In this document: in pieces, positions 1-61,753 of the stretch
Layout: every line of letters starts with the position of its first letter
Numbering within the stretch: position 1 is the stretch's first letter
Sequence record: OL960573.1
Strand: one strand, 5' to 3'
Source of the DNA: Escherichia phage vB_EcoS_SA126VB
DNA length: 61,753 nucleotides
Made by a program: the position numbers and the translations under genes
Notes under the pieces: model-generated
What the model was told of the DNA's origin: nothing
The model's database searches: none
Seen by the model: only the letters and a program-made list of their open reading frames with translations

Positions 1-8
1 GAGCTTCC

Positions 9-566
9 ATGAACGGGGCAAGTCAAGAGCAATATGATCGTGACTGGACGAACTATATCCAGTATGCAAATAGCTTGTCCGCTGACGAGATGGCAATACG
101 TGACAAAGTTGTTGCTGAGTATATGTTCGACTACAATTGGACTAACGCTTGCATGAGATGCGGGTTCAATGCTATGTTTGCACAGGAGCTTGGCCAACGC
201 TTTGCCACGGACTGTTACGTTCGATGGAAGCTCAAGGAGATTGAAAGATCCCGTGTTCAACGTACTTCTGAGCAAGCTAACATTGAAGCAGACCTTGAGC
301 GTCAGCATATCATTGAAGCATTAAAACGTGAAGCTCATTATACAGGACCGGGATCTTCTCAAGCTGCTAGAGTAGCTGCATTGGGCAAGCTTGCACAAAT
401 TTATGATTTGGATGCGCCCAAGAAGGCTAAAATTGATGTTACTAACAGAGGCGGCGTAATGATAGTCCCTGCTGTAGCAAATATTGACGAATGGGAAAAA
501 ACTGCATCCGAGTCTCAACAACGACTAGTTAAAGAGACTGAAGATGGAGCTAAACCGACAACCTGA
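9..566 (+). CDS. putative terminase small subunit (5' end may lie upstream of window)
   Basis: 185-aa ORF directly upstream of and overlapping the large terminase gene; call by position only, no diagnostic motif. Confidence 0.4.
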   Translation: MNGASQEQYDRDWTNYIQYANSLSADEMAIRDKVVAEYMFDYNWTNACMRCGFNAMFAQELGQRFATDCYVRWKLKEIERSRVQRTSEQANIEADLERQHIIEALKREAHYTGPGSSQAARVAALGKLAQIYDLDAPKKAKIDVTNRGGVMIVPAVANIDEWEKTASESQQRLVKETEDGAKPTT

Positions 567-2103
567 TAACATGCCGCGAGTAGTCTGGAAACCACATCCA
601 GGTTCACAGACACTCGCTCTATCCTGCCCCGCTGATATTATCCTATACCACGGTACTCGCGGTCCTGGAAAAACGGACTGCCAGCTTATGCGTTTTCGTA
701 AGAATGTTGGTGTAGGGTACGGTAAATTTTGGAAGGGTATTATATTCGACCGTGAATATAAAAACCTTGATGACCTTGTGACTAAATCCCAGCGTTGGTT
801 TCCTGAATTTAAAGACGGGGCTAAATTCCTTAGCTCTAAGTCTGATTATAAATGGGTTTGGCCTACTGGTGAAGAGCTACTGTTCCGCGTTGCTTGTAAA
901 GAAAAGGATTACTGGTCTTATCACGGTCATGAATACCCATTTATCGGATGGAACGAATTAACAAAATATCCGGACGGGCGTTTGTTTGAAGCAATGATGT
1001 CCTGTAACCGTTCATCATTCCTACCCGAAGATAATCCAATTATCAATCCGGACGGTACTGTTACATATTTACCAGATATTCCTCTGGAAGTGTTTGCTAC
1101 CAGTAACCCGTTTGGAGCGGGGCATAACTGGGTTAAGAAACGCTTCATTGACGCTGCACCGATGGGCAAAATACTCAGGAAAACTACGCGAGTGTTTAAC
1201 CCGCGGACGCAGAAAGAGGAAGATGTGGTTACGACGCAATGCCATATCTTTGGTTCGTACCGTGAAAACAAAAACCTAAGCCCAAAATATATTGCAGAGC
1301 TTATGTCCATCACAGACCCGAACAAACGCGCCGCATGGTTAGGCGGTAGCTGGGATATCACCTCCGGTGGTATGTTCGATGACCTGTGGCGTAGCACTGT
1401 TCACAAAGTACGACCATTCCCGATTCCAGCGAGTTGGAAGATTACACGTTCTTTCGACTGGGGTTCTTCAAAACCGTTCTCTGTCGGTTGGTGGGCTATT
1501 AGTGATGGTTCGGATGTTGTGCGTGAAGATGGCACTACATTCTCCACGGTCCGCGGTGACCTGTTTAGGATTAACGAATGGTATGGGACCAACGGTAAAA
1601 CAAACGAAGGTCTACATTTGCTGGACTCAGAAATTGCAAGCGGTATACTGGAGCGGGAATTGGCCTGGGGTATACACGATCGTGTAGTTCCTGGTCCTGC
1701 GGATAACTCCATTTGGGATCTGGAGAACAATAACTCCACCGCTGCAACAATGGCGAAGAAAATTCGTCTTAACGGGAAGTTATACAACGGTATACATTGG
1801 AAGCGCAGTGATAAGTCTGCTGGGTCACGTAAACGAGGCTGGCAGAAAATGCGTGAGTTCCTTAAAGCTGCACTGCGGGAAGATGCGAACGGTAAACCTT
1901 TGCCCGGTCCGCGCGAGAATCCGGCAATGTACATTTTTGATAACTGCAACTATTTCTTTGAGCTGGTTCCAAGTCTACCTCGCGATGAAGTAGATCAGGA
2001 CGACGTTGATACGGAATGTGAAGACCATATGGGTGATGAAGTTCGTTATATGGTTCTGGATCAAGCTGTTTATACAGGTGTTGGCAAAACTATCGGTATT
2101 TAA
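544..2103 (+). CDS. terL: terminase large subunit
   Basis: 519 aa; N-terminal P-loop-like YHGTRGPGKTD; size and position before portal; ATG at 544. Confidence 0.85.
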   Translation: MELNRQPDNMPRVVWKPHPGSQTLALSCPADIILYHGTRGPGKTDCQLMRFRKNVGVGYGKFWKGIIFDREYKNLDDLVTKSQRWFPEFKDGAKFLSSKSDYKWVWPTGEELLFRVACKEKDYWSYHGHEYPFIGWNELTKYPDGRLFEAMMSCNRSSFLPEDNPIINPDGTVTYLPDIPLEVFATSNPFGAGHNWVKKRFIDAAPMGKILRKTTRVFNPRTQKEEDVVTTQCHIFGSYRENKNLSPKYIAELMSITDPNKRAAWLGGSWDITSGGMFDDLWRSTVHKVRPFPIPASWKITRSFDWGSSKPFSVGWWAISDGSDVVREDGTTFSTVRGDLFRINEWYGTNGKTNEGLHLLDSEIASGILERELAWGIHDRVVPGPADNSIWDLENNNSTAATMAKKIRLNGKLYNGIHWKRSDKSAGSRKRGWQKMREFLKAALREDANGKPLPGPRENPAMYIFDNCNYFFELVPSLPRDEVDQDDVDTECEDHMGDEVRYMVLDQAVYTGVGKTIGI

Positions 2104-2114
2104 CTGGAGGGTAT

Positions 2115-3611
2115 ATGGGTATTGATGCAACTCACCCGCTATATGATAAGTGGAAGGGTGCATGGGTCAAGTGCAACGACTGCTATGAGGGTGAAGATAA
2201 AATTAAGGAAGAAGGTGTTAAATATCTACCGCCTTTAGCTTCCATGATTATTGATGGGATGAATAATCCTGATGATTTGGGCTTTCAACGTTGGCTCGCT
2301 TATCGTCTGCGTGCTAACTTCCCTGACGATTATTCAAGTGCGGTTACAAACAATTTAGGCCTGCTGCACCAGAAGCCTCCTACAATCCAGCTTCCACCTG
2401 AAATGGAATACATGCGGGAGCTGTGTACTGCGGACGGTGAAGACATTATTGCTCTGCTACGTCGCATCAATGAAATGCAGTTAAAAAATGGACGTTTGGG
2501 CCTGCTGCTGGACTTACCTAAAGGTGAGGATGTAAATAACAGACCTTATATTAGCGTTTATGATGCTTTATCCATTATTAACTGGGATGATGGTAAAGAT
2601 GAATTGGGCAATATCAACTTGAACATGGTTGTTCTGGATGAAAGCGGTCCTGTACGTGTCAATCAGTTTGACTGGAAAGAAGAGAAGCGTTATCGCGTTC
2701 TACAATTGGGTCCAATGGACACAGATGAAGTTGCAGGTGGGGCGGTCTACTCCCAACATCTGTTTATTAACAATACCAATTATGATGAAGGGCAAATGAT
2801 TGCTCCTTATTATAAAGGTAATACGCTGGATGAAATTCCTTTCCAGTTTGTCAATACAACAGATATTACCCCAGCACCGGAAGCGCCGCCATTGTTGGGT
2901 CTTGCTAACATTTGTCTAAGCATGTACCGAAGTGACGCGGATTACCGCCAAAGCTTGCATATGCAGGGTCAGGACACCTTAGTCGTTGTTGGTGGTACTG
3001 GGGAGAATGGGGATAAAGCCCCTCAACGCATTGGCCCTGGCGCTGTCATTAACGTTGCTATTGGTGGTGACGCTAAATATGTAGGTGTTAGCGGTGACGG
3101 TTTGTCCGAGCAACGTCTCGCACTAGCTGCGGATAAGCAAGAAGCCCAAATTAAAGCCGGGCAAATGGTAAACAACACCAAGAGCACGCAGGAATCAGGC
3201 GAAGCTATGAAAACGCGTATTGCTGCGCGTACAGCTAGCCTGATTCGAATTGCGTATACTGGTGCGGCAGGTTTGGAAAACTTGCTGAAGGTTTGCGCTA
3301 AATGGATGGGTGCTGATCCAGAGAAAGTTGTGGTTAAGCCTAATCTTGAATTTACCAAGAGCATGTTTAACGGTCAGGACTTTGTTCAAATTATTACTGC
3401 ACGCAACCTTAAGGCTCCGATCAGCTTGCAGTCTATTCATGGCTGGCTTGTTGATCAGGGCTTAACCACACTAAGCTTTGAAGAAGAAATGGCAATTCTT
3501 GAGGAAGAGCTTAAGAAGTGGCCTCTGCCCGATGATGCTAAGGCTGATTTAAACGCAGAGCAGCAAGTAAACAAAGATCCTAAGGAAGACAACGCTTCCG
3601 ATAAAGAATAG
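2115..3611 (+). CDS. portal protein
   Basis: 498 aa directly after terL; GGAGGG RBS before ATG 2115; canonical position. Confidence 0.75.
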   Translation: MGIDATHPLYDKWKGAWVKCNDCYEGEDKIKEEGVKYLPPLASMIIDGMNNPDDLGFQRWLAYRLRANFPDDYSSAVTNNLGLLHQKPPTIQLPPEMEYMRELCTADGEDIIALLRRINEMQLKNGRLGLLLDLPKGEDVNNRPYISVYDALSIINWDDGKDELGNINLNMVVLDESGPVRVNQFDWKEEKRYRVLQLGPMDTDEVAGGAVYSQHLFINNTNYDEGQMIAPYYKGNTLDEIPFQFVNTTDITPAPEAPPLLGLANICLSMYRSDADYRQSLHMQGQDTLVVVGGTGENGDKAPQRIGPGAVINVAIGGDAKYVGVSGDGLSEQRLALAADKQEAQIKAGQMVNNTKSTQESGEAMKTRIAARTASLIRIAYTGAAGLENLLKVCAKWMGADPEKVVVKPNLEFTKSMFNGQDFVQIITARNLKAPISLQSIHGWLVDQGLTTLSFEEEMAILEEELKKWPLPDDAKADLNAEQQVNKDPKEDNASDKE

Positions 3612-3706
3612 TTGCAACTTCCAAGTTGATTGGTTTATATTAACGAACACGGGGCTGGGACGGCTCAGCTCCAAAAACGTCACACGGGTGACAACGGAGA
3701 TAAGAA

Positions 3707-4579
3707 ATGAAAAAGAGTTCTGTAGCTATTAGTGTTGGTATGGCTTTAATTAATCCACGCGCTCGCGGTGAAGGTGATGTGGAACTGGAATACGAATATG
3801 CATCTGCGGAAGAGATCCCGGCAGAGTTTGCAACTCTTTACGCAGAGCAGGGCGGTAAATACGTTCTTGCAAAAGTTAAAGGTGTAGCCCCTGCTGATAG
3901 CGTTCGTCGTCTGGAAAGTGCGTTAGCTAAAGAACGTAACGACCATCGTCAGGTGAAGCAACAGATTAGCGCACTTGGGCGTCCGGTTGAAGAAGTCCTT
4001 GCGGACCTTGATCGTATCCCTCAACTGGAAGCTGCCGCTAACGGTAAAGGTACTCCGGAAGACATCGAAAAGATGGTTAAAGCCCGTCTTGCTCCGCTCG
4101 AGCGTCAATTACAAACTGTAGCAGCTGAACGCGATTCCGTTAAGCAGGAAATTGAAGGCTACCGCACTCGCGAAACTAAAGCGAAAATTAAAGACGCAGT
4201 TATTGCTGCTGCATCCGGTGCTAAGCTGCGTCCGTCTGCTATCGAAGATGCGGTGACTTATGCACAGTTGCAAATGACCGTCGACGAGAACGGCAATGTG
4301 GTTACGAAAGATGGGGCTGGTGTAACTCCATACCTGACTCCGGCTGATTGGCTGAACGAAATCCTTCCGAAACGTCCGCACTGGGTTGAAGGATCTGCTG
4401 GTGGCGGTGCGTCTGGTCCGGGCGCTGGCGGTCATCACGGTGAAGACCCATACAGTCACGACGGTTGGAACATCTCTAAGCAGATGAATCTCTGGAAAAC
4501 TAATCAATCTTTAGCTAAACGCTTAGCTGAAAAGAATGGCGTAGACCCGCTGAAGCCTGTACGTCCTGCTAAGAAATAA
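3707..4579 (+). CDS. putative scaffolding protein
   Basis: 290 aa, charged helical sequence between portal and major capsid genes; GGAGA RBS. Confidence 0.5.
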   Translation: MKKSSVAISVGMALINPRARGEGDVELEYEYASAEEIPAEFATLYAEQGGKYVLAKVKGVAPADSVRRLESALAKERNDHRQVKQQISALGRPVEEVLADLDRIPQLEAAANGKGTPEDIEKMVKARLAPLERQLQTVAAERDSVKQEIEGYRTRETKAKIKDAVIAAASGAKLRPSAIEDAVTYAQLQMTVDENGNVVTKDGAGVTPYLTPADWLNEILPKRPHWVEGSAGGGASGPGAGGHHGEDPYSHDGWNISKQMNLWKTNQSLAKRLAEKNGVDPLKPVRPAKK

Positions 4580-4580
4580 G

Positions 4581-4609
4581 TTGACATCCCGACGTCCCTG
4601 ATGTTAAGT
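4581..4609 (+). promoter_or_regulatory. sigma70-like promoter (TTGACA-17-TTAAGT) upstream of major capsid gene
   Basis: TTGACA at 4581-4586, 17-nt spacer, TTAAGT at 4604-4609; overlaps a 9-bp inverted repeat (CCCTGATGT/ACATCAGGG). Confidence 0.35.
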
Positions 4610-4701
4610 TTCAACACATCAGGGACACGGGTTCCTAAACAGCCTTCCACGGGGAAAGGCTACCAACAGTAAACAAATCAATCCTTTTCCTGGAGACAAG
4701 T

Positions 4702-5763
4702 ATGTCTAAATCTAAAATTATTCTACCATTTGGTCGTGGTGAAACTGACCTGACTCGTTTGAAGGATGTCATTGTCCCTGAGATCTTCACTGGTTATGTG
4801 CAGACGCAGACCGCCGAACTTTCTGCTCTGATCCAATCCGGTGCGGTTGTAATGGACGAGCGTTTATCTGCTAACCTTGCTGGTGCAGGTCTGACTTTTA
4901 ACGAGCCGTTCTATAACGACCTGAAAGATGAAGACGAAGATATCGCGGTTGATAAAGGCGATCCGTCCAAACCGTCTAACATTACTACCGGATCTGAAGT
5001 TCAGGTTCGTATGAGTCGTTCAAAATCCTGGGGTTCTGCGGATCTGGTATCTGCTTTGATCGGTAACGACCCAATGACCGCTATCGGTAACCGCGTGTCT
5101 GCGTGGTGGGTTCGCCGTCTGCAAGCTGCATACATCGCAACCTGGAAAGGCGTATTTGCTAATGCGAAGAAATCCCATAACGATGATCTGACGTTCGATA
5201 TTTCCGGTTCTTCATTTGTAAACAACCAGACCAACTTTACCGCGTCTAACTTCATCAACGCAACTGCAACGATGGGTGATGCTGCTCGCGGTCTGACTAT
5301 GATTATGGTACACTCTACCGTTCGTAACCGTATGCGTCAGTTGAACCTGATCGACTTCATTCCGGATGCTCGCGGTGAAACTCAGTTTGAGTATTATCAG
5401 GGCCTGCGTATTATCGAAGACGACTCCATGCCACACGATCCGTCTACTGGTGTGTTTGAAAGCTGGCTGTTCGGCCCGGGCGCAACTGCAATGGGTGCTG
5501 GATCACCGAAAGTTCCGACCGCTGTGGTGCGTGACGAAGCCGCTAACCAAGGCGCTGGTGAAGAAGTTCTTCACAACCGTGTTGAATGGATTCTGCATCC
5601 GGTTGGCCATGCTTGGGCTGCTGCTCAAACTGCTAAAGGTGGTCCGTCTAACGCTGCTACCACTAACAACCTGGCCCATGAAGATTCCTGGCGTCGTGCG
5701 TTCCCTGAGCGCAAGCAGCTTAAAGTTGCACGCCTGATTACTCGTGAGTATCAGGGTTCCTAA
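4702..5763 (+). CDS. major capsid protein
   Basis: 353 aa after scaffold gene, GGAGA RBS, followed by strong terminator; typical capsid size and position. Confidence 0.75.
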   Translation: MSKSKIILPFGRGETDLTRLKDVIVPEIFTGYVQTQTAELSALIQSGAVVMDERLSANLAGAGLTFNEPFYNDLKDEDEDIAVDKGDPSKPSNITTGSEVQVRMSRSKSWGSADLVSALIGNDPMTAIGNRVSAWWVRRLQAAYIATWKGVFANAKKSHNDDLTFDISGSSFVNNQTNFTASNFINATATMGDAARGLTMIMVHSTVRNRMRQLNLIDFIPDARGETQFEYYQGLRIIEDDSMPHDPSTGVFESWLFGPGATAMGAGSPKVPTAVVRDEAANQGAGEEVLHNRVEWILHPVGHAWAAAQTAKGGPSNAATTNNLAHEDSWRRAFPERKQLKVARLITREYQGS

Positions 5764-5794
5764 GGCTTCACTCAACGCCGCGCTGTAGTATTTT

Positions 5795-5822
5795 GGGGAC
5801 ATCTTATGTCCCCTCTTTTTTA
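5795..5822 (+). terminator. rho-independent terminator after capsid gene
   Basis: GGGGACAT-ctt-ATGTCCCC stem followed by TCTTTTTT. Confidence 0.7.
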
Positions 5823-5833
5823 GGAGAACAACC

Positions 5834-6157
5834 ATGCGTTATCAACGTTATGAGCGACATGACTTGATGGAAAAATCGTTGCAGGTGGAGCCAATTTCGA
5901 TTACTCTCAATCCTGCTACGATTGACACCACAACTTCAGAAGTAAAAACGGTTACTGTTAAAATAAACTTTGTCCCAGGCGGAACTACAAACAAAGCGTA
6001 TAGCGCGTCAGTTGACGGTTCCTCTGCTACAATTAAAGACAACGGGGACGGTACAATTACTGTGACCACAACCGAAAGCAGTGGTACTTCAAACTTGACA
6101 GTAACGTCCAAGGCAAAGGATAGTGTTACTGGTACATGTGTTATTAATGTGACCTAA
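5834..6157 (+). CDS. Ig-like (Big_2-type) domain protein, possible head decoration protein
   Basis: 107 aa, Thr/Ser-rich beta-strand pattern (TVTVKINF..TITVTTTE..LTVTSKAKD) typical of bacterial Ig-like domains; AGGAGAA RBS. Confidence 0.5.
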   Translation: MRYQRYERHDLMEKSLQVEPISITLNPATIDTTTSEVKTVTVKINFVPGGTTNKAYSASVDGSSATIKDNGDGTITVTTTESSGTSNLTVTSKAKDSVTGTCVINVT

Positions 6158-6173
6158 AAATAAGGATTAAACA

Positions 6174-6827
6174 ATGAAGACATTAATTGAAGCATTGTTA
6201 GAACTTGATCCGGATAACCCGAATCATTGGACTAGCGACGGTCTACCTAAAGTTGACGCTCTGCGTTTCGCTACCGCTAACCCGTCTTTAACTCGCGACG
6301 ATATTACAACTGCTGCTCCGCTGTTTACCCGCGATAACCGCGTGCTGGAAGAGCCCGAGTCAGTGGAACCTGTTAAATCTGCTGACCCAGTTTTACATGA
6401 AGCAGTTAAACAGGAGAAAGCTCATGAAGAACAAAAGAAAGTCGCGGTTGCAACGATGCAAATCGAAGTTAAGATTAGCGAAGCACTGCGTGCTCTTCTG
6501 GAGCCGGAAAAAATCGGTGACACTTCCAGCCTAAGCGATGAAGAGCTGAAAGCGAAGCGTGAAAAGCTTAGCAATGTGGTTAAAGAGATTGCCCACACTA
6601 AGCACGCGTTGGAGCTCGCTATCGCAGACGTTCAAGCGGATCTGGATAAGATTATCGTTGAGCAGGAGCGTCGTCGTCCTAAGTCCGGTCTTACTGCAAC
6701 TCAGATGTATCTTGAAGCGCAGAAAAAACGTAAACCGGAAGACATGCTTTCTGACCATCGCTTCCAGAACCCTATTGACGATCCTGTCGCCCGTATGGTT
6801 GCACGTAATATGATGCGTCGAGGTTAA
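6174..6827 (+). CDS. hypothetical head-module protein
   Basis: 217-aa ORF with AAGGA RBS, in head module. Confidence 0.45.
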   Translation: MKTLIEALLELDPDNPNHWTSDGLPKVDALRFATANPSLTRDDITTAAPLFTRDNRVLEEPESVEPVKSADPVLHEAVKQEKAHEEQKKVAVATMQIEVKISEALRALLEPEKIGDTSSLSDEELKAKREKLSNVVKEIAHTKHALELAIADVQADLDKIIVEQERRRPKSGLTATQMYLEAQKKRKPEDMLSDHRFQNPIDDPVARMVARNMMRRG

Positions 6828-6881
6828 CCATGGAAATGAGCCATAGACAATATGTGTTGTGGCTCCTCCGACGTAATAGAA

Positions 6882-6910
6882 AACGGCGTCAAGAAGACGC
6901 CGTTTCTGTT
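6882..6910 (+). terminator. stem-loop, possible attenuator or weak terminator
   Basis: AACGGCGTC-aagaa-GACGCCGTT followed by TCTGTT. Confidence 0.4.
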
Positions 6911-6965
6911 CCTGAAGAAGAGCTCCCGCCACTTATCCCTACAACCATCGCAATGAGGAAGAAAG

Positions 6966-7472
6966 ATGGAGATTCCACTGATAGTTGAAGATGGTACTGG
7001 TGTACCGGACGCCAACAGTTATGTCACCATTGAACAAGTCCGCATGTATGCCGCAATGCGAGGTATTGTACTTCCAAGTGAAGACGAAGATCTAAAGACA
7101 AAGATCTTTGACGCTATGGATTTTGTGGAAGGGTACAGCCAACGCTTTAAAGGTTATAAAATTGACCCACAGCAACCGCTAAATTGGCCACGCTACGGGG
7201 TGTTTGTGGATGGGTTCGAGCTACCCCAAAGCCCCTTACCAAAGGCGCTTATAAACGCTGTTTGCCAGCTTACAGCGGACTCAGCTACTAGCGGTCCTCT
7301 TAATGGGAAAACTACTGCATATGCAGTCAAAAGAACTAAAGTAGAAGGTCTTGAGATTGAATACGCAACTGGTAGCACAGCACAGTCAGGTCCAGCAAAA
7401 ACATATGATAAAGCTATGACGTTTTTATCACCTTTGCTGGGTTATCAAATGGGTAATAGATTGATACGGTGA
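6966..7472 (+). CDS. putative head-tail connector/adaptor protein
   Basis: 168 aa, position after head genes, GAGGAAG RBS; call by synteny. Confidence 0.45.
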   Translation: MEIPLIVEDGTGVPDANSYVTIEQVRMYAAMRGIVLPSEDEDLKTKIFDAMDFVEGYSQRFKGYKIDPQQPLNWPRYGVFVDGFELPQSPLPKALINAVCQLTADSATSGPLNGKTTAYAVKRTKVEGLEIEYATGSTAQSGPAKTYDKAMTFLSPLLGYQMGNRLIR

Positions 7473-7475
7473 TTT

Positions 7476-7856
7476 ATGAGCTTTCCTTACGAGCAGCTAG
7501 TTGAAGCTGCAAAGCAAATGATCAACGATGCTGGTGTTAACTGTACCCTTGTTGTTATGGAGCAAGGGGAAGGTCAAGATGAATGGGACGATCCGAGCGT
7601 TGAAAAACGATACCCATTCATTGGAGCTTTCCTTTCACCGAAGGAAAAGATGATTGGCGGCAGTCTTGTTTCTGCTGGTGAGCTGAAAGTGTTGACTTAC
7701 CCAATGACACCTCCATTGACTCGCGATAAAGCAATGACTGCACGCATTGAGCGTGTGTCACCGGATGGGGAACTGGAAGTGTGGACAATAAATGAGTTTG
7801 TTGATACACGACCAGCTAACGTTTCTGTTCTTTACACTTTTAAGGTGACGCGATAA
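7476..7856 (+). CDS. putative head closure/head-tail joining protein
   Basis: 126 aa, tightly packed in neck module; synteny. Confidence 0.4.
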   Translation: MSFPYEQLVEAAKQMINDAGVNCTLVVMEQGEGQDEWDDPSVEKRYPFIGAFLSPKEKMIGGSLVSAGELKVLTYPMTPPLTRDKAMTARIERVSPDGELEVWTINEFVDTRPANVSVLYTFKVTR

Positions 7857-8263
7857 TGGGATTCGGGGCGGATATTCGACGTGCAAGTCAGAAGGTACTT
7901 GTTCAGACAAGCGAGCAGGCCAAAAAAGTCGTTGTCAAGTTCACAGAGAACGTGATACAGGATACTCCTGTTAAGACCGGACGCACAAAAGGTGGTTGGC
8001 GGTCATCCATTGGTGCTCCGTATGCAACGGAAACTATCCGCCTCGATCCTACTGGAGAGATGGCTAAAGCTGAAGCCCGAGTTGTTGCACGCCAACTACC
8101 TAATGATAAAGACTGGACTTTCTACTTTAGCAACTTAAGCCCGTATGCTCCGAAACTTGAATATCTTGGTTGGTCGCAGCAAGCGCCAAATGGCATGGTG
8201 CGTATTAACGTAGCGAAGCTTCCAATGTTAATACGCCAAGCTATTGTAGAAGGAAAACTATAA
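7856..8263 (+). CDS. putative neck/tail terminator protein
   Basis: 135 aa, ATG overlaps previous stop; synteny. Confidence 0.4.
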   Translation: MGFGADIRRASQKVLVQTSEQAKKVVVKFTENVIQDTPVKTGRTKGGWRSSIGAPYATETIRLDPTGEMAKAEARVVARQLPNDKDWTFYFSNLSPYAPKLEYLGWSQQAPNGMVRINVAKLPMLIRQAIVEGKL

Positions 8264-8712
8264 TGCTGGGATACGATTTTATCAATGACGCATTTAATAA
8301 GATGCTACGCGAAGCCGTTGGACCGGATATAGGTATAGCGTGGAAGAACAAGAAGTTTACACCTAAAGCGAATCAGATGTGGTTAAAGGCAATCAATGCA
8401 CCTGCATCCACATACGCGGCAACGTTAGGTGATAACGGTCTGAATGAAATTCCAGGCTTCTACCAAATCACAGTATATAGTCCTTTAAACACTGGAACGT
8501 CTAAGCAGAATCAAATCTTGGATTCTATTCGGAAAAAGTTTAAACTGGGCTTGCGTATCCCGTGCCCGGATGACCACACGTTACGGATTGTCAGTTTAGA
8601 CTTTTCGCAAGGTGGACAAACTTCGCTGAACGATTTTACCAAAGGCGGGGTTGAAGATAACTGGGACGTTAACTTTATCACAATCTATTGGTCGGCTCGT
8701 GAGCCGAGGTAA
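8263..8712 (+). CDS. putative tail completion protein
   Basis: 149 aa, ATG overlaps previous stop; synteny. Confidence 0.4.
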   Translation: MLGYDFINDAFNKMLREAVGPDIGIAWKNKKFTPKANQMWLKAINAPASTYAATLGDNGLNEIPGFYQITVYSPLNTGTSKQNQILDSIRKKFKLGLRIPCPDDHTLRIVSLDFSQGGQTSLNDFTKGGVEDNWDVNFITIYWSAREPR

Positions 8713-8726
8713 GAGAGGATCTAAAT

Positions 8727-9650
8727 ATGGCTACAGGTTCACGTTATTCGTGTTACTACGTCAAAGAAGATGTAAGCAACACTACGCCAGCGAGCGCGAA
8801 GTTTACTCCGTTCCGTGTGACCAGTTCCGGTCTGGACATTAATATTGCAACGCTGGAATCTGAAGAACTGCGCGATGATGCGGAAACTGCGGACTTCCGC
8901 CTCGGTGCTCGCAGTGTTGAAGGTACAGTAACGGGCGAAATGTCCTTCGGCACCTTCGATGATCTTATTGCTGCTGCACTTCGTGGGGAGTGGCAAGACA
9001 ACGTCCTTAAAGGCGGTATTATCCGTCAGTCATTTACTTTCGTAGACTATAACGCAGATCTACCGTCAGGTAAATATACAATTTATCGCGGTTGCGAAGT
9101 TAATAGCATGACTTTCTCATTGTCTGCGGAAAACATGACCACAGTGGAATTCGGTATTGTTGGGCGCTCGATGGAAATTGCGGAATCGCTTCCATCTGGT
9201 GCAACTATCAAAGACCGTACAACTACGTCACCGATGGATGGTTTCTCCGGTCGCTTGCTGGAAAACAACGAAGAAATCAGCGTTATTACGGAAATCGGTC
9301 TTACCGTTGAAAACGATATTGCGCCACGCTTTGTTGTTGGTTCTAAGTTCTCCATTGAACCGTCCGCTGGTCGTCGTGCGGTAACTGGTACAGCTAACGT
9401 GTACTTCCTGGATAACAAGCTGCGTATGAAGTATCTGGATGAAGTGGAAACTTCAATCAAGTTTGATCTGATTGACCCAAGCAATCCGGAACAAAAATAC
9501 ACTGTGGAAATTCCTCGCGTGAAATTCACTGAAGCTCCGCGTCCTATTGACGGTGAAGGGGATATCATGCTTAATATGGGCTACCGCGGATTGCTGGACC
9601 CAGCAACCGCAAGTTCCATCAAAATTACCCGCGTTGTAGCGGGAGCCTAA
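8727..9650 (+). CDS. major tail (tube) protein
   Basis: 307 aa directly upstream of the chaperone and tape-measure genes; AGAGAGGAT RBS. Confidence 0.6.
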   Translation: MATGSRYSCYYVKEDVSNTTPASAKFTPFRVTSSGLDINIATLESEELRDDAETADFRLGARSVEGTVTGEMSFGTFDDLIAAALRGEWQDNVLKGGIIRQSFTFVDYNADLPSGKYTIYRGCEVNSMTFSLSAENMTTVEFGIVGRSMEIAESLPSGATIKDRTTTSPMDGFSGRLLENNEEISVITEIGLTVENDIAPRFVVGSKFSIEPSAGRRAVTGTANVYFLDNKLRMKYLDEVETSIKFDLIDPSNPEQKYTVEIPRVKFTEAPRPIDGEGDIMLNMGYRGLLDPATASSIKITRVVAGA

Positions 9651-9659
9651 GGATAAGAA

Positions 9660-10067
9660 ATGACCGACACCAAAAAAGCCAAAGTTGTAGTAGCTAAAAG
9701 CTTCCGTGATTTTAAAACTGTGAGCCGGGCTAACGACCCGGCAAACACTAAGCCAATGAATGTGGTTATTCCTGGTGTAGGCGACACTGGCGAAAAACTC
9801 TACATTCGTAGCCGCTACTGCACAGAGTATCGTGACGCGGAATTGAAAGCACAACGTCAACTGTTAGCACTTATGCAGGGCAAAGACGGTGAAGTAACAG
9901 ATGCTATGAAGGAAGACATCCTTACCCGTTCACTGTGCAACCTTGTAGCGGGATGGACGTTTGACGAGCCGCCAACTGTTGACAACGTGTTTGAGTTCTT
10001 AACGGAGAACCCAACTGTCCGAGAAGACCTTAACGTATTTGCCGCTAAAGATAGTAATTTTTTCTAA
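9660..10067 (+). CDS. tail assembly chaperone (G-like, frame-0 product)
   Basis: 135 aa between tail tube and tape measure; ends DSNFF* on a slippery run. Confidence 0.6.
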   Translation: MTDTKKAKVVVAKSFRDFKTVSRANDPANTKPMNVVIPGVGDTGEKLYIRSRYCTEYRDAELKAQRQLLALMQGKDGEVTDAMKEDILTRSLCNLVAGWTFDEPPTVDNVFEFLTENPTVREDLNVFAAKDSNFF

Positions 10068-10465
10068 AAGCGCGCAGACAGTTAATTGATAAGAAGATCC
10101 TCCAATGGGAACTAAATAGCAAAGTCCCCGGCGGGGGATCTTCTTTATTATCGCAACTGCAAAAGGTTGAGGAACAGTCTGGTAAGACGCCACCTAAGCT
10201 TAAAGAATATCGGGAAAAGGAAATACCGCTTTGCTTCGAATATCTATCTACTTTATTTGATGATATCTACACTGGAGGAGATTTTAGTTATACAGAATTG
10301 CACAGCTATCAAGTGACAATGGGCTTACATCTTCAACCGTACGAATGCGAAATACTGCGGCAGCTATGGCTTGAAAAGCGCGTGTCAGAAGCTGAACAAA
10401 ATGCTAAACTCATGGAAAGTCAAATGCAAAATCAAAATAAAGGTAGAAGAAAAAGGAGAAGATAA
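9660..10465 (+). CDS. tail assembly chaperone GT-like fusion product via -1 frameshift
   Basis: -1 frame read by hand from 10058: FFLKARRQLIDKKILQWELNSKVPGGGSSLLSQLQKVEEQSGKTPPKLKEYREKEIPLCFEYLSTLFDDIYTGGDFSYTELHSYQVTMGLHLQPYECEILRQLWLEKRVSEAEQNAKLMESQMQNQNKGRRKRRR*; stop overlaps tape-measure ATG. Confidence 0.55.
10058..10064 (+). promoter_or_regulatory. -1 programmed ribosomal frameshift slippery heptamer T_TTT_TTC
   Basis: X_XXY_YYZ heptamer in frame 0 at the 3' end of the chaperone ORF; -1 frame is open from 10058 to the TAA at 10463-10465. Confidence 0.6.
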
Positions 10466-13400
10466 TGGCCGAAACCGCTTCGCTAGTAATCAGAGTTGAC
10501 GCGAGAGGGATTAGTACCGCGGACTCTATGTTGCGGAACTTAGCGCGTACAGGTGACACAGCGGAGCGGTCCGCTCAACGTGTTACCTCCAGCTATAAAA
10601 CATTGTCTAACACATCTAACGAGCTTGCAACTGTCACAAGTCGTTTGGACGCTGCAATTGTAGGCATGGTTAGCGTTGACACTATTAGCCGTGTTATATC
10701 GCTGTCTGACTCCTGGACCATCCTTACCAACAAACTTGAACTGGCTCGTACGGGTAATGAAACCGTTGCAGATGCGCAGCAACGCGTGTTTGATATTGCC
10801 CAGCGTTCTCGTACAAGCTTAGAAGCGACTGCAACTCTGTACTCCCGTCTCCAGCGTGCGATGAAGAATACTGGTATGACAGGGATGGAGCTTGGACGCA
10901 TTACCGAAACAATTAACAAAGCAATGATTGTTTCCGGTGCAACATCCCATGAAGCAAGTGCTGCCCTTATTCAGTTTTCGCAAGCAATGGCATCCGGTGT
11001 TCTGCGTGGGGAGGAATACCGCTCTGTTGCAGAACAAGCGCCGCGCTTAACTCAAATCATGTCCGATTCGTTAGGCGTTACCATTGGACAATTGCGTGAG
11101 CTGGCGTACAGCGGAAAGTTAACAGCCGATGTGGTTATCAAATCGTTGTCTGGTGCTGCGGATACAATTGATAAAGAATTTAGCCGCACTATGCCAACGT
11201 TCAACCAGCAATGGACAGTTGCAACAAACAACCTGACTAAGTTTATGGGCGAATCCCAAAAGACTCAAGGTGCGGTCGCTGCATTGGGACAGACGTTTGT
11301 TGCATTATCCGAAAACTTAGGAACGGTTGTAACGGTTGGTTCAGCTTTAGCCACAGTAATTACCGCCCGTATCATTACGGCAATGCTTGCTAAGACTAAA
11401 GCGTCTATAGCTGCTGCAAAAGCATCTCAGATGGAAGCTGCACAAACTGCGGCAACTACGGCGGTGATGCAAAGCTCCATTGGCATTACTGCACAAAAAG
11501 CGGCTGCGGACCGTGCTGCTTCCCTTGCATCTTTGCAGGTTGCACGCGGTGCGTTAGCGGTTGCTAAGGGTACGGCAGCGGAAGCGGGTGCTCGCCTTGC
11601 ACTTATTAACGCTACCCGTGCGCATTCTGCGGCAATTATGGCGGACGTACAAGCGCGGCAAGCGCTCAATGCTGCGCTTAATGCAACTGTACCAGCCGCA
11701 AGCCGGGCAGCTACAGCAATGAGCGTGCTGCGCGGTGCTATGGGGTTAATTGGCGGTCCTGTTGGTGTAGCAATGCTGGCAGCGGGTGCAATTTACTCCT
11801 ATAAAGCGTCATTGGAAGCTGGTCGTGCGGAAAACAATCAGTTTGCGGATAGTGTTGATACTGTACGCGATAAACTGATGCAGATGACAGAAGCTCAGTT
11901 GGCAGCTAACGCAGTTAAAGCTCGCGCAATTCTCCCCGAACTTGAAGAGCAAATGAAGCGGGAGCAAACTGCTCTTAAATCTGCAACGGAAACGCAGAAG
12001 TTCTATGAAGCACAATTAAAACGTCGTGCTGCGTCCGGTCGTGATACAGCCAGTGCTGAAAAGAATTTACAAATTGCAACGGATAACGTCAAGCTTGCTG
12101 CGGAGCGTGCTGAAGAAGCTCAACGCCGTTACAACAATGTCTTAGAAATGACAAGCCCTGCTATCGAGAAGATAATTCCGTTAGCTCGTCAGCTTGCTGC
12201 TGATATGAAGGCTGTTCTTAGCATCAAATCCGGTCCGCTTATTGACGAGAAAGTGCTTGATCGTTTTAAAGGTCAGTTAGGTGACGTTAACCGTGAAATT
12301 GACGTCAACACGGTTAAAGGTGCTGGTAACGCTCGTCAGGCTGCAATCCTTAGTGGACTGTATCAAACTCTGGGCAAAGATGCAGACACCTACGGAAGTC
12401 TAATTCGCAAAGTAGCTATGGGACAGGATGTTAGCTCTGAAGCGACAAGCGAGTCCGCAAAAGAACTTGTTAAATATGCTCAAGAGCTAGCGGAAGCTTA
12501 CGGCAAGAATTATGATCTCGAGGAAGCGGAGAGGAACCGAACTAAAGCGACAAAAGACGGTATTAAAGCAGAACAACAGAACGCCAAAGTTATTGACGAT
12601 TTACGGAACAAGCTTAACGAAGTAACCACAGGGGTTAAGGAAAACGCCAAAGCTAAAGCTCAAGCTGTGGCACTTAATAAGCTCAATGCGTCTGCAACGG
12701 CTGCGGAAAAAGCGGAAGTTGTTAGTCTTGCTGCTGCAATCTACGATGCAGAAGAAGCTCAAAAGAAACTGGACGAACGTAAAAAGAATCGTAAGTTTGC
12801 GCAGGGTCTATTGGATGAAGGTATGACGGACTATGAAAAAATCGCGTACGAGCAAAATACTAAGATTGCTGAGCTTACTGCTAAACAACGAGCGGATGAC
12901 CTAGCTTACTATCAACTTTATGAGGATGCCAAAACTCAAGTCCTGAAGAAAGCAAGCATGGAAAGGGAAAATCTGGATAAAGTTCTTATGAACCGAATGA
13001 TATCCTTTTCTCAGGAATCCTTGGGTATTATACTGTCAGGGCTGGAAGAAGGTGTTAGTAAACAGAACTTTATTTATAAGGCAATGTTTGCTGCACAGAA
13101 AGCAATGCAAATCCCATCAATCCTTGCTAACACGGAGACCGCAGCATCTGCGGCGCTTGCGTGGGGTACACAGCAAGGCGGTGCTACAATGGGCGCGGCT
13201 ATGGCTGGAATTGTTAAAGCTATGGGTTATGCGTCCGCTGCTACTGTGGGTGGCTTAGCAATCGCTGGCATGGCACACGATGGTATTGATAATGTTCCAC
13301 GCGAAGGTACATGGTTATTGGATAAAGGTGAACGCGTACTTAATGCTCCGTCTAATGACAAGTTAAACCGCTTCCTGGATAGCCAAGCTTCACAACAAGG

Positions 13401-13581
13401 TGGCGTGAATATGTCTGGTGGTGTTAGCATTGTCCAGTATATCACGGTGCAAGGGAATGGCGATGCTGCACTCACGCAAGCCATGCAGCAAGCGGCTCGT
13501 GATGGTGCGGAGCAGGGATATAATAAAGTTCTTACAGACTTTGCATCCCGAGGAACAATTCGTAGAACTGCAATGGGGTAA
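10465..13581 (+). CDS. tail tape measure protein
   Basis: 1038 aa, Ala-rich helical sequence, immediately after chaperone/frameshift. Confidence 0.85.
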   Translation: MAETASLVIRVDARGISTADSMLRNLARTGDTAERSAQRVTSSYKTLSNTSNELATVTSRLDAAIVGMVSVDTISRVISLSDSWTILTNKLELARTGNETVADAQQRVFDIAQRSRTSLEATATLYSRLQRAMKNTGMTGMELGRITETINKAMIVSGATSHEASAALIQFSQAMASGVLRGEEYRSVAEQAPRLTQIMSDSLGVTIGQLRELAYSGKLTADVVIKSLSGAADTIDKEFSRTMPTFNQQWTVATNNLTKFMGESQKTQGAVAALGQTFVALSENLGTVVTVGSALATVITARIITAMLAKTKASIAAAKASQMEAAQTAATTAVMQSSIGITAQKAAADRAASLASLQVARGALAVAKGTAAEAGARLALINATRAHSAAIMADVQARQALNAALNATVPAASRAATAMSVLRGAMGLIGGPVGVAMLAAGAIYSYKASLEAGRAENNQFADSVDTVRDKLMQMTEAQLAANAVKARAILPELEEQMKREQTALKSATETQKFYEAQLKRRAASGRDTASAEKNLQIATDNVKLAAERAEEAQRRYNNVLEMTSPAIEKIIPLARQLAADMKAVLSIKSGPLIDEKVLDRFKGQLGDVNREIDVNTVKGAGNARQAAILSGLYQTLGKDADTYGSLIRKVAMGQDVSSEATSESAKELVKYAQELAEAYGKNYDLEEAERNRTKATKDGIKAEQQNAKVIDDLRNKLNEVTTGVKENAKAKAQAVALNKLNASATAAEKAEVVSLAAAIYDAEEAQKKLDERKKNRKFAQGLLDEGMTDYEKIAYEQNTKIAELTAKQRADDLAYYQLYEDAKTQVLKKASMERENLDKVLMNRMISFSQESLGIILSGLEEGVSKQNFIYKAMFAAQKAMQIPSILANTETAASAALAWGTQQGGATMGAAMAGIVKAMGYASAATVGGLAIAGMAHDGIDNVPREGTWLLDKGERVLNAPSNDKLNRFLDSQASQQGGVNMSGGVSIVQYITVQGNGDAALTQAMQQAARDGAEQGYNKVLTDFASRGTIRRTAMG

Positions 13582-13584
13582 TAT

Positions 13585-14169
13585 ATGCTCACTTGGCCCG
13601 AAGAGCTTAGACCATCGGAAATGGAATGGTATCTAGTTTCAAACGCTGTAGAATTTACAAGTCCCTTCAATGGGGCTTCCCAAACTGTGTCATATCCCGG
13701 ATCTCGTTGGGAAGCGACACTGACATTTAGCAACTTAAATGACTGGCAATCCAGAAAGCTTGAATCAACGTTAGCTAAACTTGATGGCAAAGCTGGTCGC
13801 ATTATGCTTCAGGATTTTGGTCGCTGGGGTAGGCCTCCAATGGGATTACCTGTGGTTAATGGTGCAAATAACACTGGGACAACTTTATCAACTAAGGGTT
13901 GGACTCCTGAACGTAAGGTATTATGGGAAGGGGACTATATCGCAGTAAACAATGAATTAAAATTGATAACAGAAGATGCTTGGAGTGATTCTTCTGGTAA
14001 CGTGATTTTAAACATTGCCCCAATGTTAAGAAGCATCCCTCCAAACGGTGCGAAGATTGAAACTCAGAAACCCCAAGGATCTTTCCGTTTAGCCGAAAAC
14101 ACAAATGGAGTTAAACGTCAACCTGCATTTAATAACTCCTTTACTTTAAAATTTTCGGAGGCATTCTAA
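13585..14169 (+). CDS. putative distal/minor tail protein
   Basis: 194 aa directly after tape measure; synteny with lambda-like M/L region. Confidence 0.5.
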   Translation: MLTWPEELRPSEMEWYLVSNAVEFTSPFNGASQTVSYPGSRWEATLTFSNLNDWQSRKLESTLAKLDGKAGRIMLQDFGRWGRPPMGLPVVNGANNTGTTLSTKGWTPERKVLWEGDYIAVNNELKLITEDAWSDSSGNVILNIAPMLRSIPPNGAKIETQKPQGSFRLAENTNGVKRQPAFNNSFTLKFSEAF

Positions 14170-14753
14170 TGTTATTCAGTCCGTTTAGCGATAGCCTTCT
14201 TAGCGCAATGGAGCAACCAAACGTCGCGCTAGTGTTGGCAGCGGAAATAGACTTCCCTTCCGGTATCACCCGCGTGCATACCGGAACAGGAACTGTTATT
14301 ATCAATGGTCAGACTTTTCTTGGTGTAGGTACTCTAGGGGATGTTGGATCGGTTACAGAAGAAAACAGCACAAGCTCAAGCACTATGTCCATGGCACTTA
14401 GCGGTCTGGATATGAGTCTTGTAGGGGAGACGTTAAACGAAGAAGTTATTGGCCGCAATGTTATTTGCTATCTTGCGGTTATGAACGATCAAGGCGTTGT
14501 CACTGGTGCAAACGTATTATTTGAAGGGTTTATTACAGATACAGCTTTACAAGCAGGACAACAAAATGCTTTGAGCTATGTTATTGCCAATGTCTTTGAG
14601 CGTTGGTCACAAGGTTTACCGGATCGCTATACAGATGAAAGTCAACAACGTTTACATCCAGGTGATCGGTTCTTTAGATATGTTGCACAAATGGCTGAAC
14701 GTTCAATCTTTTGGGGGAGTAAAAAAGATGCGCCAGGGTTCACGTATGAGTAA
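14169..14753 (+). CDS. putative minor tail protein
   Basis: 194 aa, ATG overlaps previous stop. Confidence 0.45.
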   Translation: MLFSPFSDSLLSAMEQPNVALVLAAEIDFPSGITRVHTGTGTVIINGQTFLGVGTLGDVGSVTEENSTSSSTMSMALSGLDMSLVGETLNEEVIGRNVICYLAVMNDQGVVTGANVLFEGFITDTALQAGQQNALSYVIANVFERWSQGLPDRYTDESQQRLHPGDRFFRYVAQMAERSIFWGSKKDAPGFTYE

Positions 14754-15162
14754 AATGCCAGGATGGCAAACACGTTTATTAACCACAGTAAAGGAGCTGG
14801 CATCGACTCCTTTTTCTTGGGGCGAAAACGATTGCTGTACGTTTGCCGCTAAATGTGTTGATGCACAATACAACACAAATATTTATAATCAGATAGCAGG
14901 TAAATACCGCACAGAGCTTGGAAGCAAACGGTTCTCAATTGAAAAGGTTGGAACAACTTACCTTCCAACCTTGCTTGACGCTTACCTAAGTGAGCGCGTT
15001 GATAAGAACTTTGCGCAAAGAGGAGATGTGGTTACATTTGAGGGAGCATTGGGCTTAACCGCTGGCATATTATGGACGGGATATGTATGGGCTATGGGCC
15101 CGAACGGTGTGGAAACATTCCCGCTTAATAAGATCAAAATCACGGATATTTGGAGGGTCTAA
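14728..15162 (+). CDS. putative tail assembly protein, NlpC/P60-like (gpK-like)
   Basis: Start moved to ATG 14728 (GGGGGAG RBS; track start 14578 overlaps previous gene by 176 nt); ENDCC..GDVVTF resembles the NlpC/P60 Cys region. Confidence 0.4.
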   Translation: MRQGSRMSKMPGWQTRLLTTVKELASTPFSWGENDCCTFAAKCVDAQYNTNIYNQIAGKYRTELGSKRFSIEKVGTTYLPTLLDAYLSERVDKNFAQRGDVVTFEGALGLTAGILWTGYVWAMGPNGVETFPLNKIKITDIWRV

Positions 15163-17801
15163 TGCCACCAGCAATAATTGGAGCAGCAATAGCTTTAGGT
15201 GCTTCCGCTGCCGCTGCGGCGGGGTGGATTGCTACGGGCGTAGCTTTGGCTATTGGTATGGCTGCAACTGCGGCGGGTGCTCTTTTAACTAAGACACCTA
15301 ATATGAACTTTAATGCTTATAAAGGTCAACAAGAGCGTAAACAGGTTTTACGAGCAGCCGCAGCATCTCGAACAGTAGTGTATGGCACAACGGTTGCTTC
15401 CGGTGTTATGACGTTTGCCGAGGAGCAGCCTGGAGATCAGGACGAAGACGAACTCCTGCATATGGCTCTTGTTGTAGCTTCACATCCATTGGAGGGAATT
15501 GGTGATATTTGGCTTGGGGATGACCTTGTACAGACTTTCGAACAGTATGTCACTTGGGAATTTCATAATGACCGTCAGACGGTAGACCCTTTCATGCTAA
15601 ACAACTGTCCTTCATGGAAAGAAGATATGATTGGGAAAGGGATTGCCTGGCTTCGTATTAGTTTTAAGTTTAATGCAGAAAAATTCCCGTCTGGCTTGCC
15701 AAACATTAAGCTTCTTAAAAGAGGTCGCCGTGTATATGATCCTCGTTCTGGTTATACCATATTCAGCGATAATGCAGCGTTAGTGATACTTGATTACTTC
15801 CGCACGTATTTAAAGCGCAAAGATGAAGATATTAACTGGGACCAATTCAAAGAAGCGGCTAACATCTGTGATGAATACGTCAATAACGCTGATGGTTCTA
15901 CAGAGCGCCGTTATAAAATCAACGGTGAATTTGAAGTAGATGAAGCCCCATCCAAAATTCTGGATGCTATGTTGCAAGCATGTGGTGGCGAGCTAACGTA
16001 TGTAGCGGGTAAACACGGCCTTCTGGTTGGCGCATATTACGGCCCAGCAACAATGACGCTGGACGAAAGTTGTATTGCTGGGGATATTAAAATTGTTCCA
16101 GAGACTTCTTATAAGGAGCGCACCAACACCATTACAGGGACGTTTATTGATCCGAAGCAGAACTATGTTGAGGCGGACTTTCCTCCAGTTGTGGTCAAGG
16201 AATGGGTGGAAAAAGATGGCGGTGAAATAACTCAGGACATGGATTTCCGATTTGTAACAAGTGAATATCAAGCCCAACGTTTATCTAATATTATTCTACG
16301 TCGTAAACGTGTTGGGCGCACAATTGAAATCCCTTGTAACATGAAGGGTTATAAGTTCCGTCCAGGAATGTATGTAAAAGTTACCATCACGCAGATTGGC
16401 ATGAAGAATGTTGAAATGCGCGTTACCAAATGGTCTTTTAACCCTAAAGGTGGGGTTAACCTTACCTTACGTCAAGATTTCCTGGAAATGTGGGACGATG
16501 CAATTGGTAAACCTATGGACCGGCCGGATCTTGTAGACTTGCCAAGTGGTGGTGTTGCTCAACCTCAAAATCTTCAATACCAGATATTGCAGATTAGTGA
16601 TGTGGTACAGGGGGTATTATCCTGGACCAACATGGGGCAAGTTGCATATAACCGCGTAGCTGTGCGACAGGGAGGCGTTACTATTTGGACCGCACAAGTC
16701 CCTGGCCAAAGCGTTCGTGTCACTGGGTTGCTGCGTGGGGCGTATACTGCGCACGTTCAAGCTGTATCGCACAGTGGAGCAATATCACCGGAAGCTTATT
16801 TGGAGTTTAATATTCAAGCTCCACCGCCACCTTCATCTGTTGAGATACAGAACGGTTATTTTTCTTTAACTCTTATACCAAAGATTGCAGAGCTCACTAG
16901 TGTTAGCACACAATTTGATTTCTGGACGTCTGGTGAAACAAAACTGCCGTCTGCTAATACAGATGTTGTTGAGCGCGATGCGACCCGTGAAGGTATGGGA
17001 ACTATATGGCAGAAAAATAACTTACTCAATGACCACACTTATTACTGGTATGTAAGAACTATCAATGCCTTTGGGTCGTCCGCGTTTGTGGAAGTTGAAG
17101 CTCGTGTATGGGCAGAAACTGCACAGATCATAGAAATTATGGATAAAGAGTTTCAAGAAACTGAAACTTTCAAAAACCTTATGGAGACTGTGCAAAAGGT
17201 TGATGACGGTGTAACGGAATTGTCCAAAGTAGTTGAAGGACAAGCTACAAAAATTGAATCGGTTCAGAGTAGTGTGGGTGATGTTGTTGTTACCGTGCAA
17301 GAGCAATCGCAAGCACTAGCAGATCTTAATGGCAAACTTTCTGCTCAATGGGGACAAAAGGTTCAAATAGACAATGATGGCAACAAATACGTTGCAGGTA
17401 TGCAGTTAGGTATTGAAGGTAGCGGAGGACAATTCCAGTCTTACTTTATGGTGAGCGCTGATAACTTTGCTATTTATAATCCTGTAGCGGGAGCAGCACA
17501 GCTTGCTTTTGCTATTAAAAACGGTCAAAGTTTCTTACAAGAAGCTTTTATTGAAAACGGATCGATTACCAACGCTAAGATTGGTAATGTTATCCAGTCC
17601 AATAACTGGAATGGTAACGATCAAGGTTGGGCAATTACAAAAGACGGTTATTGCGTATTTAATAACGTAACCGTCAGAGGGACAGTTGTTGCTAACGCTG
17701 GTCAATTTGGTTTCAATGGAAATGGAGGTATTACAATTGATAGTAACGGTATTCGTGTTCCGCTATCAGGTGGTGGTGTTGTCATAGTGGGACGCTGGTA
17801 A
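15162..17801 (+). CDS. tail tip / host specificity protein (J-like)
   Basis: About 880 aa after minor tail genes; ATG 15162 overlaps previous stop (TAATG), track start 15150 is TTG. Confidence 0.6.
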   Translation: MPPAIIGAAIALGASAAAAAGWIATGVALAIGMAATAAGALLTKTPNMNFNAYKGQQERKQVLRAAAASRTVVYGTTVASGVMTFAEEQPGDQDEDELLHMALVVASHPLEGIGDIWLGDDLVQTFEQYVTWEFHNDRQTVDPFMLNNCPSWKEDMIGKGIAWLRISFKFNAEKFPSGLPNIKLLKRGRRVYDPRSGYTIFSDNAALVILDYFRTYLKRKDEDINWDQFKEAANICDEYVNNADGSTERRYKINGEFEVDEAPSKILDAMLQACGGELTYVAGKHGLLVGAYYGPATMTLDESCIAGDIKIVPETSYKERTNTITGTFIDPKQNYVEADFPPVVVKEWVEKDGGEITQDMDFRFVTSEYQAQRLSNIILRRKRVGRTIEIPCNMKGYKFRPGMYVKVTITQIGMKNVEMRVTKWSFNPKGGVNLTLRQDFLEMWDDAIGKPMDRPDLVDLPSGGVAQPQNLQYQILQISDVVQGVLSWTNMGQVAYNRVAVRQGGVTIWTAQVPGQSVRVTGLLRGAYTAHVQAVSHSGAISPEAYLEFNIQAPPPPSSVEIQNGYFSLTLIPKIAELTSVSTQFDFWTSGETKLPSANTDVVERDATREGMGTIWQKNNLLNDHTYYWYVRTINAFGSSAFVEVEARVWAETAQIIEIMDKEFQETETFKNLMETVQKVDDGVTELSKVVEGQATKIESVQSSVGDVVVTVQEQSQALADLNGKLSAQWGQKVQIDNDGNKYVAGMQLGIEGSGGQFQSYFMVSADNFAIYNPVAGAAQLAFAIKNGQSFLQEAFIENGSITNAKIGNVIQSNNWNGNDQGWAITKDGYCVFNNVTVRGTVVANAGQFGFNGNGGITIDSNGIRVPLSGGGVVIVGRW

Positions 17802-17811
17802 TGAAATATTT

Positions 17812-17833
17812 AAACGGGGCTCATGCCCCGTTT
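17812..17833. terminator. bidirectional terminator between convergent genes
   Basis: AAACGGGGC-tcat-GCCCCGTTT perfect hairpin with A/T-rich flanks on both sides. Confidence 0.65.
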
Positions 17834-17834
17834 A

Positions 17835-18800
17835 TTAATACATATTTGGTATAGCTATGAGTGGTGTTGAAATCACCACGTTACGACCGGGCATTTGGAA
17901 TTGTTGTCGCGAGTAGTTGCCTACCACGCGGTTTCTTGCAGCACCTACCACATTATCTGCCATGCGGATCCCGTTCATGCGAATATGATTATAACCTCCG
18001 TTGTTCTCAATAAGCGTGCCTGTGTATGCAAGCTGTATTAAGCTGTTACCAATATTTTGCCAGCCCGCGCTAAGATCTACTGTTCCGTTGAATACAAAAG
18101 GCTTCTTAACCGTGGAGAACGTAACCTGCCCCGCGCTGTTCGTCATGGTAATACCATCACCAGGCTGTGGAGGAGTGTTATTAAATATTACTAATTCCAT
18201 CCCAACAGAAGCTGATACGTCATCAATTCCACCATATGCTGCATTGCGAACAATAATATTCGAACCATCAAAACCTACTGACACGTTAGGGTCGTTCCAG
18301 CGAGCAAACGGAACACCACCGACAGGTAACGGTATACTGCCGTTAACCCATACGTACTGGGAATACTGACAAGTCATGAGAAAGGCTGCGTTGGATATTG
18401 CTGTAAAGTCCGTGGAGTTAGCAACAAATAGACCCTCGTTTCGCGTTCCTACAGGTAGCAGTTCCATAATCACCCCTGCCCATTGCGGCAGCCCACTATA
18501 GGCACCCAGTCCGTCCGCACCTCGCAACGTAACTCCACCGTCCCCGTTTCGGGTTACGGACGTCACATACATTGGATCCGGAATAACTAGCGTCTGATCA
18601 AATACTTCCAGTACTTCAACTGGGTTAGTCATAATAACGACATGCTGCGATCCTGGCGTCAGAGGTGTATTGATGGTTAGTGTTTTGTCAGATTGACATC
18701 GCTGATTGAAGTTAGCGCAAAAAGACGGGGCTCTCAATCCTGCTGTTATTTGCATTGCAGGTCTACCGTCATTGTAGTTTATATAAATACCCTCTGGCAT
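17835..18800 (-). CDS. hypothetical beta-rich protein, reverse-oriented inside tail module (possible receptor-binding or moron protein)
   Basis: 321 aa from ATG 18800 (GGAG RBS; track start 18836 is TTG); Gly/Asn/Thr/Val-rich; convergent with tail tip gene. Confidence 0.5.
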   Translation of the reverse strand: MPEGIYINYNDGRPAMQITAGLRAPSFCANFNQRCQSDKTLTINTPLTPGSQHVVIMTNPVEVLEVFDQTLVIPDPMYVTSVTRNGDGGVTLRGADGLGAYSGLPQWAGVIMELLPVGTRNEGLFVANSTDFTAISNAAFLMTCQYSQYVWVNGSIPLPVGGVPFARWNDPNVSVGFDGSNIIVRNAAYGGIDDVSASVGMELVIFNNTPPQPGDGITMTNSAGQVTFSTVKKPFVFNGTVDLSAGWQNIGNSLIQLAYTGTLIENNGGYNHIRMNGIRMADNVVGAARNRVVGNYSRQQFQMPGRNVVISTPLIAIPNMY

Positions 18801-18924
18801 AGTTACTCCAACAATGTGGTTAAAGATGATAGACAATATTGTTTTATATTCTAATTTAATTTACCATATTTATATGCCATAGTGCATCCATTAATTGATC
18901 AACTCTGCGAAACAAGAGGTAAAA

Positions 18925-21033
18925 ATGGCAACTCGTTTATATGGTATTCTGACGGATGGTTTAAATAAACCGATTGTTAACGCTACCGTCGCCCTTTTAG
19001 CAAAAGGGAACACAATTACCGTTCTTAATGGTAGTGAGGCTGTATTTCGTACAGACGGAGAAGGTGCCTATAATGTAACTGTGCAAGCAGGGCATTACAA
19101 AGTAATCATTGGACCACAGGGTCTTGAGCCTTATAAAGCTGGTGAGATAGTTATTTATTCCGACAGCCCTGAAGGTTCGCTAAACGGATATTTAATCAAC
19201 TGGGCTCCGGAAGAATTAACTCCGGACGTTATCAAACAAGTCCAGCAACTTGTGGCTAACTCTGAAGAATATGCTCTGCAAGCTGGTCGCTCTGCTGCCG
19301 CAGCAAACGCAGATGCTACGGACGCTCGCAATAGTAAGGCTTCCGCTGCTCAATCTGCTTCGGATGCACTTGTCTATAAAAATGATGCCAAAGCTAGCGA
19401 AGACGCTGCTAAACAAGCACAAGCTGGTGCTGCTGGTTCTGCTAACACTGCATCTCAAGCTGTAACCACAATTCAAGGTCTTAAATCTGACGTTGAGCAG
19501 TTAAAAACAGACACACAGGGTATTAAGGATAGCGCAGTAACGGAAACTACCGCGCTAAAAGACGCTGCTGCTGCTTCAGCTACGCAAGCAAGTAATAGTG
19601 CTGCCGAAGCAGGACAACAAGCTGGTAACGCGGCTGGTAGCGCAAATAGCGCTAAGGGCGACGCGGACCGTGCAAAGGCAGAAGCAGACCGTGCGGAAGT
19701 TGCAGCTAACAGGGCCCCGGATCTTCAACCTTTCCCTGACGTATGGATTCCATTTAATGACTCGCTTGATATGCTTGCAGGTTACTCGCCAGGGTATAAG
19801 AAAATAACAGTTGGTGAAGATGTTATTACAATGCCTTCTGATAAGGTTGTTAGTTTCTCGCGTGCGTCAAATGCAACATACATAAATAAGCATGGTGAAT
19901 TTTGCATTGCCAATATCGATGAACCTAGATTTGAAAAGCAAGGACTCTTGATTGAAGGCCAGAGGACAAATCACATTACTTTCAGTAATGACCCCGCTTC
20001 ATTAAATACAGATAAATACCGTAGTGATGTTACTTATAATGTTGATAAGTATGGTTTTGCATATGCAACGGCGACAGCAAACGAAAATTCACAAGGTGAG
20101 TATCCTTCATTATTTTATTGTGAAACAGTAAATGCAATCAACTGTCAGCAAAATGAATACGTTTCTTTATCTATACGAGTAAAGGCAAACTTGGATATCT
20201 ATATCACCCCACAATTTTATTTAGTAGGTGAGGATGGAGGTCTTATTCTTGGCGCTAGATCTTTCATAAGTTGCGAAACCGGCGAAGTTTCTTCTGTAGT
20301 AGAAGGGAGAGGGACTATAGCACATAGAATATATAGAGAAGACAACGGATGGTTGAAAGTTGAAGCTATGTGTAAATTTGTAGAACGTGGAGGTAGTTCT
20401 ATTGGATCTGTAAATTATTGTCGGAATAATGATCAACCTGTGCAAGTTGGGGATACAATATCATTTTGTACTCCGCAATTTGAAAAGGGTTTTTGTGCAT
20501 CCTCCTTCATTATTACGGGAAGCACGCCTGCAACAAGGGCTCTGGATTATGTTACTATACCTGCAAGAAATAATTTCTCAGGAACGAATATTTCATTCCT
20601 TGCTGAGGTAAGTATTAACTGGGATAGCTTTGAATTAGTTAATACATACCCGATGATAATGGATAACAGTAAATATAATATAGCAGGGGAATCTTTTGTA
20701 TCGGAGATGTTTATAGCTACAAGAGTGCCTAGCGTTTACTTTTTAAATAAGGAAACTGGACGTCCTACAGGCTCAAACGGAGCTTCATTTAGTGGTGTTG
20801 GCATCCCCTCCGTATGGGGTTTTATACATACAAAAAACGGGGATGTAACATCGTTTTTGAATGGTTTTAAGAATATAACATCCTCCGGTTCAACGTGGGA
20901 AGGACTATCTCCGGATTCCTTGCTGGAGATAGGCGGTAGACCTTCAGATCCAACTAAATTGTATGGTCATATTCGTAACCTTAGAATATGGAATCGAGTA
21001 TTAACGGATAGTCAAATGAGGGAGAAAGTTTAA
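18925..21033 (+). CDS. tail fibre protein
   Basis: About 700 aa; ATG 18925 with AGAGGT RBS (track start 18895 is TTG); Ala-rich coiled segment then C-terminal globular region. Confidence 0.55.
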   Translation: MATRLYGILTDGLNKPIVNATVALLAKGNTITVLNGSEAVFRTDGEGAYNVTVQAGHYKVIIGPQGLEPYKAGEIVIYSDSPEGSLNGYLINWAPEELTPDVIKQVQQLVANSEEYALQAGRSAAAANADATDARNSKASAAQSASDALVYKNDAKASEDAAKQAQAGAAGSANTASQAVTTIQGLKSDVEQLKTDTQGIKDSAVTETTALKDAAAASATQASNSAAEAGQQAGNAAGSANSAKGDADRAKAEADRAEVAANRAPDLQPFPDVWIPFNDSLDMLAGYSPGYKKITVGEDVITMPSDKVVSFSRASNATYINKHGEFCIANIDEPRFEKQGLLIEGQRTNHITFSNDPASLNTDKYRSDVTYNVDKYGFAYATATANENSQGEYPSLFYCETVNAINCQQNEYVSLSIRVKANLDIYITPQFYLVGEDGGLILGARSFISCETGEVSSVVEGRGTIAHRIYREDNGWLKVEAMCKFVERGGSSIGSVNYCRNNDQPVQVGDTISFCTPQFEKGFCASSFIITGSTPATRALDYVTIPARNNFSGTNISFLAEVSINWDSFELVNTYPMIMDNSKYNIAGESFVSEMFIATRVPSVYFLNKETGRPTGSNGASFSGVGIPSVWGFIHTKNGDVTSFLNGFKNITSSGSTWEGLSPDSLLEIGGRPSDPTKLYGHIRNLRIWNRVLTDSQMREKV

Positions 21034-21034
21034 A

Positions 21035-21301
21035 ATGAAAGATATTAATTTGCAATTTAAAGACGAAAAACATTATCGGGATGTTGTCATTAATAGTAAC
21101 TGGCTTAAGACAAACTACGGTAAAGTGTTTGTAGATGAAATTGGTTTTGTCCTCATAGTAGATGACCCGAAAAGTAGGACTCCAGTTGTCATTGGCAAAG
21201 AGGGTTATTATATAAACATAAGAATAATAGATAACAATGTAGACTTGTCAGAGCTTGAACAATTCATTATTAAGAACCCCTGTGTACGTAAATGGGCATA
21301 A
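21035..21301 (+). CDS. hypothetical protein (possible fibre assembly/accessory)
   Basis: 88-aa ORF between the two fibre genes. Confidence 0.4.
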   Translation: MKDINLQFKDEKHYRDVVINSNWLKTNYGKVFVDEIGFVLIVDDPKSRTPVVIGKEGYYINIRIIDNNVDLSELEQFIIKNPCVRKWA

Positions 21302-21311
21302 GAGGTGAACA

Positions 21312-23072
21312 ATGACTACTTATACTAATATTCCTCAGGACATTACAAAACTTAAATCCGAAAAGATGGATAAAAGTAATAACTTATCTGATCTTGCGGA
21401 CCGTGCTGCTGCGTGGTTAAACGTTCGACCAATTGGGTCTACACCATTAGCAGGAGACCCCGTTAGCGATTATGATGCAACAACTAAACGTTGGGTTGAG
21501 AACTTAATCAACACAGGTACAGTTGGTCCAACAATGAACGGGGTAATGAATTACGGGGTAGGGGATTTCCATCTTCGGGATAGTCGCGCTTACGTTCAAC
21601 CTTATGAGGTTACATCGGACGGGCAATTACTTAACCGTGCCGACTGGCCGGAATTGTGGGCTTACGCCCAAATGGTTGGGCTTATAGATGATAGTGAATG
21701 GTTAGCTGATAAATTCAAACGCGGCAAATATTCCTCTGGCGACGGAGTTACAACTTTCCGCGTACCAGATAAAAACGGTGTTCAGGAGGGATCTATTCGT
21801 GCGCTTTATGGTCGTGGTGATGGTGGAAACTCCTCTGCAAATGGGCAACTGTTCGAATCCGCTGCGCCTAATATTACAGGTTTTTTCACCACATATTCAG
21901 CTCAAACCTATGGCCAGGTATTAGGTCAAACTGGTGGTTGTTTTAACGCAAACAATAATGCTTTCCCTGAAGGAAAAGGCGAAGGAATCCCTCCAGGAAC
22001 TACAGCTCTTGCTGGACGTTACAACACCTGTGACTTCAATGCTTCAATTTCAAGTCCAATTTACGGCGCATCCACTGATGAAATCCTTACGCGCAACTTT
22101 GTCGGTGTGTGGGTAATCCGTGCGTCAGGTGGGTTTGTTGCGGCAAATACATCATGGAGTGTAATAAACGCTAATGCTGTCAAACCTTCTTCTGGAACAA
22201 TTGTAAGAGGGGGTAGTGTAAAATCAGAATACAAGATAGGTACGACTACCACACATCAAGCGTATTTGCAATCTTACGGAAAGATTGATGGATTGAGCAG
22301 CGAATCAGGGGCGGTGTTATCAAATGGTGTTCAGGAATGGGCATTTGGTCAGGATGGTACATTACGCCTTCCAAACGCAGAATTTCAGATCGGGACATTG
22401 AGAACTGATGGAGCACTACAGGTTGACGCATACATACGAGCAAAAGACTTCTACGCACAGCCGTTAAACTCTGTCGGCGTTTCTGCTATAGAAAGAAACG
22501 CCATAAGGATGATAAACTACGCCAATGTTGGAGAAGGGTATTTTGTAAACACTATAAGCGGCGATTGGTATGATGGAAGCTGGATTCTTGGTGGTATTCG
22601 CTCCGGTAGTACGTTGTTAGATAGGATGCAACTTAATGTCTCTGACGGAAGCGGAGGAGTTGCATCTTATCTTTTTGGGTCGGACGGTATAGCAAAATGC
22701 CAAGAATGGAGAAGTTTATCCGACAAACGCATTAAAAGTAATATTGAGCGTATAAACGATCCACTGTCCAAGATGCGGAACATTAAAGGCGTTAAATGGA
22801 CATTGGAAACAAATGGGTCAGTTGGGTATGGATTTATTGCTCAGGATGTAGAGAAGGATTTCCCTGAAGCAGTATCCGAAACAAAGTCCTCTCCTGTTAC
22901 CTTACGCAATGGTTCATCCGTGACTGATGTAAAGTCTGTAAACACTTCCGGTATAGCCGCAGCGCTACATCATGAAGCAATTCTTGCTTTGATGCAAAAA
23001 GTGGAGAACCTAGAAGCGGAATTAGCTGCACTAAAAGAAGCGAATGGTTCACAGCAAACTAACCTTCCATAA
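21312..23072 (+). CDS. tail fibre/spike with tail-collar-like N-terminal region and C-terminal S74-type intramolecular chaperone domain
   Basis: N-terminal LNRADWPELWAYA resembles the phage tail-collar motif; C-terminal SDKRIKSNIERI...KGVKWTLE...GFIAQDVEKDFPEAV matches the self-cleaving chaperone domain pattern. Confidence 0.65.
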   Translation: MTTYTNIPQDITKLKSEKMDKSNNLSDLADRAAAWLNVRPIGSTPLAGDPVSDYDATTKRWVENLINTGTVGPTMNGVMNYGVGDFHLRDSRAYVQPYEVTSDGQLLNRADWPELWAYAQMVGLIDDSEWLADKFKRGKYSSGDGVTTFRVPDKNGVQEGSIRALYGRGDGGNSSANGQLFESAAPNITGFFTTYSAQTYGQVLGQTGGCFNANNNAFPEGKGEGIPPGTTALAGRYNTCDFNASISSPIYGASTDEILTRNFVGVWVIRASGGFVAANTSWSVINANAVKPSSGTIVRGGSVKSEYKIGTTTTHQAYLQSYGKIDGLSSESGAVLSNGVQEWAFGQDGTLRLPNAEFQIGTLRTDGALQVDAYIRAKDFYAQPLNSVGVSAIERNAIRMINYANVGEGYFVNTISGDWYDGSWILGGIRSGSTLLDRMQLNVSDGSGGVASYLFGSDGIAKCQEWRSLSDKRIKSNIERINDPLSKMRNIKGVKWTLETNGSVGYGFIAQDVEKDFPEAVSETKSSPVTLRNGSSVTDVKSVNTSGIAAALHHEAILALMQKVENLEAELAALKEANGSQQTNLP

Positions 23073-23088
23073 CCACATCTAACTTCTC

Positions 23089-23113
23089 AGCGCGTCTTCG
23101 GGCGCGCTTTTTA
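23089..23113 (+). terminator. rho-independent terminator after fibre gene
   Basis: AGCGCG-tcttcggg-CGCGCT followed by TTTTTATT. Confidence 0.65.
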
Positions 23114-23242
23114 TTGACTGTCAATCCCAATTTACAAAATCTTTACATTTGGATCATTGTAAAAAGCATGTTAAGGGGTATGCTTTACTTCGTAACCAGT
23201 TGGTTACATCCTCTTAACAAATCCATATATGGAGATTTTCCT

Positions 23243-23950
23243 ATGTCTGACATGACTCTTTTACCTACTAATCTCGGTGGCGACGGTTTCGGTGGTGAAG
23301 CTGGTGCGGCTGGTATCGGTGGCGCGATCGGTGGCTTAATTGGTTCCTGGATCGGTAATGGTTGGGGTGGCAATGGTGGTTGGGGTGGTCGCGGTAACTT
23401 CGCTGGTCCGGTGGAAGTGCAAGCTTCTGTTGACACCAACGCAATTCTGCAAGCTATCAACAACGGTACTCTTCAGACCATTCAGGGGCAGAACGGTACT
23501 AACCTGACTGTTGAACGCTCCGCTGCTTCTACCTATAACGGTATTACTCAGCAGAACACTCAAAACCTGCTGGCTTCCGTTCAGGGTTTTGCTGGTCTGA
23601 ACGCGCAGATCCAGGGCGGCACCAGCCAAGTGCTCGCGGCTCTGTGTAACAACGAAGCGGCTAACATTACCCGTTCTTTCCAGGCCCAGTTAGCAGCCGA
23701 GAAGTGTTGCTGCGAAACCAACCTGAACATCGAGCGTCAAGCTGAAGCTACCCGTGCACTGATCCGTGATCAACACGCACAGGCGCAAGCTGTTCTGATC
23801 TGCGACCTGAAGTCCCAGTTGCAGGAAGCTCGCTTTGCGAACTCTCAGTTGGCGCAGACCGCTGGTCTTACCTGTAAGATCAATCAGGTTGAGCAGTTAG
23901 TTAACTTTAAACTGCCAACTCCTCCAACTCCTCCGACTGGCTGCTGCTAA
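23243..23950 (+). CDS. glycine-rich protein with Cys-containing C-terminus, unknown function
   Basis: ATG 23243 with GGAGA RBS; N-terminal GGDGFGGEAGAAGIGGAIGGLIGSWIGNGWGGNGGWGGRGN; C-terminal CCCE...PTPPTPPTGCC. Confidence 0.45.
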   Translation: MSDMTLLPTNLGGDGFGGEAGAAGIGGAIGGLIGSWIGNGWGGNGGWGGRGNFAGPVEVQASVDTNAILQAINNGTLQTIQGQNGTNLTVERSAASTYNGITQQNTQNLLASVQGFAGLNAQIQGGTSQVLAALCNNEAANITRSFQAQLAAEKCCCETNLNIERQAEATRALIRDQHAQAQAVLICDLKSQLQEARFANSQLAQTAGLTCKINQVEQLVNFKLPTPPTPPTGCC

Positions 23951-23972
23951 TCGTTGAAGTGTGGTTAAACTA

Positions 23973-24006
23973 AAGCGCCTTTCGCTCCTCCGCTTGGGGC
24001 GCTTTT
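23973..24006 (+). terminator. possible terminator (long-loop hairpin plus T-run)
   Basis: AAGCGCC ... GGCGCTT arms followed by TTTT; loop about 18 nt so weaker call. Confidence 0.35.
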
Positions 24007-24021
24007 AACAGAGGTACTATC

Positions 24022-24390
24022 ATGAGCCACATTAAAATCGCAACGATGGGAATACCACGGGTCAAATTGCCTAAGGTTGCTTTACCTCGCATTAGCGTAG
24101 GCGAGCACCACCATGAACATGAGAAAGAGGAATATAAACATGCTCACTCTTATGCTCGAGATCATGAACATATGGCAGCTATGTCAAATGTTCTTGACCG
24201 GATGGAAGAACCTCCGCATACGTGGGCGGCGTACCACGACAAGCCCGGCGGTATGATGTCCATTGTTGAAATGGAATACCGCGAATTAATGGAGTGTAAG
24301 AAAGAAGGCGACCGCGCAGGGATCATGAAAGAGTTGACTGATCTTGCCGCGGCTTGTACTTGCGCTCTTCAAAAAATGAAAGATATGTAA
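24022..24390 (+). CDS. hypothetical protein with histidine-rich segment
   Basis: 122 aa; GEHHHEHEKEEYKHAHSYARDHEHM; AGAGGT RBS. Confidence 0.5.
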   Translation: MSHIKIATMGIPRVKLPKVALPRISVGEHHHEHEKEEYKHAHSYARDHEHMAAMSNVLDRMEEPPHTWAAYHDKPGGMMSIVEMEYRELMECKKEGDRAGIMKELTDLAAACTCALQKMKDM

Positions 24391-24405
24391 GAATAGGAAG
24401 CCGAC

Positions 24406-24936
24406 ATGCAAAACGTAAACGCAGGAATGGGCGTAACCCAGTTCAACGGGATGAAACCGAAAAACTCCATCAACATGGGCGGTGTTGATTGGACGTTACG
24501 TCGGGACGCTACCGATTCAACTACCATGTTCCCACACCAGAAGGTAAGCTGGCTTAATGCTGGCTGTGAACCTATGGGTGATGGAAGGGTTCATTACTGT
24601 TGGATTATGGGAGTGATACCGCCTACGCCGGGCACTATCGAACGACCCGTGAATGTGATGTATGTCGGCTTCCACCAGTTCAAGATCACAATTGCTCCAA
24701 ACTCCATTAGTCAGTCAGATCTTGATCGTATGCATGTTTACGTCAGCGATGGTACAGACTTCGCAGGGGATTTTATTAGTAAGTTTCTTGGTATGCAACC
24801 AGAGCAGCCTGTAGAAGCACGCGAGCATATTAGCCCGTGGCCACCCATGATTGATCAGGAAGTGCTGCAACCAAAGACCGCTCAAACGGTCCCTCAGAAA
24901 CCGGAGCAGAAGGTGAAACCAAATGACGAAGAATGA
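24406..24936 (+). CDS. hypothetical protein
   Basis: 176-aa ORF with AGGAAG RBS. Confidence 0.5.
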   Translation: MQNVNAGMGVTQFNGMKPKNSINMGGVDWTLRRDATDSTTMFPHQKVSWLNAGCEPMGDGRVHYCWIMGVIPPTPGTIERPVNVMYVGFHQFKITIAPNSISQSDLDRMHVYVSDGTDFAGDFISKFLGMQPEQPVEAREHISPWPPMIDQEVLQPKTAQTVPQKPEQKVKPNDEE

Positions 24937-25207
24937 AGGTATTGATAAAGTCGTTGAAGGGCTTTCTATTCGTGCTCATGTTATAGCAGACGAAGGTCAT
25001 GATCAACTCACAATTATGAAATCTGCATTCAGCGATTTTAAGTCTCTTGGAAACTTAAGCGGGTTAATGACTGTGGTGTCGACCGGAAAATTAACCCAGC
25101 AGCAAATCAGTCTGGCTCAGCGTATTGCTGTTAAAGTTATTGCGGTACTTGGGATGATTGAAGCTGAAAAGCCCAGTTCCAAGCAGGATAACGAAAGCGA
25201 CCTTTAA
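24923..25207 (+). CDS. hypothetical protein
   Basis: 94-aa ORF overlapping previous stop. Confidence 0.45.
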   Translation: MTKNEGIDKVVEGLSIRAHVIADEGHDQLTIMKSAFSDFKSLGNLSGLMTVVSTGKLTQQQISLAQRIAVKVIAVLGMIEAEKPSSKQDNESDL

Positions 25208-25218
25208 GGAGGTCTACT

Positions 25219-25422
25219 ATGTGTGGTAATACTAACCGTTGCTGTCTAGGCAGTCCTGCAACACAAGCAGGTATACTTCAGGGGCAATTGGCGCAAGCAG
25301 CTTGTAATTGCAAAACGTTTCAACCTGTACCCGTAACACCAGTGTTCGTAAACGCAGTGGCACCAGCAATTTTTAAGCCTTTTGACCTATATCCATATGG
25401 TAGTTTCTTTCGTATATTTTAA
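25219..25422 (+). CDS. small Cys-containing hypothetical protein
   Basis: 67 aa, AAGGAGG RBS, followed by terminator. Confidence 0.45.
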   Translation: MCGNTNRCCLGSPATQAGILQGQLAQAACNCKTFQPVPVTPVFVNAVAPAIFKPFDLYPYGSFFRIF

Positions 25423-25431
25423 GACGTAGCA

Positions 25432-25457
25432 AGGGGCCGCTAGAGCCCCTTTTCTTT
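25432..25457. terminator. terminator at the switch from rightward to leftward genes
   Basis: AGGGGC-cgctaga-GCCCCT followed by TTTTCTTT on the plus strand; convergent gene ends. Confidence 0.6.
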
Positions 25458-25737
25458 AACGCTTATGAAAAGCTGACAGGATTGCGAGTGTTACAGCACC
25501 CAATCCGACGACGGTAGCATAAGTAAGTTGGTGTTGAACTTTAACAAAACCGTAATAGGTGCTAGGGATCTCCACAACCCCAAACGCCATGGCAAAACTT
25601 GTCCCAAGAAGTGCTACAGCAAGGGCGCGTAATAACGCCCTGCTCATTGCTGTAAAGCCCTTCTCATTACTATCTCCGGTCATTATAACAACAATGATTA
25701 GAAATAGCGCAACGACAACTAATAGATATTCCATCAT
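25456..25737 (-). CDS. small membrane protein
   Basis: 93 aa, two hydrophobic helices. Confidence 0.45.
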   Translation of the reverse strand: MMEYLLVVVALFLIIVVIMTGDSNEKGFTAMSRALLRALAVALLGTSFAMAFGVVEIPSTYYGFVKVQHQLTYATVVGLGAVTLAILSAFHKR

Positions 25738-25940
25738 TTGCGTCTCCTGTACATGTATTGATCATACGCAGTCGCAATAATAGTGACTGGCCAGCAAGCG
25801 AGTATACATAGAAGACTTACAATCTTCTCCCAACGTTTCTTATGGGCTAGCGCATAATCATAGTTATTCCAACAAAAGAAATAAGTCATTGCTGCAATAA
25901 CTGCACCAATTACAAAATACATAACCACATATTCAGTCAT
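25734..25940 (-). CDS. small membrane protein
   Basis: Start moved to ATG 25940 (track start 25946 is TTG); two hydrophobic segments. Confidence 0.45.
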   Translation of the reverse strand: MTEYVVMYFVIGAVIAAMTYFFCWNNYDYALAHKKRWEKIVSLLCILACWPVTIIATAYDQYMYRRRK

Positions 25941-26124
25941 TAACAAACTCCCATGTTAAATGATTACGATATACACCATTGTCTACATACCGTCCGGGAC
26001 GTGGATCAAAGCTAGGTACAGTAAATGCTAACGTTCCCGCAGTGTAAAGTTGCACCTTTTGTCCGTTCCACGGTCCGCCTATCAATTTAAAAGTCTGTCG
26101 ATAACCTTTTGCAGCTTTAGCCAT
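25933..26124 (-). CDS. hypothetical small protein
   Basis: ATG 26124 preceded by AAGGAG (track start 26130 is GTG). Confidence 0.4.
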   Translation of the reverse strand: MAKAAKGYRQTFKLIGGPWNGQKVQLYTAGTLAFTVPSFDPRPGRYVDNGVYRNHLTWEFVND

Positions 26125-26136
26125 GCTCACTCCTTA

Positions 26137-26160
26137 AATACCCGCGCGAACGCGGGTATT
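26137..26160 (-). terminator. intercistronic stem-loop (possible attenuator/terminator)
   Basis: AATACCCGCG-cgaa-CGCGGGTATT perfect 10-bp stem directly upstream of the RBS of the next leftward gene. Confidence 0.4.
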
Positions 26161-26166
26161 TCTTTG

Positions 26167-26373
26167 TTACGCTTCCGGTGTTTCTGGTAATGGTTCATCA
26201 GGAACAACAATAACGTCGGCTAAAACTTTTAACGCTTCTTGTTGCTCCGCTGTCATATTATTCCAGTAATAGACGTGAATGTAAACTACTGGTTTGTCAC
26301 CATGTTGCCACGGTTCGCGACTTACTACATCCGCAGCTAAATCGCTTGCTACGCTCTTTTCTTTACCAGCCAT
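26167..26373 (-). CDS. hypothetical protein
   Basis: 68-aa ORF with ATG start. Confidence 0.4.
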   Translation of the reverse strand: MAGKEKSVASDLAADVVSREPWQHGDKPVVYIHVYYWNNMTAEQQEALKVLADVIVVPDEPLPETPEA

Positions 26374-26405
26374 GCTAATGTACCCCTTTAATGTTTTACA
26401 CGCGG

Positions 26406-26699
26406 CTAGCCCCCAAAAGTACCCCTATGATCAAGGGTGCTAATGCGCTTCTCCAGCCAACGTGCGTTCTTTTCAAAATGTTTATTGGTACGCGCTGCTT
26501 TGCACGCATCAATAATACCTAACTCACATCCAAGCTGCGTTTGTCCCATCACGTAAGAATGGGTTAACATGCTGGATACAAGCTCTTCGCATTGTAACTT
26601 AATAGGATGGTCTTGGCATAGTTTCTTTGCTGCATCTTTTAAATCCACAGCTTGGACACCAGGCGCTATCAGCAAAGTTACGAGTAATAAACGTTTCAT
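26406..26699 (-). CDS. secreted/periplasmic small protein
   Basis: N-terminal MKRLLLVTLLIAPGVQA signal-peptide-like segment; four Cys in mature part. Confidence 0.45.
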   Translation of the reverse strand: MKRLLLVTLLIAPGVQAVDLKDAAKKLCQDHPIKLQCEELVSSMLTHSYVMGQTQLGCELGIIDACKAARTNKHFEKNARWLEKRISTLDHRGTFGG

Positions 26700-26983
26700 T
26701 ATGCTTTCCCTTTACGACATAAGGCTTGAAGTTCCAGAAGCGCATCAATGTCTTCCTGTGGAGTTACACCGACGTGAATTGGATATTTAGCGCGACATTC
26801 GTAGCCAACTTCAACAGTGTGGTTAATGTAACCATAAACACATCCACCAATAACAGTGAAGATAAGCGCAACAATCATTGTAAGGTATTTACCTTGTTTG
26901 CGTTCTTCATTTTGTTTATTAAGCTGACGGTTAAGTTCCACCGCGTCGATTTTACCTTTGTTGTAATCGTCTACTAAGCTCAT
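26699..26983 (-). CDS. small membrane protein
   Basis: ATG 26983 with AAGAGGAG RBS (track start 27040 is TTG and lies inside a terminator hairpin); one transmembrane segment. Confidence 0.45.
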   Translation of the reverse strand: MSLVDDYNKGKIDAVELNRQLNKQNEERKQGKYLTMIVALIFTVIGGCVYGYINHTVEVGYECRAKYPIHVGVTPQEDIDALLELQALCRKGKA

Positions 26984-27010
26984 TTTGCATCTCCTCTTGT
27001 TGTATGCATA

Positions 27011-27037
27011 TATTAAAACAGACCCGCGAAGGGTCTG
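27011..27037 (-). terminator. rho-independent terminator after DNA polymerase gene
   Basis: CAGACCC-gcgaa-GGGTCTG followed on the minus strand by UUUUAAUA. Confidence 0.6.
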
Positions 27038-27047
27038 CAAGTGGAAT

Positions 27048-29033
27048 TTAGGCGTATCCCATGTCTTCGAGATACTTCTCTGCTTTAGCTATATAAGCAT
27101 CATAATCTATGTCGTCCGGTATTTTATCCGGTAGCGTCATGATTGGGACACCTCCCGCGCTACCAGCTACACGGTTGCCCGAGTTAGCATAGATTATTTC
27201 GGGAGTTTCTTCATTGGTGCTTAAATACCAGCGTACAACCTTACCCAAAAATTCGCCATTCCATACCGCGCCGCCTTTTACTGCACGTAGGATAATGAAT
27301 TTTCTAATATCGTTGCAATTGCGTATAGTACGAGAAACAGGCGTACCGTGGGCCAAACATTCACATACAGCTTCCATAATAATTTCACCAGTACAGTTCT
27401 TTTGAAGCCCTGTTTTCGCGAACCAGCCTTTACGTTTAATTTCAACATTTCCTTCCTCATCAGGTTCTTTTACTGCAACATAGTTGTTGACGTTAGCACT
27501 GTACAGCTTGTCATAGTAGTTGGATTCCATTTTAAAACCTGTTACGGATTCCCACCACTTAATCATGTTATCAACGAAATCCTGCATGTGGTCAGGGTAC
27601 TTAACCACAATGCCATCCGTGTTAGCTGAAATTACTTTAACACCGTTCAGCTCAAACGCTTCAATAAGCATTAACAGAGATAGCTGTCCTGTGATAGTTA
27701 CCTGTATCAACAATTGCGGCGCGTACAATACAGACCACATTGAACCCAATTTACCGAACGATCCGTTGATTACGATCTTCAGCGTGTTGGCTGTGTTCTT
27801 GTCTCCTGAGTGCTTAGCCGCAATACGACGGTCTACAATGCTTTTATAAACACGAAGGAACGCTGGTCCCAACTGCTCAGGGTATAAGCCCTGATTAAGA
27901 ATAATTGAAGGGTAATAGGACGTTACGTCAATGTCTCGCTTCTTAATACCTGGCTCTTTACCGTGACCAGCACATTCTTCAGAGCTGTGTAGCCCACCGA
28001 TACCCATACGGTAGACACCGTCCGCAATCTTGATCTCCAGACCTGTTAAGGCTGGGGGCAAGCTAATGCCACCGTTATCGCTAACAACAAAGCGGCAGTC
28101 GCGAACAATATCCAAAACACTATTCATCAGAGGTGTTTGAAAACGAATAAAGTCCGGTATGTTATACGCATACTTTGTTCCAGGATAAACTTGGGGACGC
28201 TGCGGACGCACACCAGTTAACGCTTGAATTTCGTGTTTAATTACGTCTTCTGCAATCTGCGCATCAGAACGTGAACGCAGATCCACACCGTATTCTTGCG
28301 ACATAATTTCACGAAGATGTAAAGGTTCCTGTAATGCAATAAAACATTCTTCCGTCTGTACAAGGTCGTTAATACAGTACCAGCGTACAATAAGCATCTG
28401 GTCCTGCGTCAACATTGTATTTGGCTTGAACGGTAAATCCTGCATACGGCGAGTATGTACACGTCCGCCATATTGTTTCAAACCACCAGATCCAGGCAGA
28501 ACTTCCATAATATCAATGTGGTTAACGTTCTGCATACGCTTGAGACGGTAACTTTTCAATACATCCGAAGGACGCCAATCTTCAACGATTATCTTATCGG
28601 TTGCGTCTTTAAGCTGCGCATTAGAACAGCCGTTAAGCGCAAGCGTAGCAATGGTCATATCGTAACCGTTACCGTTAAAGCTCACGATAAGGAAGTTTGT
28701 CATTACCCAGTTAAGTAGCAAGCAATTCAAACTACAACCGTGATACATTTCGAAGTAGACAACTTTCTTAGTCCTTACTCCGCGGAATGCGATCAAGAAG
28801 TAGTTTGAATAACATTCAATATCATATACAAGCGGTTCGCGGTTAATCCATGCTTGAATAAGTTCATCCTGTGTGTACAGGTTGTATTGGAAGTTCCGCG
28901 CTTCCTCAAGATTAGGCAAATAATCCGGGCGCTCCCAAGTGCGCTCCGGCGGTAAACGTTTAACTTTTTCTTTCTTTGCTTTTGGCTCAGGCGGTAAGTC
29001 CTGCCAAAAGAAACCAATAGCATCTGTCCGCAT
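27048..29033 (-). CDS. DNA polymerase, family B (compact, with 3'-5' exonuclease motifs)
   Basis: Exo motifs YDIECYS, FNGNGYD, YCINDL; polymerase motifs DVTSYYPSII (A), KIVINGSFGK (B), SANTDGIVV (C); ATG 29033 overlaps upstream stop (TAATG), GGAGAA RBS; track start 29087 is TTG. Confidence 0.75.
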   Translation of the reverse strand: MRTDAIGFFWQDLPPEPKAKKEKVKRLPPERTWERPDYLPNLEEARNFQYNLYTQDELIQAWINREPLVYDIECYSNYFLIAFRGVRTKKVVYFEMYHGCSLNCLLLNWVMTNFLIVSFNGNGYDMTIATLALNGCSNAQLKDATDKIIVEDWRPSDVLKSYRLKRMQNVNHIDIMEVLPGSGGLKQYGGRVHTRRMQDLPFKPNTMLTQDQMLIVRWYCINDLVQTEECFIALQEPLHLREIMSQEYGVDLRSRSDAQIAEDVIKHEIQALTGVRPQRPQVYPGTKYAYNIPDFIRFQTPLMNSVLDIVRDCRFVVSDNGGISLPPALTGLEIKIADGVYRMGIGGLHSSEECAGHGKEPGIKKRDIDVTSYYPSIILNQGLYPEQLGPAFLRVYKSIVDRRIAAKHSGDKNTANTLKIVINGSFGKLGSMWSVLYAPQLLIQVTITGQLSLLMLIEAFELNGVKVISANTDGIVVKYPDHMQDFVDNMIKWWESVTGFKMESNYYDKLYSANVNNYVAVKEPDEEGNVEIKRKGWFAKTGLQKNCTGEIIMEAVCECLAHGTPVSRTIRNCNDIRKFIILRAVKGGAVWNGEFLGKVVRWYLSTNEETPEIIYANSGNRVAGSAGGVPIMTLPDKIPDDIDYDAYIAKAEKYLEDMGYA

Positions 29034-29986
29034 TAGACACGTTCTCCAATTAATACACCGCGAAGATTGTCCCCAAAGAATGCGCAAGGTTGCGGATATA
29101 AACTAAAGTCCGCAGTCTTAACCACATTTTCAAGCAATAACAGGATATCAATATTGTACACTCCCGTTATTGTTCGGTCCTGTAATACGAAGCTTGCACC
29201 TTCCGCATCATCATAGTGAGTACGGGCTAGACCGTTTTCAATATATACACGCGGTCGGTCTTCTGCGAACGGTTTAATTTTATGCAAGCCCTCAAAAAGA
29301 CCTGGATCAACAGGATGTGCATTGCATTGAACATTTAAAATACGACGTATATCGGGCCACTCCGCATCAATAAGCTGTGTTCGCAACCAGCGACCTTCCG
29401 GATAATGAAACGTTACATTGTTCTTACTAACCTGAATATGTGTCGGGTTAGCTTTAATGCGAAGTATTTCTTTAATAGCAACAGACGGTATTATGCAGTC
29501 AATAGGGAATTGATTACCAAACCAATATTCCGCAATGGTGACGTTATTTGTAGCAAACAGGCTACCGTTATTAATCAGAATACCGCAAGCCCACGGGCGG
29601 GACGCATCCGAGCCTACAAACGGAGCAACAGACTTCACACCGTGTACGAAGCGAGCACCGTCTATTTCGTATAAATCACCTTCAGGGAATACGTGAGGCG
29701 TTTCCTTGTCAATGCAGCGTATAGCAACACGAAACGGTCCGGACTTAATATTAAGTTTACCGTTAGCCATCATTGTTAACTGTACGGTTTCGTCACAGTT
29801 TGAAATAGCTTTAATCATAGGCCCAGCTTCAGGCTTGCAATCAATATCCAGCTCAATAGGGCTACCCAGTGCAATAACACCGTTAAAGCCCTGTACCTGT
29901 CCATCACGGATAAGAAAGCTGGTAAGCCCTTCTACCAGTTCCTTTTTAGCGACGGACCCTTGAACAAATTTAAGAGCGTCTAACAT
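29033..29986 (-). CDS. beta sliding clamp-like protein (DnaN-like)
   Basis: 317 aa; LIDAEWPDIRRILNV closely resembles the DnaN segment LVDGRFPDYRRVLP (recalled from memory); translationally coupled to polymerase. Confidence 0.5.
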   Translation of the reverse strand: MLDALKFVQGSVAKKELVEGLTSFLIRDGQVQGFNGVIALGSPIELDIDCKPEAGPMIKAISNCDETVQLTMMANGKLNIKSGPFRVAIRCIDKETPHVFPEGDLYEIDGARFVHGVKSVAPFVGSDASRPWACGILINNGSLFATNNVTIAEYWFGNQFPIDCIIPSVAIKEILRIKANPTHIQVSKNNVTFHYPEGRWLRTQLIDAEWPDIRRILNVQCNAHPVDPGLFEGLHKIKPFAEDRPRVYIENGLARTHYDDAEGASFVLQDRTITGVYNIDILLLLENVVKTADFSLYPQPCAFFGDNLRGVLIGERV

Positions 29987-30213
29987 TAGCGATCCTCGAT
30001 TGCTCTAATTGTGGTTAAATCTAATTCGCAGGTTGGAGGGTATCCATAAAGTTCCATTTGTTTTCCTTGTGCATTAAACCATGTACCTGATGGATCCTGC
30101 CACTGCTTAGGTGTCTTGTGGAGAAATACTACTCTGTTTTCACCATAATAATTAATTCTTACTCCTGTGTGAGTATATTTACGTTTACCTTTTGGTCTTC
30201 TTAAGTTAGCCAT
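29986..30213 (-). CDS. hypothetical small protein
   Basis: 75 aa, Lys/Arg-rich N-terminus; start and stop both overlap neighbours. Confidence 0.4.
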   Translation of the reverse strand: MANLRRPKGKRKYTHTGVRINYYGENRVVFLHKTPKQWQDPSGTWFNAQGKQMELYGYPPTCELDLTTIRAIEDR

Positions 30214-31133
30214 CAGAACAACTCCATTACACGATCACGGAATGTGCCGTCATGGGTGGCGTTAATGTTTGCAGCAATTACACCATACGCCCATAAGTTG
30301 AAGGCAGCACGTGATTCATAGATTGTTGATAAACGTTCGTAAGTGAAACCGTTTTGCTCAAGGTATTTAAGGACAGCGTCTTGTTCGATTTCAGTTAATG
30401 TTGAAACATGCTTACCAAAATGATGGCGGTCCGGTGACTTATCTGATACGCGCATTGGTCCCCACGGAGGGGTAACCACACTTCCAAACGCTGCCGCTTG
30501 AATCCAGGAGGATGAGTCGCAGCTATACCACGGATAACGTTCCATGATGGTTGTTGACGTAATACCAAACGCATGAAGTTTAATCTTAGCACGTCCGCTA
30601 CCGTCGCAAATATATTTGTCCCACATGCGGTCAAGCCAAGTCTTAAGCGTGTCCGTGGAACGCCCTACCATGCCCCCGATGGTGATATATTCGTAGTTCT
30701 TCATGTAGTATTCAAGATAGCGGAAGTCTTCACCAAAGTGAAAGCAAGGTAACGGTTTAGCACCGCGTGCTTCCATTTCAAGCTGGTTACGGTAGGTTTG
30801 CAACGGGTCACCGATACCATCGAGTACCGACGCCATTACCGCACCATCTTCAACGCGAAGGATGTCTTTGTTGCGCTTAATGTATTCGCAGTATTCAACA
30901 ATATCAATGTGAGCACCTAAAGAATGTGCAGAGAATGCACCGGAGTCGAGAAATACTTTAGCCCCGTCCGCACGCATCTGATCAACATACTTTTGACGCC
31001 CAACGTAGTGATATGATTCCAAAATATGGGGCAGATTGCGCGTGATATTTTTCTCATGCTCAGACAGCTTTTCATAACGCTGCTGGCCAGGCATATATCC
31101 GTTCGTGTAAACTGCTGCCATAAAAACGTTCAT
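30213..31133 (-). CDS. dpdA: DpdA-like tRNA-guanine-transglycosylase-family protein (predicted DNA 7-deazaguanine transglycosylase)
   Basis: 306 aa; FLDSGAFS matches the TGT catalytic DSGGFQ region; no CxCxxC..H zinc motif; sits beside folE/queD/queC/queE. Confidence 0.65.
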   Translation of the reverse strand: MNVFMAAVYTNGYMPGQQRYEKLSEHEKNITRNLPHILESYHYVGRQKYVDQMRADGAKVFLDSGAFSAHSLGAHIDIVEYCEYIKRNKDILRVEDGAVMASVLDGIGDPLQTYRNQLEMEARGAKPLPCFHFGEDFRYLEYYMKNYEYITIGGMVGRSTDTLKTWLDRMWDKYICDGSGRAKIKLHAFGITSTTIMERYPWYSCDSSSWIQAAAFGSVVTPPWGPMRVSDKSPDRHHFGKHVSTLTEIEQDAVLKYLEQNGFTYERLSTIYESRAAFNLWAYGVIAANINATHDGTFRDRVMELF

Positions 31134-31336
31134 TTTTGGAACGGCCCTCCAAACTGATCAATTAGTTCTAAAGTACGCCACGTTTCATTAAATGCTTCGT
31201 CCGCTCGATGTTTAGCGTCAATAAGCTGCTGCTTTAAAACATCTGTAGGCGCATCATTCTGTACTGCAGAGCAAGCATCTGCAGTACCTGCTTTAAGCTG
31301 GTAGAATGCTGTCTCTAAGATTAGTTGTCTTGACAT
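31130..31336 (-). CDS. hypothetical small protein
   Basis: ATG 31336 preceded by GGAGGA; track start 31363 lies inside the folE terminator hairpin. Confidence 0.35.
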   Translation of the reverse strand: MSRQLILETAFYQLKAGTADACSAVQNDAPTDVLKQQLIDAKHRADEAFNETWRTLELIDQFGGPFQK

Positions 31337-31352
31337 ATTTCCTCCAATGACT

Positions 31353-31389
31353 AAAAAGCCCATACCAGTATTATGACCGATATGGGCTT
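31353..31389 (-). terminator. rho-independent terminator after folE
   Basis: AAGCCCATA ... TATGGGCTT 9-bp stem followed on the minus strand by UUUUUAG. Confidence 0.55.
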
Positions 31390-31407
31390 GATCTGTAAAG
31401 CTATCTA

Positions 31408-32055
31408 TTATTTACAAGCTTCGAGGAACTCCCGGCGCCAATATGCACCCATATCGGTTCCCCCCAGCCCCGCGCGTGCGGTGCATCCGCGGAATGCTTT
31501 GGTAATAGTAGAGCTGCCGCATACCTGCTTAACACCGCGCGACTCCATGCACATATGCTTGGCGTCAATATAAACACATACAGCTTTCGGGTTTAAATGC
31601 TCCTGAATAGCGTCAGCAATCTGGTTAGTTAGACGCTCTTGCACTTGCAAGCGACGGCTAAAAGCATCAACCACGCGAGACAGTTTACTGAGCCCCACGA
31701 TGCGACCGTTAGGAACATACCCCACGACAGCGCGACCGATAATAGGGGCCATATGGTGTTCACAATGACTGTAAACAGGAATATCACGAACAATGACCAT
31801 TTCATTGGTGTTTTCCGCCCCATCCTCAAAGGTTTTAAACAGACCAGCAATATCTACATCGTAACCGCTAAACCATGTGGCATAAGCTTTAGCGACACGG
31901 TCTGGAGTCTCTGCTAATCCTGGACGTAATTCAATGCAATCTTCAATCTGAGTTAGTAAAGTATGCACCGCGCGAGCAATACGGAATTGAGTACCTTCAT
32001 TATCAATAGTAAATTTTGGCATGGTTTGCAGTTTCCTTGTTGTTAATGTGGTCAT
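31408..32055 (-). CDS. folE: GTP cyclohydrolase I
   Basis: 215 aa; [30 protein letters not shown] contains the FolE CEHH signature. Confidence 0.85.
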
Positions 32056-32057
32056 AC

Positions 32058-32549
32058 TTACAGACTATAGTTTACGTGACATTTCGAAGTTTCTTCGATG
32101 GTGCATTCTACAAGTTGAACACCATGTTCGTCAAGTAGTTGCGGTCCAATTACTTCAACCATATATGCAGCTAGGTTTTCGGCGGTAGGGTTGAACGGTA
32201 AAGATACCAGCGAGTTGTCAAAGTCCCTTACATCGTGACCCGTAGCTTCGTCACAAAGTTCAAGATCAACCTGAAGAGCTTTAATCAAAGGATCTTCTTC
32301 CCAGTGTAGGAATTTATGATCCCAATTATCTTCCAACCACTGGCAGAGCGTAGTTTTAACCACACTAAAATCGATAACTCGCCCAACGTCGTCCAGCAAA
32401 ATACTATTGATTTCTTGCGACCCTTTTTTCGGTGCAACCTTAAAGTGAAACTTATAGTTGTGACCATGAAGGTGACGACACTTACTTTCATGACCCACAA
32501 CACGGTGACCAGCGCAAATTTCATGTGAACGAATTACTGTATAACTCAT
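32058..32549 (-). CDS. queD: 6-carboxy-5,6,7,8-tetrahydropterin synthase
   Basis: 163 aa; CRHLHGHNY (CxxxHGH zinc motif); AGAGGT RBS. Confidence 0.85.
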
Positions 32550-33136
32550 TTTAATACCTCTTTAGACTGTTCAATTTCTAACGCACGTTGCGCCGACGCA
32601 ATAATGTCTTTCAGATCTTCTACCAGATTCTTATGACCGCGTTCGCCCGGCTGCAACGCCTTTTTAATCAAATGTTGTAAAGCTGGGTTAGTTGTGTTCC
32701 AAGCTTCCAAGACATCATAGACGTCCACGATGCATTTTACAACATTGCCGTTTTGATCTTTACCATAAATAACTTTCTGATATTTATTCATGGGAATTTT
32801 AGATGGTTCGTATTTCGTAAAAACTGCACCATTAAATGTATTACTTATGCTTATTCCAGAAGAAGGTTGATGGTACAATCCGGAGCGAGTGTTTTCGCTG
32901 GCTTGGTTGACGTAATCTTCCGCAACAATATATCGCCAGGCTATGATATCTTGAACTTTATAAGGGCTATTTTCATCCATAGCTGAACGCCCTTCCATAG
33001 CCCAATCCCATCCATGTAATAGATTCTTAACGTGTGTGCCGTTGCGCAAACGAACTTCAAACTTCTCATTACGAAGAAAAATAGGCATTCCTTTACCGTC
33101 GTGTAGGTGCCAAATTTTATTCAAATTATCTTTCAT
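32546..33136 (-). CDS. hypothetical protein embedded in 7-deazaguanine cluster
   Basis: 196 aa from ATG 33136 (stop of upstream gene 2 nt away); no recognisable QueF/ArcS/amidotransferase motif. Confidence 0.5.
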   Translation of the reverse strand: MKDNLNKIWHLHDGKGMPIFLRNEKFEVRLRNGTHVKNLLHGWDWAMEGRSAMDENSPYKVQDIIAWRYIVAEDYVNQASENTRSGLYHQPSSGISISNTFNGAVFTKYEPSKIPMNKYQKVIYGKDQNGNVVKCIVDVYDVLEAWNTTNPALQHLIKKALQPGERGHKNLVEDLKDIIASAQRALEIEQSKEVLK

Positions 33137-33138
33137 TT

Positions 33139-33618
33139 TTACGCTCTCGCTGTACGTGAATGAACTTCGTAAACAACCCAAAGGATAGCAGACGCTGTGA
33201 ACTTACTTAAGCTCATTGCTACCATCGATCCCGGATTAACAATACCTATAATACTTAAGAACACAATGGAGTCAATCGGTACAGCTACCAAAGAGCTGAT
33301 AAATACTCGTTGATGGAAAGGCTTCTTGGTGACCGTGTATACTACATAGTCCGCAAACTCACTAAGCGCAAAAGACGCAACGGATGCAACTACAACCGCA
33401 GGATCACCGAACACCCAGCTAAGAATGCAACCAACAATCATTGCAGGGATGACGCCTTTGCCAGCGTTACGCTGTGCGTAATCACGCAGAACAAAGATAA
33501 TGCCTACAAAGAAAGCCATCATGGGGACTACGCCAAGTGGCGTATTAAGCATCGGAAGGTAGGAAAAGCCCAGGTTTACGAATGTAATTGCAGCCAGATA
33601 AGCAACGATAAATTTCAT
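33139..33618 (-). CDS. putative queuosine-precursor (preQ0/preQ1) transporter, YhhQ/DUF165-like membrane protein
   Basis: 159 aa, 4-5 hydrophobic helices; loose resemblance to YhhQ; adjacent to queC; GGAGAA RBS. Confidence 0.4.
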   Translation of the reverse strand: MKFIVAYLAAITFVNLGFSYLPMLNTPLGVVPMMAFFVGIIFVLRDYAQRNAGKGVIPAMIVGCILSWVFGDPAVVVASVASFALSEFADYVVYTVTKKPFHQRVFISSLVAVPIDSIVFLSIIGIVNPGSMVAMSLSKFTASAILWVVYEVHSRTARA

Positions 33619-33738
33619 ACTTTTGTTCTCCAGTTTTAACAGCGCTATTCGCTGGTTGTTGGGTTTAAAAGCTTTAGTAGTATAGTTGGGTTACCGCACC
33701 CTAAACAATGCGCTAGCGGTGCGGTTTTCGCGGTAAGA

Positions 33739-34461
33739 TCAAATGTGTTTGCTGTAAGCCTTATCCATAAATTCGCTATAGCCTTTAGCGCGAAGTTTAC
33801 ACGCCGGGCATTCCCCGCAACCGTATCCCCAGTCATGCAGAGTACGACGGACGCCATTATAGCACGTATGGGACTGCTCAATTACTGTGGTTAAGAAACC
33901 AACCTTATCCGCCAGCTCAAACGTTTCTGCTTTATTTAAACGCATAAGCGGTGTAACAAAATGGATATCAGTTTCATATCCAACGTTTAATGTAGCTTCA
34001 AGAAGATCAACAAACTGCTGGCGGCAATCCGGATAACCGCTATAGTCTGTTTCACAAACGCCTGTAACCACATATCGAGCACCAACTTTCTGCGCGTAAG
34101 CGTGCGCGGTAGTAAGGAAAAGAGCATTACGGTTTGGCACAAAGCTTGCCGGAAGGTTGTTGTGCTGTTCGTGATGTTCGTTAACATCACCTTCGTCCCC
34201 GATTAAAGCGCTATTCCCAATCTGTTTCAAAGCAGGTAATTCAAAGACAACAAATGGGACATCGTGCTCTTTACAAATTTGATTAGCACAAGCCAGCTCA
34301 ATGTTATGACGTTGACCGTATGCAAAACCAATAGCGTAGACCTTATCATAGTTATTAAGGGCAAGGCCCAAACAGGTTACGCTGTCCTGGCCGCCAGACA
34401 GGACGACAACGGCGGAGTTATGATTTTTTACAGGGAATACCAGTTTATCTAATTTATTCAT
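33739..34461 (-). CDS. queC: 7-cyano-7-deazaguanine (preQ0) synthase
   Basis: 240 aa; PP-loop VVLSGGQDS; C-terminal Cys cluster CYNGV...CGECPAC; no fused amidotransferase domain. Confidence 0.85.
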   Translation of the reverse strand: MNKLDKLVFPVKNHNSAVVVLSGGQDSVTCLGLALNNYDKVYAIGFAYGQRHNIELACANQICKEHDVPFVVFELPALKQIGNSALIGDEGDVNEHHEQHNNLPASFVPNRNALFLTTAHAYAQKVGARYVVTGVCETDYSGYPDCRQQFVDLLEATLNVGYETDIHFVTPLMRLNKAETFELADKVGFLTTVIEQSHTCYNGVRRTLHDWGYGCGECPACKLRAKGYSEFMDKAYSKHI

Positions 34462-34462
34462 T

Positions 34463-34651
34463 TTAGAAACCTTTAAGGCTAATATTAAGGTTAACGACTA
34501 CTTGTTCAACTACATCTTCAGAGGCCATCTGACGCTTATGAATTTCAAGCTCCGAGTATATTTTCTTGGATGCAGCACGACAAATAGCGTCATTTAACTC
34601 GTCCTGTAAACGTTGAATCTTTTGCATAAGAATTACAGTCTCTTCATTCAT
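34463..34651 (-). CDS. hypothetical small protein
   Basis: 62 aa between queC and queE, ATG start. Confidence 0.4.
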   Translation of the reverse strand: MNEETVILMQKIQRLQDELNDAICRAASKKIYSELEIHKRQMASEDVVEQVVVNLNISLKGF

Positions 34652-34856
34652 CTACTTCACCTTTAATATCACAAGGGTTGATTGTTACGTTAGACATTAC
34701 AATTGGATGATTACGCGCTCCAATTGTACTAACGTAATTAATATCTAATTCTACATGCACGCCCTGCATAGTAGCGTGAGCAATCGAAGAATTAAGTTTT
34801 TCTACCAGCTCAGTAATCATTTCCTGATGCTGTTTCGCTTCTTCCAAAGTGATCAT
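34644..34856 (-). CDS. hypothetical small protein
   Basis: 70 aa between queC and queE; stop overlaps queE start region. Confidence 0.4.
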   Translation of the reverse strand: MITLEEAKQHQEMITELVEKLNSSIAHATMQGVHVELDINYVSTIGARNHPIVMSNVTINPCDIKGEVDE

Positions 34857-35563
34857 TATTCCACCCCGATATATTTGTGAACCTGAAGCTGCAACGTGTA
34901 ACCGTGTTTCATACAGCTTTGGACAACGGCTTGGATGTTACTGTGGTTAAGGTTTTCATCCTGCTCGTCCATTGGCTGTAAATATATCTTACCCTTGAAC
35001 CCCTTCGGAGGTCTAGCGATAAATGGCGTAGCTTGATGATCTAATGCTTGAAAAGGTAAACCATCTACCACGTTTACACAGCACGCTTTAAGTACATATT
35101 TAAATGCATTAGCGCGGTACAGCACAGAAGGGTGAATCTTTGAGGTTTTGGGGCTACATACAATCACAGGTAACTGGGAAAAGTTCTTAGGTAAAGGCAT
35201 AGACCCATTAGTCTCAATTTGCACCAAATACCCGCGCGATAACAGTTGTTCGACAAACGGGTTAATTTGCTGGCGGAATGGTTCACCCCCAGTAATAACC
35301 ACAAGTGATGTGCTATTGCCTGATTCCAGCTTACGGCTTTCGATTAAACGCATAATATCGACAATATGATAAAGACTACGACCAACAGTATAATCCGTAT
35401 CACAGCCAGGACATTGCAGGTTGCACCCAGCAAGACGCACAAATACAGCAGGTTGGCCGCAAAATGGACCTTCACCCTGAATGGTAGAGAATACCGAATG
35501 CACGTCTAAATACATATCGTTTTCTTTAGAACGGGACTCGGGAGCTTGTTGATTAATATTCAT
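34856..35563 (-). CDS. queE: 7-carboxy-7-deazaguanine synthase (radical SAM)
   Basis: 235 aa; RLAGCNLQCPGCDTDY (CX3CX2C radical-SAM motif); AGAGGA RBS. Confidence 0.8.
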   Translation of the reverse strand: MNINQQAPESRSKENDMYLDVHSVFSTIQGEGPFCGQPAVFVRLAGCNLQCPGCDTDYTVGRSLYHIVDIMRLIESRKLESGNSTSLVVITGGEPFRQQINPFVEQLLSRGYLVQIETNGSMPLPKNFSQLPVIVCSPKTSKIHPSVLYRANAFKYVLKACCVNVVDGLPFQALDHQATPFIARPPKGFKGKIYLQPMDEQDENLNHSNIQAVVQSCMKHGYTLQLQVHKYIGVE

Positions 35564-35576
35564 CTTAAATCCTCTA

Positions 35577-35606
35577 GTGAAAAAGAAAGCGCCTCATTGG
35601 GCGCTT
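35577..35606 (-). terminator. rho-independent terminator upstream of queE
   Basis: AAAGCGCC-tcatt-GGCGCTTT followed on the minus strand by UUCUUUUUC. Confidence 0.55.
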
Positions 35607-35632
35607 TCATTATAACGTGATATGTTTTGATA

Positions 35633-36436
35633 TTACAAGCCGTTCAGGGCTTCCGGTACTGGCATAGGCACGCGACCAGTTATACCATTGAACTTCTTCC
35701 AACGTGCATACTGAGTTTTAACAGTATCTTCGTTCAGACCGTGACGACCTGCCAGATTCAGGACATAAGAGATCGGAGCAGGCTGACCCAGTGTAGCGCT
35801 AATCTGATCCATCAGAGCCCAGGCACGACCGCAGGAAGTTTCAGGTTGCGGACGACGAACACCATTCTGTTCCGGCATACGGTTCGCTTCTTTCGCTTTC
35901 ACACGTTCAGCTTTTTCGCGGGCTTTTTCAGCAGCCTTTTCAGCCTGTTTAGCAGCGCGGATCTTGTCTTTGAAGCTTTTAATAGACGAATCCAGTTCGT
36001 CAACCATGCTCTGAGCAGCAGTTACTGCACCGGACAGATCTTCGCCTTTGGATTTTTTAACAACTGCTTTCAGCTCTTTCAGAGCATTCTTTAAATGCTT
36101 CAGCTGTTCAGAACCCTTAGATTCTGCTTCCGTAATCTGTTCAACAGTGCTTTCATCGGTAATACCGGATAAAGCAAACTTCACGGTTTCAACTGCCTGG
36201 GAAAGAGCGGTAAATTTATTTTCCGCTTCAGTACGGATTTCAGCTTGTTTCTTTTCAGCGGCAGCTTTTTTCTCTGCTTCTTTTTTCTCTTTTGCTACGC
36301 GTGCAGCTTCAGCGGCAGCGGCTTTTTTAGCTTCTGCGTCGTTAGCAGTAGCTTCTTTCTTTGCAGGCTTAGCAGATTTTGCAGCGGCAGCAGCGGCTGC
36401 GGCAGCAGCGGCTTTCTTATCTTCAATATTACTCAT
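35633..36436 (-). CDS. Ala/Lys-rich protein with basic low-complexity N-terminus
   Basis: ATG 36436 with GGAG RBS (track start is GTG); N-terminal AAAAAAAAAAAKSAKPAKKE...; globular C-terminus. Confidence 0.5.
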   Translation of the reverse strand: MSNIEDKKAAAAAAAAAAAKSAKPAKKEATANDAEAKKAAAAEAARVAKEKKEAEKKAAAEKKQAEIRTEAENKFTALSQAVETVKFALSGITDESTVEQITEAESKGSEQLKHLKNALKELKAVVKKSKGEDLSGAVTAAQSMVDELDSSIKSFKDKIRAAKQAEKAAEKAREKAERVKAKEANRMPEQNGVRRPQPETSCGRAWALMDQISATLGQPAPISYVLNLAGRHGLNEDTVKTQYARWKKFNGITGRVPMPVPEALNGL

Positions 36437-36563
36437 TTTCTTCACTCCGAATTATTATGGGTTCGTTTGTTACCAACGGGGTTAAATGTACCAAAGGATT
36501 TTGTGACACGCAACCACTTACATAAACATTTTTAAAAATATTTTTGATCAGGGTTAGAACTTA

Positions 36564-37058
36564 TTAGCTCTTCGCACCTCTGCCCGGTGTCCATGCTGCT
36601 TGCAATGCGGGTTGCTCACAAATGACCCGGGCACCGGAAATAATACTACCCTCCCGTTCAGCATCGTATTTGACACGGGCAGGTTTCCAAAGTCCTTCAT
36701 CCATTGACGGAACGTATTGCCCAATTTGAGGTGAGCAAAAGCCTTGGATATCGTATTCCACACAGAATTCGGCTTGTGCGCTAATTTGGGCGTGATCCAG
36801 GATTGTTTCTGGAAGTTGCGTAAAGTAATCAAACAAAATGCGCTCAACGATTTCCCGTTCATATGGTGCAGCTCCTAAGTTTTCTGTCAGGTTAATATAA
36901 AGCATTTGAAGATCAACATCTTCAAGATCTTTTAAATCGTTTACTGGTGTTACCAGTGTTGACTCCGGACAACAGATAATTCCAAGTTGGTGTAGTGTCA
37001 ACCAATTGGGATGTTTTGCCAAGAGTTCAAATTTATCTGTATCAATTAGGACGTACAT
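36564..37058 (-). CDS. hypothetical protein
   Basis: 164-aa ORF with ATG start. Confidence 0.5.
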   Translation of the reverse strand: MYVLIDTDKFELLAKHPNWLTLHQLGIICCPESTLVTPVNDLKDLEDVDLQMLYINLTENLGAAPYEREIVERILFDYFTQLPETILDHAQISAQAEFCVEYDIQGFCSPQIGQYVPSMDEGLWKPARVKYDAEREGSIISGARVICEQPALQAAWTPGRGAKS

Positions 37059-37070
37059 TCCAATCCCCTA

Positions 37071-37102
37071 TAAATAAGTAATGCCCCAATAGTAGGGGCA
37101 TT
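37071..37102 (-). terminator. terminator after helicase gene
   Basis: AATGCCCC-aatagta-GGGGCATT followed on the minus strand by ACUUAUUUA. Confidence 0.5.
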
Positions 37103-37117
37103 AGATGTTGAAGTCAA

Positions 37118-39094
37118 TTAGAACGGAACGTAATCCGGATCATCTACTTGTACAGGGTTAACCACATTGTTCACCGTTATACCTTGCGTATTCTGCGAAA
37201 CAATATCGTCCCAGCTTACATCATCATTATAGCTCGGACCTTCTGTTGTTCCATCCTGCCCGTATACTTTAACCTGAATAGCTTCGTCGTCCTGTGGAGC
37301 TTCAAACTTACCGAAACAAGTACCATCATAATCATAGTTCAATATCTCAGGCCATTTCTTATTGGTATGAACTTTGATGTATTTTGGTGTTTTAAGCATT
37401 GCAGCAACATCAAGAGCTTCTTCAATAGTTTGTGGTAAAGGTAAATGTGTCCTTTTCTTCCACCATGCGACCGCTTTACGACCCGCCCAGTCCCCATGAA
37501 GCAGAGCTACCCATTCACTGAATATTTTACTACCGCAATAATAAGTCACCTTCATTGTTGGAGGTTTAGAGCTGTCATTGCGTTTAGTATGCTTTGCATA
37601 AGTAACATGCGTAACTTTAAAGTCTTCGACTACTGGAATATCCTGCTTGATCAGGGCTTCCGTACTTGCAGCTTTCTTGAGTTTGGTCTGAAACTTAAAC
37701 TCATGACCGCAAAAGCCTTCTTTAACGTAATCCGTCCCGCGTAGTCTAAATCCTTTCAGATATAATTGTTGAACTTGTTCCTGTGTAACACTGTCCATCG
37801 GGATTGGTGCGAAGCCACCGCAATAGCGAGCGGACGCATGATTATACGACCCGCACACATCGCATTCTTTAACTGGAGCAGTACCAGCACCTTTTTCGCC
37901 AGGGCGCTTGGGTTTAACAGGGTCGTTAATAGGGCCCAAACGGCGCGTATTACCGCTGAAATCCAGTACAAGGCAGTTCTGCTTAGGGCTTGCCGCAATA
38001 GCTTGTAAGCGCCCCTCCTGCGTGGAAAGATCAAAGCCCTCCGCGTATACCGGACGCGTACCGCGACCCAGCATCTGAACCCATAGCACCGCCGACGCAG
38101 TAGGGCGGAGCATGATGATCAGGTCAAGCATTGGATGATCAAAACCTGTGGTTAAGACGTTATTGTTAGTTAATGCTCGAAATTCACCGCGCTTGAATTT
38201 TTCAATAATCTCGTCACGTTCTTTTGCATCAAGCTTAGAGTGAATACATCCACAGCTAATACCCATATCGTTCAGCATATCACACGCGTCTTTAGCGTGT
38301 TCAATACCAGAACAAAATATAAGCCAGCTTTGACGGTCTTCACCACATTCAATCGCTTCCTCAAGTGCGCGGAGTGTTGCGTCATCGCGGTTTACCGCAC
38401 TTTGCAGCTCACTCTGGATAAACTCACCGCCGCGTTTACCTACCCCGTTGAGATCCAGCTCCATCTTAGTACGCTTTGGCACAACCGGAAGAAGATAACC
38501 TTGTTCCAGGAACCAGTTGAAGGCTTCCGGAGTAGTTGCATCAAACGTTACCTTATCAAATAACGCATCATCGTCTTCGTTTTCCTTAACAATTGAACCA
38601 TACCCTAGTCGATAAGGTGTAGCAGTAAGACCGATGATTTTTAAGTAAGGGTTAACTTCACGCAACGCTGCAAAGAACTTCTTATACATTGTTGCATCAC
38701 GCGGACTAATAAGATGCGCTTCATCCACAAAAATAAGATCAACTTTGCCGAACTTTTTCGGATGCTTAGCAACGGACGCAATTCCTGCAAAGGTAATAAG
38801 ATTGTAGACTTCTTTACGCTTCAAACCCGCGCTGTAAATACCTGCTGGCGCTTCGGGCCAGACTTTCATTAATTTATCATAGTTTTGTGCAATTAACTCT
38901 TTGACGTGAGTTAACATCATTACGCGCTGGTTTGGATACCATTTGTAAAGCAGATCGAGGAACCCCGCGATAACGAGCGATTTTCCTGTCCCTGTTGGTA
39001 ACAGGATCAAAGGGTTCCCCGCGTTACCCTTTTCAGCATCAAAATAGCGGAATACGCTATAAACTGCTTCCTGTTGATAATCGCGGAGCCTCAT
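37118..39094 (-). CDS. superfamily-2 DEAH-box DNA helicase with C-terminal Cys-rich region
   Basis: Walker A LLPTGTGKS, motif II IFVDEAHLIS, CDVCGSYNHASARYCGG; ATG 39094 (track start 39100 is TTG), GGGAAAG RBS. Confidence 0.7.
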   Translation of the reverse strand: MRLRDYQQEAVYSVFRYFDAEKGNAGNPLILLPTGTGKSLVIAGFLDLLYKWYPNQRVMMLTHVKELIAQNYDKLMKVWPEAPAGIYSAGLKRKEVYNLITFAGIASVAKHPKKFGKVDLIFVDEAHLISPRDATMYKKFFAALREVNPYLKIIGLTATPYRLGYGSIVKENEDDDALFDKVTFDATTPEAFNWFLEQGYLLPVVPKRTKMELDLNGVGKRGGEFIQSELQSAVNRDDATLRALEEAIECGEDRQSWLIFCSGIEHAKDACDMLNDMGISCGCIHSKLDAKERDEIIEKFKRGEFRALTNNNVLTTGFDHPMLDLIIMLRPTASAVLWVQMLGRGTRPVYAEGFDLSTQEGRLQAIAASPKQNCLVLDFSGNTRRLGPINDPVKPKRPGEKGAGTAPVKECDVCGSYNHASARYCGGFAPIPMDSVTQEQVQQLYLKGFRLRGTDYVKEGFCGHEFKFQTKLKKAASTEALIKQDIPVVEDFKVTHVTYAKHTKRNDSSKPPTMKVTYYCGSKIFSEWVALLHGDWAGRKAVAWWKKRTHLPLPQTIEEALDVAAMLKTPKYIKVHTNKKWPEILNYDYDGTCFGKFEAPQDDEAIQVKVYGQDGTTEGPSYNDDVSWDDIVSQNTQGITVNNVVNPVQVDDPDYVPF

Positions 39095-39096
39095 AA

Positions 39097-40005
39097 TCAA
39101 TCTTTCCCGTAATAATTAGCTACTTGATAGTTTTGACAACCAACTTTCTGTCCTTGCGTATCCACTGCGACGGAATGGAAATTGCAATACCATGTTCCAT
39201 CTTCTTTAGGTTCAAGGAATTGGCATGTGCGGCAGTTTACTTCCGGCATAGTTTTACGCCAGCATAGTGAGGAGTGATCGCACCATTTACATTCGAAGAA
39301 AGTGGGATCTTTAAATGCGCGGTCCGGAATGTCTGTAGCAATAGCAATCTGCACACCACGATCAATATACATGTCCGCGGTAACAGGATCAAACGGAATA
39401 ATTTCTGCGTAAACTTCATCGTCATTCTTGTTTACAGCAAGATATAACGCTGCGCCAAGACCTAGTTTTCGCATGTACACGTTCATCTGTACATAGTGCT
39501 CAGGTTTGGCTTCTTTAACACCTTTAGCTTTCAGCTTTTTAAAAGACTTATCGTTATGTGTCTTCATTTCGGTGAGCACAGGCATCCCAGGCTGCACGTC
39601 CGGACAACCTATAACCACACCATCGCAGGAACCTCCAAAGTGTCCGCCAGCTTCGCTGATACGGAACTGGTGTCCATTTTCGTCCTGCTGGTAGACCTGC
39701 ATACCTGCCGCAAGAAGCATAGCAATGAAACGCGCTTCTTCCAGATGTCCACGGTTAAACAGTCGAAGCTGGCGTCCGTCAAACTCTTTGCGTGTGGCCC
39801 ATCGATATCCATAGAAAAGCTTGCGTGCGCATTGTTGACCAATAAGGGAAGCGCCTAAGTGGCTGCGGTTACCGCTTTCAGGGCGATAAGCGTCTTCAAT
39901 TGTGGGAATAACTACGCCAAGATACTTACGGTAAGTCCCACCCTGATCTTTTTGCACACCGTCATTGATCGCTTGAAGTGTTTTTTCTGCAATATAAATA
40001 GCCAT
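39097..40005 (-). CDS. PD-(D/E)XK exonuclease, Cas4/RecB-like with predicted Fe-S cluster
   Basis: QMNVY (QhxxY) motif, D..EMK core, C-terminal CKWCDHSSLC plus an N-terminal Cys. Confidence 0.6.
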   Translation of the reverse strand: MAIYIAEKTLQAINDGVQKDQGGTYRKYLGVVIPTIEDAYRPESGNRSHLGASLIGQQCARKLFYGYRWATRKEFDGRQLRLFNRGHLEEARFIAMLLAAGMQVYQQDENGHQFRISEAGGHFGGSCDGVVIGCPDVQPGMPVLTEMKTHNDKSFKKLKAKGVKEAKPEHYVQMNVYMRKLGLGAALYLAVNKNDDEVYAEIIPFDPVTADMYIDRGVQIAIATDIPDRAFKDPTFFECKWCDHSSLCWRKTMPEVNCRTCQFLEPKEDGTWYCNFHSVAVDTQGQKVGCQNYQVANYYGKD

Positions 40006-40015
40006 TGGAATACCT

Positions 40016-40046
40016 TAGAAAAATAAGCCGTCTTTCGACGGCTTAT
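40016..40046 (-). terminator. rho-independent terminator between SSB-like gene and exonuclease gene
   Basis: ATAAGCCGTC-tttc-GACGGCTTAT 10-bp stem followed on the minus strand by UUUUUCU. Confidence 0.65.
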
Positions 40047-40069
40047 GGACACTACAGAGGGAGGTTAAC

Positions 40070-40936
40070 TTACTGCTGCCACGGCGGGACTGCTGCTTGT
40101 GCCGGATGCGGTTCAGCTTGCTGCTGCGGCTGAGCTTGCTGCTGAGGTGCTGCTGCCTGGCCAGGCTGTGCTACCTGCTGCGCCCACGGCTGCTGAGCTG
40201 CTTCCGGTGCTACTGGCTGTTGTACCGGAGCTTGCTGCACTGGCTGCTGCGGTGCTGCATTTTGAGCAGGGTTATCCCACGGTTGCGGTGCTGCATTCTG
40301 CCACGGTTGAGCTGCTGCGCCCTGCTGCGGTGCTGGTTGCTGAACAGGCTGCTGAACTGGCTGCGGTTGCTGTACAGGCGCTTGCTGTTGCTGAGCAAAC
40401 GGGTTAGCCGCTGGTTGCTGCGGTGCTGCGCCCGGGAAAGCTGGCTGCTGTGCTGGCGCACCTGCACCGAACGGGTTAGCTACTGCTGCTTGAGCACCCA
40501 TTGCTGGAACACCTGCTTCTTTTTCTGCATACTTAACCGGATCGTTGATGTTAGCATAACCGTTAGGTTCGTTGCTGTCTTCATAACCTTCCTGAGAACG
40601 AACTTTCAGACGCAGGTTCAGCGGAATGTTATGCAGTTGAGCAGGAGTATCCCAGCGGATTACGCCTACAGCATGGGAAAGAGCGCCCAGTTGCTCGTAA
40701 GCAATACGCACAGTATCTTCGTTGTCGTTGATAACGTTGTAACGAGCAAAGATTTTACGACCTTTAGCAAAACCATCAATGATGCTAAACGTTACCTGGA
40801 TCGCCATACCGCCATTTTTGGTCGGTTTAAATTCAGATGTTTCAATTACTGCTTTATACCAACCTTTCGGCAATGCGCCGTAAGAAGGTGCTTGATAGCT
40901 GCTCGCGTCAAAGTGGAAATTAGTTGGCATAGTCAT
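40070..40936 (-). CDS. putative ssDNA-binding protein with long Gln/Pro/Ala-rich C-terminal tail
   Basis: Globular N-terminal ~130 aa then ~150 aa of PVQQP/AAPQQP repeats; position between RecA-like ATPase and exonuclease. Confidence 0.4.
   Translation of the reverse strand: MTMPTNFHFDASSYQAPSYGALPKGWYKAVIETSEFKPTKNGGMAIQVTFSIIDGFAKGRKIFARYNVINDNEDTVRIAYEQLGALSHAVGVIRWDTPAQLHNIPLNLRLKVRSQEGYEDSNEPNGYANINDPVKYAEKEAGVPAMGAQAAVANPFGAGAPAQQPAFPGAAPQQPAANPFAQQQQAPVQQPQPVQQPVQQPAPQQGAAAQPWQNAAPQPWDNPAQNAAPQQPVQQAPVQQPVAPEAAQQPWAQQVAQPGQAAAPQQQAQPQQQAEPHPAQAAVPPWQQ
40080..40500. repeat. low-complexity CAGCAGCC/GCTGCTG-type coding repeat (encodes the Q/P/A tail)
   Basis: Reiterated cagcagcc/ctgctg units visible directly; generates long spurious antisense ORFs. 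Confidence 0.8.
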
Positions 40937-41664
40937 TAGTTGATACCTTTCATTTTGTTGATAACAGAACCTAAGTGTGGGACTTCAACCGCATCTAAAC
41001 GTCCCGAACGATCCTTAGCGATTGTATTAAAGTCCGGTTGAGTTTGCAAGTAACGATATGAGTTACCTTGCTGATCCTTATTTACATTCAGACGAAATAC
41101 TTCGTCGAAGAAATAAGGGAGCATTTGTCCCAATTTGGACCCAGGCATAGATGGAGCATACGCGGTAACACCGGAGACTTCATCTTTGTCTTTGCCCATT
41201 TTAGCAGACATATAAACATGTTTGCCAGGAATATCGCGAAACTTACGGATCAGATCTTGCATCTTTTCAAGCAAAGTACCATAAGCTTGACGAGGATCTT
41301 TCGTTCCCTTTTTCGCGTTGTTTAAACATTGTTCAGCAATTTCGCTCAAGCTGTCAAGCGCAATAGAATCGAAATACTGCTGGTTAGCTGGAGTTACACA
41401 CCACTGATAAGCCGCTTCAACGTCTTCCAGACATTTCACTTCAATTACCGGAATATCGTAAACGATGGGCAAGCCCATGTTACCATAAACACGGTTAAGG
41501 TTTTCCGCTGCAATAGACAACAGACCGGATTCTGCGCTGATCAAAATTGGTTTAGGTAGTGTGGCTACAAGACTGGTTTTACCCATACCCGCTTCACCGT
41601 AAACCAGAATTTTAACACCTGTGTCCTGCACAACTTGTGAAGACATTTTAATTTCAATGGCCAT
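40936..41664 (-). CDS. RecA-like ATPase (Sak4/AAA_24-like recombination protein)
   Basis: 242 aa; Walker A VYGEAGMGKTS near N-terminus. Confidence 0.6.
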   Translation of the reverse strand: MAIEIKMSSQVVQDTGVKILVYGEAGMGKTSLVATLPKPILISAESGLLSIAAENLNRVYGNMGLPIVYDIPVIEVKCLEDVEAAYQWCVTPANQQYFDSIALDSLSEIAEQCLNNAKKGTKDPRQAYGTLLEKMQDLIRKFRDIPGKHVYMSAKMGKDKDEVSGVTAYAPSMPGSKLGQMLPYFFDEVFRLNVNKDQQGNSYRYLQTQPDFNTIAKDRSGRLDAVEVPHLGSVINKMKGIN

Positions 41665-41729
41665 TTAACGCCTCTCTTTTAAGTTCGCGCTCATTGTAAC
41701 GTAATATACTTTGAACCCTCAATTACTTT

Positions 41730-42644
41730 TTAATCTAAAGCCTGATCAGTTTCATCGCGGAAATGCATAAAGTTTGCAAAACGCGGTTTATCTTTCACGC
41801 CATGAGGGAAGTGTTTATATGAAATAGTCCGACCTTTAATTTTGTCAGGGTTATTCCAATAATAAATCTTATCCTCTTGCGTTAGTTTACCAGGACTAAC
41901 GTTGATTGTATTGCCCGTCTTAACGTCTTTACAAACCAACGTCCCGATCATACCGTTAGGAACTTTATTTTCCTGATGCGAAGATCGTGTAGTCCTGCCC
42001 AGCTCGTTAACAGTAGCTTCATTAAGGTTAGTTTCACCCTCAATAATATCAAGGACAATAGCATCTTCCTGAATAAAGCGTTTAATACGAAGATATCCAC
42101 CTTCACGAACTGTGCCGCGCCCATGTTTATAAGGCTTGTCAGGATCGCGGATAATAATACCTTCATAACCAATATCAAGCCAGATGTTTTCCCAGTAGAG
42201 CAGCTCTTGTAAAGACTTAACCACATACATTGGGACAACTTGCAGGTCGAGCAATTCGCCTTTAGCGTGCTGTGTGGTTATAAAGTCTTTCATCATGTTG
42301 TAGCGTGCTTCATAGCCCAGCTCTGCAACACTTTCCGCGCACAGATCAAAGATGTGCCATTTCAGGAACGGTTCACCTTCAATTGTGTTTACCGCACTGG
42401 TTGTTTTACGGCACAGATCTGGATCTGTTTCTACACCTGCTGCGAGCTCGCCGTCATAGCCCATGTACTGGGGACCGCTGAAAATTGCGCTTGTATGGCG
42501 GTTTTTAAACAGCTTTAAGCTTCGCCCTACTATCTGCCCGTCCGGATTTAAACCGCGCACACCGTCGATTTTAGGCAGTATGCAGCACGGAAATTTAATC
42601 TTTTCTTCAACCGCGTCAGTCGCTAAATGTGGTTTAAAAGTCAT
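41730..42644 (-). CDS. ATP-dependent DNA ligase
   Basis: 304 aa; adenylation motif I KIDGVRG. Confidence 0.75.
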   Translation of the reverse strand: MTFKPHLATDAVEEKIKFPCCILPKIDGVRGLNPDGQIVGRSLKLFKNRHTSAIFSGPQYMGYDGELAAGVETDPDLCRKTTSAVNTIEGEPFLKWHIFDLCAESVAELGYEARYNMMKDFITTQHAKGELLDLQVVPMYVVKSLQELLYWENIWLDIGYEGIIIRDPDKPYKHGRGTVREGGYLRIKRFIQEDAIVLDIIEGETNLNEATVNELGRTTRSSHQENKVPNGMIGTLVCKDVKTGNTINVSPGKLTQEDKIYYWNNPDKIKGRTISYKHFPHGVKDKPRFANFMHFRDETDQALD

Positions 42645-43147
42645 AGAGGTCTTTCACTCCCGTGGTTTTGGTTAAAGTTATAGTCACGTTCTGCTTGTTT
42701 TCGAATACGAACAGCTTCATTGAAATTTTCAAAATATCCAAGAAATTTTTCTTTTCTGTTAATCCGTATATAAGCTCTCCATTTACCTCTCTTTTTGCAC
42801 CAAAGCACTCCAACTTGACCGCTTTTGTTATTAGCTGGTTTGCGCCTATTACACGCATTAACTTGATGCGTAACAGATTTTAAATTTGTGCGACGGTTAT
42901 TTAACCCATTTCCGTCATCATGATCAATTTCTTCAGGTTCTTCATCATAGAGCATTTTCCAGATTATACGATGTGCTTTATATAATACTCCATCAATACG
43001 CAATACTAGATAGCTTTTACCATCCGGTTGCGTTACAACAGTACCCGCAGGTTCCATTGTTTCATAACGAATTAAAATACCTGTCTCTTCGCAATAATAG
43101 AATAAACTGTCTAAAATGTCTTTATCTGGTGTTCCTCGTATATGCAT
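42641..43147 (-). CDS. HNH homing endonuclease (HNH_3 plus AP2-like domain)
   Basis: IDHDDGNGLNNRRTNLKSV HNH core, AP2-like KSGQVGVLW..GKWRAYI; ATG 43147 with GGAGGTGA RBS (track start is TTG). Confidence 0.7.
   Translation of the reverse strand: MHIRGTPDKDILDSLFYYCEETGILIRYETMEPAGTVVTQPDGKSYLVLRIDGVLYKAHRIIWKMLYDEEPEEIDHDDGNGLNNRRTNLKSVTHQVNACNRRKPANNKSGQVGVLWCKKRGKWRAYIRINRKEKFLGYFENFNEAVRIRKQAERDYNFNQNHGSERPL
42935..42976. repeat. 42-bp exact repeat, copy 1 (inside HNH gene)
   Basis: aggttcttcatcatagagcattttccagattatacgatgtgc is identical at 47482-47523; encodes AHRIIWKMLYDEEP on the minus strand. Confidence 0.9.
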
Positions 43148-43152
43148 AAATA

Positions 43153-43656
43153 TCACCTCCAATAATATTTACTCTTTATTTGTTGAATAAGCTCTTTACA
43201 TTGAAGGATCCTAATCTTGCTTCTCTCAAGTCTCATTGCGTGCCGAGCTCTTTGATCGCAAAATCTTTGGGCTTTACTACGCTGGTCCTGATTAGCTGTA
43301 TGACCTTTAACGTGGCGGAACTCAATAGTAAGATTATATTTACGCAATTGATCGTTCAACCATTTGAAAGCTACACCTTCCTGTTCACTTTTCCAGCTCG
43401 CTTCTTTATACACTTTAATAGCTGTTGAACAGTCTGTTTGCACAATTAAATGATCACCTGGATGGATTAATTTAGCCTTCATTCCCTCCCAAATAACATT
43501 ACAGATTGCCATTGTTTCAGCTGCATTATTATCAGGAGCTCCACGTAACGGTCCACCGTTAGCGTTATTTCCACGGTTGCACACTACCCAGCCACCGTAT
43601 CCAGCGGCTTTTGTATTTGGACAAAAACTTGCATCAGATATAATTGTTACTCGCAT
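43153..43656 (-). CDS. ribonuclease H
   Basis: 167 aa; RNase H-like DASF..E..D..H pattern (SDASFCPN, AAETMAI, VQTDCSTAI, VKGHTAN). Confidence 0.6.
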   Translation of the reverse strand: MRVTIISDASFCPNTKAAGYGGWVVCNRGNNANGGPLRGAPDNNAAETMAICNVIWEGMKAKLIHPGDHLIVQTDCSTAIKVYKEASWKSEQEGVAFKWLNDQLRKYNLTIEFRHVKGHTANQDQRSKAQRFCDQRARHAMRLERSKIRILQCKELIQQIKSKYYWR

Positions 43657-43664
43657 AATAACTC

Positions 43665-43691
43665 CTGTTAAAAAGGGGCTTTCGCCCCTTT
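43665..43691 (-). terminator. rho-independent terminator upstream of RNase H gene
   Basis: AAAGGGGC-tttc-GCCCCTTT followed on the minus strand by UUUUUAAC. Confidence 0.65.
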
Positions 43692-43697
43692 AGTTTA

Positions 43698-44465
43698 TTA
43701 CAGTTTGTCTTTGAACTCTTCGATATATTGCTCAATCGGGTACTGCTTACGCTTGAAACGATCAAACAAGATTTTAGCAGATTCTACGTCTTCGTCGCTC
43801 TCTTTACTTGCGCCCGGTGCCATAAAATCACGCCATGTAAAACCGTTCAGATTATGCATCTTAGCAATGTGTTTATTGTAACGACTTTCCCAGTCAATAC
43901 GCTGAGCACGACCATGGATCTGAGCTGGCGGAATAGCGCGTCCAAGAACTTGCACATAAGGTCCGGTTTTAAACTCAACAACACTACCGTTAAGATCTAC
44001 ACCATCCGCAAAGTTGTGTAGCATAGTTTCAATAACGTCATTCAATGTTGGAACCATCACTTTTCCCTGAGCAATACCTGCCAAATAACCGACGTTTTCT
44101 TCACCGTACAACTCAATCAGTTCTTTCTTGGTCGCTTCTGCTTCTTTGTTTGCGAACAAAGCCAACATCTGTTGTTCGAACATGTGCTCCTGTTCCAGGA
44201 AGTGAGTATATCGCTCTTCATCCACTTTGCAGACAATCCATTTGTATTCAACATCCTTGCTGAAGTCCGGATACTGATCTACTTCTACTACTTCCGTAGT
44301 AAAGAACTTGCCGTTATATTGAATAACAACTGTATCGCCCGGCTGTAATTCGTCGCTTTCCAGGGCACGGTAGGTATAAAGACGACCACCTGCTTCAAAC
44401 TTAACTTTGACAGTTACAACACCTTTTAACAGGGCATGATAAGCTTTCTGAAATTCTTTACGCAT
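43698..44465 (-). CDS. hypothetical protein
   Basis: 255 aa, AAGAGGAAA RBS. Confidence 0.5.
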   Translation of the reverse strand: MRKEFQKAYHALLKGVVTVKVKFEAGGRLYTYRALESDELQPGDTVVIQYNGKFFTTEVVEVDQYPDFSKDVEYKWIVCKVDEERYTHFLEQEHMFEQQMLALFANKEAEATKKELIELYGEENVGYLAGIAQGKVMVPTLNDVIETMLHNFADGVDLNGSVVEFKTGPYVQVLGRAIPPAQIHGRAQRIDWESRYNKHIAKMHNLNGFTWRDFMAPGASKESDEDVESAKILFDRFKRKQYPIEQYIEEFKDKL

Positions 44466-44507
44466 TTTTAGTTTCCTCTTGGGCGGTTGATCCGCTCGTT
44501 AATGTGG

Positions 44508-44918
44508 TTAAGCTTTATTTGGAACAATTTCCAGTGACGCAGATCCAACTTTAGATTCAACGCACTGGTTAAAGACTGCGGCTTGCTCCGCTGTAAGTTT
44601 ACGCCAAGCCGCAACTTTCAATACAGGTTTATTTTCCACAAGCAGATCAACGTTAACACCAACTTTAATCAGATCGCCCAGGATTCCGTTAAGGCTTGGA
44701 AGATCAATCTTACGATCAATCTTGTGGGTCATTTTCATAACCCCGCCAGTAATTTCAACTTTATTAGTCCCCTCAGACGGCGCTGGGAAATAGGACTTAA
44801 TGATCTTATCACGGAGTGCTCGCTCGCGAGCTTGAAGCTTTTGTAATTCTGCTTTGGTTTTATACCACTCAATAACATCTGCTTCGGTTGCTTGTACTGC
44901 TTTATCTGCGTCGAACAT
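44508..44918 (-). CDS. hypothetical protein
   Basis: ATG 44918 with AGAGGA RBS; track start 44978 is TTG and overlaps the predicted promoter. Confidence 0.45.
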   Translation of the reverse strand: MFDADKAVQATEADVIEWYKTKAELQKLQARERALRDKIIKSYFPAPSEGTNKVEITGGVMKMTHKIDRKIDLPSLNGILGDLIKVGVNVDLLVENKPVLKVAAWRKLTAEQAAVFNQCVESKVGSASLEIVPNKA

Positions 44919-44950
44919 TTTTCTATCCTCTGTTGTGTTTCGATGTATGT

Positions 44951-44978
44951 ATAATAGCACATCCATGTGACAGGGCAA
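44951..44978 (-). promoter_or_regulatory. sigma70-like promoter (TTGCCC-16-TGcTATTAT)
   Basis: Minus-strand -35 TTGCCC (44978-44973), extended -10 TGcTATTAT (TATTAT = 44956-44951), about 25 nt upstream of RBS/ATG 44918. Confidence 0.35.
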
Positions 44979-45159
44979 GACTCAATCTGTATCAATTAAT
45001 CTTTTTAAACGGATTAGTAATCTAGCAACCTTCCTCCATTCAGCATCCTCCATTAATGGTGAAGGTTTATACGCTTCAGGTATCGGACAAGGTATATAAG
45101 GTTCCATGTCAGATATTACTTGCTTTGATAACTTTTTCTTCCGTTTACCCATAAATAAC

Positions 45160-45747
45160 CTATTTTAAATAACGGGAAGTCATAATTGGGTGCAGAGACA
45201 CTTCTTCCTCTGCTGTAACCACATTGGCAGACGTTCCAGTAGACCCGAAACCATTGGCACCGCGCTCAGTAGTTTTAAGCTCGTCTACTTCTACCAGTTG
45301 CACGCAAGGCACCTTAATAAGCATAGCTTGCGCAATACGATCACCATGTTTAACTGTAAAACTACCATCGTTATCAATAGTAATCTTAACCTTAACTTCC
45401 CCAGTGTAGTCGCTATCAATGACGCCCACGCAGTTTGCTAGACGCACGTCGTTTTTGAATCCGTGTCCGCTACGGGAATAGACCATAAGCGCGTAACCTT
45501 CAGGAATATCAAACGCTAACCCTGTGCGGAATATATGCTCGTAAGAGAAAATAATTTGTTCACATCCATCTTCACTCTTAAGATCCGCGTGCAGGTCAAA
45601 GCAAGCTGCTCCCGCACTGGCAAACGATGGCAGGATTGCGGTGTCCGTTAAGCGTTTCACCCCGAGAAGAGTTGGCGCAAAGGATGTAGCAGTTACGCTA
45701 GAATTAGTTATAGAAATACTGTGCATGTTATTTAATACGTCAGTCAT
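45160..45747 (-). CDS. dut: dUTP diphosphatase (trimeric dUTPase)
   Basis: Motifs AGACFDL, YSRSGHG, GVIDSDYTGE, DRIAQ, RGANGFGSTG; AAGGTG RBS. Confidence 0.8.
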   Translation of the reverse strand: MTDVLNNMHSISITNSSVTATSFAPTLLGVKRLTDTAILPSFASAGAACFDLHADLKSEDGCEQIIFSYEHIFRTGLAFDIPEGYALMVYSRSGHGFKNDVRLANCVGVIDSDYTGEVKVKITIDNDGSFTVKHGDRIAQAMLIKVPCVQLVEVDELKTTERGANGFGSTGTSANVVTAEEEVSLHPIMTSRYLK

Positions 45748-45759
45748 AATTTCACCTTA

Positions 45760-46224
45760 TTAAGAGTATGTACCTGTTTGAACAATGTGATTAATAGCAT
45801 GTGCTCTGAAGATTTCTCTAAAATCTTCAAGTTCTATTGTAGCACGAATTGGCTCCTTTTTAATATAATGATTGAACTCATTAATATCAAAGACGGAAGG
45901 GTTCATACATATAACAACTTTCCAACCCGCTCTAGGAATCTTATACATTAAGACTGGGATTTTATTACATTCCTGTGCAGACTTAACAGTTTGCTTCCAC
46001 CATGTGTTAACAGCAAGAGTTGCATGGTTTTTGATCTCTACACAATATTGGCAAGTATTATCAATATCCGCACCACCTACAGCCGATTGATTTTGTCGCC
46101 TTTGTGCAATAGGTTTAGGTGGTAACGGTTTACCAATAAGCTTATGCACTTCCGCATAAATATCGTTGAAAAAATCGCAAGCTTCCCTTTCAGCTCTCTG
46201 ACCTTTTTGCCGTATGTTGACCAT
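45760..46224 (-). CDS. putative Holliday-junction resolvase-like nuclease (Hjc/PD-(D/E)XK-like)
   Basis: KGQRAERE plus DIDNTCQYCVEIK (D..E.K) pattern; ATG 46224 with AAGGAA RBS. Confidence 0.4.
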   Translation of the reverse strand: MVNIRQKGQRAEREACDFFNDIYAEVHKLIGKPLPPKPIAQRRQNQSAVGGADIDNTCQYCVEIKNHATLAVNTWWKQTVKSAQECNKIPVLMYKIPRAGWKVVICMNPSVFDINEFNHYIKKEPIRATIELEDFREIFRAHAINHIVQTGTYS

Positions 46225-46702
46225 GATTTGCAAATTCCTTATGTAGTTCCAATCTTTTAGTTCTAACCCAAGCTTTAGCAGCTTGTAAACCTTCAGGTGT
46301 AAGTTCAAAATACTTTGATACCAAAACACCTTTTACATGTAAGTTTGCATAATAGACTTGAATGCCATTATGTTTTGTAATAGTTACGCACTTAACACCA
46401 GTCTTTGAGTCTTTACGAATAACCATATTATAATTGTTCTGTGAACGATCAGCCAGTCTAAGATTTTCTATTCTGTTATCATCTCGAACTCCGTTAATAT
46501 GATCAATTATCTTGTCTTCAGGAATATCACCATTGAAGTATTGCCATATTAACCTGTGAGCGAAATAAAATCTCTTATCAATTTTACCTTGAATGTAACC
46601 GTCCTGACGTTTTGTACCAAATGGTCTTTTATTATAACCGTTTTTATTTCTTTGAAATAATTTGCCATCTATATAAATAAAGCGATCGTTTACATTGATC
46701 AT
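46190..46702 (-). CDS. HNH homing endonuclease (HNH_3 plus AP2-like domain)
   Basis: IDHINGVRDDNRIENLRLA HNH core; ATG 46702 with AAAGGAGG RBS. Confidence 0.7.
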   Translation of the reverse strand: MINVNDRFIYIDGKLFQRNKNGYNKRPFGTKRQDGYIQGKIDKRFYFAHRLIWQYFNGDIPEDKIIDHINGVRDDNRIENLRLADRSQNNYNMVIRKDSKTGVKCVTITKHNGIQVYYANLHVKGVLVSKYFELTPEGLQAAKAWVRTKRLELHKEFANHGQHTAKRSES

Positions 46703-46750
46703 GTTTACCTCCTTTATATGTATTTTAATATGAAGTAAAATCAATCTCAA

Positions 46751-46781
46751 TAAAAAAGCGCAACGTTTTCACGCTGCGCTT
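46751..46781 (-). terminator. terminator upstream of HNH gene
   Basis: AGCGCA ... TGCGCT imperfect hairpin followed on the minus strand by UUUUUUA. Confidence 0.5.
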
Positions 46782-47086
46782 AGTTTAAATAAGGTACTTG
46801 ACTATTCAGCTTCCCTTATTTCCGGTAAATTGTACAGCCTCGCCAAAGGCTGGTGACGGTTTGGTACATCTGGCGCCGTCGCGTTGAACATCGTTCACAT
46901 CGTTCAGTAAGTTGCGGGTTTACCCTGTCCGCTCCAGGAAGCCCAGCGAAAGTAGTTGCTGTAAGGAGGTACAGCTACCGCTTTCAAGGGCTTGAATTAA
47001 GCATCGTTCACTAAGTTAATGTTGTTAAATTGTTAAACCTCGTTAACTGTGGTTATCTTAAAGGATGCAGTCTTGAATGGCAAGCT

Positions 47087-47404
47087 TCAATTTTGCGCGG
47101 TTCCCTTTGCCGCTTTTGGTGCTAAAGTACCATCATTTAACATCAACTCAAAACCTGTTACTTGATCGGTTGGAACAATAGGGTAATTCATGATAGCCAT
47201 GTGGATACAACCCCCTCCATCACATTCGTCGATGTATTCACTACCCCAATAGTATAAATGACCATCTCTTCGAATATCCATTGCTGTAGGGAAATCTACA
47301 AGAATTCTTTTGATTTCTTTTCGTCCTTCTTTATGCAGATTAGTTTCAATACGGATAAGCTCCGCATAAATTGCTTCACAGATAGTGTTTACAATACTCA
47401 TCAT
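47087..47404 (-). CDS. hypothetical protein
   Basis: 105-aa ORF with ATG start. Confidence 0.45.
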   Translation of the reverse strand: MMSIVNTICEAIYAELIRIETNLHKEGRKEIKRILVDFPTAMDIRRDGHLYYWGSEYIDECDGGGCIHMAIMNYPIVPTDQVTGFELMLNDGTLAPKAAKGTAQN

Positions 47405-47748
47405 TTACCCCTTAAGTTTTGAATCATTCTATCACAGGCAGCTTTTACAGAAGAATTTTGCCAGTCTTCCTCAATTTGTGAAGGTTCTTCATCATAGAGC
47501 ATTTTCCAGATTATACGATGTGCCAGATAATGAAGACCGTCTAGACCAACAAGAATATAAACGTTTCGGTCTTTAACAACAGCGCGACCAGCTTCTTTTC
47601 CTGCGAACTGAGAGTTGAATTTGGAACAAGCTCTTTGTGTTTTAAAGAACTTTAAAGGCGCTTTCTTCCATCTTAAAATGCCAGTCTCTTCATTATACTC
47701 AAAACGATCATGCAAATAGTCAAATGAAGGTAAAGGTCTAAATTTCAT
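47401..47748 (-). CDS. truncated, degenerate HNH-endonuclease-like paralog (possibly non-functional)
   Basis: Shares YNEETGIL and AHRIIWKMLYDEEP with the 42641 HNH gene; catalytic IDHxDGN replaced by IEEDWQN; no AP2 domain; ATG 47748 with weak RBS. Confidence 0.4.
   Translation of the reverse strand: MKFRPLPSFDYLHDRFEYNEETGILRWKKAPLKFFKTQRACSKFNSQFAGKEAGRAVVKDRNVYILVGLDGLHYLAHRIIWKMLYDEEPSQIEEDWQNSSVKAACDRMIQNLRGK
47482..47523. repeat. 42-bp exact repeat, copy 2
   Basis: Identical to 42935-42976. Confidence 0.9.
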
Positions 47749-47989
47749 AATATTACCTATAACCAATAAAAGAACCAGAAATAACCAGCTACGAAAATAG
47801 CACCCGCAAATAATTTTAAAAGTTCGAACATTGTTCCCTCCGTTAACTTTATGCTGTAAGTATAGCAGGACTTGCGATGTATGCAACAACTTTAGACTTG
47901 AAATACATCTATAAAATAGCACGATTTGCCTTTACCTTTGATCCGTCTAGCTGTACTATTAACTCATAAACAGAGCGGAGGATTACAAA

Positions 47990-48214
47990 ATGGTCATGCT
48001 GAATAAAGTATATAGCACAATGGGCGCGGATTATAAAGTTGTACGTCACCCGCGTACTGGTAAATTTGAAGCATACATCCGTCCAATGGGTGAAGGTTGG
48101 ATGTATTACGGTACTTATGATGACGCTGAGCAAGCTTATAAAGAAGCGGAAAGTGTAGCGGAAGCATCCGAAATTATGGCAAGGTACGACGTCGATGATT
48201 ACTACCTTAACTAA
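47990..48214 (+). CDS. small rightward gene embedded in the leftward block
   Basis: 74 aa; GGAGG RBS 9 nt before ATG; strong terminator immediately downstream; overlapping minus ORF 47909-48217 judged spurious. Confidence 0.45.
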   Translation: MVMLNKVYSTMGADYKVVRHPRTGKFEAYIRPMGEGWMYYGTYDDAEQAYKEAESVAEASEIMARYDVDDYYLN

Positions 48215-48246
48215 CAATAAAGGGCCGAAAGGCCCTTTATTTATTT
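48215..48246 (+). terminator. rho-independent terminator
   Basis: AAAGGGCC-gaaa-GGCCCTTT followed by ATTTATTT; overlaps stop of leftward primase gene. Confidence 0.65.
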
Positions 48247-50577
48247 GCTTAAGTCCTTGAAAACACTCTCAATCGACTCGTCTATATACCAACCCAATCC
48301 CCTGAAATTACGCTTCAACGCATCTTCACGCGTGACTGGAACGAGCGCGCCCATATCTACAAGTTGTTTGATAGTAAGGTCTGTTGCAGTACCTGCTCCC
48401 ATCCTGTGATTCTTGAATGCTGCCAGACCGTATGTCCTGCGTGTGATAGTTGCCTTCGGGATAATACCGTCAACGCGCAGCTCCTTACGATCACATGCAA
48501 TCTTACCGCCAAGATAGTCTTTGCAGACCTGGCAAATAGCCTTCACGCGCGTTTCATCATCACCACCAATAGTACCTTTTTCCCATGCGTTGATCATGAT
48601 GTCCTGCCCATGCGTAACAAAATCTACCGCCCATTGCATGTGATTGGGCTGAACGACAGGATTGATCCAGTTTTCCCCTACCGCTAGCAGGGACGCAAGG
48701 CGCAGAGCTTTAAGGTGCGCACGGTTCCACGGCTGACGAATAGCTTCGTCTTTAGTTGCGTTAATGTGTTCATCACACAACAAGTTAAACTCCCGCTCAA
48801 TCCTTGCAGCTTCCGGGCTTAACTGGACGGTGACGGTCTGGAACTTCGCCATTGTTACTAACGTGTGGTTAACAAGATGGCACACCATATCCTTTAATTG
48901 CTGGGGCATTGTGATTTCAGGATTTTCGTTTGCAGGAACACGATCCCCTTCATATTGCACAATGTGGAAACGGGACAAGAAACCGTCTTCCATCATTTCA
49001 CGTGTTAACGCTTCAAAGAATGTGTCCGGTGTTGTTTCGCCCAGCACGCTGAACGCCACCCCTTCCATCGTCTTGGTATTATTAGCCTTATCAGAATATC
49101 CAATACCGCCAACAACATCCATCGCACCAGATTTTTGATACACATCTGTAATAGTTTGCTTCAGGGTATAGTTCGCAGTACCAGGCTGAGCTGTCGCCAT
49201 ACCTTTAATGGTTTTACCAAACTCACCGTTAATATTCACAAACGAAGTATGATCCGCAAAACTTTTACGCAAAGCAGGACCGGAAGCATAGTTAGTCATG
49301 TCTACAAATTCATGCACTTGCGGCAATTGCTCGCCTACCTGCTTACAAATATAGCTGGGTCCAGCGTGAAGCATTTCTTTACCCACACCTGATCGGGCAA
49401 TAAGGACAAAGTAACCGTTCAGCCCTGTGTTGGTGATAGTATTCCACACCTTGCCACATACGCCGGATAAGAATGCTAAAGATGCAGTGATTGCAATTTC
49501 TTTCACCGGACGCTGCGATGCTTTGTAGATATACTTCGCAAGCTCTCCAGCAAGTCCCGGCGGCCATTCAATAGCGGTTGCATCAATGGACGTGCTTTCT
49601 GCAACTACTATTTCACCGGACGGGCTGACTGTGGTTACAGGCATTTCCGTTACCTGCTGCATTGCACTGTGTGCAGCTTGCATACGGGCAGCGTAATCCC
49701 GCGCCAGCGCCGCTACGTTTTCCTGGGCAATACGCTCACGCTCCATACGACCGCGGCACATGCGCAAACAACGGTCAATATGAACATTGTTCTTATTAGC
49801 CTTCTCACGTTTGCCCAGTGCACTGTAACGGAACAGACGGCGACATTGCTCATTACTTTCTGTGTAGAATGCATACATAGAAATAAGAGCAAGATCTGCT
49901 TCAGACTGGGAAGGGAATCCCATTTCAACCCATTCGCCATTGAATAGGCGTGCATACTTGTCCCCGTTGTCCGCTTCAAGTGCACGCTGGTGAATAGTTG
50001 CATCGTCTTCTACCGGATCTTTTTCTACCAGTTCAATTTCATATGTCTTGCGCTGAAGATCAATTTCATTCACAAGCATAGTAAGATAATGATCGCGTTC
50101 AGCAACTGGTTTGTTGTAAACGGGATTACCTGTGCAGATAATAAAACGCTCCTGACTATAAACCTCGACACCATCACGTCGACGACCTTTACCGATGTTA
50201 CCTCTTAACCACAGGTGAACACCCAAGCCTGAGCGACTTACTTCGGTGTAAGTATCGAACGCAGTCATGATCTGTTCGAAGCGGCGCAACTGTTCCGGCG
50301 TTGTGTGCTTCTTGGGATCCGGTTCATTGGTTGCGTTCTTCACATCCAGGTCGATGCAGGTGAACGGGTCTTGCGCAGTAAGCACAAAGCCAATATAAGG
50401 TTTGTTGAAATGAGCGGCGCAACCTTTGGCAGCTTCAAAAGTCATTAGCATATCCGGATCGGTAACGTCCGCCGCCATCAAACGTCCGATATCGTTGTCC
50501 CATACGAGCGGCTTTTTGTCCGTATCGGCGACCGCCCATTGTGGGAAAGCTTTAATCTCAGCGGGAAACAATTCCAT
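48241..50577 (-). CDS. replication protein with primase-polymerase (PrimPol)-like N-terminal domain
   Basis: 778 aa; N-terminal YIGFVLTAQDPFTCIDLD...GLGVHLWLRG..GVEVYSQERFIICTG resembles bifunctional primase/polymerase domains; central P-loop-like ARSGVGKE. Confidence 0.55.
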   Translation of the reverse strand: MELFPAEIKAFPQWAVADTDKKPLVWDNDIGRLMAADVTDPDMLMTFEAAKGCAAHFNKPYIGFVLTAQDPFTCIDLDVKNATNEPDPKKHTTPEQLRRFEQIMTAFDTYTEVSRSGLGVHLWLRGNIGKGRRRDGVEVYSQERFIICTGNPVYNKPVAERDHYLTMLVNEIDLQRKTYEIELVEKDPVEDDATIHQRALEADNGDKYARLFNGEWVEMGFPSQSEADLALISMYAFYTESNEQCRRLFRYSALGKREKANKNNVHIDRCLRMCRGRMERERIAQENVAALARDYAARMQAAHSAMQQVTEMPVTTVSPSGEIVVAESTSIDATAIEWPPGLAGELAKYIYKASQRPVKEIAITASLAFLSGVCGKVWNTITNTGLNGYFVLIARSGVGKEMLHAGPSYICKQVGEQLPQVHEFVDMTNYASGPALRKSFADHTSFVNINGEFGKTIKGMATAQPGTANYTLKQTITDVYQKSGAMDVVGGIGYSDKANNTKTMEGVAFSVLGETTPDTFFEALTREMMEDGFLSRFHIVQYEGDRVPANENPEITMPQQLKDMVCHLVNHTLVTMAKFQTVTVQLSPEAARIEREFNLLCDEHINATKDEAIRQPWNRAHLKALRLASLLAVGENWINPVVQPNHMQWAVDFVTHGQDIMINAWEKGTIGGDDETRVKAICQVCKDYLGGKIACDRKELRVDGIIPKATITRRTYGLAAFKNHRMGAGTATDLTIKQLVDMGALVPVTREDALKRNFRGLGWYIDESIESVFKDLSK

Positions 50578-50583
50578 ATTTAA

Positions 50584-50787
50584 TTAAGACCTCCGACGCT
50601 TATCGCCTTGCATCTTTTCCAGGACGGGTTCTGCTAATGAACGTTTATAGATGTACACGCTACCGATTTTAATAGCGCCTGGAATGCATTCGCGCATTCT
50701 GGAGAGCTTAAATTTTGAAATACCGAACTGGTTTTCAATTTCGGTAGTTGTTATATAGTTGTGATTAAATTCTTCGACGTGGGTCAT
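50584..50787 (-). CDS. small helix-turn-helix DNA-binding protein (AlpA/excisionase-like)
   Basis: 67 aa; ITTTEIENQFGISKFKLSRM..IKIGSVYIY; AAAGGAGGAG RBS. Confidence 0.45.
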   Translation of the reverse strand: MTHVEEFNHNYITTTEIENQFGISKFKLSRMRECIPGAIKIGSVYIYKRSLAEPVLEKMQGDKRRRS

Positions 50788-50848
50788 AGCTCCTCCTTTG
50801 TCCTCACACTATACACAGATAAGAGGAGCCATTGCAATGCGTTTTGCA

Positions 50849-51595
50849 TTATTGGATTTCGGTTTTTTGGTACTGCATCACGATCTGAAATACCTGATCC
50901 GGTGTTCGCCCTTCGCGCAACTGTATCATCCATTCATCCAACTGTTCTAAACGTGCTTGAGCTTCGTTAATGTCCTTAAACGGCTGCCATGATACGGGGA
51001 CACAGCCATTAACACTTAGAGTAATTGATGTAGTCCCGTTTTCATACACTCTAAGCGCGCAAGTTGGCCAAACGCCACGGTTATCCCATACAGGAGGATT
51101 TTCTACAGATTTATAACTGCTATACCATTTATTGCGAAGCGATGTTCTTTCCTTATCCGTCAACGGAGCACCTTTAACCCTTTCATGCTCCTCCAGCCAA
51201 GCTTTAAATTTTGGGTCCGGTTTGCGCCCAACCTTTCCGCCTTTCCCTTTTGCATTTTCTTTAAACGCTTGTTCATATGGATCATTACCATGCGTTTTGT
51301 GCCAGTTAAACATACCGTTATAACGTGTTATCTCTTTGGCATCCAACTCATGCCCCAACTTATCGCTAACCCATGCAAGGAAATCCGCCCTCTCTTTGGC
51401 ATCCAGCTTCCCCGCTTTCTGTCTTGTAGCTTTTTTAACAGGCTGCTCCACATCTTCGTTGAAGTAATTTTCTACCATTGCAAGCGCCTGGCTTTTAGAT
51501 GGTGCACCGCGCAACCGTGAGCACTCCTGGACGATCCATGCAGCGAAGCACAACTCCTTAACCACAGTTTTAGATGCAATCATTTCTTCACTCAT
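50849..51595 (-). CDS. hypothetical protein
   Basis: 248 aa, GAGGAG RBS. Confidence 0.5.
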   Translation of the reverse strand: MSEEMIASKTVVKELCFAAWIVQECSRLRGAPSKSQALAMVENYFNEDVEQPVKKATRQKAGKLDAKERADFLAWVSDKLGHELDAKEITRYNGMFNWHKTHGNDPYEQAFKENAKGKGGKVGRKPDPKFKAWLEEHERVKGAPLTDKERTSLRNKWYSSYKSVENPPVWDNRGVWPTCALRVYENGTTSITLSVNGCVPVSWQPFKDINEAQARLEQLDEWMIQLREGRTPDQVFQIVMQYQKTEIQ

Positions 51596-51608
51596 AATAA
51601 CACTCCTC

Positions 51609-51638
51609 GTTATAAGAATAGATTTAAGCCGTCCACAA
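51609..51638 (-). promoter_or_regulatory. possible sigma70-like promoter (TTGTGG-18-TATAAC)
   Basis: Minus-strand -35 and -10 hexamers just upstream of the RBS of gene 50849-51595. Confidence 0.3.
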
Positions 51639-51697
51639 AACTTTTACAGTATCGCAAAACCTTTAAAAGTTACGTTATAAGGGAATTATATTAAAAG

Positions 51698-51917
51698 ATA
51701 GTGCTAGTGGCAATTATAGTGGCATTACTGCGTATAGTGCGCCGTTGCTGGCTTTCAATGTCCTGCCACTATAACTGCACAAACGGCTATCACTACTATT
51801 TTGTATAAAGTATAAATTTTTGGGTTTTGCGTTACGTATAAATACCCCCCTTTAAACTAAGAATTATAGTAGTAGTGGATAAACATAGTGAAATGCCACT
51901 ATCACTACTTACTATAA
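51698..51917. repeat. cluster of iteron-like repeats (TGCCACTAT / ATAGTGGCA and CACTACT units)
   Basis: TGCCACTAT at 51764 and 51894; inverted ATAGTGGCA at 51716; ATAGTGC at 51734; CACTACT at 51791 and 51904; AGTAGTG at 51871. Confidence 0.6.
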
Positions 51918-52181
51918 TTAATTTAATAAAAAATTGGGGTATCTGTACCAAAAACCTAAAACTTTCAGTCAACAGACTAAAAACGGATAGAAACTAAAAG
52001 TTAATAAGTAATAACATAAATATATATAAAATAAGGATTTATTAGTAATGTATATAGTACCTATTGGTATTATTTGAATGTTTTTGGGTCATTGTTAAAA
52101 AGTCCCAAAACTCACAAAAAGTGAACGGATGCAGATCAAAAATGAGAAGTCACGTGCTTTTGAGGGAAATTTATTGAACTA

Positions 52182-52211
52182 TTGTGATCGGAAGGTATAT
52201 CAAGCTATAAT
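52182..52211 (+). promoter_or_regulatory. near-consensus sigma70 promoter (TTGTGA-18-TATAAT) facing rightward with no obvious gene
   Basis: TTGTGA 52182-52187, TATAAT 52206-52211; adjacent to the AT-rich tract. Confidence 0.35.
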
Positions 52212-52295
52212 GCGCTTAATCGCGGGATATTGGAGGAGGACTTTATTGCGCGGTTAACCGGACCAGTAGGAGGGCTGGCCCGGAGAAGTTAGAAT

Positions 52296-52472
52296 TTATT
52301 TGCGGACGAATACAGAGCCGACAAATAATGTTGATTGAGTGGCAGCTTGCTCGATTAATTCGCCAACAAGCTGGGACTGCGTTAGAGGTTTAAGGCCTTG
52401 TTTGGCGCGTGCTTCATTTACACGGCGCTGAAGGTCTTTTAGGTATTGAGTTGCGAAGCTGTCTAATTGCAT
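52296..52472 (-). CDS. hypothetical small protein
   Basis: ATG 52472 with AGGAG RBS; longer track ORF from 52670 overlaps upstream gene. Confidence 0.3.
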   Translation of the reverse strand: MQLDSFATQYLKDLQRRVNEARAKQGLKPLTQSQLVGELIEQAATQSTLFVGSVFVRK

Positions 52473-52525
52473 TTTCGTTACTCCTAGGGCTCCCGCAGAA
52501 GCCCGTTGGTTGATGTGGTTATAGA

Positions 52526-53140
52526 TTATGCGTCCAGTCCGTTGTATTTGCGCCAGGCGTAGAACTGAATGGCAACTGTTGTCCCGTTGTAAGAAGGCAT
52601 TGCCGTTTTCATTTCTTTCAGCTCCGGCGTGCGGCCCAGTTCGGCTAAAAGTTTGTCGCCCATTGCCCACACTTCGGCGGTTTTTCCTTTCAGCGGCTTG
52701 CGAGCGCCATTTTTGAAATCACAGCGAGCAGCTTTTGCATCCTGTTTTGGCGCGGCAGCTTTTGGCTCTTCAATTTTGATTTCAGAAACCTGCGTGGCAG
52801 CTTTTGCATGTTTCATATCTTTCTCTTCCTCCTGCTCCAGAGCTTCGAGGCAGCTTTTGACGATTTCCGGATTTACCATCGGGCGCAGTACCGAGACGCT
52901 GGCAGCTGGCGCGGCGGTCGGTGCTGGGACTTTCTGCTCCGGCTGTTGCGCTTTTTTATGGTCGCGCAGCACCTGAAGCACTTCCTTCTCAACGATGTAA
53001 AAACCAATCTCGTCCTGATGGATAAGCTGTTCGTGTGCGTCGCGTGCAACCTGGCCCCAGCGGGTCTTAAGGGCGCGGCGTGCATTCGTTTTCATGGTGT
53101 AGCGCATTTTGTCCTGTTCGCGGTGGGTTACTTTAGACAT
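52526..53140 (-). CDS. hypothetical protein
   Basis: ATG 53140 with AAGGAG RBS; about 204 aa. Confidence 0.45.
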   Translation of the reverse strand: MSKVTHREQDKMRYTMKTNARRALKTRWGQVARDAHEQLIHQDEIGFYIVEKEVLQVLRDHKKAQQPEQKVPAPTAAPAASVSVLRPMVNPEIVKSCLEALEQEEEKDMKHAKAATQVSEIKIEEPKAAAPKQDAKAARCDFKNGARKPLKGKTAEVWAMGDKLLAELGRTPELKEMKTAMPSYNGTTVAIQFYAWRKYNGLDA

Positions 53141-53213
53141 GGTATAGCTCCTTTCATTAATATTAGTTTGCTTATTACTGCCCACCGTAATGATGAGCAG
53201 TGTATAAGAAAAC

Positions 53214-53462
53214 TTATTGCACGATTGCTACGAAATCGGCGGTTGCGATATCCATGCTTGCGAAAGCAACGATGCTATAGTCGGTGTCGTTGTCCGCGTT
53301 AAACGCTTTGAGGAACTGCTGTACTGCTGCTTTATGGTTAAGAGTTACGTCGACAGCGTAGTCCCAGCTATAGACTTTGCGCTTGCCAAAACCTTTAACT
53401 GCAATTCGTGCGCTTTTAGTGTTGGTTGGTGCCAAAAATTTGGTGACGATAGAAGTAGCCAT
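53214..53462 (-). CDS. hypothetical protein
   Basis: 82-aa ORF with ATG start; first gene of the leftward block. Confidence 0.4.
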   Translation of the reverse strand: MATSIVTKFLAPTNTKSARIAVKGFGKRKVYSWDYAVDVTLNHKAAVQQFLKAFNADNDTDYSIVAFASMDIATADFVAIVQ

Positions 53463-54034
53463 GATGTAATCCTCGTTTTGTTTAAGTTGACTTATTATTG
53501 CCCAGTCAGATCAACTAGGCAAGATATAAATCAACTATTTTCGCTTACATAATCCAGTGCAGCTTCGAGGAAATAGAATTCTTCCTGCTTATATAAGCTG
53601 ATGGCCCACTCCAGCTGAGCGCGAGTAAGGTGGCGATATTTGTTGTCGATGCTATAGCTGCGACCGAAGTAAATGATATTGAAGTAGTTGGACATAACGC
53701 GCCTCCAAGTGTGGTTAAGAAGTAGTACCGTGTTGCTATGGGTACATAATAGCGATGCATCGTGATATTGAATAGGCCAAAAGTGCTATTTAGAATTATT
53801 TTGCATCTAGTGAAAATTATGCTTGCATTGCATATTAGCACCAATGGCCTAACTAATATCACACGATCCGGTCTACACGCGTGCACGCATACATATAAGG
53901 CGAACCGGACCAGTTTCCACGGACTGGGAGTAGTATACCGGATCTACAGGAGCGGTTGCGCGCCCATATCCGTCCTGTAAGCTGGTCCACGAACAGGTCC
54001 AAAAAATATTTTTATAAAAAGATGCAAAAAGGTG

Positions 54035-54063
54035 TAGACATATGATCAGTCTAGCACTACTAT
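54035..54063 (+). promoter_or_regulatory. sigma70-like promoter (TAGACA-17-TACTAT) for rightward block
   Basis: Preceded by an A/T-rich UP-like tract; about 50 nt upstream of ATG 54113. Confidence 0.35.
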
Positions 54064-54112
54064 ATACACATACCGCAAGGGTACTACAAATTAACTTAAA
54101 GGGGTTTACATC

Positions 54113-54316
54113 ATGTCTATTCGTAACGTTATCTGCGTAATGGTTGCAAACAATAATTTCGGTTTCGTAGAAGGCACAGAGTATAAAATGGATCTTAAAA
54201 CTCGTTGCATTATTAAAGGTGAAGAGGAATGGCGTGCAGTAGTAGAAGACCGCGGAGATATCTACATCTATAGTTCGGATACAATGAAAACTATTGCCGT
54301 CTTCGAATTTAACTAA
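54113..54316 (+). CDS. hypothetical small protein
   Basis: 67 aa, AAAGGGG RBS. Confidence 0.4.
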   Translation: MSIRNVICVMVANNNFGFVEGTEYKMDLKTRCIIKGEEEWRAVVEDRGDIYIYSSDTMKTIAVFEFN

Positions 54317-54384
54317 GCCAACTCATACAATGGGCATTAATACAGTGCCCATTAATAAGCTAACTAATTATAACGAGGTGTATT

Positions 54385-54570
54385 ATGTCTACGAACACTG
54401 TGAAGTCTGTAAATAATAGCAACAGAACATTTAAAGTTATGTACTATGGCGAATATATCGGAGACGTTACAGCTCCCAGCCGCATCGATGCAGAAGGTTT
54501 CGTCCGCGTAGAGATGCAACTTGGAATCGCCGATTTTAGCGCCATCGTTGAACTGGTAGAGGTGTACTAA
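54385..54570 (+). CDS. hypothetical small protein
   Basis: 61 aa, GAGGTG RBS. Confidence 0.4.
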   Translation: MSTNTVKSVNNSNRTFKVMYYGEYIGDVTAPSRIDAEGFVRVEMQLGIADFSAIVELVEVY

Positions 54571-54571
54571 T

Positions 54572-54712
54572 ATGTCACGAAAATACACGCTTACACGCGC
54601 ACAGCACGCGTTATTGATTGCAGCTATGCGTGAAGAGTATGCGGCTCACGGCTGGTATAGCGCCATGATACGCGGAAAAAGTTTATATAAAGAGTTGTGT
54701 CCGCAGAAATAA
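54572..54712 (+). CDS. candidate small ORF (46 aa), below ORF-track threshold
   Basis: ATG 54572 right after previous stop, GAGGTG RBS; MSRKYTLTRAQHALLIAAMREEYAAHGWYSAMIRGKSLYKELCPQK. Confidence 0.3.
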   Translation: MSRKYTLTRAQHALLIAAMREEYAAHGWYSAMIRGKSLYKELCPQK

Positions 54713-55277
54713 GGCACACAGCAGCACCACAGCGGGCTAAAGCTCAAAGGTAATGGTAATGCATTACCAACACACAACGAGCACGTTGTACCCCACAAAG
54801 CGGCGCTAATTTCAATGCTCACAGGCTGTACGTTAACGCGTACGGCCTGCTCTGCTATATGTGCGCCATGTATATAGCCAGCTCACAATATGCATCAATA
54901 TAATGACGAATGAAATAGATTCGTTTGGAAGAATAACGGATCTTACAGTCACAGACCGGTCCAATGAGCCGACTCATAGACCCCACCTAGGATCATCAGG
55001 GTACTAATAATCACACGAGGGCGCCTTATCCATCCTGATAGTAAGTCCTTGTCTAAATCTCACCTGTCACATTCCTATCCACCTACATCCATAACCCCAC
55101 CTACCTTCTTTTTGAATATATTGCGCTCATCCTTTCTAAATATATGGATTTTGGTAGTAAATTCTGAGTCGTCAACGTATAATTCGTCTTGTAGCTGCTC
55201 CATAGCTACCATCTTTAAGCGGATGCAACCAATTTCTATCAATTCACACCTGTTTTTAGAGCATCAAGGAGGTATTT

Positions 55278-55529
55278 ATGTGTGACACCAGTGTAAGCGC
55301 TACACCCAGCACCTCCAGCAATGTGGTTACAGAGGTAAATGCAATGCGATTAGGTCCATATCGCGGCTATTATGGTCGTGCTGCATGGAATGACGCTACT
55401 CAACGTTTTGAAGGCTGGATTATCTGCCCGGAACGTGTTAAATTTCACTCCGTAAAAGAGAAAAATATCGTTCTTAATTTTCAAAAATGTGTCACTAAAT
55501 ATGTAGAGGAGCAAGAAGAATGCGTGTAG
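55278..55529 (+). CDS. hypothetical protein
   Basis: 83 aa, AAGGAGG RBS. Confidence 0.45.
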   Translation: MCDTSVSATPSTSSNVVTEVNAMRLGPYRGYYGRAAWNDATQRFEGWIICPERVKFHSVKEKNIVLNFQKCVTKYVEEQEECV

Positions 55530-55810
55530 AAGAGATTGTTGAAGGTAAAGAGTATCGTTTACTGACCGATATTGGTGGTGTTGGGTATACTCCGGATGAT
55601 GCAGCTTGTTTTAACGTCCTTCCGCAAGGTGCTATCGTGACAGTTAACAAGGTCGTTACCGATTTATACAGTGTTCATGACGGCAGATGGCCACATGCAG
55701 TTATTGTTACCTTCGGTAAAGATGGTTATGTGGACCTTGATGGCGAAGACGATACTTACGAAGTTGCGTATACAGGTCTGGTAAGTCCCAATTTCCTGGA
55801 AGAAGTATAA
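55520..55810 (+). CDS. hypothetical acidic protein
   Basis: 96 aa, GAGGAG RBS. Confidence 0.45.
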   Translation: MRVEEIVEGKEYRLLTDIGGVGYTPDDAACFNVLPQGAIVTVNKVVTDLYSVHDGRWPHAVIVTFGKDGYVDLDGEDDTYEVAYTGLVSPNFLEEV

Positions 55811-55861
55811 TTATCAATCTATAATGGGTTCTACGGAGCCCTTAATTATCTGGAGGTTGTT

Positions 55862-56161
55862 ATGCTGTATTTAGGAATGGACGAAACTGGACACGCAATT
55901 CCTTCTGTTAACAAAGAGACGCAAGTATTTACAGACTATTACGGGTCTGCTATTCCTGTAGAGCCCTGGGCCAACTTTATCGCTGTAGACGCAGACGGTA
56001 AAGTACATTGTTATGACGCCAAACCTTCTTGCTATGAATCTGGTAAGCAATGGATGCTTGGCGTATACGGTTTGCATGTGCGCTACTGCGGTGAAGTTGA
56101 CATTGAAGGTGTGGACTGGCGCGATACGTTGAAGGAGATTACTACATATGTCCACAGCTGA
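55862..56161 (+). CDS. hypothetical protein
   Basis: 99 aa, GGAGG RBS. Confidence 0.45.
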   Translation: MLYLGMDETGHAIPSVNKETQVFTDYYGSAIPVEPWANFIAVDADGKVHCYDAKPSCYESGKQWMLGVYGLHVRYCGEVDIEGVDWRDTLKEITTYVHS

Positions 56162-56237
56162 AGTTACCACATTCATAATAGCTTTTGCGGTTGCTTTATT
56201 TCTTCTAGCTAAGTTAGATTTATTTATTGGGTAACTT

Positions 56238-56462
56238 ATGCGACTACTTATGGTTCTTGGTGTTATAATTGCTGCATTCATTGTGTTTGCAATTGTAGAC
56301 TCTAAAGAAATGGAGCGGCAAAATTGTCAGCGTACTGGTAACAGCCGGGAGGATATTATTTGGCAATATATTTACGATGCAAAAGGTAATGTTATGTCAA
56401 TGTATCCTCAGGTTATTACAGAGTATGAATATAAATGCAACGACCGTAACAGGTGGAGATAA
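56238..56462 (+). CDS. small membrane protein
   Basis: 74 aa, N-terminal hydrophobic helix. Confidence 0.4.
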   Translation: MRLLMVLGVIIAAFIVFAIVDSKEMERQNCQRTGNSREDIIWQYIYDAKGNVMSMYPQVITEYEYKCNDRNRWR

Positions 56463-56464
56463 TA

Positions 56465-56944
56465 ATGGAAGTTACTGAAGCTGCTAAACGCATGGTAAAA
56501 TTCTATGTCGGCTCTGATGCACCTTTAATTCGCGCTTTTGATCAGGAACTTTATGTTTTCCAGGCTGATCGAGAGGAAGCTGAAGAAATTGCTCAGGCAA
56601 TCCTCAATCTGCAAGCAAAAGCGGATCGTGCGGAAGCCCTTGAAGCAGAATGGCGAGCTCAGGAAGAATGCGCCGAAAATGCTGAAACGGATCTTGTCAA
56701 CATGCGTGCTGCTGAGCACGCACTATCCGATTCTTATATTCGTTTGCGTCAAATTGTTGGTGCAATGAACCCGCCTGGTGTGAGCAGCGAAGAGGTGTGG
56801 GCGCATACCGAGAAGAAGGCTCAAGAGTTGCGTGATCGCTGCGAAGCTCTGGAAGCTGTAGCAAAGGACTTCCTGCGTCGTAATAAATATGGTCCTTTGT
56901 TCTATCGTGATTTGTATAACCGTTTTAAGGAGATTGTGAAATGA
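56465..56944 (+). CDS. hypothetical acidic coiled-coil protein
   Basis: ATG 56465 with AGGTGGAG RBS (track start 56453 is GTG). Confidence 0.45.
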   Translation: MEVTEAAKRMVKFYVGSDAPLIRAFDQELYVFQADREEAEEIAQAILNLQAKADRAEALEAEWRAQEECAENAETDLVNMRAAEHALSDSYIRLRQIVGAMNPPGVSSEEVWAHTEKKAQELRDRCEALEAVAKDFLRRNKYGPLFYRDLYNRFKEIVK

Positions 56945-57210
56945 TCACAGCACAACAAGCACGTAAAAATAGTGAAAATTTGGATATCACTGAATATATT
57001 TATGATTTGGATAAATGGATTACTAAAGCGTCTCTCGAGGGTAGAGATTGTATTAAACTATTTGAAAAGCCTTATAGTGAAATTGGTAGTCCTAATGCAC
57101 GTCCTGTAATGAGAAAGGTGACTGAACAACTGGTATCATTTGGATATAAAATCAAATATAACCAACCATTGAGTCGGATGGATACTGAAAGTGTGGAGAT
57201 TTTATGGTGA
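56941..57210 (+). CDS. hypothetical protein
   Basis: 89 aa, ATG overlaps previous stop. Confidence 0.4.
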   Translation: MITAQQARKNSENLDITEYIYDLDKWITKASLEGRDCIKLFEKPYSEIGSPNARPVMRKVTEQLVSFGYKIKYNQPLSRMDTESVEILW

Positions 57211-57277
57211 TTGAAGAAAATATCAAATATTGGAAAGGTTTTATTGACGAAATGTTGAAACCATTGGAGAAGAAATA

Positions 57278-57670
57278 ATGCGATTAGTCGTCACCGGAGG
57301 TCGAGATTTTAAGCATGTGGAGTATATTTACGCTCAATTGGATAAGATGCATATGCAAAGAAGGATAACCACACTTCGCCACGGTGACGCTGACGGTGTT
57401 GACCGCATTTGCGAACATTGGGCGGAGCGGAACGGTATTAAGACGGAGGCGTTTCCTGCGCCGTGGCACAATCTTTCACTGCCAAATACTAAGATACGAT
57501 ATAACGCCAAAGGAGCTTATAATGCGCAAGCAGGCGCTTACCGTAATCAATTAATGCTGGATACTGATCCTAAACCAGATCACGCTATTGTGTTTCCGGG
57601 CGGAGCTGGTACTATGGACATGTACAGACGGATTAAAGCATCCGGTATTCCTTACACATTAGCGGAGTAA
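57278..57670 (+). CDS. LOG/SLOG-like Rossmann-fold protein (predicted nucleotide-processing enzyme)
   Basis: VVTGGRDF near N-terminus and VFPGGAGTMDM (PGGxGT motif) near C-terminus; GGAGAAG RBS. Confidence 0.4.
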   Translation: MRLVVTGGRDFKHVEYIYAQLDKMHMQRRITTLRHGDADGVDRICEHWAERNGIKTEAFPAPWHNLSLPNTKIRYNAKGAYNAQAGAYRNQLMLDTDPKPDHAIVFPGGAGTMDMYRRIKASGIPYTLAE

Positions 57671-57673
57671 ATA

Positions 57674-58144
57674 ATGGCTGACGTTAAAACTATTGTTGAT
57701 GCAATGGACGAATCCAAAGACTGCCAACTGAAGAAGTCGTTTGAAGTAAAACAGGTTACAGAAACTCAGTTGGTCTGCAATTTTGCGCGTTATTGTGGAC
57801 TGGGACGCGGGAAAGACTGGAACGGGCTTATTGTTATGCCCACATCACAGATCCTTGTCTATGTCCGTAATGTTGTAGAAGATCTTTTACGTCTTCAAAT
57901 AGATATTGGTGACGTAGAAATTAACATGACTGCGAGCTCTACTATTGTGGTTAAATGGCAGTCGGGCGAGACACTGCGTTTGGAAGCGTGTCATTGTGCT
58001 AAGAGCTTGCACCACCTGCGCGGTTGTCACTACCAGTTTGTTGGGTTTGTGCATCCGCAAGGGTTAAGCGAGCGTACGGCGCTGGTAGCGCGTTTGCTGC
58101 TGCGTCCTTACAATAACGAGCCGGAAGTTATATACGAGGCATAA
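57674..58144 (+). CDS. hypothetical protein
   Basis: 156 aa, GGAG RBS. Confidence 0.45.
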   Translation: MADVKTIVDAMDESKDCQLKKSFEVKQVTETQLVCNFARYCGLGRGKDWNGLIVMPTSQILVYVRNVVEDLLRLQIDIGDVEINMTASSTIVVKWQSGETLRLEACHCAKSLHHLRGCHYQFVGFVHPQGLSERTALVARLLLRPYNNEPEVIYEA

Positions 58145-58145
58145 G

Positions 58146-58352
58146 ATGGAAACCCCATTGGCTAAACAAATGATAGAGCGTGCTGATCGGGACGGTTTGC
58201 CCGAAGACCATGCTATGCGTCGAACTGCACAAGCGTTTGACGAAATTAGCGTTAATTACGCTATGGGAAAGAGCACGCCTAAAGGCTTACTGGGCGCATG
58301 GGCTCGCGCTCGTCGCTGCTGGTGCAACTACACCGGAGAACCGCTTGTATGA
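58146..58352 (+). CDS. hypothetical small protein
   Basis: 68 aa. Confidence 0.35.
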   Translation: METPLAKQMIERADRDGLPEDHAMRRTAQAFDEISVNYAMGKSTPKGLLGAWARARRCWCNYTGEPLV

Positions 58353-58771
58353 TTAAACATGTTAAGCAACCAACGTTGAATACATGCGTTTCTGCGTGTT
58401 TGGCAATGATCCTTAATAAACCTGTTGAGAATGTGATTGAGGAATTTCATAGTCGTTATTATAACAACTGGGAGATTACTATCAGCGAATATTTGACTAA
58501 AAACGGCGTCCAGCATCATTGTTCGGAAGGTGGTGGACGGGAAACTTTGCATATGGGAGGTTTGTTCCTGTGCACGGTGCCAAGTCTTAATATTCCGGGC
58601 GCATTGCACCAGATTGTAATTGATATGACAGATCACAAGTTTATTGTGTATGATCCAATTAAAGGATGGGAAGGTAAAAAGTTCTATGTTGGTCCGGATC
58701 AAGATCCTGAAGAGCCTGGAGCTTTTATCATTCATACTTGGGTCAAAGACGTTGAAATCCTGCTTTATTAA
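58349..58771 (+). CDS. papain-like cysteine peptidase, C39-like
   Basis: ATG 58349 overlapping previous stop; QPTLNTCVSACLAMIL (Cys motif) and HQIVIDMTDHKFIVYDP (His region). Confidence 0.45.
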   Translation: MIKHVKQPTLNTCVSACLAMILNKPVENVIEEFHSRYYNNWEITISEYLTKNGVQHHCSEGGGRETLHMGGLFLCTVPSLNIPGALHQIVIDMTDHKFIVYDPIKGWEGKKFYVGPDQDPEEPGAFIIHTWVKDVEILLY

Positions 58772-58833
58772 TTTTCTTGCTATCACATAACCCTTCATTG
58801 TATTGTGTACCCATCGAATAAGAGGGGTACACA

Positions 58834-59019
58834 ATGACCAAACTATACGCCGGATTGTTTTTATTTGCGACGTTAATGTTCGCTGGGCTTTATACCTATA
58901 CAGTAGTCGAACAACCTTCCACGGTTATCCGAATCTTTGCAAGTACAGGGCTTTGCATCTGTCTTATTCTATTTGTTTTATGCATTGTTATTATCCAAGA
59001 CCAAAGGAAAGTTAAATGA
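58834..59019 (+). CDS. small membrane protein
   Basis: 61 aa, two hydrophobic helices, AAGAGGGG RBS. Confidence 0.4.
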   Translation: MTKLYAGLFLFATLMFAGLYTYTVVEQPSTVIRIFASTGLCICLILFVLCIVIIQDQRKVK

Positions 59020-59480
59020 CCACAATTGCGTTTGATGGAAAAGTATTAGCTGCGGACCGTGGAGTTATGCGCGGGGAAGCTGTGACTGCTTATAAGAAAG
59101 TTCATAGCGTGAATGGACATCGTGGACGGTTTCTACTGGGCTTGTGCGGCCTTACAGCATTTACCGATCAGGTGTTGCGTTATTTTAATAGCGCGGAACC
59201 TGTTAAGTTCCCTGATATTAAACTTTACAGTAAAGATGATGATTACGGGCAAACTTGCGGTCTTGCTGTCACTCCGGAAGGTACTTGCCATTTTATTTAT
59301 AATGATGGTACTTTGAGCGAGCCCATGCTGGATGGATGGGGATCTGAGGGTAGCGGTTGTGTGTTTGCTGCTGGGGCGTTAGCTGCTGGTGCAAGTGCGA
59401 GCGAAGCTATTGAGTTGGCAATTAAACACACCACCTGCGCATTCCTGGGAGTTGATACAATATCATTTGAGGGTTTTTAA
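59016..59480 (+). CDS. HslV/proteasome-beta-like Ntn-hydrolase fold protein
   Basis: N-terminal MTTIAFDGK (Thr at position 2 after Met removal, as in HslV TTIV); Gly-rich GSEGSGCVFAAGALAAG segment. Confidence 0.4.
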   Translation: MTTIAFDGKVLAADRGVMRGEAVTAYKKVHSVNGHRGRFLLGLCGLTAFTDQVLRYFNSAEPVKFPDIKLYSKDDDYGQTCGLAVTPEGTCHFIYNDGTLSEPMLDGWGSEGSGCVFAAGALAAGASASEAIELAIKHTTCAFLGVDTISFEGF

Positions 59481-59481
59481 A

Positions 59482-59973
59482 ATGGAATGGTCTTCCATAT
59501 TTACTTATTTGGATGGAAAGCTGTTCTGGAAAACTTCTAGAGGTGGTAGAGTTATACCAGGAGCACTTGCTGGTCATGCTACAAAGAGGGGTTACGTTAA
59601 AATACGATGCGGTTGTAGTTTCTATCTAAGGCATCGCATAGTATGGGAAATGCATAATGGTTCCATTCCCGAAAATATGCAAATAGATCATATTAATCAC
59701 GTTCCTGGAGATGACAGGATAGAGAATCTTAGATTAGTTACAAGTACATTAAATAATAGGAACGTAACCAGATCTAAGCTTAATAAGTCTGGTGTTACTG
59801 GTGTTTGCTATCACAAAAGAAATAAAAGATGGATAGCTTATATTAATACACAGGTTGGTCAAGTAAGACTTGGCTCTTTTATTAATTTTGAAGATGCTGT
59901 CAATGCTCGTAAAAATGCTGAGATTGTATATGAATACCACGAGAATCACGGAACTGAACGTAAGAGTTTTTGA
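59482..59973 (+). CDS. HNH homing endonuclease (HNH_3 plus AP2-like domain)
   Basis: IDHINHVPGDDRIENLRLVT HNH core; AP2-like KSGVTGVCYHKRNKRWIAYI; ATG 59482 right after previous stop. Confidence 0.7.
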   Translation: MEWSSIFTYLDGKLFWKTSRGGRVIPGALAGHATKRGYVKIRCGCSFYLRHRIVWEMHNGSIPENMQIDHINHVPGDDRIENLRLVTSTLNNRNVTRSKLNKSGVTGVCYHKRNKRWIAYINTQVGQVRLGSFINFEDAVNARKNAEIVYEYHENHGTERKSF

Positions 59974-60217
59974 TGTTTTACCTTCACAATTAAACTGGAG
60001 GATAAAAGATTTTTATAACTATGTCCAAGTGAACGATGATATTTTCTTCACTAATTGTGAGGAGGTAGCTATTGCGATTATTGATAGTCTGCAAACTAAT
60101 GGCCTTGTTATCTTTTGGGATGGGGTTAACGATTACTCAGTATATTCAGAAAAGTATCTTGGCGAAGGGGACTCATTATTCGCTAAGTCCTGCGTTCTGG
60201 CATTCCTTAATAGATGA
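59870..60217 (+). CDS. hypothetical protein, start uncertain
   Basis: Track ORF overlaps HNH 3' end by about 100 nt; no convincing ATG/RBS downstream. Confidence 0.25.
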   Translation: MALLLILKMLSMLVKMLRLYMNTTRITELNVRVFDVLPSQLNWRIKDFYNYVQVNDDIFFTNCEEVAIAIIDSLQTNGLVIFWDGVNDYSVYSEKYLGEGDSLFAKSCVLAFLNR

Positions 60218-60302
60218 TCCGTCATATCCAATTCAGCTTGCTCCTCTTGATCAAAGCCTGTTAATATTATCAAGCCTAAATCAAGCGGAGGAGGCTTTAT
60301 CT

Positions 60303-60740
60303 ATGGCACTTCAACCTCGTGGTATTCGTAATAACAATCCAGGTAATATTCGCTGGGGTGATAATTGGCAGGGCTTAGTTCCTGCTGATAAGCGAACAGA
60401 TAAATCTTTTGCGCAATTCACGCAACCGATTTACGGCATTCGTGCACTAGCGAAAATCCTGACAAACTACACCAAACGTGAAGGCTTACCCAATGTGGGT
60501 AAGAAAAACATCGATACTGTACGTGAAATCATCGCTCGCTGGGCACCGCCTAACGAAAACGATACGGAAGCGTATATTCGCTCTGTTGCCAAAGCAATTG
60601 GTGTTCGACCTAACGATCCAATTAATGTCTTCGACAAGGCAATTATGTCAGGATTGGTGAAAGCAATCATTCGTCATGAAAATGGCATGATGCCCTATAC
60701 CGACGACGTAATTAACCGCGCTATTGCAATGGTACTTTAA
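60303..60740 (+). CDS. hypothetical protein, candidate endolysin/cell-wall hydrolase by position
   Basis: ATG 60303 with GGAGGAGG RBS (track start 60072); GIRNNNPGNIRWG motif; directly upstream of holin/spanin genes; enzymatic class not established. Confidence 0.3.
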   Translation: MALQPRGIRNNNPGNIRWGDNWQGLVPADKRTDKSFAQFTQPIYGIRALAKILTNYTKREGLPNVGKKNIDTVREIIARWAPPNENDTEAYIRSVAKAIGVRPNDPINVFDKAIMSGLVKAIIRHENGMMPYTDDVINRAIAMVL

Positions 60741-60745
60741 CTGAC

Positions 60746-60767
60746 GGGGCGTTAGCCCCTTTTATTT
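60746..60767 (+). terminator. rho-independent terminator
   Basis: GGGGC-gtta-GCCCC followed by TTTTATTT. Confidence 0.65.
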
Positions 60768-60776
60768 GGAGGGAAC

Positions 60777-61121
60777 ATGTTCAATTCACCCAACGAACAT
60801 TGGGCAGTTCTAGCGGGGTTTGCGTTTATCTCCCTCATTGGGGGAGCTCTCGGTTATGTCATGCGTACAATAGACGCTGGTAAGAAAGTACGGGCAAGCA
60901 TTGCGTTTCTTGAAGGCTTATCCGCCGCTTTCTTTGGCGTTATAATGTATGCGATCTACAGGGAGTTTAACATCAGCCTTTGGTTCGCTTTTGGCCTTGC
61001 TGGCCTATTTGCTTGGGCAGGTTCACGTGCTACGCTAAAAGCCCTAACGTCGCTTATAGCTTCACGGACAGGGATCAAACTCGATTCAGGGGACTGCAAA
61101 CATGAAAACGATTCTAAATAA
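60777..61121 (+). CDS. putative holin (three transmembrane segments)
   Basis: 114 aa, three hydrophobic helices, charged C-terminus; GGAGGG RBS; precedes spanin pair. Confidence 0.5.
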   Translation: MFNSPNEHWAVLAGFAFISLIGGALGYVMRTIDAGKKVRASIAFLEGLSAAFFGVIMYAIYREFNISLWFAFGLAGLFAWAGSRATLKALTSLIASRTGIKLDSGDCKHENDSK

Positions 61122-61578
61122 CTTCTTCGGTTTTATAAAAACTAAACCGCGTCTGTTTATCGAGTATTTGATGATCGGCGCGGTTGTGTTTTTATGCGGG
61201 GTGGCTGCCTACCTGTGGTCACAGAACGAGCTTAACAAATCAAATTTAAGTTTGGCTGAAGAACGTTTAACCGTTGTGGAGAAAGACAATGCAAAGCTGG
61301 GCGAGGCTGTTGTATTTCTTGCTGCACAAAGGGAGAAGGACACTGACTCTTTCAAGAAACTAACTTCTGCAATTCAAGATGAACAACATAACCACAAGTT
61401 GCTTCAGGACAAGTTGCAGACACTGGAGAAAAGCAATGCTGACGTCAAAGCTTATCTTAACGAGCGTATTCCTGATGATTTGCGCAGGTTGCTCGACGCA
61501 GACTCAACCTCCTCCAGCTCCACAGATAGTGAAGGTAAGGCTACCCGCACATCTACTGGTGGAATGTCGGGAAGTTGA
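61102..61578 (+). CDS. putative i-spanin (Rz-like)
   Basis: N-terminal transmembrane helix then coiled-coil-like periplasmic region. Confidence 0.45.
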   Translation: MKTILNNFFGFIKTKPRLFIEYLMIGAVVFLCGVAAYLWSQNELNKSNLSLAEERLTVVEKDNAKLGEAVVFLAAQREKDTDSFKKLTSAIQDEQHNHKLLQDKLQTLEKSNADVKAYLNERIPDDLRRLLDADSTSSSSTDSEGKATRTSTGGMSGS

Positions 61579-61741
61579 GAAAATTCCTTTGGTTTACACA
61601 AGAGATATTATCCGACGTTTACAGGATACAGAAACTGCTCTGACTGAATGTAAGCTAAGGGTTAAGGAAATCATACGCTATGAAGCTGAAAATGTTTCGC
61701 TTGATTTTGTAGGATCAAGCAATTATATTCAGCCTAAATAG
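61436..61741 (+). CDS. putative o-spanin (Rz1-like lipoprotein), overlapped with i-spanin gene in another frame
   Basis: ATG 61436 with GGAGAA RBS; MLTSKLILTSVFLMICAGCS lipoprotein-signal-like N-terminus; Pro-rich segment QTQPPPAPQ. Confidence 0.45.
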   Translation: MLTSKLILTSVFLMICAGCSTQTQPPPAPQIVKVRLPAHLLVECREVEKIPLVYTRDIIRRLQDTETALTECKLRVKEIIRYEAENVSLDFVGSSNYIQPK

Positions 61742-61753
61742 CAATAAGAAGGG

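Follow-up and report, generated by a model that had tools for sequence, protein, structure and literature searches.

An HNH endonuclease remnant in a Seuratvirus genome reads as a microhomology chimera with a probably gene-converted patch

How do two HNH endonuclease genes of one phage come to share 42 consecutive nucleotides without a single difference, and what became of the catalytic half of the second gene? The locus lies in a Seuratvirus genome (Escherichia phage vB_EcoS_SA126VB, OL960573.1, a CAjan/Seurat-like coliphage), and the whole stretch of 61,753 nt that was analysed is referred to here as the window. The 42-mer (AGGTTCTTCATCATAGAGCATTTTCCAGATTATACGATGTGC) was present in exactly two copies, at 42935-42976 and 47482-47523, with 0 mismatches on re-inspection; the number of copies expected by chance is 0. 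No third site was found in the window even with 3 mismatches permitted, and the 42-mer was absent from 100 dinucleotide-preserving shuffles. Both copies encode AHRIIWKMLYDEEP in frame on the minus strand, and the repeat extends to 53 nt at 94% identity. The original prediction read the repeat as a sign of recent duplication or gene conversion. The first of these does not fit the remainder of the two genes: compared to 42/42 in the repeat, their N-terminal DNA matched at 76/171 positions (44%), and they belong to different site-specific lineages.

Scanning every six-frame ORF with an HMM returned exactly four HNH-family ORFs in the window, the number first proposed, of which three are intact and one is a remnant. 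HNH1 (42641-43147, minus strand), which carries the first copy of the 42-mer, is an intact free-standing HNH_3 endonuclease gene of 168 aa from its ATG, flanked by the RNase H and DNA ligase genes, with its stop overlapping the ligase ATG. Its Pfam HNH_3 score of 39.2 bits (cut-off 24.8) bears out the earlier description of an intact HNH_3/AP2 enzyme, except that the AP2 part is a sub-threshold match only. HNH3 (46190-46702, minus strand; HNH_3 74.9 bits) and HNH4 (59482-59973, plus strand; 69.8 bits, again with a sub-threshold AP2 match) each represent an HNH_3 lineage distinct from that of HNH1 and lack the block discussed below. The Pfam AP2 scores were 17.6 and 18.2 bits, below the cut-off of 33.3, and all three intact genes share a D-H...N...N core. 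Comparison with related genomes, as had been suggested, revealed presence/absence polymorphism at every occupied HNH site among close relatives. The HNH1 site is occupied in the window, in Salmonella phage STP-SP5 and in L019, where an ortholog (95.7% nt identity) lies at the same site, and the gene is absent in CAjan and L020. Only Dru_SM1, VogelGryff and OddieOddie matched the HNH3 region over at least 98% of the query; SA80RD matched 62% of it. HNH4 is present in slur01, SHIN8 and SLUR26/76, CAjan and most others being ~480 nt shorter at that site.

The second copy of the 42-mer lies in an ORF of 115 aa (47401-47748, minus strand) that, judged by its sequence, consists of the front half of a mobile HNH gene, HNH2, continued in frame by the tail end of a small phage gene unrelated to it. 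Codons 1-89 (47482-47748) differ from the full-length HNH2 of L012, a metagenomic Seuratvirus, at 3/267 nt (positions 47744, 47503 and 47493). Positions 47503 and 47493 fall within the 42-mer, where the ORF agrees with HNH1 of the window instead; leaving the 42-mer aside, the HNH2 part is 224/225 identical to L012. The last 26 codons (SQIEEDWQN...RGK), that is SQIEEDWQNSSVKAACDRMIQNLRGK plus stop (47401-47481), represent the 3' end of a conserved Seuratvirus gene, of 65/66 aa, found intact in ~26 Seuratvirus records, from which they differ by 1/81 nt in CAjan (AJT60546, ending ...SPEEPSQIEEDWQNSSVKAACDRMIQNLRGK) and by 2/81 in L019. An alignment of the window, STP-SP5 and CAjan displays HNH identity through GAAGAACCT and CAjan identity beyond it. 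The stop is likewise the resident gene's own, overlapping the ATG of the downstream 105-aa gene. The IEEDWQN stretch had been interpreted as a mutated IDHxDGN followed by an early stop; from that stretch onward the ORF is instead the native 3' end of the 65/66-aa gene.

That the second gene lacks a catalytic motif, by contrast, was correctly recognized. The ORF gave no match in a Pfam search and aligns only to positions 1-81 of the 169-position family HMM, so that the invariant columns D93, H94, N102 and N118 fall past the junction. The C-terminal half of HNH2 was not found by tblastn in any frame at 47000-47500, and a search for an HNH motif in another frame at the second copy found none nearby. 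An AlphaFold model of full-length HNH2 (pLDDT 95) has I-HmuI as its best, albeit weak, nuclease match (Foldseek E = 0.03, TM = 0.37). Residues 132-174 of the model are predicted to form three strands and a helix like those of plant AP2 domains (versus AP2 7et5: probability 1.00, E = 0.09, rmsd 1.3 Å over 39 columns). Since the catalytic core and this AP2-like domain are lost at a single fusion, we read the remnant as having been made in one step, and its 115-aa product as a predicted dead homing endonuclease remnant. No full-length match to it was found among 5.8 billion proteins, its exact product is not on record as a called gene, and the junction sequence TATGATGAAGAACCTTCACAAATTGA had 0 exact matches in IMG/VR. 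One candidate relative, P0002 (123 aa), was rejected as an over-extended annotation of the 66-aa gene.

Both putative parents of the fusion are represented among related genomes. The ORF occupies a hypervariable slot adjoining the primase gene, bordered on the left by the last codons of a 24-aa hydrophobic peptide ORF (MFELLKLFAGAIFVAGYFWFFYWL; 47757-47831, minus strand) and on the right by the conserved 105-aa gene (47087-47404, minus strand). Across related genomes this slot is empty, holds an intact endonuclease gene or holds a dead remnant. Full-length HNH2 lies in the same slot in L012 and likewise in STP-SP5; L020 also carries HNH2, and other cassettes are present instead in CAjan, Greed, Dru_SM1, VogelGryff and KS_A3. 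L019 represents the recipient type, with an HNH1 ortholog and an intact 65-aa gene. The 105-aa gene of the window shows 3 differences from that of L019 (66-aa-gene type) and 12 from that of the HNH2-bearing L012. Nothing was returned by a tRNA scan or by an Rfam scan of the conserved intergenic region alongside.

At the junction, L012-like sequence on one side gives way to CAjan-like sequence on the other, and a short sequence common to both parents marks the switch. This microhomology, TGAAGAACCT-TCAC-AAATTGA (47471-47491, minus strand; TGAAGAACCTnnnnAAATTGA), is 18/21 identical between the parents, which share TGAAGAACCT exactly; its 10-nt exact part (47482-47491) coincides with the 3' edge of the 42-mer. 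When HNH2 of L012 is compared with the 66-aa gene of CAjan, this microhomology is also the top-scoring ungapped local match, and its score of 15 was reached in 15/1000 codon shuffles and 8/1000 mononucleotide shuffles (p about 0.01). In the history that we propose, illegitimate, microhomology-mediated recombination would have joined a genome with full-length HNH2 in the slot (L012/STP-SP5 type) to one with the usual 65/66-aa gene there (CAjan/L019 type), the crossover falling on TGAAGAACCT(n4)AAATTGA, which is read in the same frame in both genes. The product would have kept HNH2 codons 1-89, lost the whole beta-beta-alpha-metal catalytic core together with the AP2-like DNA-binding domain, and ended in the resident gene's last 26 codons and stop, still coupled to the start of the next gene.

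A fusion does not by itself address the identity of the two 42-mers. The 42-mer forms the 5' portion of a block of 60-90 nt (HRIIWKMLYDEEPEEIDHDD...), its copy in HNH1 being the first 42 nt, that is nearly identical in DNA among 'family-A' HNH genes at four genomic sites, with flanks only 42-52% identical. In HNH genes at other sites in other Seuratviruses the same block is 39-42/42 identical. Thus, the exactness of the repeat stands for the two copies in the window, but it is only partly specific to this genome. Among the four site lineages, identical amino acids had the same codon in 77% of cases within the block (655/855), compared with 49% in the flanks (1183/2417). In the outgroup phage Bas96 the HRIIWKML and IDHDDG residues are kept, with only 3-8 of 12-14 codons shared. 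Protein constraint does not explain the invariance of the block, since its residues 82-88 are conserved at only 6-38% when 50 members of the wider family are aligned.

The two copies in the window furthermore share derived states. Both carry AAA...GAT, whereas AAG...AAT is found in the L019 ortholog of HNH1, in the L012 and L020 orthologs of HNH2 and in both STP-SP5 copies. Each window copy is consequently 40/42 to its ortholog (L019 or L012), differing at the same two positions, and the copies are 42/42 to each other; the STP-SP5 paralogs are 41/42 to each other and 35-36/42 to the window copies. This paralog-versus-ortholog comparison covers two genomes with two family-A copies (the window and STP-SP5) and two informative sites in the 42-mer. 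The presence of AAA/GAT in both window copies, as opposed to AAG/AAT in their closest orthologs, indicates ectopic gene conversion, and together with the excess codon identity of the block it supports the part of the original prediction that invoked conversion. We therefore regard the 42-mer as a short patch probably held identical between endonuclease copies in this way. As regards the direction of conversion, HNH1 differs from its L019 ortholog at 6/89 nt in the block region and 16/418 elsewhere, a difference that failed to reach significance.

Genes of the AAA_24 (Sak4-like), DUF669 and PDDEXK_15 families are present in the phage and presumably could constitute its own recombination machinery. 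In the proposed history, short-tract, non-crossover conversion between non-allelic copies, within a genome or between co-infecting genomes, would have homogenised the block, and in this genome HNH1 and the remnant would have been brought to the one AAA...GAT variant. Were the exchange internal to this genome, HNH1 would be the more likely donor. Exchange probably also takes place between co-infecting genomes, because these mobile genes occupy four sites within a population of lytic phages, and a third phage may have been the source of AAA/GAT.

A related account, which we consider unlikely but take seriously, accepts the chimera as described and holds that, before its truncation, the HNH2 allele had the block in the variant common among coliphages, homogenised population-wide by exchange among co-infecting phages. 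AAA/GAT is indeed also the prevailing variant in the alpha and beta lineages that other coliphages carry. The window 42-mer is 41/42 to genes at other sites in SA80RD and slur01 and 39/42 to one in SHIN8, and a 60-nt block beginning at CAT, 3 nt into the 42-mer, is 60/60 between window HNH1 and a gene at another site in another phage, L014. On the other hand, AAG/AAT is present in all sampled HNH2 orthologs (L012, STP-SP5 and L020) and in the other HNH1-site genes (L019 and STP-SP5), and the HNH2 part of the window ORF otherwise follows L012 almost to the letter. A pre-existing variant would moreover still call for gene conversion, merely at another place. A degenerate back-translated pattern of the block recovered 1 IMG/VR locus (slur01) and 3 metagenome loci, including L012, numbers too few for a population-scale test.

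Conservation of synonymous sites far above the flanks could also arise if the block DNA were itself functional, for instance as a sequence that the endonucleases recognise or nick, as a regulatory site or as an RNA element, and were kept by selection without conversion. We consider this highly improbable, since the two variants co-vary within genomes (STP-SP5 type versus coliphage type), codons are randomised in the outgroup despite the same amino acids, and with up to 3 mismatches the 42-mer occurs nowhere in the window beyond these two HNH ORFs. An RNA structure was rejected in its own right (z = -0.09). The block was likewise rejected as a crossover point for module shuffling: N- and C-terminal identities between lineages were all 28-53%, with no clear discordance. 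A hint of shuffling was seen only between window HNH1 and STP-SP5 HNH1 (37% N-terminal, 53% C-terminal).

The chimera might instead be an assembly artefact joining reads of two co-occurring phage variants, given that both parental slot types exist in nature and that no other record was found to contain the chimera. This we consider more improbable still. The exact match between the parents at the junction is only 10 bases long, shorter than the usual assembler k-mers; a mis-join through the 42-mer would lead into the 3' half of HNH1, which is not observed; and the fusion is in frame, with the stop/start overlap with the next gene kept. Least credible is the view that the genes are recent intragenomic duplicates of which the second decayed by point mutation (IDHxDGN to IEEDWQN) and an early stop, for despite the shared peptide encoded by the identical 42-mers and a superficial likeness of the residues that follow (EEIDHDD versus SQIEEDW), it is already refuted by the CAjan and L012 alignments, with poorly matching repeat flanks, a tail nearly identical to an unrelated conserved gene, and a full-length HNH2 in L012 and STP-SP5 that differs from HNH1 throughout.

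Taken together, a microhomology chimera combined with conversion of the block is the best explanation of this locus, to which as a whole we assign a probability of roughly 0.75. The junction and the HNH1-type patch may stem from one template-switching repair event, conceivably begun by an HNH2-induced break. A bolder extension, which we regard as doubtful, is that the block gives a guild of mobile HNH genes a common recombination handle. If so, copies at different sites or in co-infecting phages would overwrite each other's catalytic core and thereby delay the expected decay, template switching at block edges would occasionally make new joints with resident genes, as here, and the process that yielded the chimera as a side effect would also seed new insertion sites.

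The locus illustrates an annotation trap, in that a 'degenerate HNH paralog' appears to be half an endonuclease gene plus the tail of a resident gene. At four Seuratvirus sites, mobile HNH genes appear to share a nucleotide-identical core via very short conversion tracts. This is relevant to phage phylogenetics, since patches of this kind mislead trees as well as repeat-based inferences of 'recent duplication'. The findings also have a bearing on the persistence and death of homing endonuclease genes in populations of lytic phages.

HNH1, HNH3 and HNH4 resemble known free-standing phage HNH homing endonuclease genes (HNH_3, PF13392; closest fold I-HmuI of Bacillus phage SPO1, PDB 1u3e) in their HNH_3 match and core, and, like such genes, they lie between conserved genes and are sporadic among near-identical genomes. 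The Seuratvirus HNH proteins are putative homing endonucleases, and unlike HNH_3 members the second copy lacks the catalytic motif altogether. The life cycle of a homing endonuclease gene comprises invasion, fixation, decay and loss. The remnant resembles the degeneration stage in that its catalytic half is gone and intact and empty alleles of the same site coexist in the population, but it differs in having probably arisen by a single in-frame fusing recombination and not by gradual mutational decay or clean deletion.

The block resembles concerted evolution by ectopic short-tract conversion, with a sharp island of identity in diverged paralogs, homogenised synonymous sites, and derived states shared by paralogs of one genome that have no counterparts in the orthologs. 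It departs from the usual case in involving mobile genes at four sites, a lytic phage population and a very short tract (42-90 nt). In the literature searched, no direct precedent was found for homing endonucleases of Seuratvirus or for phage HNH paralogs undergoing gene conversion or concerted evolution. A review of group I introns (PMC3984707) invokes illegitimate recombination for free-standing endonuclease genes reaching new contexts. The new joint described here lies at a microhomology (10 nt exact, 18/21 overall) of two unrelated genes and is likewise typical of illegitimate recombination and phage mosaicism, although, unlike the case in that review, the event destroyed the endonuclease gene and involved no move to a new site. 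The phenomena at this locus are thus of known kinds, namely homing endonuclease gene decay, illegitimate recombination and concerted evolution, and the finding is an instructive but ordinary instance of phage genome mosaicism.

Since the best matches to positions 41700-48300 of the window (36 phage records, the best ~94-96% identical) were almost all Seuratvirus (Queuovirinae), including CAjan, Seurat, slur01, VogelGryff and Dru_SM1, we take the window to be a Seuratvirus genome. Matching records covered only 62-84% of this region, indicating insertion/deletion differences among the relatives. An exact 42-bp repeat lies at 42935-42976 and 47482-47523 (0 mismatches), inside two minus-strand ORFs that both encode AHRIIWKMLYDEEP there, as originally predicted. 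With ≤3 mismatches allowed, no third site was found in the whole window, and the 42-mer recurred in 0 of 100 dinucleotide-preserving shuffles. The match stretches to 53 nt at 94% identity, and DNA alignment of the two ORFs revealed a sharp island of identity amid poorly matching sequence: by codon alignment, 42/42 positions are identical in the island versus 76/171 (44%) in the N-terminal part. Identity this low outside the island argues against a recent duplication of the two genes. The 42-mers form direct repeats at a distance of 4,547 bp. Crossing over between the copies would delete a segment with RNase H, dUTPase, the PDDEXK nuclease, HNH3 and further genes, leaving a full-length hybrid of the HNH2 N-terminal and HNH1 C-terminal halves.

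The first gene, HNH1 (42641-43147, minus strand, 168 aa counted from its ATG, an upstream TTG probably not being the start codon), is flanked by RNase H and DNA ligase genes. It had been described as an intact HNH_3/AP2 endonuclease; Pfam HNH_3 was passed at 39.2 bits, while the AP2 match was only sub-threshold. An ortholog occupies the same site in L019, a 59-kb Logan contig (95.7% identical, 22/507 nt differing), and Salmonella phage STP-SP5 carries a distant version there; the site is empty in CAjan and in the related locus L020. The adjacent RNase H gene (43153-43656, minus strand) encodes 167 aa in the HNH1 carriers (window and L019) versus 207 aa with another C-terminal tail in CAjan (1020-1643 of its locus L021), so that HNH1 insertion coincides with a swapped 3' end of the upstream gene. 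An HMM scan of the window found no fifth HNH copy, leaving the predicted four; HNH3 (46190-46702) and HNH4 (59482-59973) belong to different HNH_3 lineages and lack the repeat-containing block. Dru_SM1, VogelGryff and OddieOddie also carry HNH3, which SA80RD matches in part, and HNH4 recurs in slur01, SHIN8 and SLUR26/76. With these genes carried by only some relatives, and HNH1 absent from CAjan and L020, for example, all HNH sites show patchy occupancy, as is typical of homing endonuclease genes. The PDDEXK_15 ('RusA-like') nuclease allele adjoining HNH3 (45760-46224, minus strand) is fully matched only in the HNH3 carriers Dru_SM1, VogelGryff and OddieOddie, other Seuratviruses having a different allele; it looks like a flanking marker co-converted with HNH3.

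The alignments show the second gene (47401-47748) to be a chimera, the 5' half of a distinct endonuclease gene, HNH2, fused to the tail of a small resident gene. At the corresponding place, CAjan and ~25 other Seuratvirus records carry a 198-nt gene, 65 codons and a stop (the 65/66-aa gene; product MSEQLFNIALQSIVDTAKQAYIEGYNQCLISAAYSPEEPSQIEEDWQNSSVKAACDRMIQNLRGK), and STP-SP5 carries full-length HNH2, a 184-aa HNH_3 gene starting MKFRPLPSFEYLH. In a three-way alignment, the window tracked HNH2 from the ATG (47748) to GAAGAACCT, then CAjan to the stop. L012, a contig from a metagenomic Seuratvirus (ERZ1034925 NODE-71), has a full-length HNH2 at this place, and over its first 267 nt just 3 window positions (47744, 47503 and 47493) disagree with it. 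The 81-nt tail has 1 difference from CAjan and 2 from L019. L019, which has an HNH1 ortholog together with an intact small gene, is a recipient-type genome; in the 105-aa gene past the junction, the window shows 3 differences from L019 versus 12 from L012. IEEDWQN is therefore native sequence of the resident gene, shown by the CAjan and L012 comparisons, and not the altered catalytic motif originally proposed. The prediction that only the N-terminal HNH half is kept was borne out: the ORF matches positions 1-81 of the 169 in the family HMM and has no Pfam match, the family-invariant D93, H94, N102 and N118 all lie past the junction, and nothing of the HNH2 C-terminal half was found nearby in any frame. 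Modelled with AlphaFold from a 50-sequence alignment (pLDDT 95), full-length HNH2 (P0001) has HRIIWKMLY in a helix (residues 76-85) and IDH in a strand (92-94), followed by a C-terminal three-stranded sheet and helix; the best PDB matches to the model, I-HmuI (1u3e: 117 columns, TM 0.37, E = 0.03) and AP2 domains, were both weak. The chimera is predicted to retain just the N-terminal sheet and the HRIIWKMLY helix. It was found in no other record.

TGAAGAACCT is identical in the two parental genes, and the longer TGAAGAACCTnnnnAAATTGA matches at 18/21 bases; both genes have it in the same frame (E-E-P in each). Among ungapped local matches between L012 HNH2 and the CAjan gene, this stretch scores highest, and 15/1000 codon and 8/1000 mononucleotide shuffles reach that score; thus, the joint is a microhomology-mediated (illegitimate) crossover. 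The 10 exactly shared nt (47482-47491) fall at the 3' edge of the 42-mer. The resident gene's stop codon survives in the fusion and overlaps the start (ATG) of the 105-aa gene that follows (AAATGATGAGT). The EEPSQIEED patch used as the microhomology is missing from P0005, a 67-aa form of the small gene's product.

The chimera occupies a slot (47401-47756; loci L001-L006) beside the primase gene, running from a 24-aa hydrophobic peptide ORF (47757-47831) to the 105-aa gene, in which Seuratviruses carry at least 7 alternative cassettes: a 66-aa gene (CAjan), 72-aa and 66-aa genes (Greed), 85-aa and 108-aa genes (Dru_SM1), an 84-aa gene (VogelGryff), a 71-aa gene (KS_A3), HNH2 plus a 137-aa gene (STP-SP5), HNH2 by itself (L012) and, in the window, the 5' half of HNH2 joined to the tail of the 66-aa gene. 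Adjoining the slot, 47990-48214 (plus strand) encodes a conserved 74-aa Seuratvirus protein with sub-threshold AP2 matches (Pfam E = 0.024; AP2-like part of the HNH family HMM E = 0.018), possibly a free-standing remnant of the DNA-binding domain of an endonuclease; a stretch of ~94% DNA identity also occurs in the Salmonella phages SWJM-02 and SPJ41, which are unrelated and 84-90 kb long. A ~315-nt non-coding stretch (46768-47086) separates HNH3 from the 105-aa gene, and 46830-47086 within it is 98-99% identical in ~30 Seuratvirus genomes, above the conservation of neighbouring genes. It has no Rfam match; minus-strand folding gave z = -2.16, with 1/100 shuffles as good.

HNH genes with the shared motif ('family A') occupy four separate sites in Seuratvirus genomes: helicase/exonuclease (lineage alpha; SA80RD, slur01, VogelGryff, L013), RusA-like/dUTPase (beta; SHIN8, Skure, KS_A3, L014), RNase H/ligase (gamma; window HNH1, L019, STP-SP5) and the slot (delta; STP-SP5, L012, L020, window remnant of HNH2). 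Within the 42-mer, both window copies read AAA...GAT, whereas the closest ortholog of each (L019 for HNH1, L012 for HNH2), L020 and both STP-SP5 copies read AAG...AAT. The remnant differs from L012 at 1/225 positions outside the 42-mer and 2/42 inside, both changes being to the HNH1 state. Since the same two changes are very unlikely to have arisen independently, the window copies have been homogenised; of the duplication or gene conversion originally suggested, conversion is supported and recent duplication is not. HNH1 is the more likely donor, judging from its differences throughout from its own ortholog (22/507 nt), which the remnant does not show. Likewise, the STP-SP5 paralogs share a private variant (CGC ATT ATT ... 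AAG ... CTT ... AAT), matching each other at 41/42 positions and the window at 35-36/42; the same HNH2 variant is found in L020, where HNH1 is missing. The evidence comprises only two double-copy genomes (window and STP-SP5) and only two informative sites. Conversion may instead have acted at the population level, as AAA/GAT is the common variant in the alpha and beta lineages and a donor allele might already have carried it.

Between lineages, proteins are 28-53% identical either side of the motif and flanking DNA 42-52%, whereas a ~60-nt block (CAT CGT ATA ATC TGG AAA ATG CTC TAT GAT GAA GAA CCT GAA GAA ATT GAT CAT GAT GA) is 80-100% identical, extending to ~84-90 nt between gamma and delta (82/84, L019 HNH1 versus L012 HNH2). 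Where amino acids agree between lineages, the same codon is used in 655/855 cases (77%) in the block versus 1183/2417 (49%) in the flanks. Bas96, a phage of another group, has the HRIIWKML and IDHDDG residues with only 3-8 of 12-14 codons in common, and in the 50-sequence wider-family alignment conservation is limited to H77, R78, P89, D93 and H94, with residues 82-88 (KMLY[D/N]EE) reaching only 6-38%. Thus, neither protein constraint nor universal nucleotide constraint explains the block. A 72-nt block-spanning blastn query matched only 10/50,697 phage records, 9 Seuratviruses and, weakly (76.9%), Bas96. The block is unlikely to act as a functional nucleotide element: two variants of it co-vary within genomes, the outgroup has randomised codons, no RNA structure signal was seen (z = -0.09), and outside the two HNH ORFs the window contains no other copy of the 42-mer.

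We propose that an L019-type genome (HNH1 plus small gene) recombined with an L012-type genome (HNH2 in the slot), in an exchange that would have been homologous at one side and ended in microhomology at the other, giving an in-frame fusion without the catalytic and AP2-like parts. Homing endonucleases act by making breaks, and an HNH2-made break may have started the event; the phage-encoded AAA_24 (Sak4-like), DUF669 and PDDEXK_15 proteins could have supplied recombination functions. The HNH1-type patch (minimum 47493-47503, maximum 42 nt) lies 2 nt from the exact microhomology, a position compatible with one repair event in which the template switched from HNH2 to the HNH1 block to the resident gene, or with later conversion, its extent bounded by the sole remaining homology. 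An assembly artefact at the joint is unlikely, as the parents have only 10 exact bases in common there, and duplication followed by point decay of the second copy is refuted by the 44% N-terminal identity and the CAjan and L012 alignments.

Taken together, these findings indicate that the repeat is real and was rightly observed, while its earlier interpretation needed correction. No description of the Seuratvirus HNH block or of this chimera was found in the literature searched; illegitimate recombination has been invoked in a review for endonuclease gene movement (PMC3984707). The window is a new example of known processes, combining free-standing HNH homing endonuclease genes, the loss of one of them through illegitimate recombination, and concerted evolution via short-tract ectopic conversion.

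Follow-up and report, generated by a model that had tools for sequence, protein, structure and literature searches.

A gene for a small acidic, putatively AP2-like protein at an operon boundary of Seuratvirus-type phages

A single small rightward gene in Escherichia phage vB_EcoS_SA126VB, lying within a long leftward block, is a real protein-coding gene under purifying selection and a fixed feature of an operon boundary in Seuratvirus-type phages rather than a recent acquisition. Based on profile comparisons and a predicted model, we conclude that its product is a diverged stand-alone AP2-like domain, which differs from the known domains of this type by its strongly acidic character. The gene call itself adds nothing, since relatives already annotate it as a hypothetical ORF; what is new here is the predicted fold of the product and its acidity, together with the layout of the operon boundary and the conservation of the slot in which the gene resides. 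PHROG 22269, a family without an assigned function, thereby gains a predicted fold, and an acidic AP2-like domain that has lost most of the DNA contacts is a candidate for a DNA-binding scaffold reused for something else. The locus is also a well-defined operon boundary, with a terminator, back-to-back candidate promoters and an invariant block, in a phage group that is represented in the BASEL collection and has been studied for its 7-deazaguanine DNA modification, so that functional hypotheses would be cheap to test. An earlier note on the same DNA had described a small rightward gene with its own RBS and terminator and a less convincing leftward ORF overlapping it, all of which holds, and had interpreted the gene as an independently transcribed, antisense-oriented insert; independent transcription is plausible, but the words antisense and insert are not supported.

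A conserved coding gene in a fixed position

All coordinates given here are positions in the window, i.e., the whole 61,753-nt stretch of record OL960573.1 (Escherichia phage vB_EcoS_SA126VB). It represents nearly the entire genome of an E. coli siphophage of the Seuratvirus type (Queuovirinae) and is matched best, at the DNA level, by OddieOddie, VogelGryff, SA80RD, Seurat and CAjan. A rightward structural block occupies approximately 1-25 kb and a leftward block for replication and nucleotide metabolism approximately 25.4-54.6 kb, the right end being mixed, and it is within the leftward block that the small rightward gene sits. The features of the locus are listed in Table 1.

Table 1. Features assigned at and around the small rightward gene
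Feature	Position	Strand	Details
Candidate leftward promoter P_L of the next leftward operon	47859..47886	-	-35 TTGCAT 47886..47881, 16-nt spacer, extended -10 TGcTATACT 47867..47859
Conserved block TTTAGACTTGAAATACATCTA, 21 bp	47891..47911	.	Between P_L and P_R; nearly invariant in all 7 lineages
Conserved block ATAGCACGATTTGCC	47916..47930	.	Abuts the P_R -35; degenerate direct copy at 47862-47876
Candidate rightward promoter P_R	47931..47959	+	-35 TTTACC 47931-47936, 17-nt spacer, -10 TACTAT 47954-47959
Shine-Dalgarno sequence GGAGG	47977..47981	+	8 nt before ATG; CGGAGGA invariant in all lineages
CDS, 74 aa, acidic, predicted stand-alone AP2-like protein (Seurat gp59 family, PHROG 22269)	47990..48214	+	Coding statistics, homology, model, charge
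Predicted bidirectional intrinsic terminator	48216..48246	both	11-bp stem, GAAA loop, A-run upstream, T-run downstream; stability and covariation
Primase stop codon TAA	48243..48241	-	Overlaps the last stem base of the terminator and the T-tract
Primase gene	48241-50577	-	Convergent neighbour of the small gene

Both elements named in the earlier note, a 74-aa ORF and a GGAGG sequence ahead of it, are present, the spacer being 8 rather than 9 nt. The ORF (ATG at 47990, TAA at 48212-48214, 74 codons) is identified as a genuine rightward gene with its own RBS by codon-position bias, dN/dS and conservation in relatives. Among close relatives, the third codon position of the plus-strand frame accounts for 13 of the 22 variable columns; in this frame 13 changes are synonymous and 10 non-synonymous, and the Nei-Gojobori dN/dS of unsaturated pairs is 0.23, 0.15 and 0.07 (the range quoted for the gene being 0.07-0.25). 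The N-terminal peptide MVMLNKVYS is invariant although the codons beneath it differ, a serine being encoded by either AGC or TCT (a full switch) and a leucine by either CTG or TTA, and the length, start, RBS and frame of the gene are kept across lineages that are saturated at synonymous sites. Length would not by itself make the ORF significant, there being 77 ORFs with 30 aa or more that overlap this 6.5-kb stretch, and a generic terminator pattern scan of the region gave no enrichment (7 found versus 6.8 expected); the evidence comes from conservation and not from pattern matches, and in the case of the terminator from stability and covariation. The overlapping leftward ORF (47909-48217), about which doubt had already been voiced, was rejected as spurious: it has 5 synonymous versus 18 non-synonymous changes, neither an ATG nor an RBS, a TTG start inside the terminator hairpin, and stops that interrupt it in diverged lineages. 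A gene caller that takes the longest ORF would choose this spurious frame.

Conservation in relatives was checked, and the same ORF was found on the same strand and in the same position in every relative opened. In Seurat (gp59), CAjan (AJT60547), SA80RD (SA80RD_67) and all other relatives opened, it is annotated as a hypothetical protein, without a fold or function, and these are the same gene, with 93-100% identity and the same position, strand and terminator. The small protein matches PHROG 22269 (E 1e-53), to which no function is assigned. A tblastn search returned approximately 33 phage records at 93-100% identity together with one 39% orthologue in Salmonella phage STP-SP5, and an exhaustive HMMER search combined with contig look-ups added members at 54-58% and 39% identity. 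A scan of IMG/VR for diverse contexts yielded only three close loci, the diverged members having come from the direct look-ups, and no host or plasmid copies of the promoter block or of the small protein were found. In each case the member is the sole rightward gene at the spot, with approximately 230-240 bp to the upstream leftward gene and 26-30 bp to the convergent primase gene.

The gene had previously been called an insert. However, it is located at exactly this position in every Seuratvirus-type genome examined, and it should not be regarded as an insert because its position is fixed, its GC content is genome-like (0.427 versus 0.442 for the genome), and the slot is conserved in neighbouring genera. 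In the latter, Pantoea phage Vid5 ORF60 (73 aa; L013 1897-2118) and phage 9g gp24 (76 aa; L014 1923-2153) are also convergent with the primase gene, have a net charge of -8, and possess their own promoter and hairpin, namely a clear sigma-70 promoter at an equivalent distance from the RBS (TGGACT-16-TATAGT and TTGCAT-16-TATAGT in Vid5 and 9g) and a GC-rich bidirectional hairpin. By eye these proteins look similar to the small protein, but the hhalign probability is below 2% and HMMER detects nothing, and they are considered here as positional analogues only. The acidic genes found in the Vid5 and 9g slot suggest that the slot, and not only the gene, is conserved, for which "insert" is the wrong word. 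The slot is absent from Pseudomonas phage JG054.

The locus resembles a moron in that one small gene runs counter to its neighbours and has an intrinsic terminator of its own; the promoter-like elements ahead of it amount to a weak, although conserved, match (TTTACC-17-TACTAT). In contrast to morons, it is not polymorphic for presence and absence, its base composition is not deviant, and it is fixed in the genus, while it is the slot and not the gene that is common to 9g and Vid5.

The locus is mosaic. In comparison with STP-SP5, the primase is 91% identical whereas the small protein is 35-39% and the gp57-like protein 43% identical; in comparison with Seurat, it is the small protein that is closer (95%) and the primase that is more distant (77%). 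The C-terminal third of the primase (48241-49200, minus strand) occurs as two alleles with approximately 60% amino acid identity among otherwise close relatives, and these alleles assort independently of those of the small gene: in KS_A3, the small protein is identical to that of SA126VB but the primase carries the other allele. The terminator hairpin appears to be the recombination junction between the small gene and the primase alleles. The small-gene alleles are old, with saturated synonymous sites, and are under purifying, not diversifying, selection.

Terminator and candidate promoters of the boundary

The hairpin AATAAAGGGCC-GAAA-GGCCCTTTATT at 48216-48241, followed by the T-rich TTTATTTATTT, lies where the small gene and the primase gene converge. 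The terminator claimed previously is thus present with both its hairpin and its T-run, although the stem is 11 bp long and not the quoted 8 bp, and the overlap of the T-tract with the primase stop codon was likewise correctly seen (Table 1). The hairpin folds with -17.3 kcal/mol on the plus strand and -18.2 kcal/mol on the minus strand (z = -4.7 and -4.5), and none of 200 shuffled sequences was as stable. Five stem variants occur across lineages, all of which pair (GGGCC/GGCCC, GGGGC/GCCCC, GGGGCC/GGCCCC, GGGTC/GACCC, and GGGCGC/GCGCCC, the last in Vid5 and 9g), while the loop varies freely (GAAA, AAAT, TTTC, GTTT, TAGT, ACAC) and the hairpin is always bordered by an A-run and a T-run. Paired changes in the stem, a free loop and flanking A- and T-runs are the signature of a functional bidirectional intrinsic terminator, and the records of SA80RD and Seurat annotate a terminator on both strands here. 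A stable GC-rich stem-loop, A- and T-tracts and pairing kept in evolution predict a functional-looking terminator at the end of the leftward primase operon, which would be common to the small gene and the convergent primase gene. The description of the small gene as antisense is not borne out: it is antisense to nothing, because the predicted terminator would end its transcription unit before the primase coding sequence. No Rfam match to a structured RNA was found at the locus.

Upstream of the gene, the candidate rightward promoter P_R has a predicted start near 47966. Its match to the consensus is weak (8/12) and it is absent from the promoter scan output; its TACTAT -10 element is unchanged across 7 diverged lineages in which synonymous sites of the coding DNA have reached saturation. 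This conservation, together with the sigma-70 promoter sequences in the equivalent place in 9g and Vid5, makes independent rightward transcription of the small gene plausible. On the opposite strand, the TGCTAT motif of the candidate leftward promoter P_L is invariant (TGCTATA(C/A)T across seven lineages), and its -10 reads TATAAT in STP-SP5 and the lineage L021. We infer that P_L and P_R are candidate back-to-back promoters. The literature yielded neither transcriptomes nor functional work on this gene or on the promoters of Seuratvirus.

Two conserved blocks lie between these candidate promoters. TTTAGACTTGAAATACATCTA occurs only once in the window, and E. coli genomes contain nothing that matches it; it may be a site bound by a protein or an UP-like element. 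The second, ATAGCACGATTTGCC (47916-47930), forms a degenerate direct repeat with ATAGCAGGACTTGCG (47862-47876), 54 bp apart; the minus strand of both copies reads TGCTAT, resembling an extended -10, and the first copy is the candidate -10 of P_L. The second copy might serve as a further leftward promoter or as a binding site. The possibility that these blocks belong to a phage-wide promoter or operator motif was considered and rejected: a 17-nt core is unique in the genome, and the 15-mer has one degenerate copy, 54 bp off, which is largely the common -10-like TGCTAT motif. ATAGCACGATTTGCC is missing only in the lineage L019 (approximately 3930-3990, on the contig with P0004), where the rightward -35 is the near-consensus TAGACA. 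This -35 may compensate for a lost activator site, a single observation.

The intergenic gap, annotated as 241 bp in relatives, is actually approximately 158 bp (47832-47989), because it holds a conserved unannotated ORF of 24 codons. This ORF (47757-47831, minus strand; RBS GGAGGG at 47836-47841) is the first after candidate P_L and encodes the hydrophobic peptide MFELLKLFAGAIFVAGYFWFFYWL, whose substitutions are conservative and which is kept even in STP-SP5 (MFEFVKIFASVIFIALYFWLMYWV); it is not annotated in relatives. The peptide has no PHROG match, and it may be a small membrane protein. Another ORF of 30 codons (47877-47969, plus strand), annotated as SA80RD_66, bas21_0065 and KS_A3 CDS0064, overlaps the promoter blocks and is probably an annotation artefact, not a gene.

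Further to the left, homing-endonuclease sequences were observed. The ORF 47401-47748 (minus strand, 115 aa) is chimeric, joining a decayed HNH endonuclease to the end of gp58: residues 2-92 match the HNH homing endonuclease family phrog_99 (E 5e-17), ending before the HNH motif, and residues 86-115 correspond to the C-terminus of the usual 65-aa gp58 family (phrog_36709). STP-SP5 carries an intact 184-aa version at this site, and 47401-47748 therefore looks like a hot spot of homing-endonuclease insertion and decay beside the promoter region. An intact HNH_3 homing endonuclease gene (46190-46702, minus strand; Pfam E 3.7e-21) lies approximately 1.3 kb to the left of the small gene; it is missing at that position in several relatives and is part of the surplus of this genome over Seurat.

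Predicted AP2-like fold and its acidic charge

The AP2 domain (PF00847) is the top Pfam match of the small protein, below threshold (E 0.024; 15.4 bits, where the gathering cutoff is 33.3). Across 8 family members, the lowest E value is 0.0018. A profile of the family was compared with 1.8 billion proteins, giving 39 matches. Besides the fragment P0013 and the spurious P0005, the matches from outside the family are long proteins with several matching stretches, and all ten of the long matches that were scanned have 2-8 Pfam AP2 domains (E 1e-17 to 1e-64). The profile matches these multi-AP2 proteins with E values down to 1e-17, family residues 17-51 mapping onto their AP2 domains, and hhalign of the family against an alignment of those domains gives a probability of 97.8%. 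As a non-circular control, hhalign against the single AtERF1 sequence scored 24.6 (P = 1.8e-4), whereas 100 shuffles had a mean of 9.1 and a maximum of 16.4. The top PDB sequence matches are ERF096 and WRI1, at only E ~0.1.

Structure prediction, proposed earlier as a check, gave a model in which residues ~7-43 form a small antiparallel beta-sheet that lies against a long C-terminal helix (46-71), with a disordered, acidic-aromatic tail; the predicted model thus has the three-stranded antiparallel beta-sheet on one alpha-helix that defines an AP2 domain. A Foldseek search against viral models found only the family itself at significance, the remainder being uncharacterised small phage proteins. 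With respect to the two exceptional HMMER entries, P0005 was discarded as a spurious match to a short repeat, and P0013, a metagenomic protein of 45 aa in which an unrelated N-terminus precedes the last 32 residues of the family, probably represents a copy that was truncated or recombined, or else an ORF called in error.

Compared with the AP2/ERF domain (PF00847; the GCC-box-binding domain of AtERF1, 1GCC/2GCC; TEM1, 7ET4), the small protein remains below the gathering score, is acidic and not basic, adds an invariant N-terminal strand as well as a long acidic helix and tail, and stands alone with 74 aa. AP2-like modules are also phage-borne in HNH homing endonucleases (phrog_99, phrog_953), whose DNA-binding part alone matches, weakly, over the same residues; in contrast to these, the small protein lacks a nuclease domain (no HNH match) and is fixed, not mobile. 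An origin from the HNH endonuclease of the same genome was considered and discarded, as the two proteins have no detectable similarity.

All 8 family members are acidic, with a net charge of -2 to -12 and a pI of 4.05-5.05, versus +7 and 11.2 for the AtERF1 domain. In the SA126VB clade, the sheet half carries +3, as in AtERF1, and the helix and tail together carry -8, whereas in the clade of STP-SP5 and P0017 even the sheet half is negative. The tails are acidic-aromatic (DVDDYYLN, DEPDYDFCY, DDYNFGYC, SDFY), and neither their length nor their last residue is conserved. The base-contacting residues of AtERF1 we take to be R150, R152, W154, E160, R162, R170 and W172. Among the seven equivalents, only R31 (R162) is invariant in the family, R19 (R150) is kept in the SA126VB clade only, Y39 replaces W172, and nothing equivalent to R152, W154, E160 and R170 is left, their places being taken by P21/H20, T23, Y29 and W37 or a gap. 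The conserved Arg/Trp/Glu contacts of AP2 domains are thus for the most part not retained, and the face that would contact DNA is rich in conserved aromatic residues (Y29, W37, Y39). The SA126VB protein itself keeps K16, R19, K25, R31, Y39 and T42 at AtERF1 contact positions; with its sheet charge of +3, DNA binding would still be possible for this clade. The acidic charge of the family as a whole, set against that of AtERF1, argues against sequence-specific binding of double-stranded DNA.

Possible modes of action

We tentatively prefer the view that the small protein acts by binding another protein, not DNA, and is transcribed from its own weak promoter, a possibility that we would place somewhat short of probable. 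According to this view, host RNA polymerase would transcribe the gene early from the weak sigma-70 promoter P_R, and the strong RBS would allow efficient translation. The product would then bind a protein rather than DNA, as a decoy or inhibitor, with the acidic helix and tail, and perhaps the aromatic face of the sheet, occupying the basic surface of some DNA-binding protein, whether of the host or of the phage; the helix and tail might mimic nucleic acid. This view is favoured because no other is compatible both with a family that is acidic throughout and with the acidic analogues that fill this slot in 9g and Vid5. Against it, a gene beside a strongly conserved and unique non-coding block is the classic setting of a local regulator, and, with dN/dS values under 1, there is no hint of an arms race, which counts against a decoy. 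T7 Ocr, T4 Arn and AcrIIA4 are alike in size and strong acidity, a likeness that concerns only the possible mode of action: the small protein shares with DNA mimics its small size and strong acidity (in 8 members), whereas no sequence or fold relationship to the known acidic mimics was found and none of them is among the significant fold matches. A lead towards AcrIIA4 (Pfam E 0.077, NCBIfam E 0.04, in one member only) was dropped, as the hhalign P value of 0.079 was within the range of shuffled controls.

A more far-reaching version of protein binding, which we consider unlikely although by no means negligible, is that charge reversal and contact loss have turned an AP2 fold into an acidic decoy against one of the host's DNA-binding proteins, for example a defence nuclease or nucleoid protein, and that the primase-convergent accessory slot holds different small acidic inhibitors under their own early promoters in Seuratvirus, Nonagvirus (9g gp24) and Vidquintavirus (Vid5 ORF60). 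The decoy reading, if true, would indicate that a slot for accessory genes has been conserved in three genera.

The main alternative, conceivable although on balance rather unlikely, is that the protein is a local DNA-binding regulator, whose AP2-like sheet, perhaps together with the invariant N-terminal peptide, would bind 47891-47911 and/or 47916-47930 and control P_R and/or P_L, the acidic helix and tail facing away and possibly contacting RNA polymerase. AP2 is a DNA-binding fold, R31 is invariant, K/R16, Y/W29 and W37 are conserved, and the sheet half of the SA126VB clade resembles that of AtERF1 in charge; on the other hand, the family is acidic throughout, the sheet half of the STP-SP5/P0017 clade is negative, and four of the contact equivalents (R152, W154, E160, R170) have been lost. 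The gene diverges from the operon across a unique block that is nearly invariant where coding DNA is saturated, the -35 of P_R is poor, and a conserved block is centred near -43, an activator-like position. However, the sheet residues differ greatly between the protein clades without matching changes in the conserved DNA blocks, and these blocks could equally be explained as host-factor sites or UP-like elements. The near-consensus -35 of L019, the sole lineage without that block, would fit the loss of an activator site, although such compensation is seen in this one lineage.

The best experimental precedent for sequence-specific repression by small phage proteins with an AP2-family domain is provided by the CasPRs, phage-encoded transcriptional silencers of cas genes that combine a cysteine-rich CapR zinc finger with an AP2 domain whose conserved arginines are needed, and that are found in acr loci of Bacillota prophages (bioRxiv 10.64898/2026.02.23.707548). 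The small protein is not a member of this group, having neither CapR nor any cysteine and, with 74 aa, no room for a second domain, and being encoded by a virulent enterobacterial phage.

A third explanation, which appears quite improbable, is that of a replication accessory factor acting together with the neighbouring primase/helicase or a different component of the replisome, for instance as a competitor at the sites to which acidic tails of single-strand-binding proteins attach. A small acidic gene always adjoins the primase gene in three genera, and the tails are disordered and acidic-aromatic; however, tail length and last residue vary, Pseudomonas relatives with a homologous primase lack the slot, and the small-gene alleles are independent of the two primase C-terminal alleles, as illustrated by KS_A3 and by STP-SP5. 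Finally, the idea that the ORF is a functionless, decaying remnant of an HNH-AP2 homing endonuclease, with only the terminator and promoters being of importance, is hardly credible: the family does match such endonucleases weakly over residues 15-56 (phrog_99, E 0.0095; phrog_953, E 0.045) and HNH genes and fragments lie nearby, but there is neither similarity to the HNH protein of the genome nor a flanking nuclease remnant, and the strong purifying selection, together with the length, start, RBS and frame conserved across saturated lineages, already largely refutes it.

Follow-up and report, generated by a model that had tools for sequence, protein, structure and literature searches.

The question raised by this locus is what a 700-bp stretch without genes does in the complete genome of a Seuratvirus, Escherichia phage vB_EcoS_SA126VB (accession no. 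OL960573.1; 61,753 nucleotides, all of which make up the window analyzed here). A first-pass annotation of the window had proposed a replication origin, with an array of sites for a regulator as the alternative. The Queuovirinae (Seuratvirus and Nonagvirus, with 7-deazaguanine in their DNA) are models for the study of DNA modification and are represented in the BASEL collection; to our knowledge, almost nothing has been established about their termini, origin, or early transcription, and our search of the literature found nothing specific on the origin, transcript map, or termini of a Seuratvirus. From comparisons with related genomes, we lean toward the explanation that the gap is the junction of the unique part of the genome with a terminal repeat (DTR) of ~3.1 kb (~51900 to 55027), joined to a lineage-specific array of repeats that would be bound by a protein.

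A conserved noncoding gap composed of two modules

The gap and the genes of the leftward operon that starts at it lie at the following positions.

51596 to 52295: noncoding gap of 700 bp between two leftward genes
50849 to 51595, minus strand: 248-aa protein (phrog_27223), gene immediately to the left of the gap, missing from group C phages
50584 to 50787, minus strand: 67-aa Xis/BldC/MerR-like winged-helix protein (phrog_11967), candidate binder of the repeat array
48241 to 50577, minus strand: NrS-1-like primase-polymerase/DUF3987 helicase, replication gene of the operon

The gap extends from the start of the 248-aa gene to the stop of a leftward 56-aa gene (52296 to 52466), and every Seuratvirus examined has a gap of 630 to 1,245 bp in this position. 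It holds no conserved open reading frame, the internal frames of 35 to 46 aa varying among relatives; ARAGORN detected no tRNA, and 0 matches were recovered across 5,426 Escherichia coli genomes. Hidden small genes were considered and rejected: in the alignment, the 42-aa frame at 52129 to 52257 is interrupted by a stop in group C, yet the promoter and the downstream RNA described below stay identical in these phages. The noncoding stretch is thus real and has the extent first assigned to it.

Judged by sequence comparison, the gap is composed of two modules. The left module (~51596 to 51945) is lineage specific, and in this part three families of repeats (TGCCACTAT, ACCCTATAA, and AAGTTTTG) substitute for one another by lineage. 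The right module (~51945 to 52295) is invariant across lineages.

The repeat array and a candidate binding protein

The left module carries two clusters of short repeats.

51698 to 51797: repeat cluster 1, with 4 plus-orientation and 2 inverted units
51698, 51704, 51716, and 51734: plus units of cluster 1 (ATAGTGCTAG, CTAGTGGCAA, ATAGTGGCAT, and ATAGTGCGCC, respectively)
51763 and 51787: inverted units of cluster 1 (CTGCCACTAT and CTATCACTAC, respectively)
51798 to 51861: AT-rich spacer between the clusters, about 68 bp, ~70% AT
51862 to 51919: repeat cluster 2, an imperfect 58-bp palindrome (AATTATAGTAGTAGTG...CACTACTTACTATAATT)
51872 and 51885 (plus), 51893 and 51899 (inverted): units of cluster 2

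The TAGTG/CACTA core occurs 10 times in 51698 to 51908, versus 0.28 copies expected for such a length. The whole 61.7 kb contains 76 copies (both strands counted), with no more than 2 per 250-bp window elsewhere in the genome, and all 4 genomic copies of TAGTGGCA fall within the same stretch. Against a Markov model built from the region alone, the excess was less marked, the observed count being reached in 90 of 5,000 simulations with 5-mers and in 29 of 5,000 with 6-mers. The short repeats in both orientations that had been pointed out in the first pass are thus above chance expectation, but the term iteron-like does not fit them. The units are cores of 8 to 10 bp, 6 in the plus orientation and 4 inverted, with irregular spacings (6, 12, 18, 29, 24, 85, 13, 8, and 6 nt), and they differ from iterons in length, orientation, and phasing; no set of at least three direct repeats of ~17 to 22 bp in the same orientation and in helical phase is present. 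The positions of the units are kept in five group A relatives, and the spacers between them diverge.

Excisionase/BldC-type winged-helix proteins characteristically bind arrays of short repeats. The 67-aa protein has no Pfam match, and its sequence similarity to the Xis, Cox, Vis, and BldC families is undetectable. An AF2 model made from the single sequence (pLDDT 85) predicts a strand-helix-helix-hairpin-helix layout, and Foldseek searches with it recovered BldC (6ama; probability, 0.98), RdfS (8dgl), Tn916 Xis (1y6u), RacA, and Rpp (6hn7), with probabilities of 0.9 to 0.98 but E values of ~0.1. The repeat family matches the recognition-helix class of this protein in 22 of 22 readable loci, a covariation that favors the regulator-binding array first named as the alternative to an origin and that could also reflect simple linkage, because the gene and the repeats are at most 1.3 kb apart. 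Two phages are counterexamples to the pairing: in Hafnia phage yong3, a B-like motif (ACCCCTATA) is accompanied by an HTH protein with a different helix sequence, and Nonagvirus 9g carries AAGTTTTTG-type repeats in its own gap despite having no detectable homolog of the 67-aa protein. The small terminase (TerS) was also considered as the reader of the lineage-specific repeats and was rejected because it is 99.5 to 100% identical among the phages of repeat groups A, B, and C.

If the modeled fold is correct, the arrangement would resemble those of lambda Xis, the Cox boxes of P2, and Streptomyces BldC, in which a protein of ~70 aa and of the same fold acts on multiple sites of 8 to 10 bp spread over 100 to 200 bp. 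In these systems, as well as that of Vis, some sites overlap promoter elements, as is predicted here. It differs from them in that there is no integrase or recombination site and in that the candidate sites are in both orientations.

Of the neighboring genes, that for the 248-aa protein yielded no Pfam, NCBIfam, or PDB sequence match and only 8 homologs, and its AF2 model is poor (pLDDT 60), with meaningless Foldseek matches. Phages of Providencia and Pantoea share the HTH-primase gene pair, and more distant relatives keep it without any such gap.

Predicted promoters and a short transcript

The array and the right module contain the following promoter-like elements.

52182 to 52211, plus strand: sigma70 promoter TTGTGA-18-TATAAT, 10/12 consensus, with a conserved flank from 52171
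52217 to 52283, plus strand: predicted short structured transcript with hairpins at 52217 to 52256 and 52258 to 52283
51713 to 51685, minus strand: predicted sigma70-like promoter TTGCCA-17-TATAAT, 11/12
51892 to 51863, minus strand: promoter-like site in repeat cluster 2, 10/12

The rightward promoter, reported in the first pass as near consensus, is a genuine match and is invariant among 13 aligned Seuratviruses. The accompanying statement that it has no gene to serve applies to this phage, where a hairpin RNA is its only predicted product, but not to several relatives: in Dru_SM1, SLUR76, STP-SP5, and L032, it precedes plus-strand genes, and in several relatives the RNA segment is wholly swapped for gene cassettes. 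The predicted transcript folds with a minimum free energy of −30.4 kcal/mol (z = −4.0). Its second hairpin, which the annotators of SA80RD labeled a terminator, also stands on the minus strand, at the 3' terminus of the leftward operon that converges on this transcript. Searches against Rfam recovered 0 matches at gathering thresholds in the whole 61.7 kb and, in a permissive scan of 51500 to 52450, matches at chance level only (E > 1).

The predicted leftward promoter at 51713 to 51685 faces the operon of the 248-aa, HTH, and primase genes and has its −35 hexamer inside the repeat unit at 51704 to 51713; its −10 region is kept only in subgroup A1. In SLUR75, the repeats overlap the −10 hexamer of a predicted leftward promoter, and in CAjan no sigma70-like leftward promoter was found. 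Both leftward sites had been overlooked in the first pass, and the one at 51713 to 51685 (11/12) is a stronger match than the rightward promoter (10/12).

The invariant AT-rich tract

To the right of the array, the composition and conservation of the DNA change at these positions.

51901 to 52100: most AT-rich 200 bp of the genome, at a minimum of 22.5% GC
51959 to 51973, 52016 to 52044, and 52049 to 52073: invariant core blocks, identical in at least 12 of 13 phages, each unique in the genome

The 13 200-bp windows with the lowest GC content in the genome all lie within 51831 to 52150, in agreement with the extreme AT richness noted in the first pass for ~200 bp, and duplex stability over 100-bp windows is lowest at 51986 to 52085 (nearest-neighbor dG of −101.7, versus a genome mean of −135.3 with a standard deviation of 7.9). 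The blocks at 51959 to 52073 and 52171 to 52211 are identical in at least 12 of the 13 phages. Since the sequence of the AT-rich tract is itself invariant, specific recognition is indicated rather than mere meltability.

Terminal repeats in related genomes

Two positions in the window correspond to the boundaries of terminal repeats in relatives.

51895 to 51950: predicted left DTR boundary zone, from the ECP2304 offset, analogy to Nonagvirus, and mosaic breakpoints
54990 to 55027, plus strand: equivalent of the right DTR boundary, reading GGATCATCAGGGTAC...AATCACACGAGGGCGCCTT up to the boundary; the end of the ECP2304 record aligns to 55027

The OL960573.1 record itself has no terminal duplication. 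Among Seuratvirus records, a DTR is shown by that of ECP2304 alone (by an unpublished method), as an exact terminal duplication of 3,695 bp. The left edge of this repeat lies 50 nt left of the conserved core, which is equivalent to ~51899 in the window, a position given by offset only because the sequence there is nonhomologous to that of the window. The breakpoints of mosaicism between lineages also land in the zone from 51895 to 51950.

Further evidence comes from Nonagvirus, in which HdSG1 and HdK1 have DTRs of 3,363 and 3,367 bp, respectively. The right end of both is, base for base, the end of 9g, which was mapped by run-off sequencing at nt 28243 (PMC5567051), and the segment at 54990 to 55027 resembles in style the repeats at that mapped end. 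For HdSG1 and HdK1, the left boundary was set where reads end abruptly; the two positions are 3 nt apart inside an analogous 1-kb AT-rich, repeat-bearing noncoding region, 6 to 9 nt before a GGGG motif resembling that at 51934 to 51937 of the window. Restriction mapping of 9g had indicated a terminal redundancy of ~3.0 to 3.2 kb, which its authors read as pac/headful packaging with imprecise termination and not as an exact DTR, and the authors of the phiHS1 study reported that PhageTerm failed on a Seuratvirus.

Searches with blastn at a word size of 7 recovered no homology between the Seuratvirus and Nonagvirus gaps. A pac site of the 9g type was considered and rejected, SRYCRCGGGRCG having no meaningful match in the window; the mapped end of 9g sits in a divergent promoter region, not in the AT-rich gap. 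Among 2 IMG/VR and 9 metagenome loci, no contig starts at the boundary, and one fold-back contig is ambiguous. We found no discussion of a DTR boundary in this region in the Nonagvirus papers.

Proposed organization of the genome end

The DTR boundary in this phage itself is predicted from the records of its relatives. With the boundary so placed, the DTR would begin with the right module (~350 bp), which would put this module at a physical end of the DNA in the virion; because it, like the terminase, does not vary among lineages, it would carry the signals by which the end is recognized or processed, along with the inward-facing sigma70 promoter. For 9g, packaging from the other DTR boundary, running leftward, was proposed, in which case the end considered here would be packaged last and enter the cell first. 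Were the direction the same in this phage, the promoter at 52182 to 52211 would be the first to enter. Its product would be only a short hairpin RNA of ~70 nt here and an HNH endonuclease or a small protein in relatives. The left module would place the two-cluster array just outside the DTR, where it overlaps the promoters predicted for the replication operon, which encodes the 248-aa protein, the winged-helix protein, and the primase-helicase. Cooperative binding of the array by the covarying 67-aa protein would then control this operon and/or shape the DNA beside the genome end. We infer the identity of the binding protein, the direction of entry, and all of these functions.

The nearest parallels are the Nonagvirus phages 9g, HdSG1, and HdK1 of the same subfamily (Queuovirinae), which have the same layout: a large AT-rich noncoding region with bidirectional short repeats, located ~3.1 to 3.4 kb left of the other genome end, with the left boundary of the DTR inside it and leftward early genes in the DTR. 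They differ in that the region has no detectable sequence homology to that of Seuratvirus, the flanking gene of 9g is a different one, and a homolog of the 67-aa protein was not found in 9g. The right end of the DTR is in a divergent promoter region in 9g and ~1 kb further right in Seuratvirus ECP2304.

The ends of T7 combine a terminal repeat, arrays of short repeats (SRL/SRR), and inward promoters for the host RNAP near the leading end. The predicted organization resembles these in the exact terminal repeat, the short-repeat arrays at its boundary, and the inward sigma70 promoter a few hundred base pairs from the end that enters first. In contrast to the repeat of T7, which is 160 bp long and gene free, that proposed here is ~3.1 kb long and contains early genes, and, unlike those of T7, the arrays are lineage specific and covary with a DNA-binding protein. 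The promoters of T7 drive early genes; the one here is predicted to yield a short hairpin RNA, head-on into the leftward operon.

Should the boundary prove correct, most of the Seuratvirus genomes in the databases, OL960573.1 among them, have been opened arbitrarily and lack the terminal repeat of ~3.1 kb, with consequences for work on genome length, packaging, and engineering.

Alternative explanations

A replication origin, as first proposed, is a tentative and rather unlikely reading of the gap. The repeats would be bound by an initiator of the phage, whether the 67-aa protein, the primase-helicase, or the 248-aa protein; the AT-rich DNA would be the unwinding element; and the promoters reading outward on both sides would aid opening through negative supercoiling or supply primer RNA. 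Such an origin could coexist with a terminal-repeat boundary in the region. The layout on which the proposal was built (array, AT-rich tract, and promoter) is real, but it points to an origin weakly and without discriminating. AT-rich DNA with a repeat cluster on either side lies immediately upstream of the primase-helicase operon; the adjacent tract at 51901 to 52100 has the composition of the unwinding element of iteron origins and includes the least stable duplex of the genome; the repeat motif is clustered nowhere else; divergent promoter-like sites flank the AT-rich tract; and the repeat family and adjacent genes are exchanged as a module while the rest stays constant, as ori-initiator pairs are. 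The cumulative GC skew, a check suggested in the first pass, has its minimum at 52000, ~1.7 kb from the switch in gene orientation, and 9g shows the same coincidence of skew minimum, lowest GC content, and noncoding region. This minimum is nondiscriminating because the curve is nearly flat there, ranging only from −34 to +74 between 51600 and 56000 versus a maximum of 958, and its step arises within 52000 to 52600 itself.

Several observations argue against an origin. Cores of 8 to 10 bp in mixed orientation and with irregular spacing contrast with the phased 17- to 22-bp repeats of classic iterons. No recognizable initiator was found: the 67-aa protein covaries with the repeats in all 22 loci (possibly by linkage), but its predicted fold is that of Xis/BldC and not a known initiator fold, and the 248-aa protein is without matches and absent in group C. 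The region has one 8-of-9 DnaA box versus 0.64 expected, hence no enrichment, and no exact IHF site; 13-mers and GATC clusters are likewise not enriched. The AT-rich tract is invariant in sequence, and it lies upstream of the conserved promoter, unlike in origins of the T7 or T4 type, where AT-rich DNA follows the promoter; the DNA downstream of 52182 to 52211 is 46 to 56% AT. In addition, distant relatives keep the HTH-primase pair without such a gap, and no published mapping of a Queuovirinae origin was found.

In the ori of SaPIs, two sets of short repeats flank an AT-rich segment, and the two clusters with their AT-rich spacer at 51698 to 51919 resemble this layout. The lambda ori and plasmid iteron origins are similar in having lineage-specific repeats beside easily melted DNA near replication genes. 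The region differs from all three in its lack of a recognizable initiator, phased direct repeats, and DnaA or IHF sites and in that its main AT-rich tract is invariant in sequence and inside the predicted terminal repeat.

It is unlikely that the ECP2304 duplication and the ~3-kb redundancy of 9g reflect pac-initiated headful packaging or assembler overlap, with the boundary falling here by coincidence and the region unrelated to genome ends. Overlapping ends are a possible product of long-read assembly, headful packaging with imprecise termination was the explanation preferred in the 9g mapping paper, and the PhageTerm failure on a Seuratvirus fits the same explanation. Against it, the left boundaries of HdSG1 and HdK1, taken from abrupt read ends, agree within 3 nt, and boundaries fall in a homologous type of region in two genera. 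Moreover, the redundancy is steady at 3.1 to 3.7 kb while the unit genome spans 56.7 to 60.2 kb, which is not expected from a fixed headful.

We regard it as quite improbable that the gap serves transcriptional control alone, taking part neither in replication nor in the formation of genome ends, and is made up of a terminator for the upstream leftward operon, operators at which an autoregulating Xis/Cox/AlpA-like repressor or activator would act on promoters for the replication genes, and a gene for a small antisense or regulatory RNA. The overlap of repeat units with core elements of the predicted leftward promoters fits such a region, as do the covariation of the repeats with a winged-helix protein from the controlled operon, the invariant promoter followed by ~70 nt of stably folding RNA with a hairpin, and the retention of the HTH-primase pair in Providencia and Pantoea phages. 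However, it leaves unexplained the ~200 bp of invariant AT-rich DNA (52016 to 52073 and neighboring blocks) and the terminal-repeat boundaries of three independent records in regions of this kind. The leftward promoters are, furthermore, not conserved across groups, and several relatives have gene cassettes in place of the RNA segment, which matches no Rfam family.

A combined specificity element, in which the Xis-like protein and the array at the boundary would license the start of replication in the adjacent AT-rich DNA of the terminus and also designate the concatemer junction as the place where ends are made, with the three classes acting like incompatibility or immunity groups among coinfecting Seuratviruses and the invariant promoter supplying the opening or priming transcript, is a conjecture to which we attach very little likelihood.

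The three repeat families, each exchangeable together with its class of winged-helix protein, offer a clean, testable DNA-protein specificity module in a virulent phage, and the invariant promoter at the predicted terminus is a ready insertion site that homing endonucleases have already exploited.

Organization of the gene-free gap

The window is a complete genome (61,753 bp) of a Seuratvirus, a genus of virulent Escherichia coli siphoviruses with 7-deazaguanine DNA in the subfamily Queuovirinae. Among deposited genomes, Dru_SM1 is the closest to it, and dozens of relatives align at 92 to 95% across most of the query. The first gene of the record encodes the small terminase (TerS; 9-566), and no terminal duplication was found in the record. 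As the first-pass annotation had proposed, 51596-52295 is a true gap separating two leftward genes, and a gene-free gap of 630 to 1,245 bp occupies the same site in every Seuratvirus examined. Comparison among relatives shows it to be a mosaic of two modules with a breakpoint at ~51900-51950. The features considered here are as follows:

50584-50787, minus strand: gene of a 67-aa candidate winged-helix (HTH) protein (phrog_11967), two genes left of the gap
50849-51595, leftward: 248-aa gene, left flank of the gap
51698-51797: repeat cluster 1
51713 to 51685, minus strand: promoter-like TTGCCA-17-TATAAT (11/12 match), with its -35 hexamer within a repeat unit
51862-51919: repeat cluster 2, an imperfect 58-bp palindrome
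52182-52211, plus strand: predicted promoter TTGTGA-18-TATAAT, invariant among relatives
52296-52466, leftward: 56-aa gene, right flank of the gap

The short repeats and the AT-rich tract previously noted in the gap both hold up. The TAGTG/CACTA core occurs 10 times in 51698-51908, where its genome-wide frequency predicts ~0.28; elsewhere, no 250-bp window contains more than two cores, and all four genomic copies of TAGTGGCA lie within the repeat region. When a first-order Markov model fitted to this region served as a stricter control, the best 6-mer count was matched in 29 of 5,000 simulations. The two repeat clusters are separated by a 68-bp AT-rich spacer. All 13 of the lowest-GC 200-bp windows of the genome fall in the AT-rich tract of the gap, with the minimum (22.5%) at 51901-52100, and the least stable 100-bp duplex of the genome starts at 51986, 4.3 standard deviations from the mean.

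The left module is lineage specific, with three groups of repeat units. Group A (including the window, SA80RD, SD04, SLUR75, phiG7, and KS_A8) carries 10 to 13 TAGTG-type units (TGCCACTAT), which keep their positions between divergent spacers; group B (CAjan, Seurat, slur01, and SLUR76) carries 11 to 12 CCCTAT-type units (ACCCTATAA); and group C (VogelGryff, ECP2304, KS_W4, and STP-SP5) combines AAGTTTTG units with GGAATAA units. The latter motif is present in seven copies, one set directly preceding the invariant promoter (loci for this motif and for the ECP2304 palindrome described below: VogelGryff L010, 2233-2270 and 1950-1964; ECP2304 L017, 1397-1411). All lineages also share a weaker, second family of motifs, (A)AGTTTTG/CAAAAC(T): it is found in the window at 51636-51660, 51822-51832, 51947-51965, and 52080-52120, also within the invariant core (CCTAAAACTTTCAG and CCCAAAACTCAC). 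In group C it is the predominant repeat, and it is similar to the TGCAAAGTTTTTGC repeats of the Nonagvirus 9g.

The right module is conserved in every lineage. Of 13 aligned phages, at least 12 share identical sequence in each of four blocks (51959-51973, 52016-52044, 52049-52073, and 52171-52211), all of them single copy in the genome. The rightward promoter, which had been described as an orphan, is unchanged even where both flanks are substituted. It has no gene to serve in the lineage of the window, but a rightward HNH endonuclease cassette lies 3' of it in Dru_SM1, SLUR76/26, and one metagenome contig, and a 158-aa gene lies downstream in STP-SP5; in Hafnia phage yong3, a 74-aa gene is served by a promoter of different sequence at the corresponding position. 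Its invariance and its position ahead of genes in several relatives argue that it is real and an orphan only in the lineage of the window. The predicted transcript of the window is ~70 nt long and forms two hairpins (-30.4 kcal/mol; z = -4.0), with no match to any Rfam family. The DNA directly 3' of this promoter (window 52212-52295) is an insertion hot spot, holding the hairpin RNA in the window and an HNH cassette with its own leader or the 158-aa or 74-aa gene in relatives (loci L002 [Dru_SM1], 3831-4309; L011, 2286-2740; L012, 2190-2849; L021 [yong3], 2051-2340). Leftward promoter-like sites, absent from the first-pass annotation, outscore the rightward promoter.

The gap as a probable terminal-repeat junction

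In three deposited records with resolved ends, the boundary of the terminal repeat falls in this type of region. The Seuratvirus ECP2304 record has an exact 3,695-bp duplication at both ends; the record starts 50 nt to the left of the conserved core (~51899 in the window by offset), and its last base aligns to window position 55027, inside a 336-bp gap between rightward genes. The Nonagvirus records HdSG1 and HdK1 have terminal repeats of 3,363 and 3,367 bp, whose left boundaries, 3 nt apart, lie within a 1-kb AT-rich noncoding region; short repeats in either orientation occur there too, and GC is lower than elsewhere in the neighborhood. Their right end (...GCCGCGGGGCGGCTC) is base for base the physical end of 9g, mapped to nt 28243 by run-off sequencing (PMC5567051). 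The terminal redundancy of 9g is ~3.0 to 3.2 kb by restriction mapping, and this distance leftward from nt 28243 ends in the same AT-rich noncoding region. Redundancy stays at ~3.1 to 3.7 kb despite unit genome lengths of 56.7 to 60.2 kb, which in our view favors ends defined by sequence over a headful limit; the authors of the 9g study themselves proposed headful packaging.

The most economical reading of these comparisons is that 51596-52295 represents the junction of unique DNA and a direct terminal repeat (DTR) of ~3.1 kb (~51900-55027). The invariant right module would form one end of the virion DNA, conserved alongside the invariant terminase. Packaging in 9g has been proposed to run leftward from the other boundary; were this so here, the right-module end would be packaged last and hence ejected first, the last-packaged end being the first to leave the virion, and the invariant promoter, oriented inward, would enter the cell first. 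The left module would be a lineage-specific, putative protein-binding array immediately outside the DTR; overlapping the predicted promoters of the replication operon, it may repress or activate that operon, shape the DNA for end formation, or nucleate replication. We would class the region among terminal-repeat junctions, a generally known kind of element, with an attached lineage-specific, putative specificity module, and, as far as we found, the literature holds no earlier description of such a junction for Seuratvirus.

The equivalent of the ECP2304 right end (window 54990-55060; ...AATCACACGAGGGCGCCTT/ATCCATCC, the slash marking the end) has two ATCA...GGG...C elements before it, similar in style to the 21-bp repeats found where the 9g end was mapped, and CACCT/ATCCA-rich DNA after it. 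The palindrome GGAATAATTTATTCC lies exactly at the terminal-repeat boundary of ECP2304. The 3.4-kb metagenome contig MAVE01000110.1 (L037, 3062-3442) is a fold-back, in which ~11 nt connect the promoter region, in reverse complement, to a forward core starting at TTCATGGGGTGTCTAGTACC (equivalent to window ~51928-51950, inside the predicted boundary zone); either chimera formation at a free DNA end or misassembly could account for it.

The gap as a possible replication origin

The region had initially been interpreted as a replication origin. The array, AT-rich tract, and promoter of that proposal are real, but the function stands as a candidate one, which we consider unlikely, if compatible with a terminal-repeat junction. 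The repeats are exchanged modularly together with adjacent replication genes, their motif is unique in the genome, and the gap contains the genome's most easily melted DNA, with outward-reading promoters on its flanks. However, the repeats are unlike iterons, the region shows no enrichment of DnaA or IHF sites, and the AT-rich tract is an invariant sequence situated upstream of the promoter, in contrast to transcription-primed origins; moreover, no initiator is recognizable, and the same HTH-primase pair occurs in more distant phages without such a gap. The cumulative GC skew, suggested as a check, cuts both ways: its minimum is at 52000, inside the gap and not at the switch in gene orientation (~53700-54100), and in 9g, too, the skew minimum coincides with the lowest GC and a noncoding region, but the curve is almost flat over 51600-56000 and the step is local. 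Our literature searches yielded neither an experimentally mapped origin nor a transcript map for Queuovirinae. Plus-strand GC skew is positive or flat for the leftward genes in the predicted terminal repeat (52296-53695; window 52000-53600) and negative for all other leftward genes (25300-51600).

Candidate binders of the array and neighboring genes

The AlphaFold prediction for the 67-aa protein is a confident strand-helix-helix-hairpin-helix model (pLDDT 85), whose closest folds in Foldseek are BldC, the RdfS and Tn916 excisionases, RacA, and the PICI protein Rpp (probabilities of 0.9 to 0.98 with E-values of only ~0.1, as is usual for domains so small); a Pfam search matched no family. Its putative recognition helix falls into three classes, ISKFK[LM]SR[MI]R, VSRYKLCRNR, and LSRRKLCSLR, and helix class and repeat family match in each of the 22 loci that allow both to be read, nine metagenome contigs included. 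This covariation has the appearance of a cognate protein-site pair, though linkage alone could give the same pattern because the gene and the repeats are at most 1.3 kb apart. Two phages are discordant: yong3 has a B-like motif but another helix sequence, and in 9g, which carries AAGTTTTTG-type repeats, no homolog of the protein is detectable. Judged from covariation and the predicted fold, the 67-aa winged-helix protein would be the likeliest ligand of the array. TerS is 99.5 to 100% identical across groups A, B, and C and is therefore excluded as the reader of lineage-specific repeats. Searches with the 248-aa protein, which is absent from group C, gave no assignable function.

In the window, the primase gene follows 6 nt after the 67-aa gene, with no insert; an HNH homing endonuclease gene lies between the two in SA80RD (L001, 1654-2178), Dru_SM1 (L002, 1649-2173), and yong3 (L021, 3177-3800). 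The "hypothetical protein" gp26 of 9g (L018, 3993-4232) aligns to the N terminus of the Seuratvirus primase (MLELFPQEIKQYEQWAV...); thus, the annotation of 9g seems to divide its primase in two, whether through gene splitting, a frameshift, or an error in sequencing.
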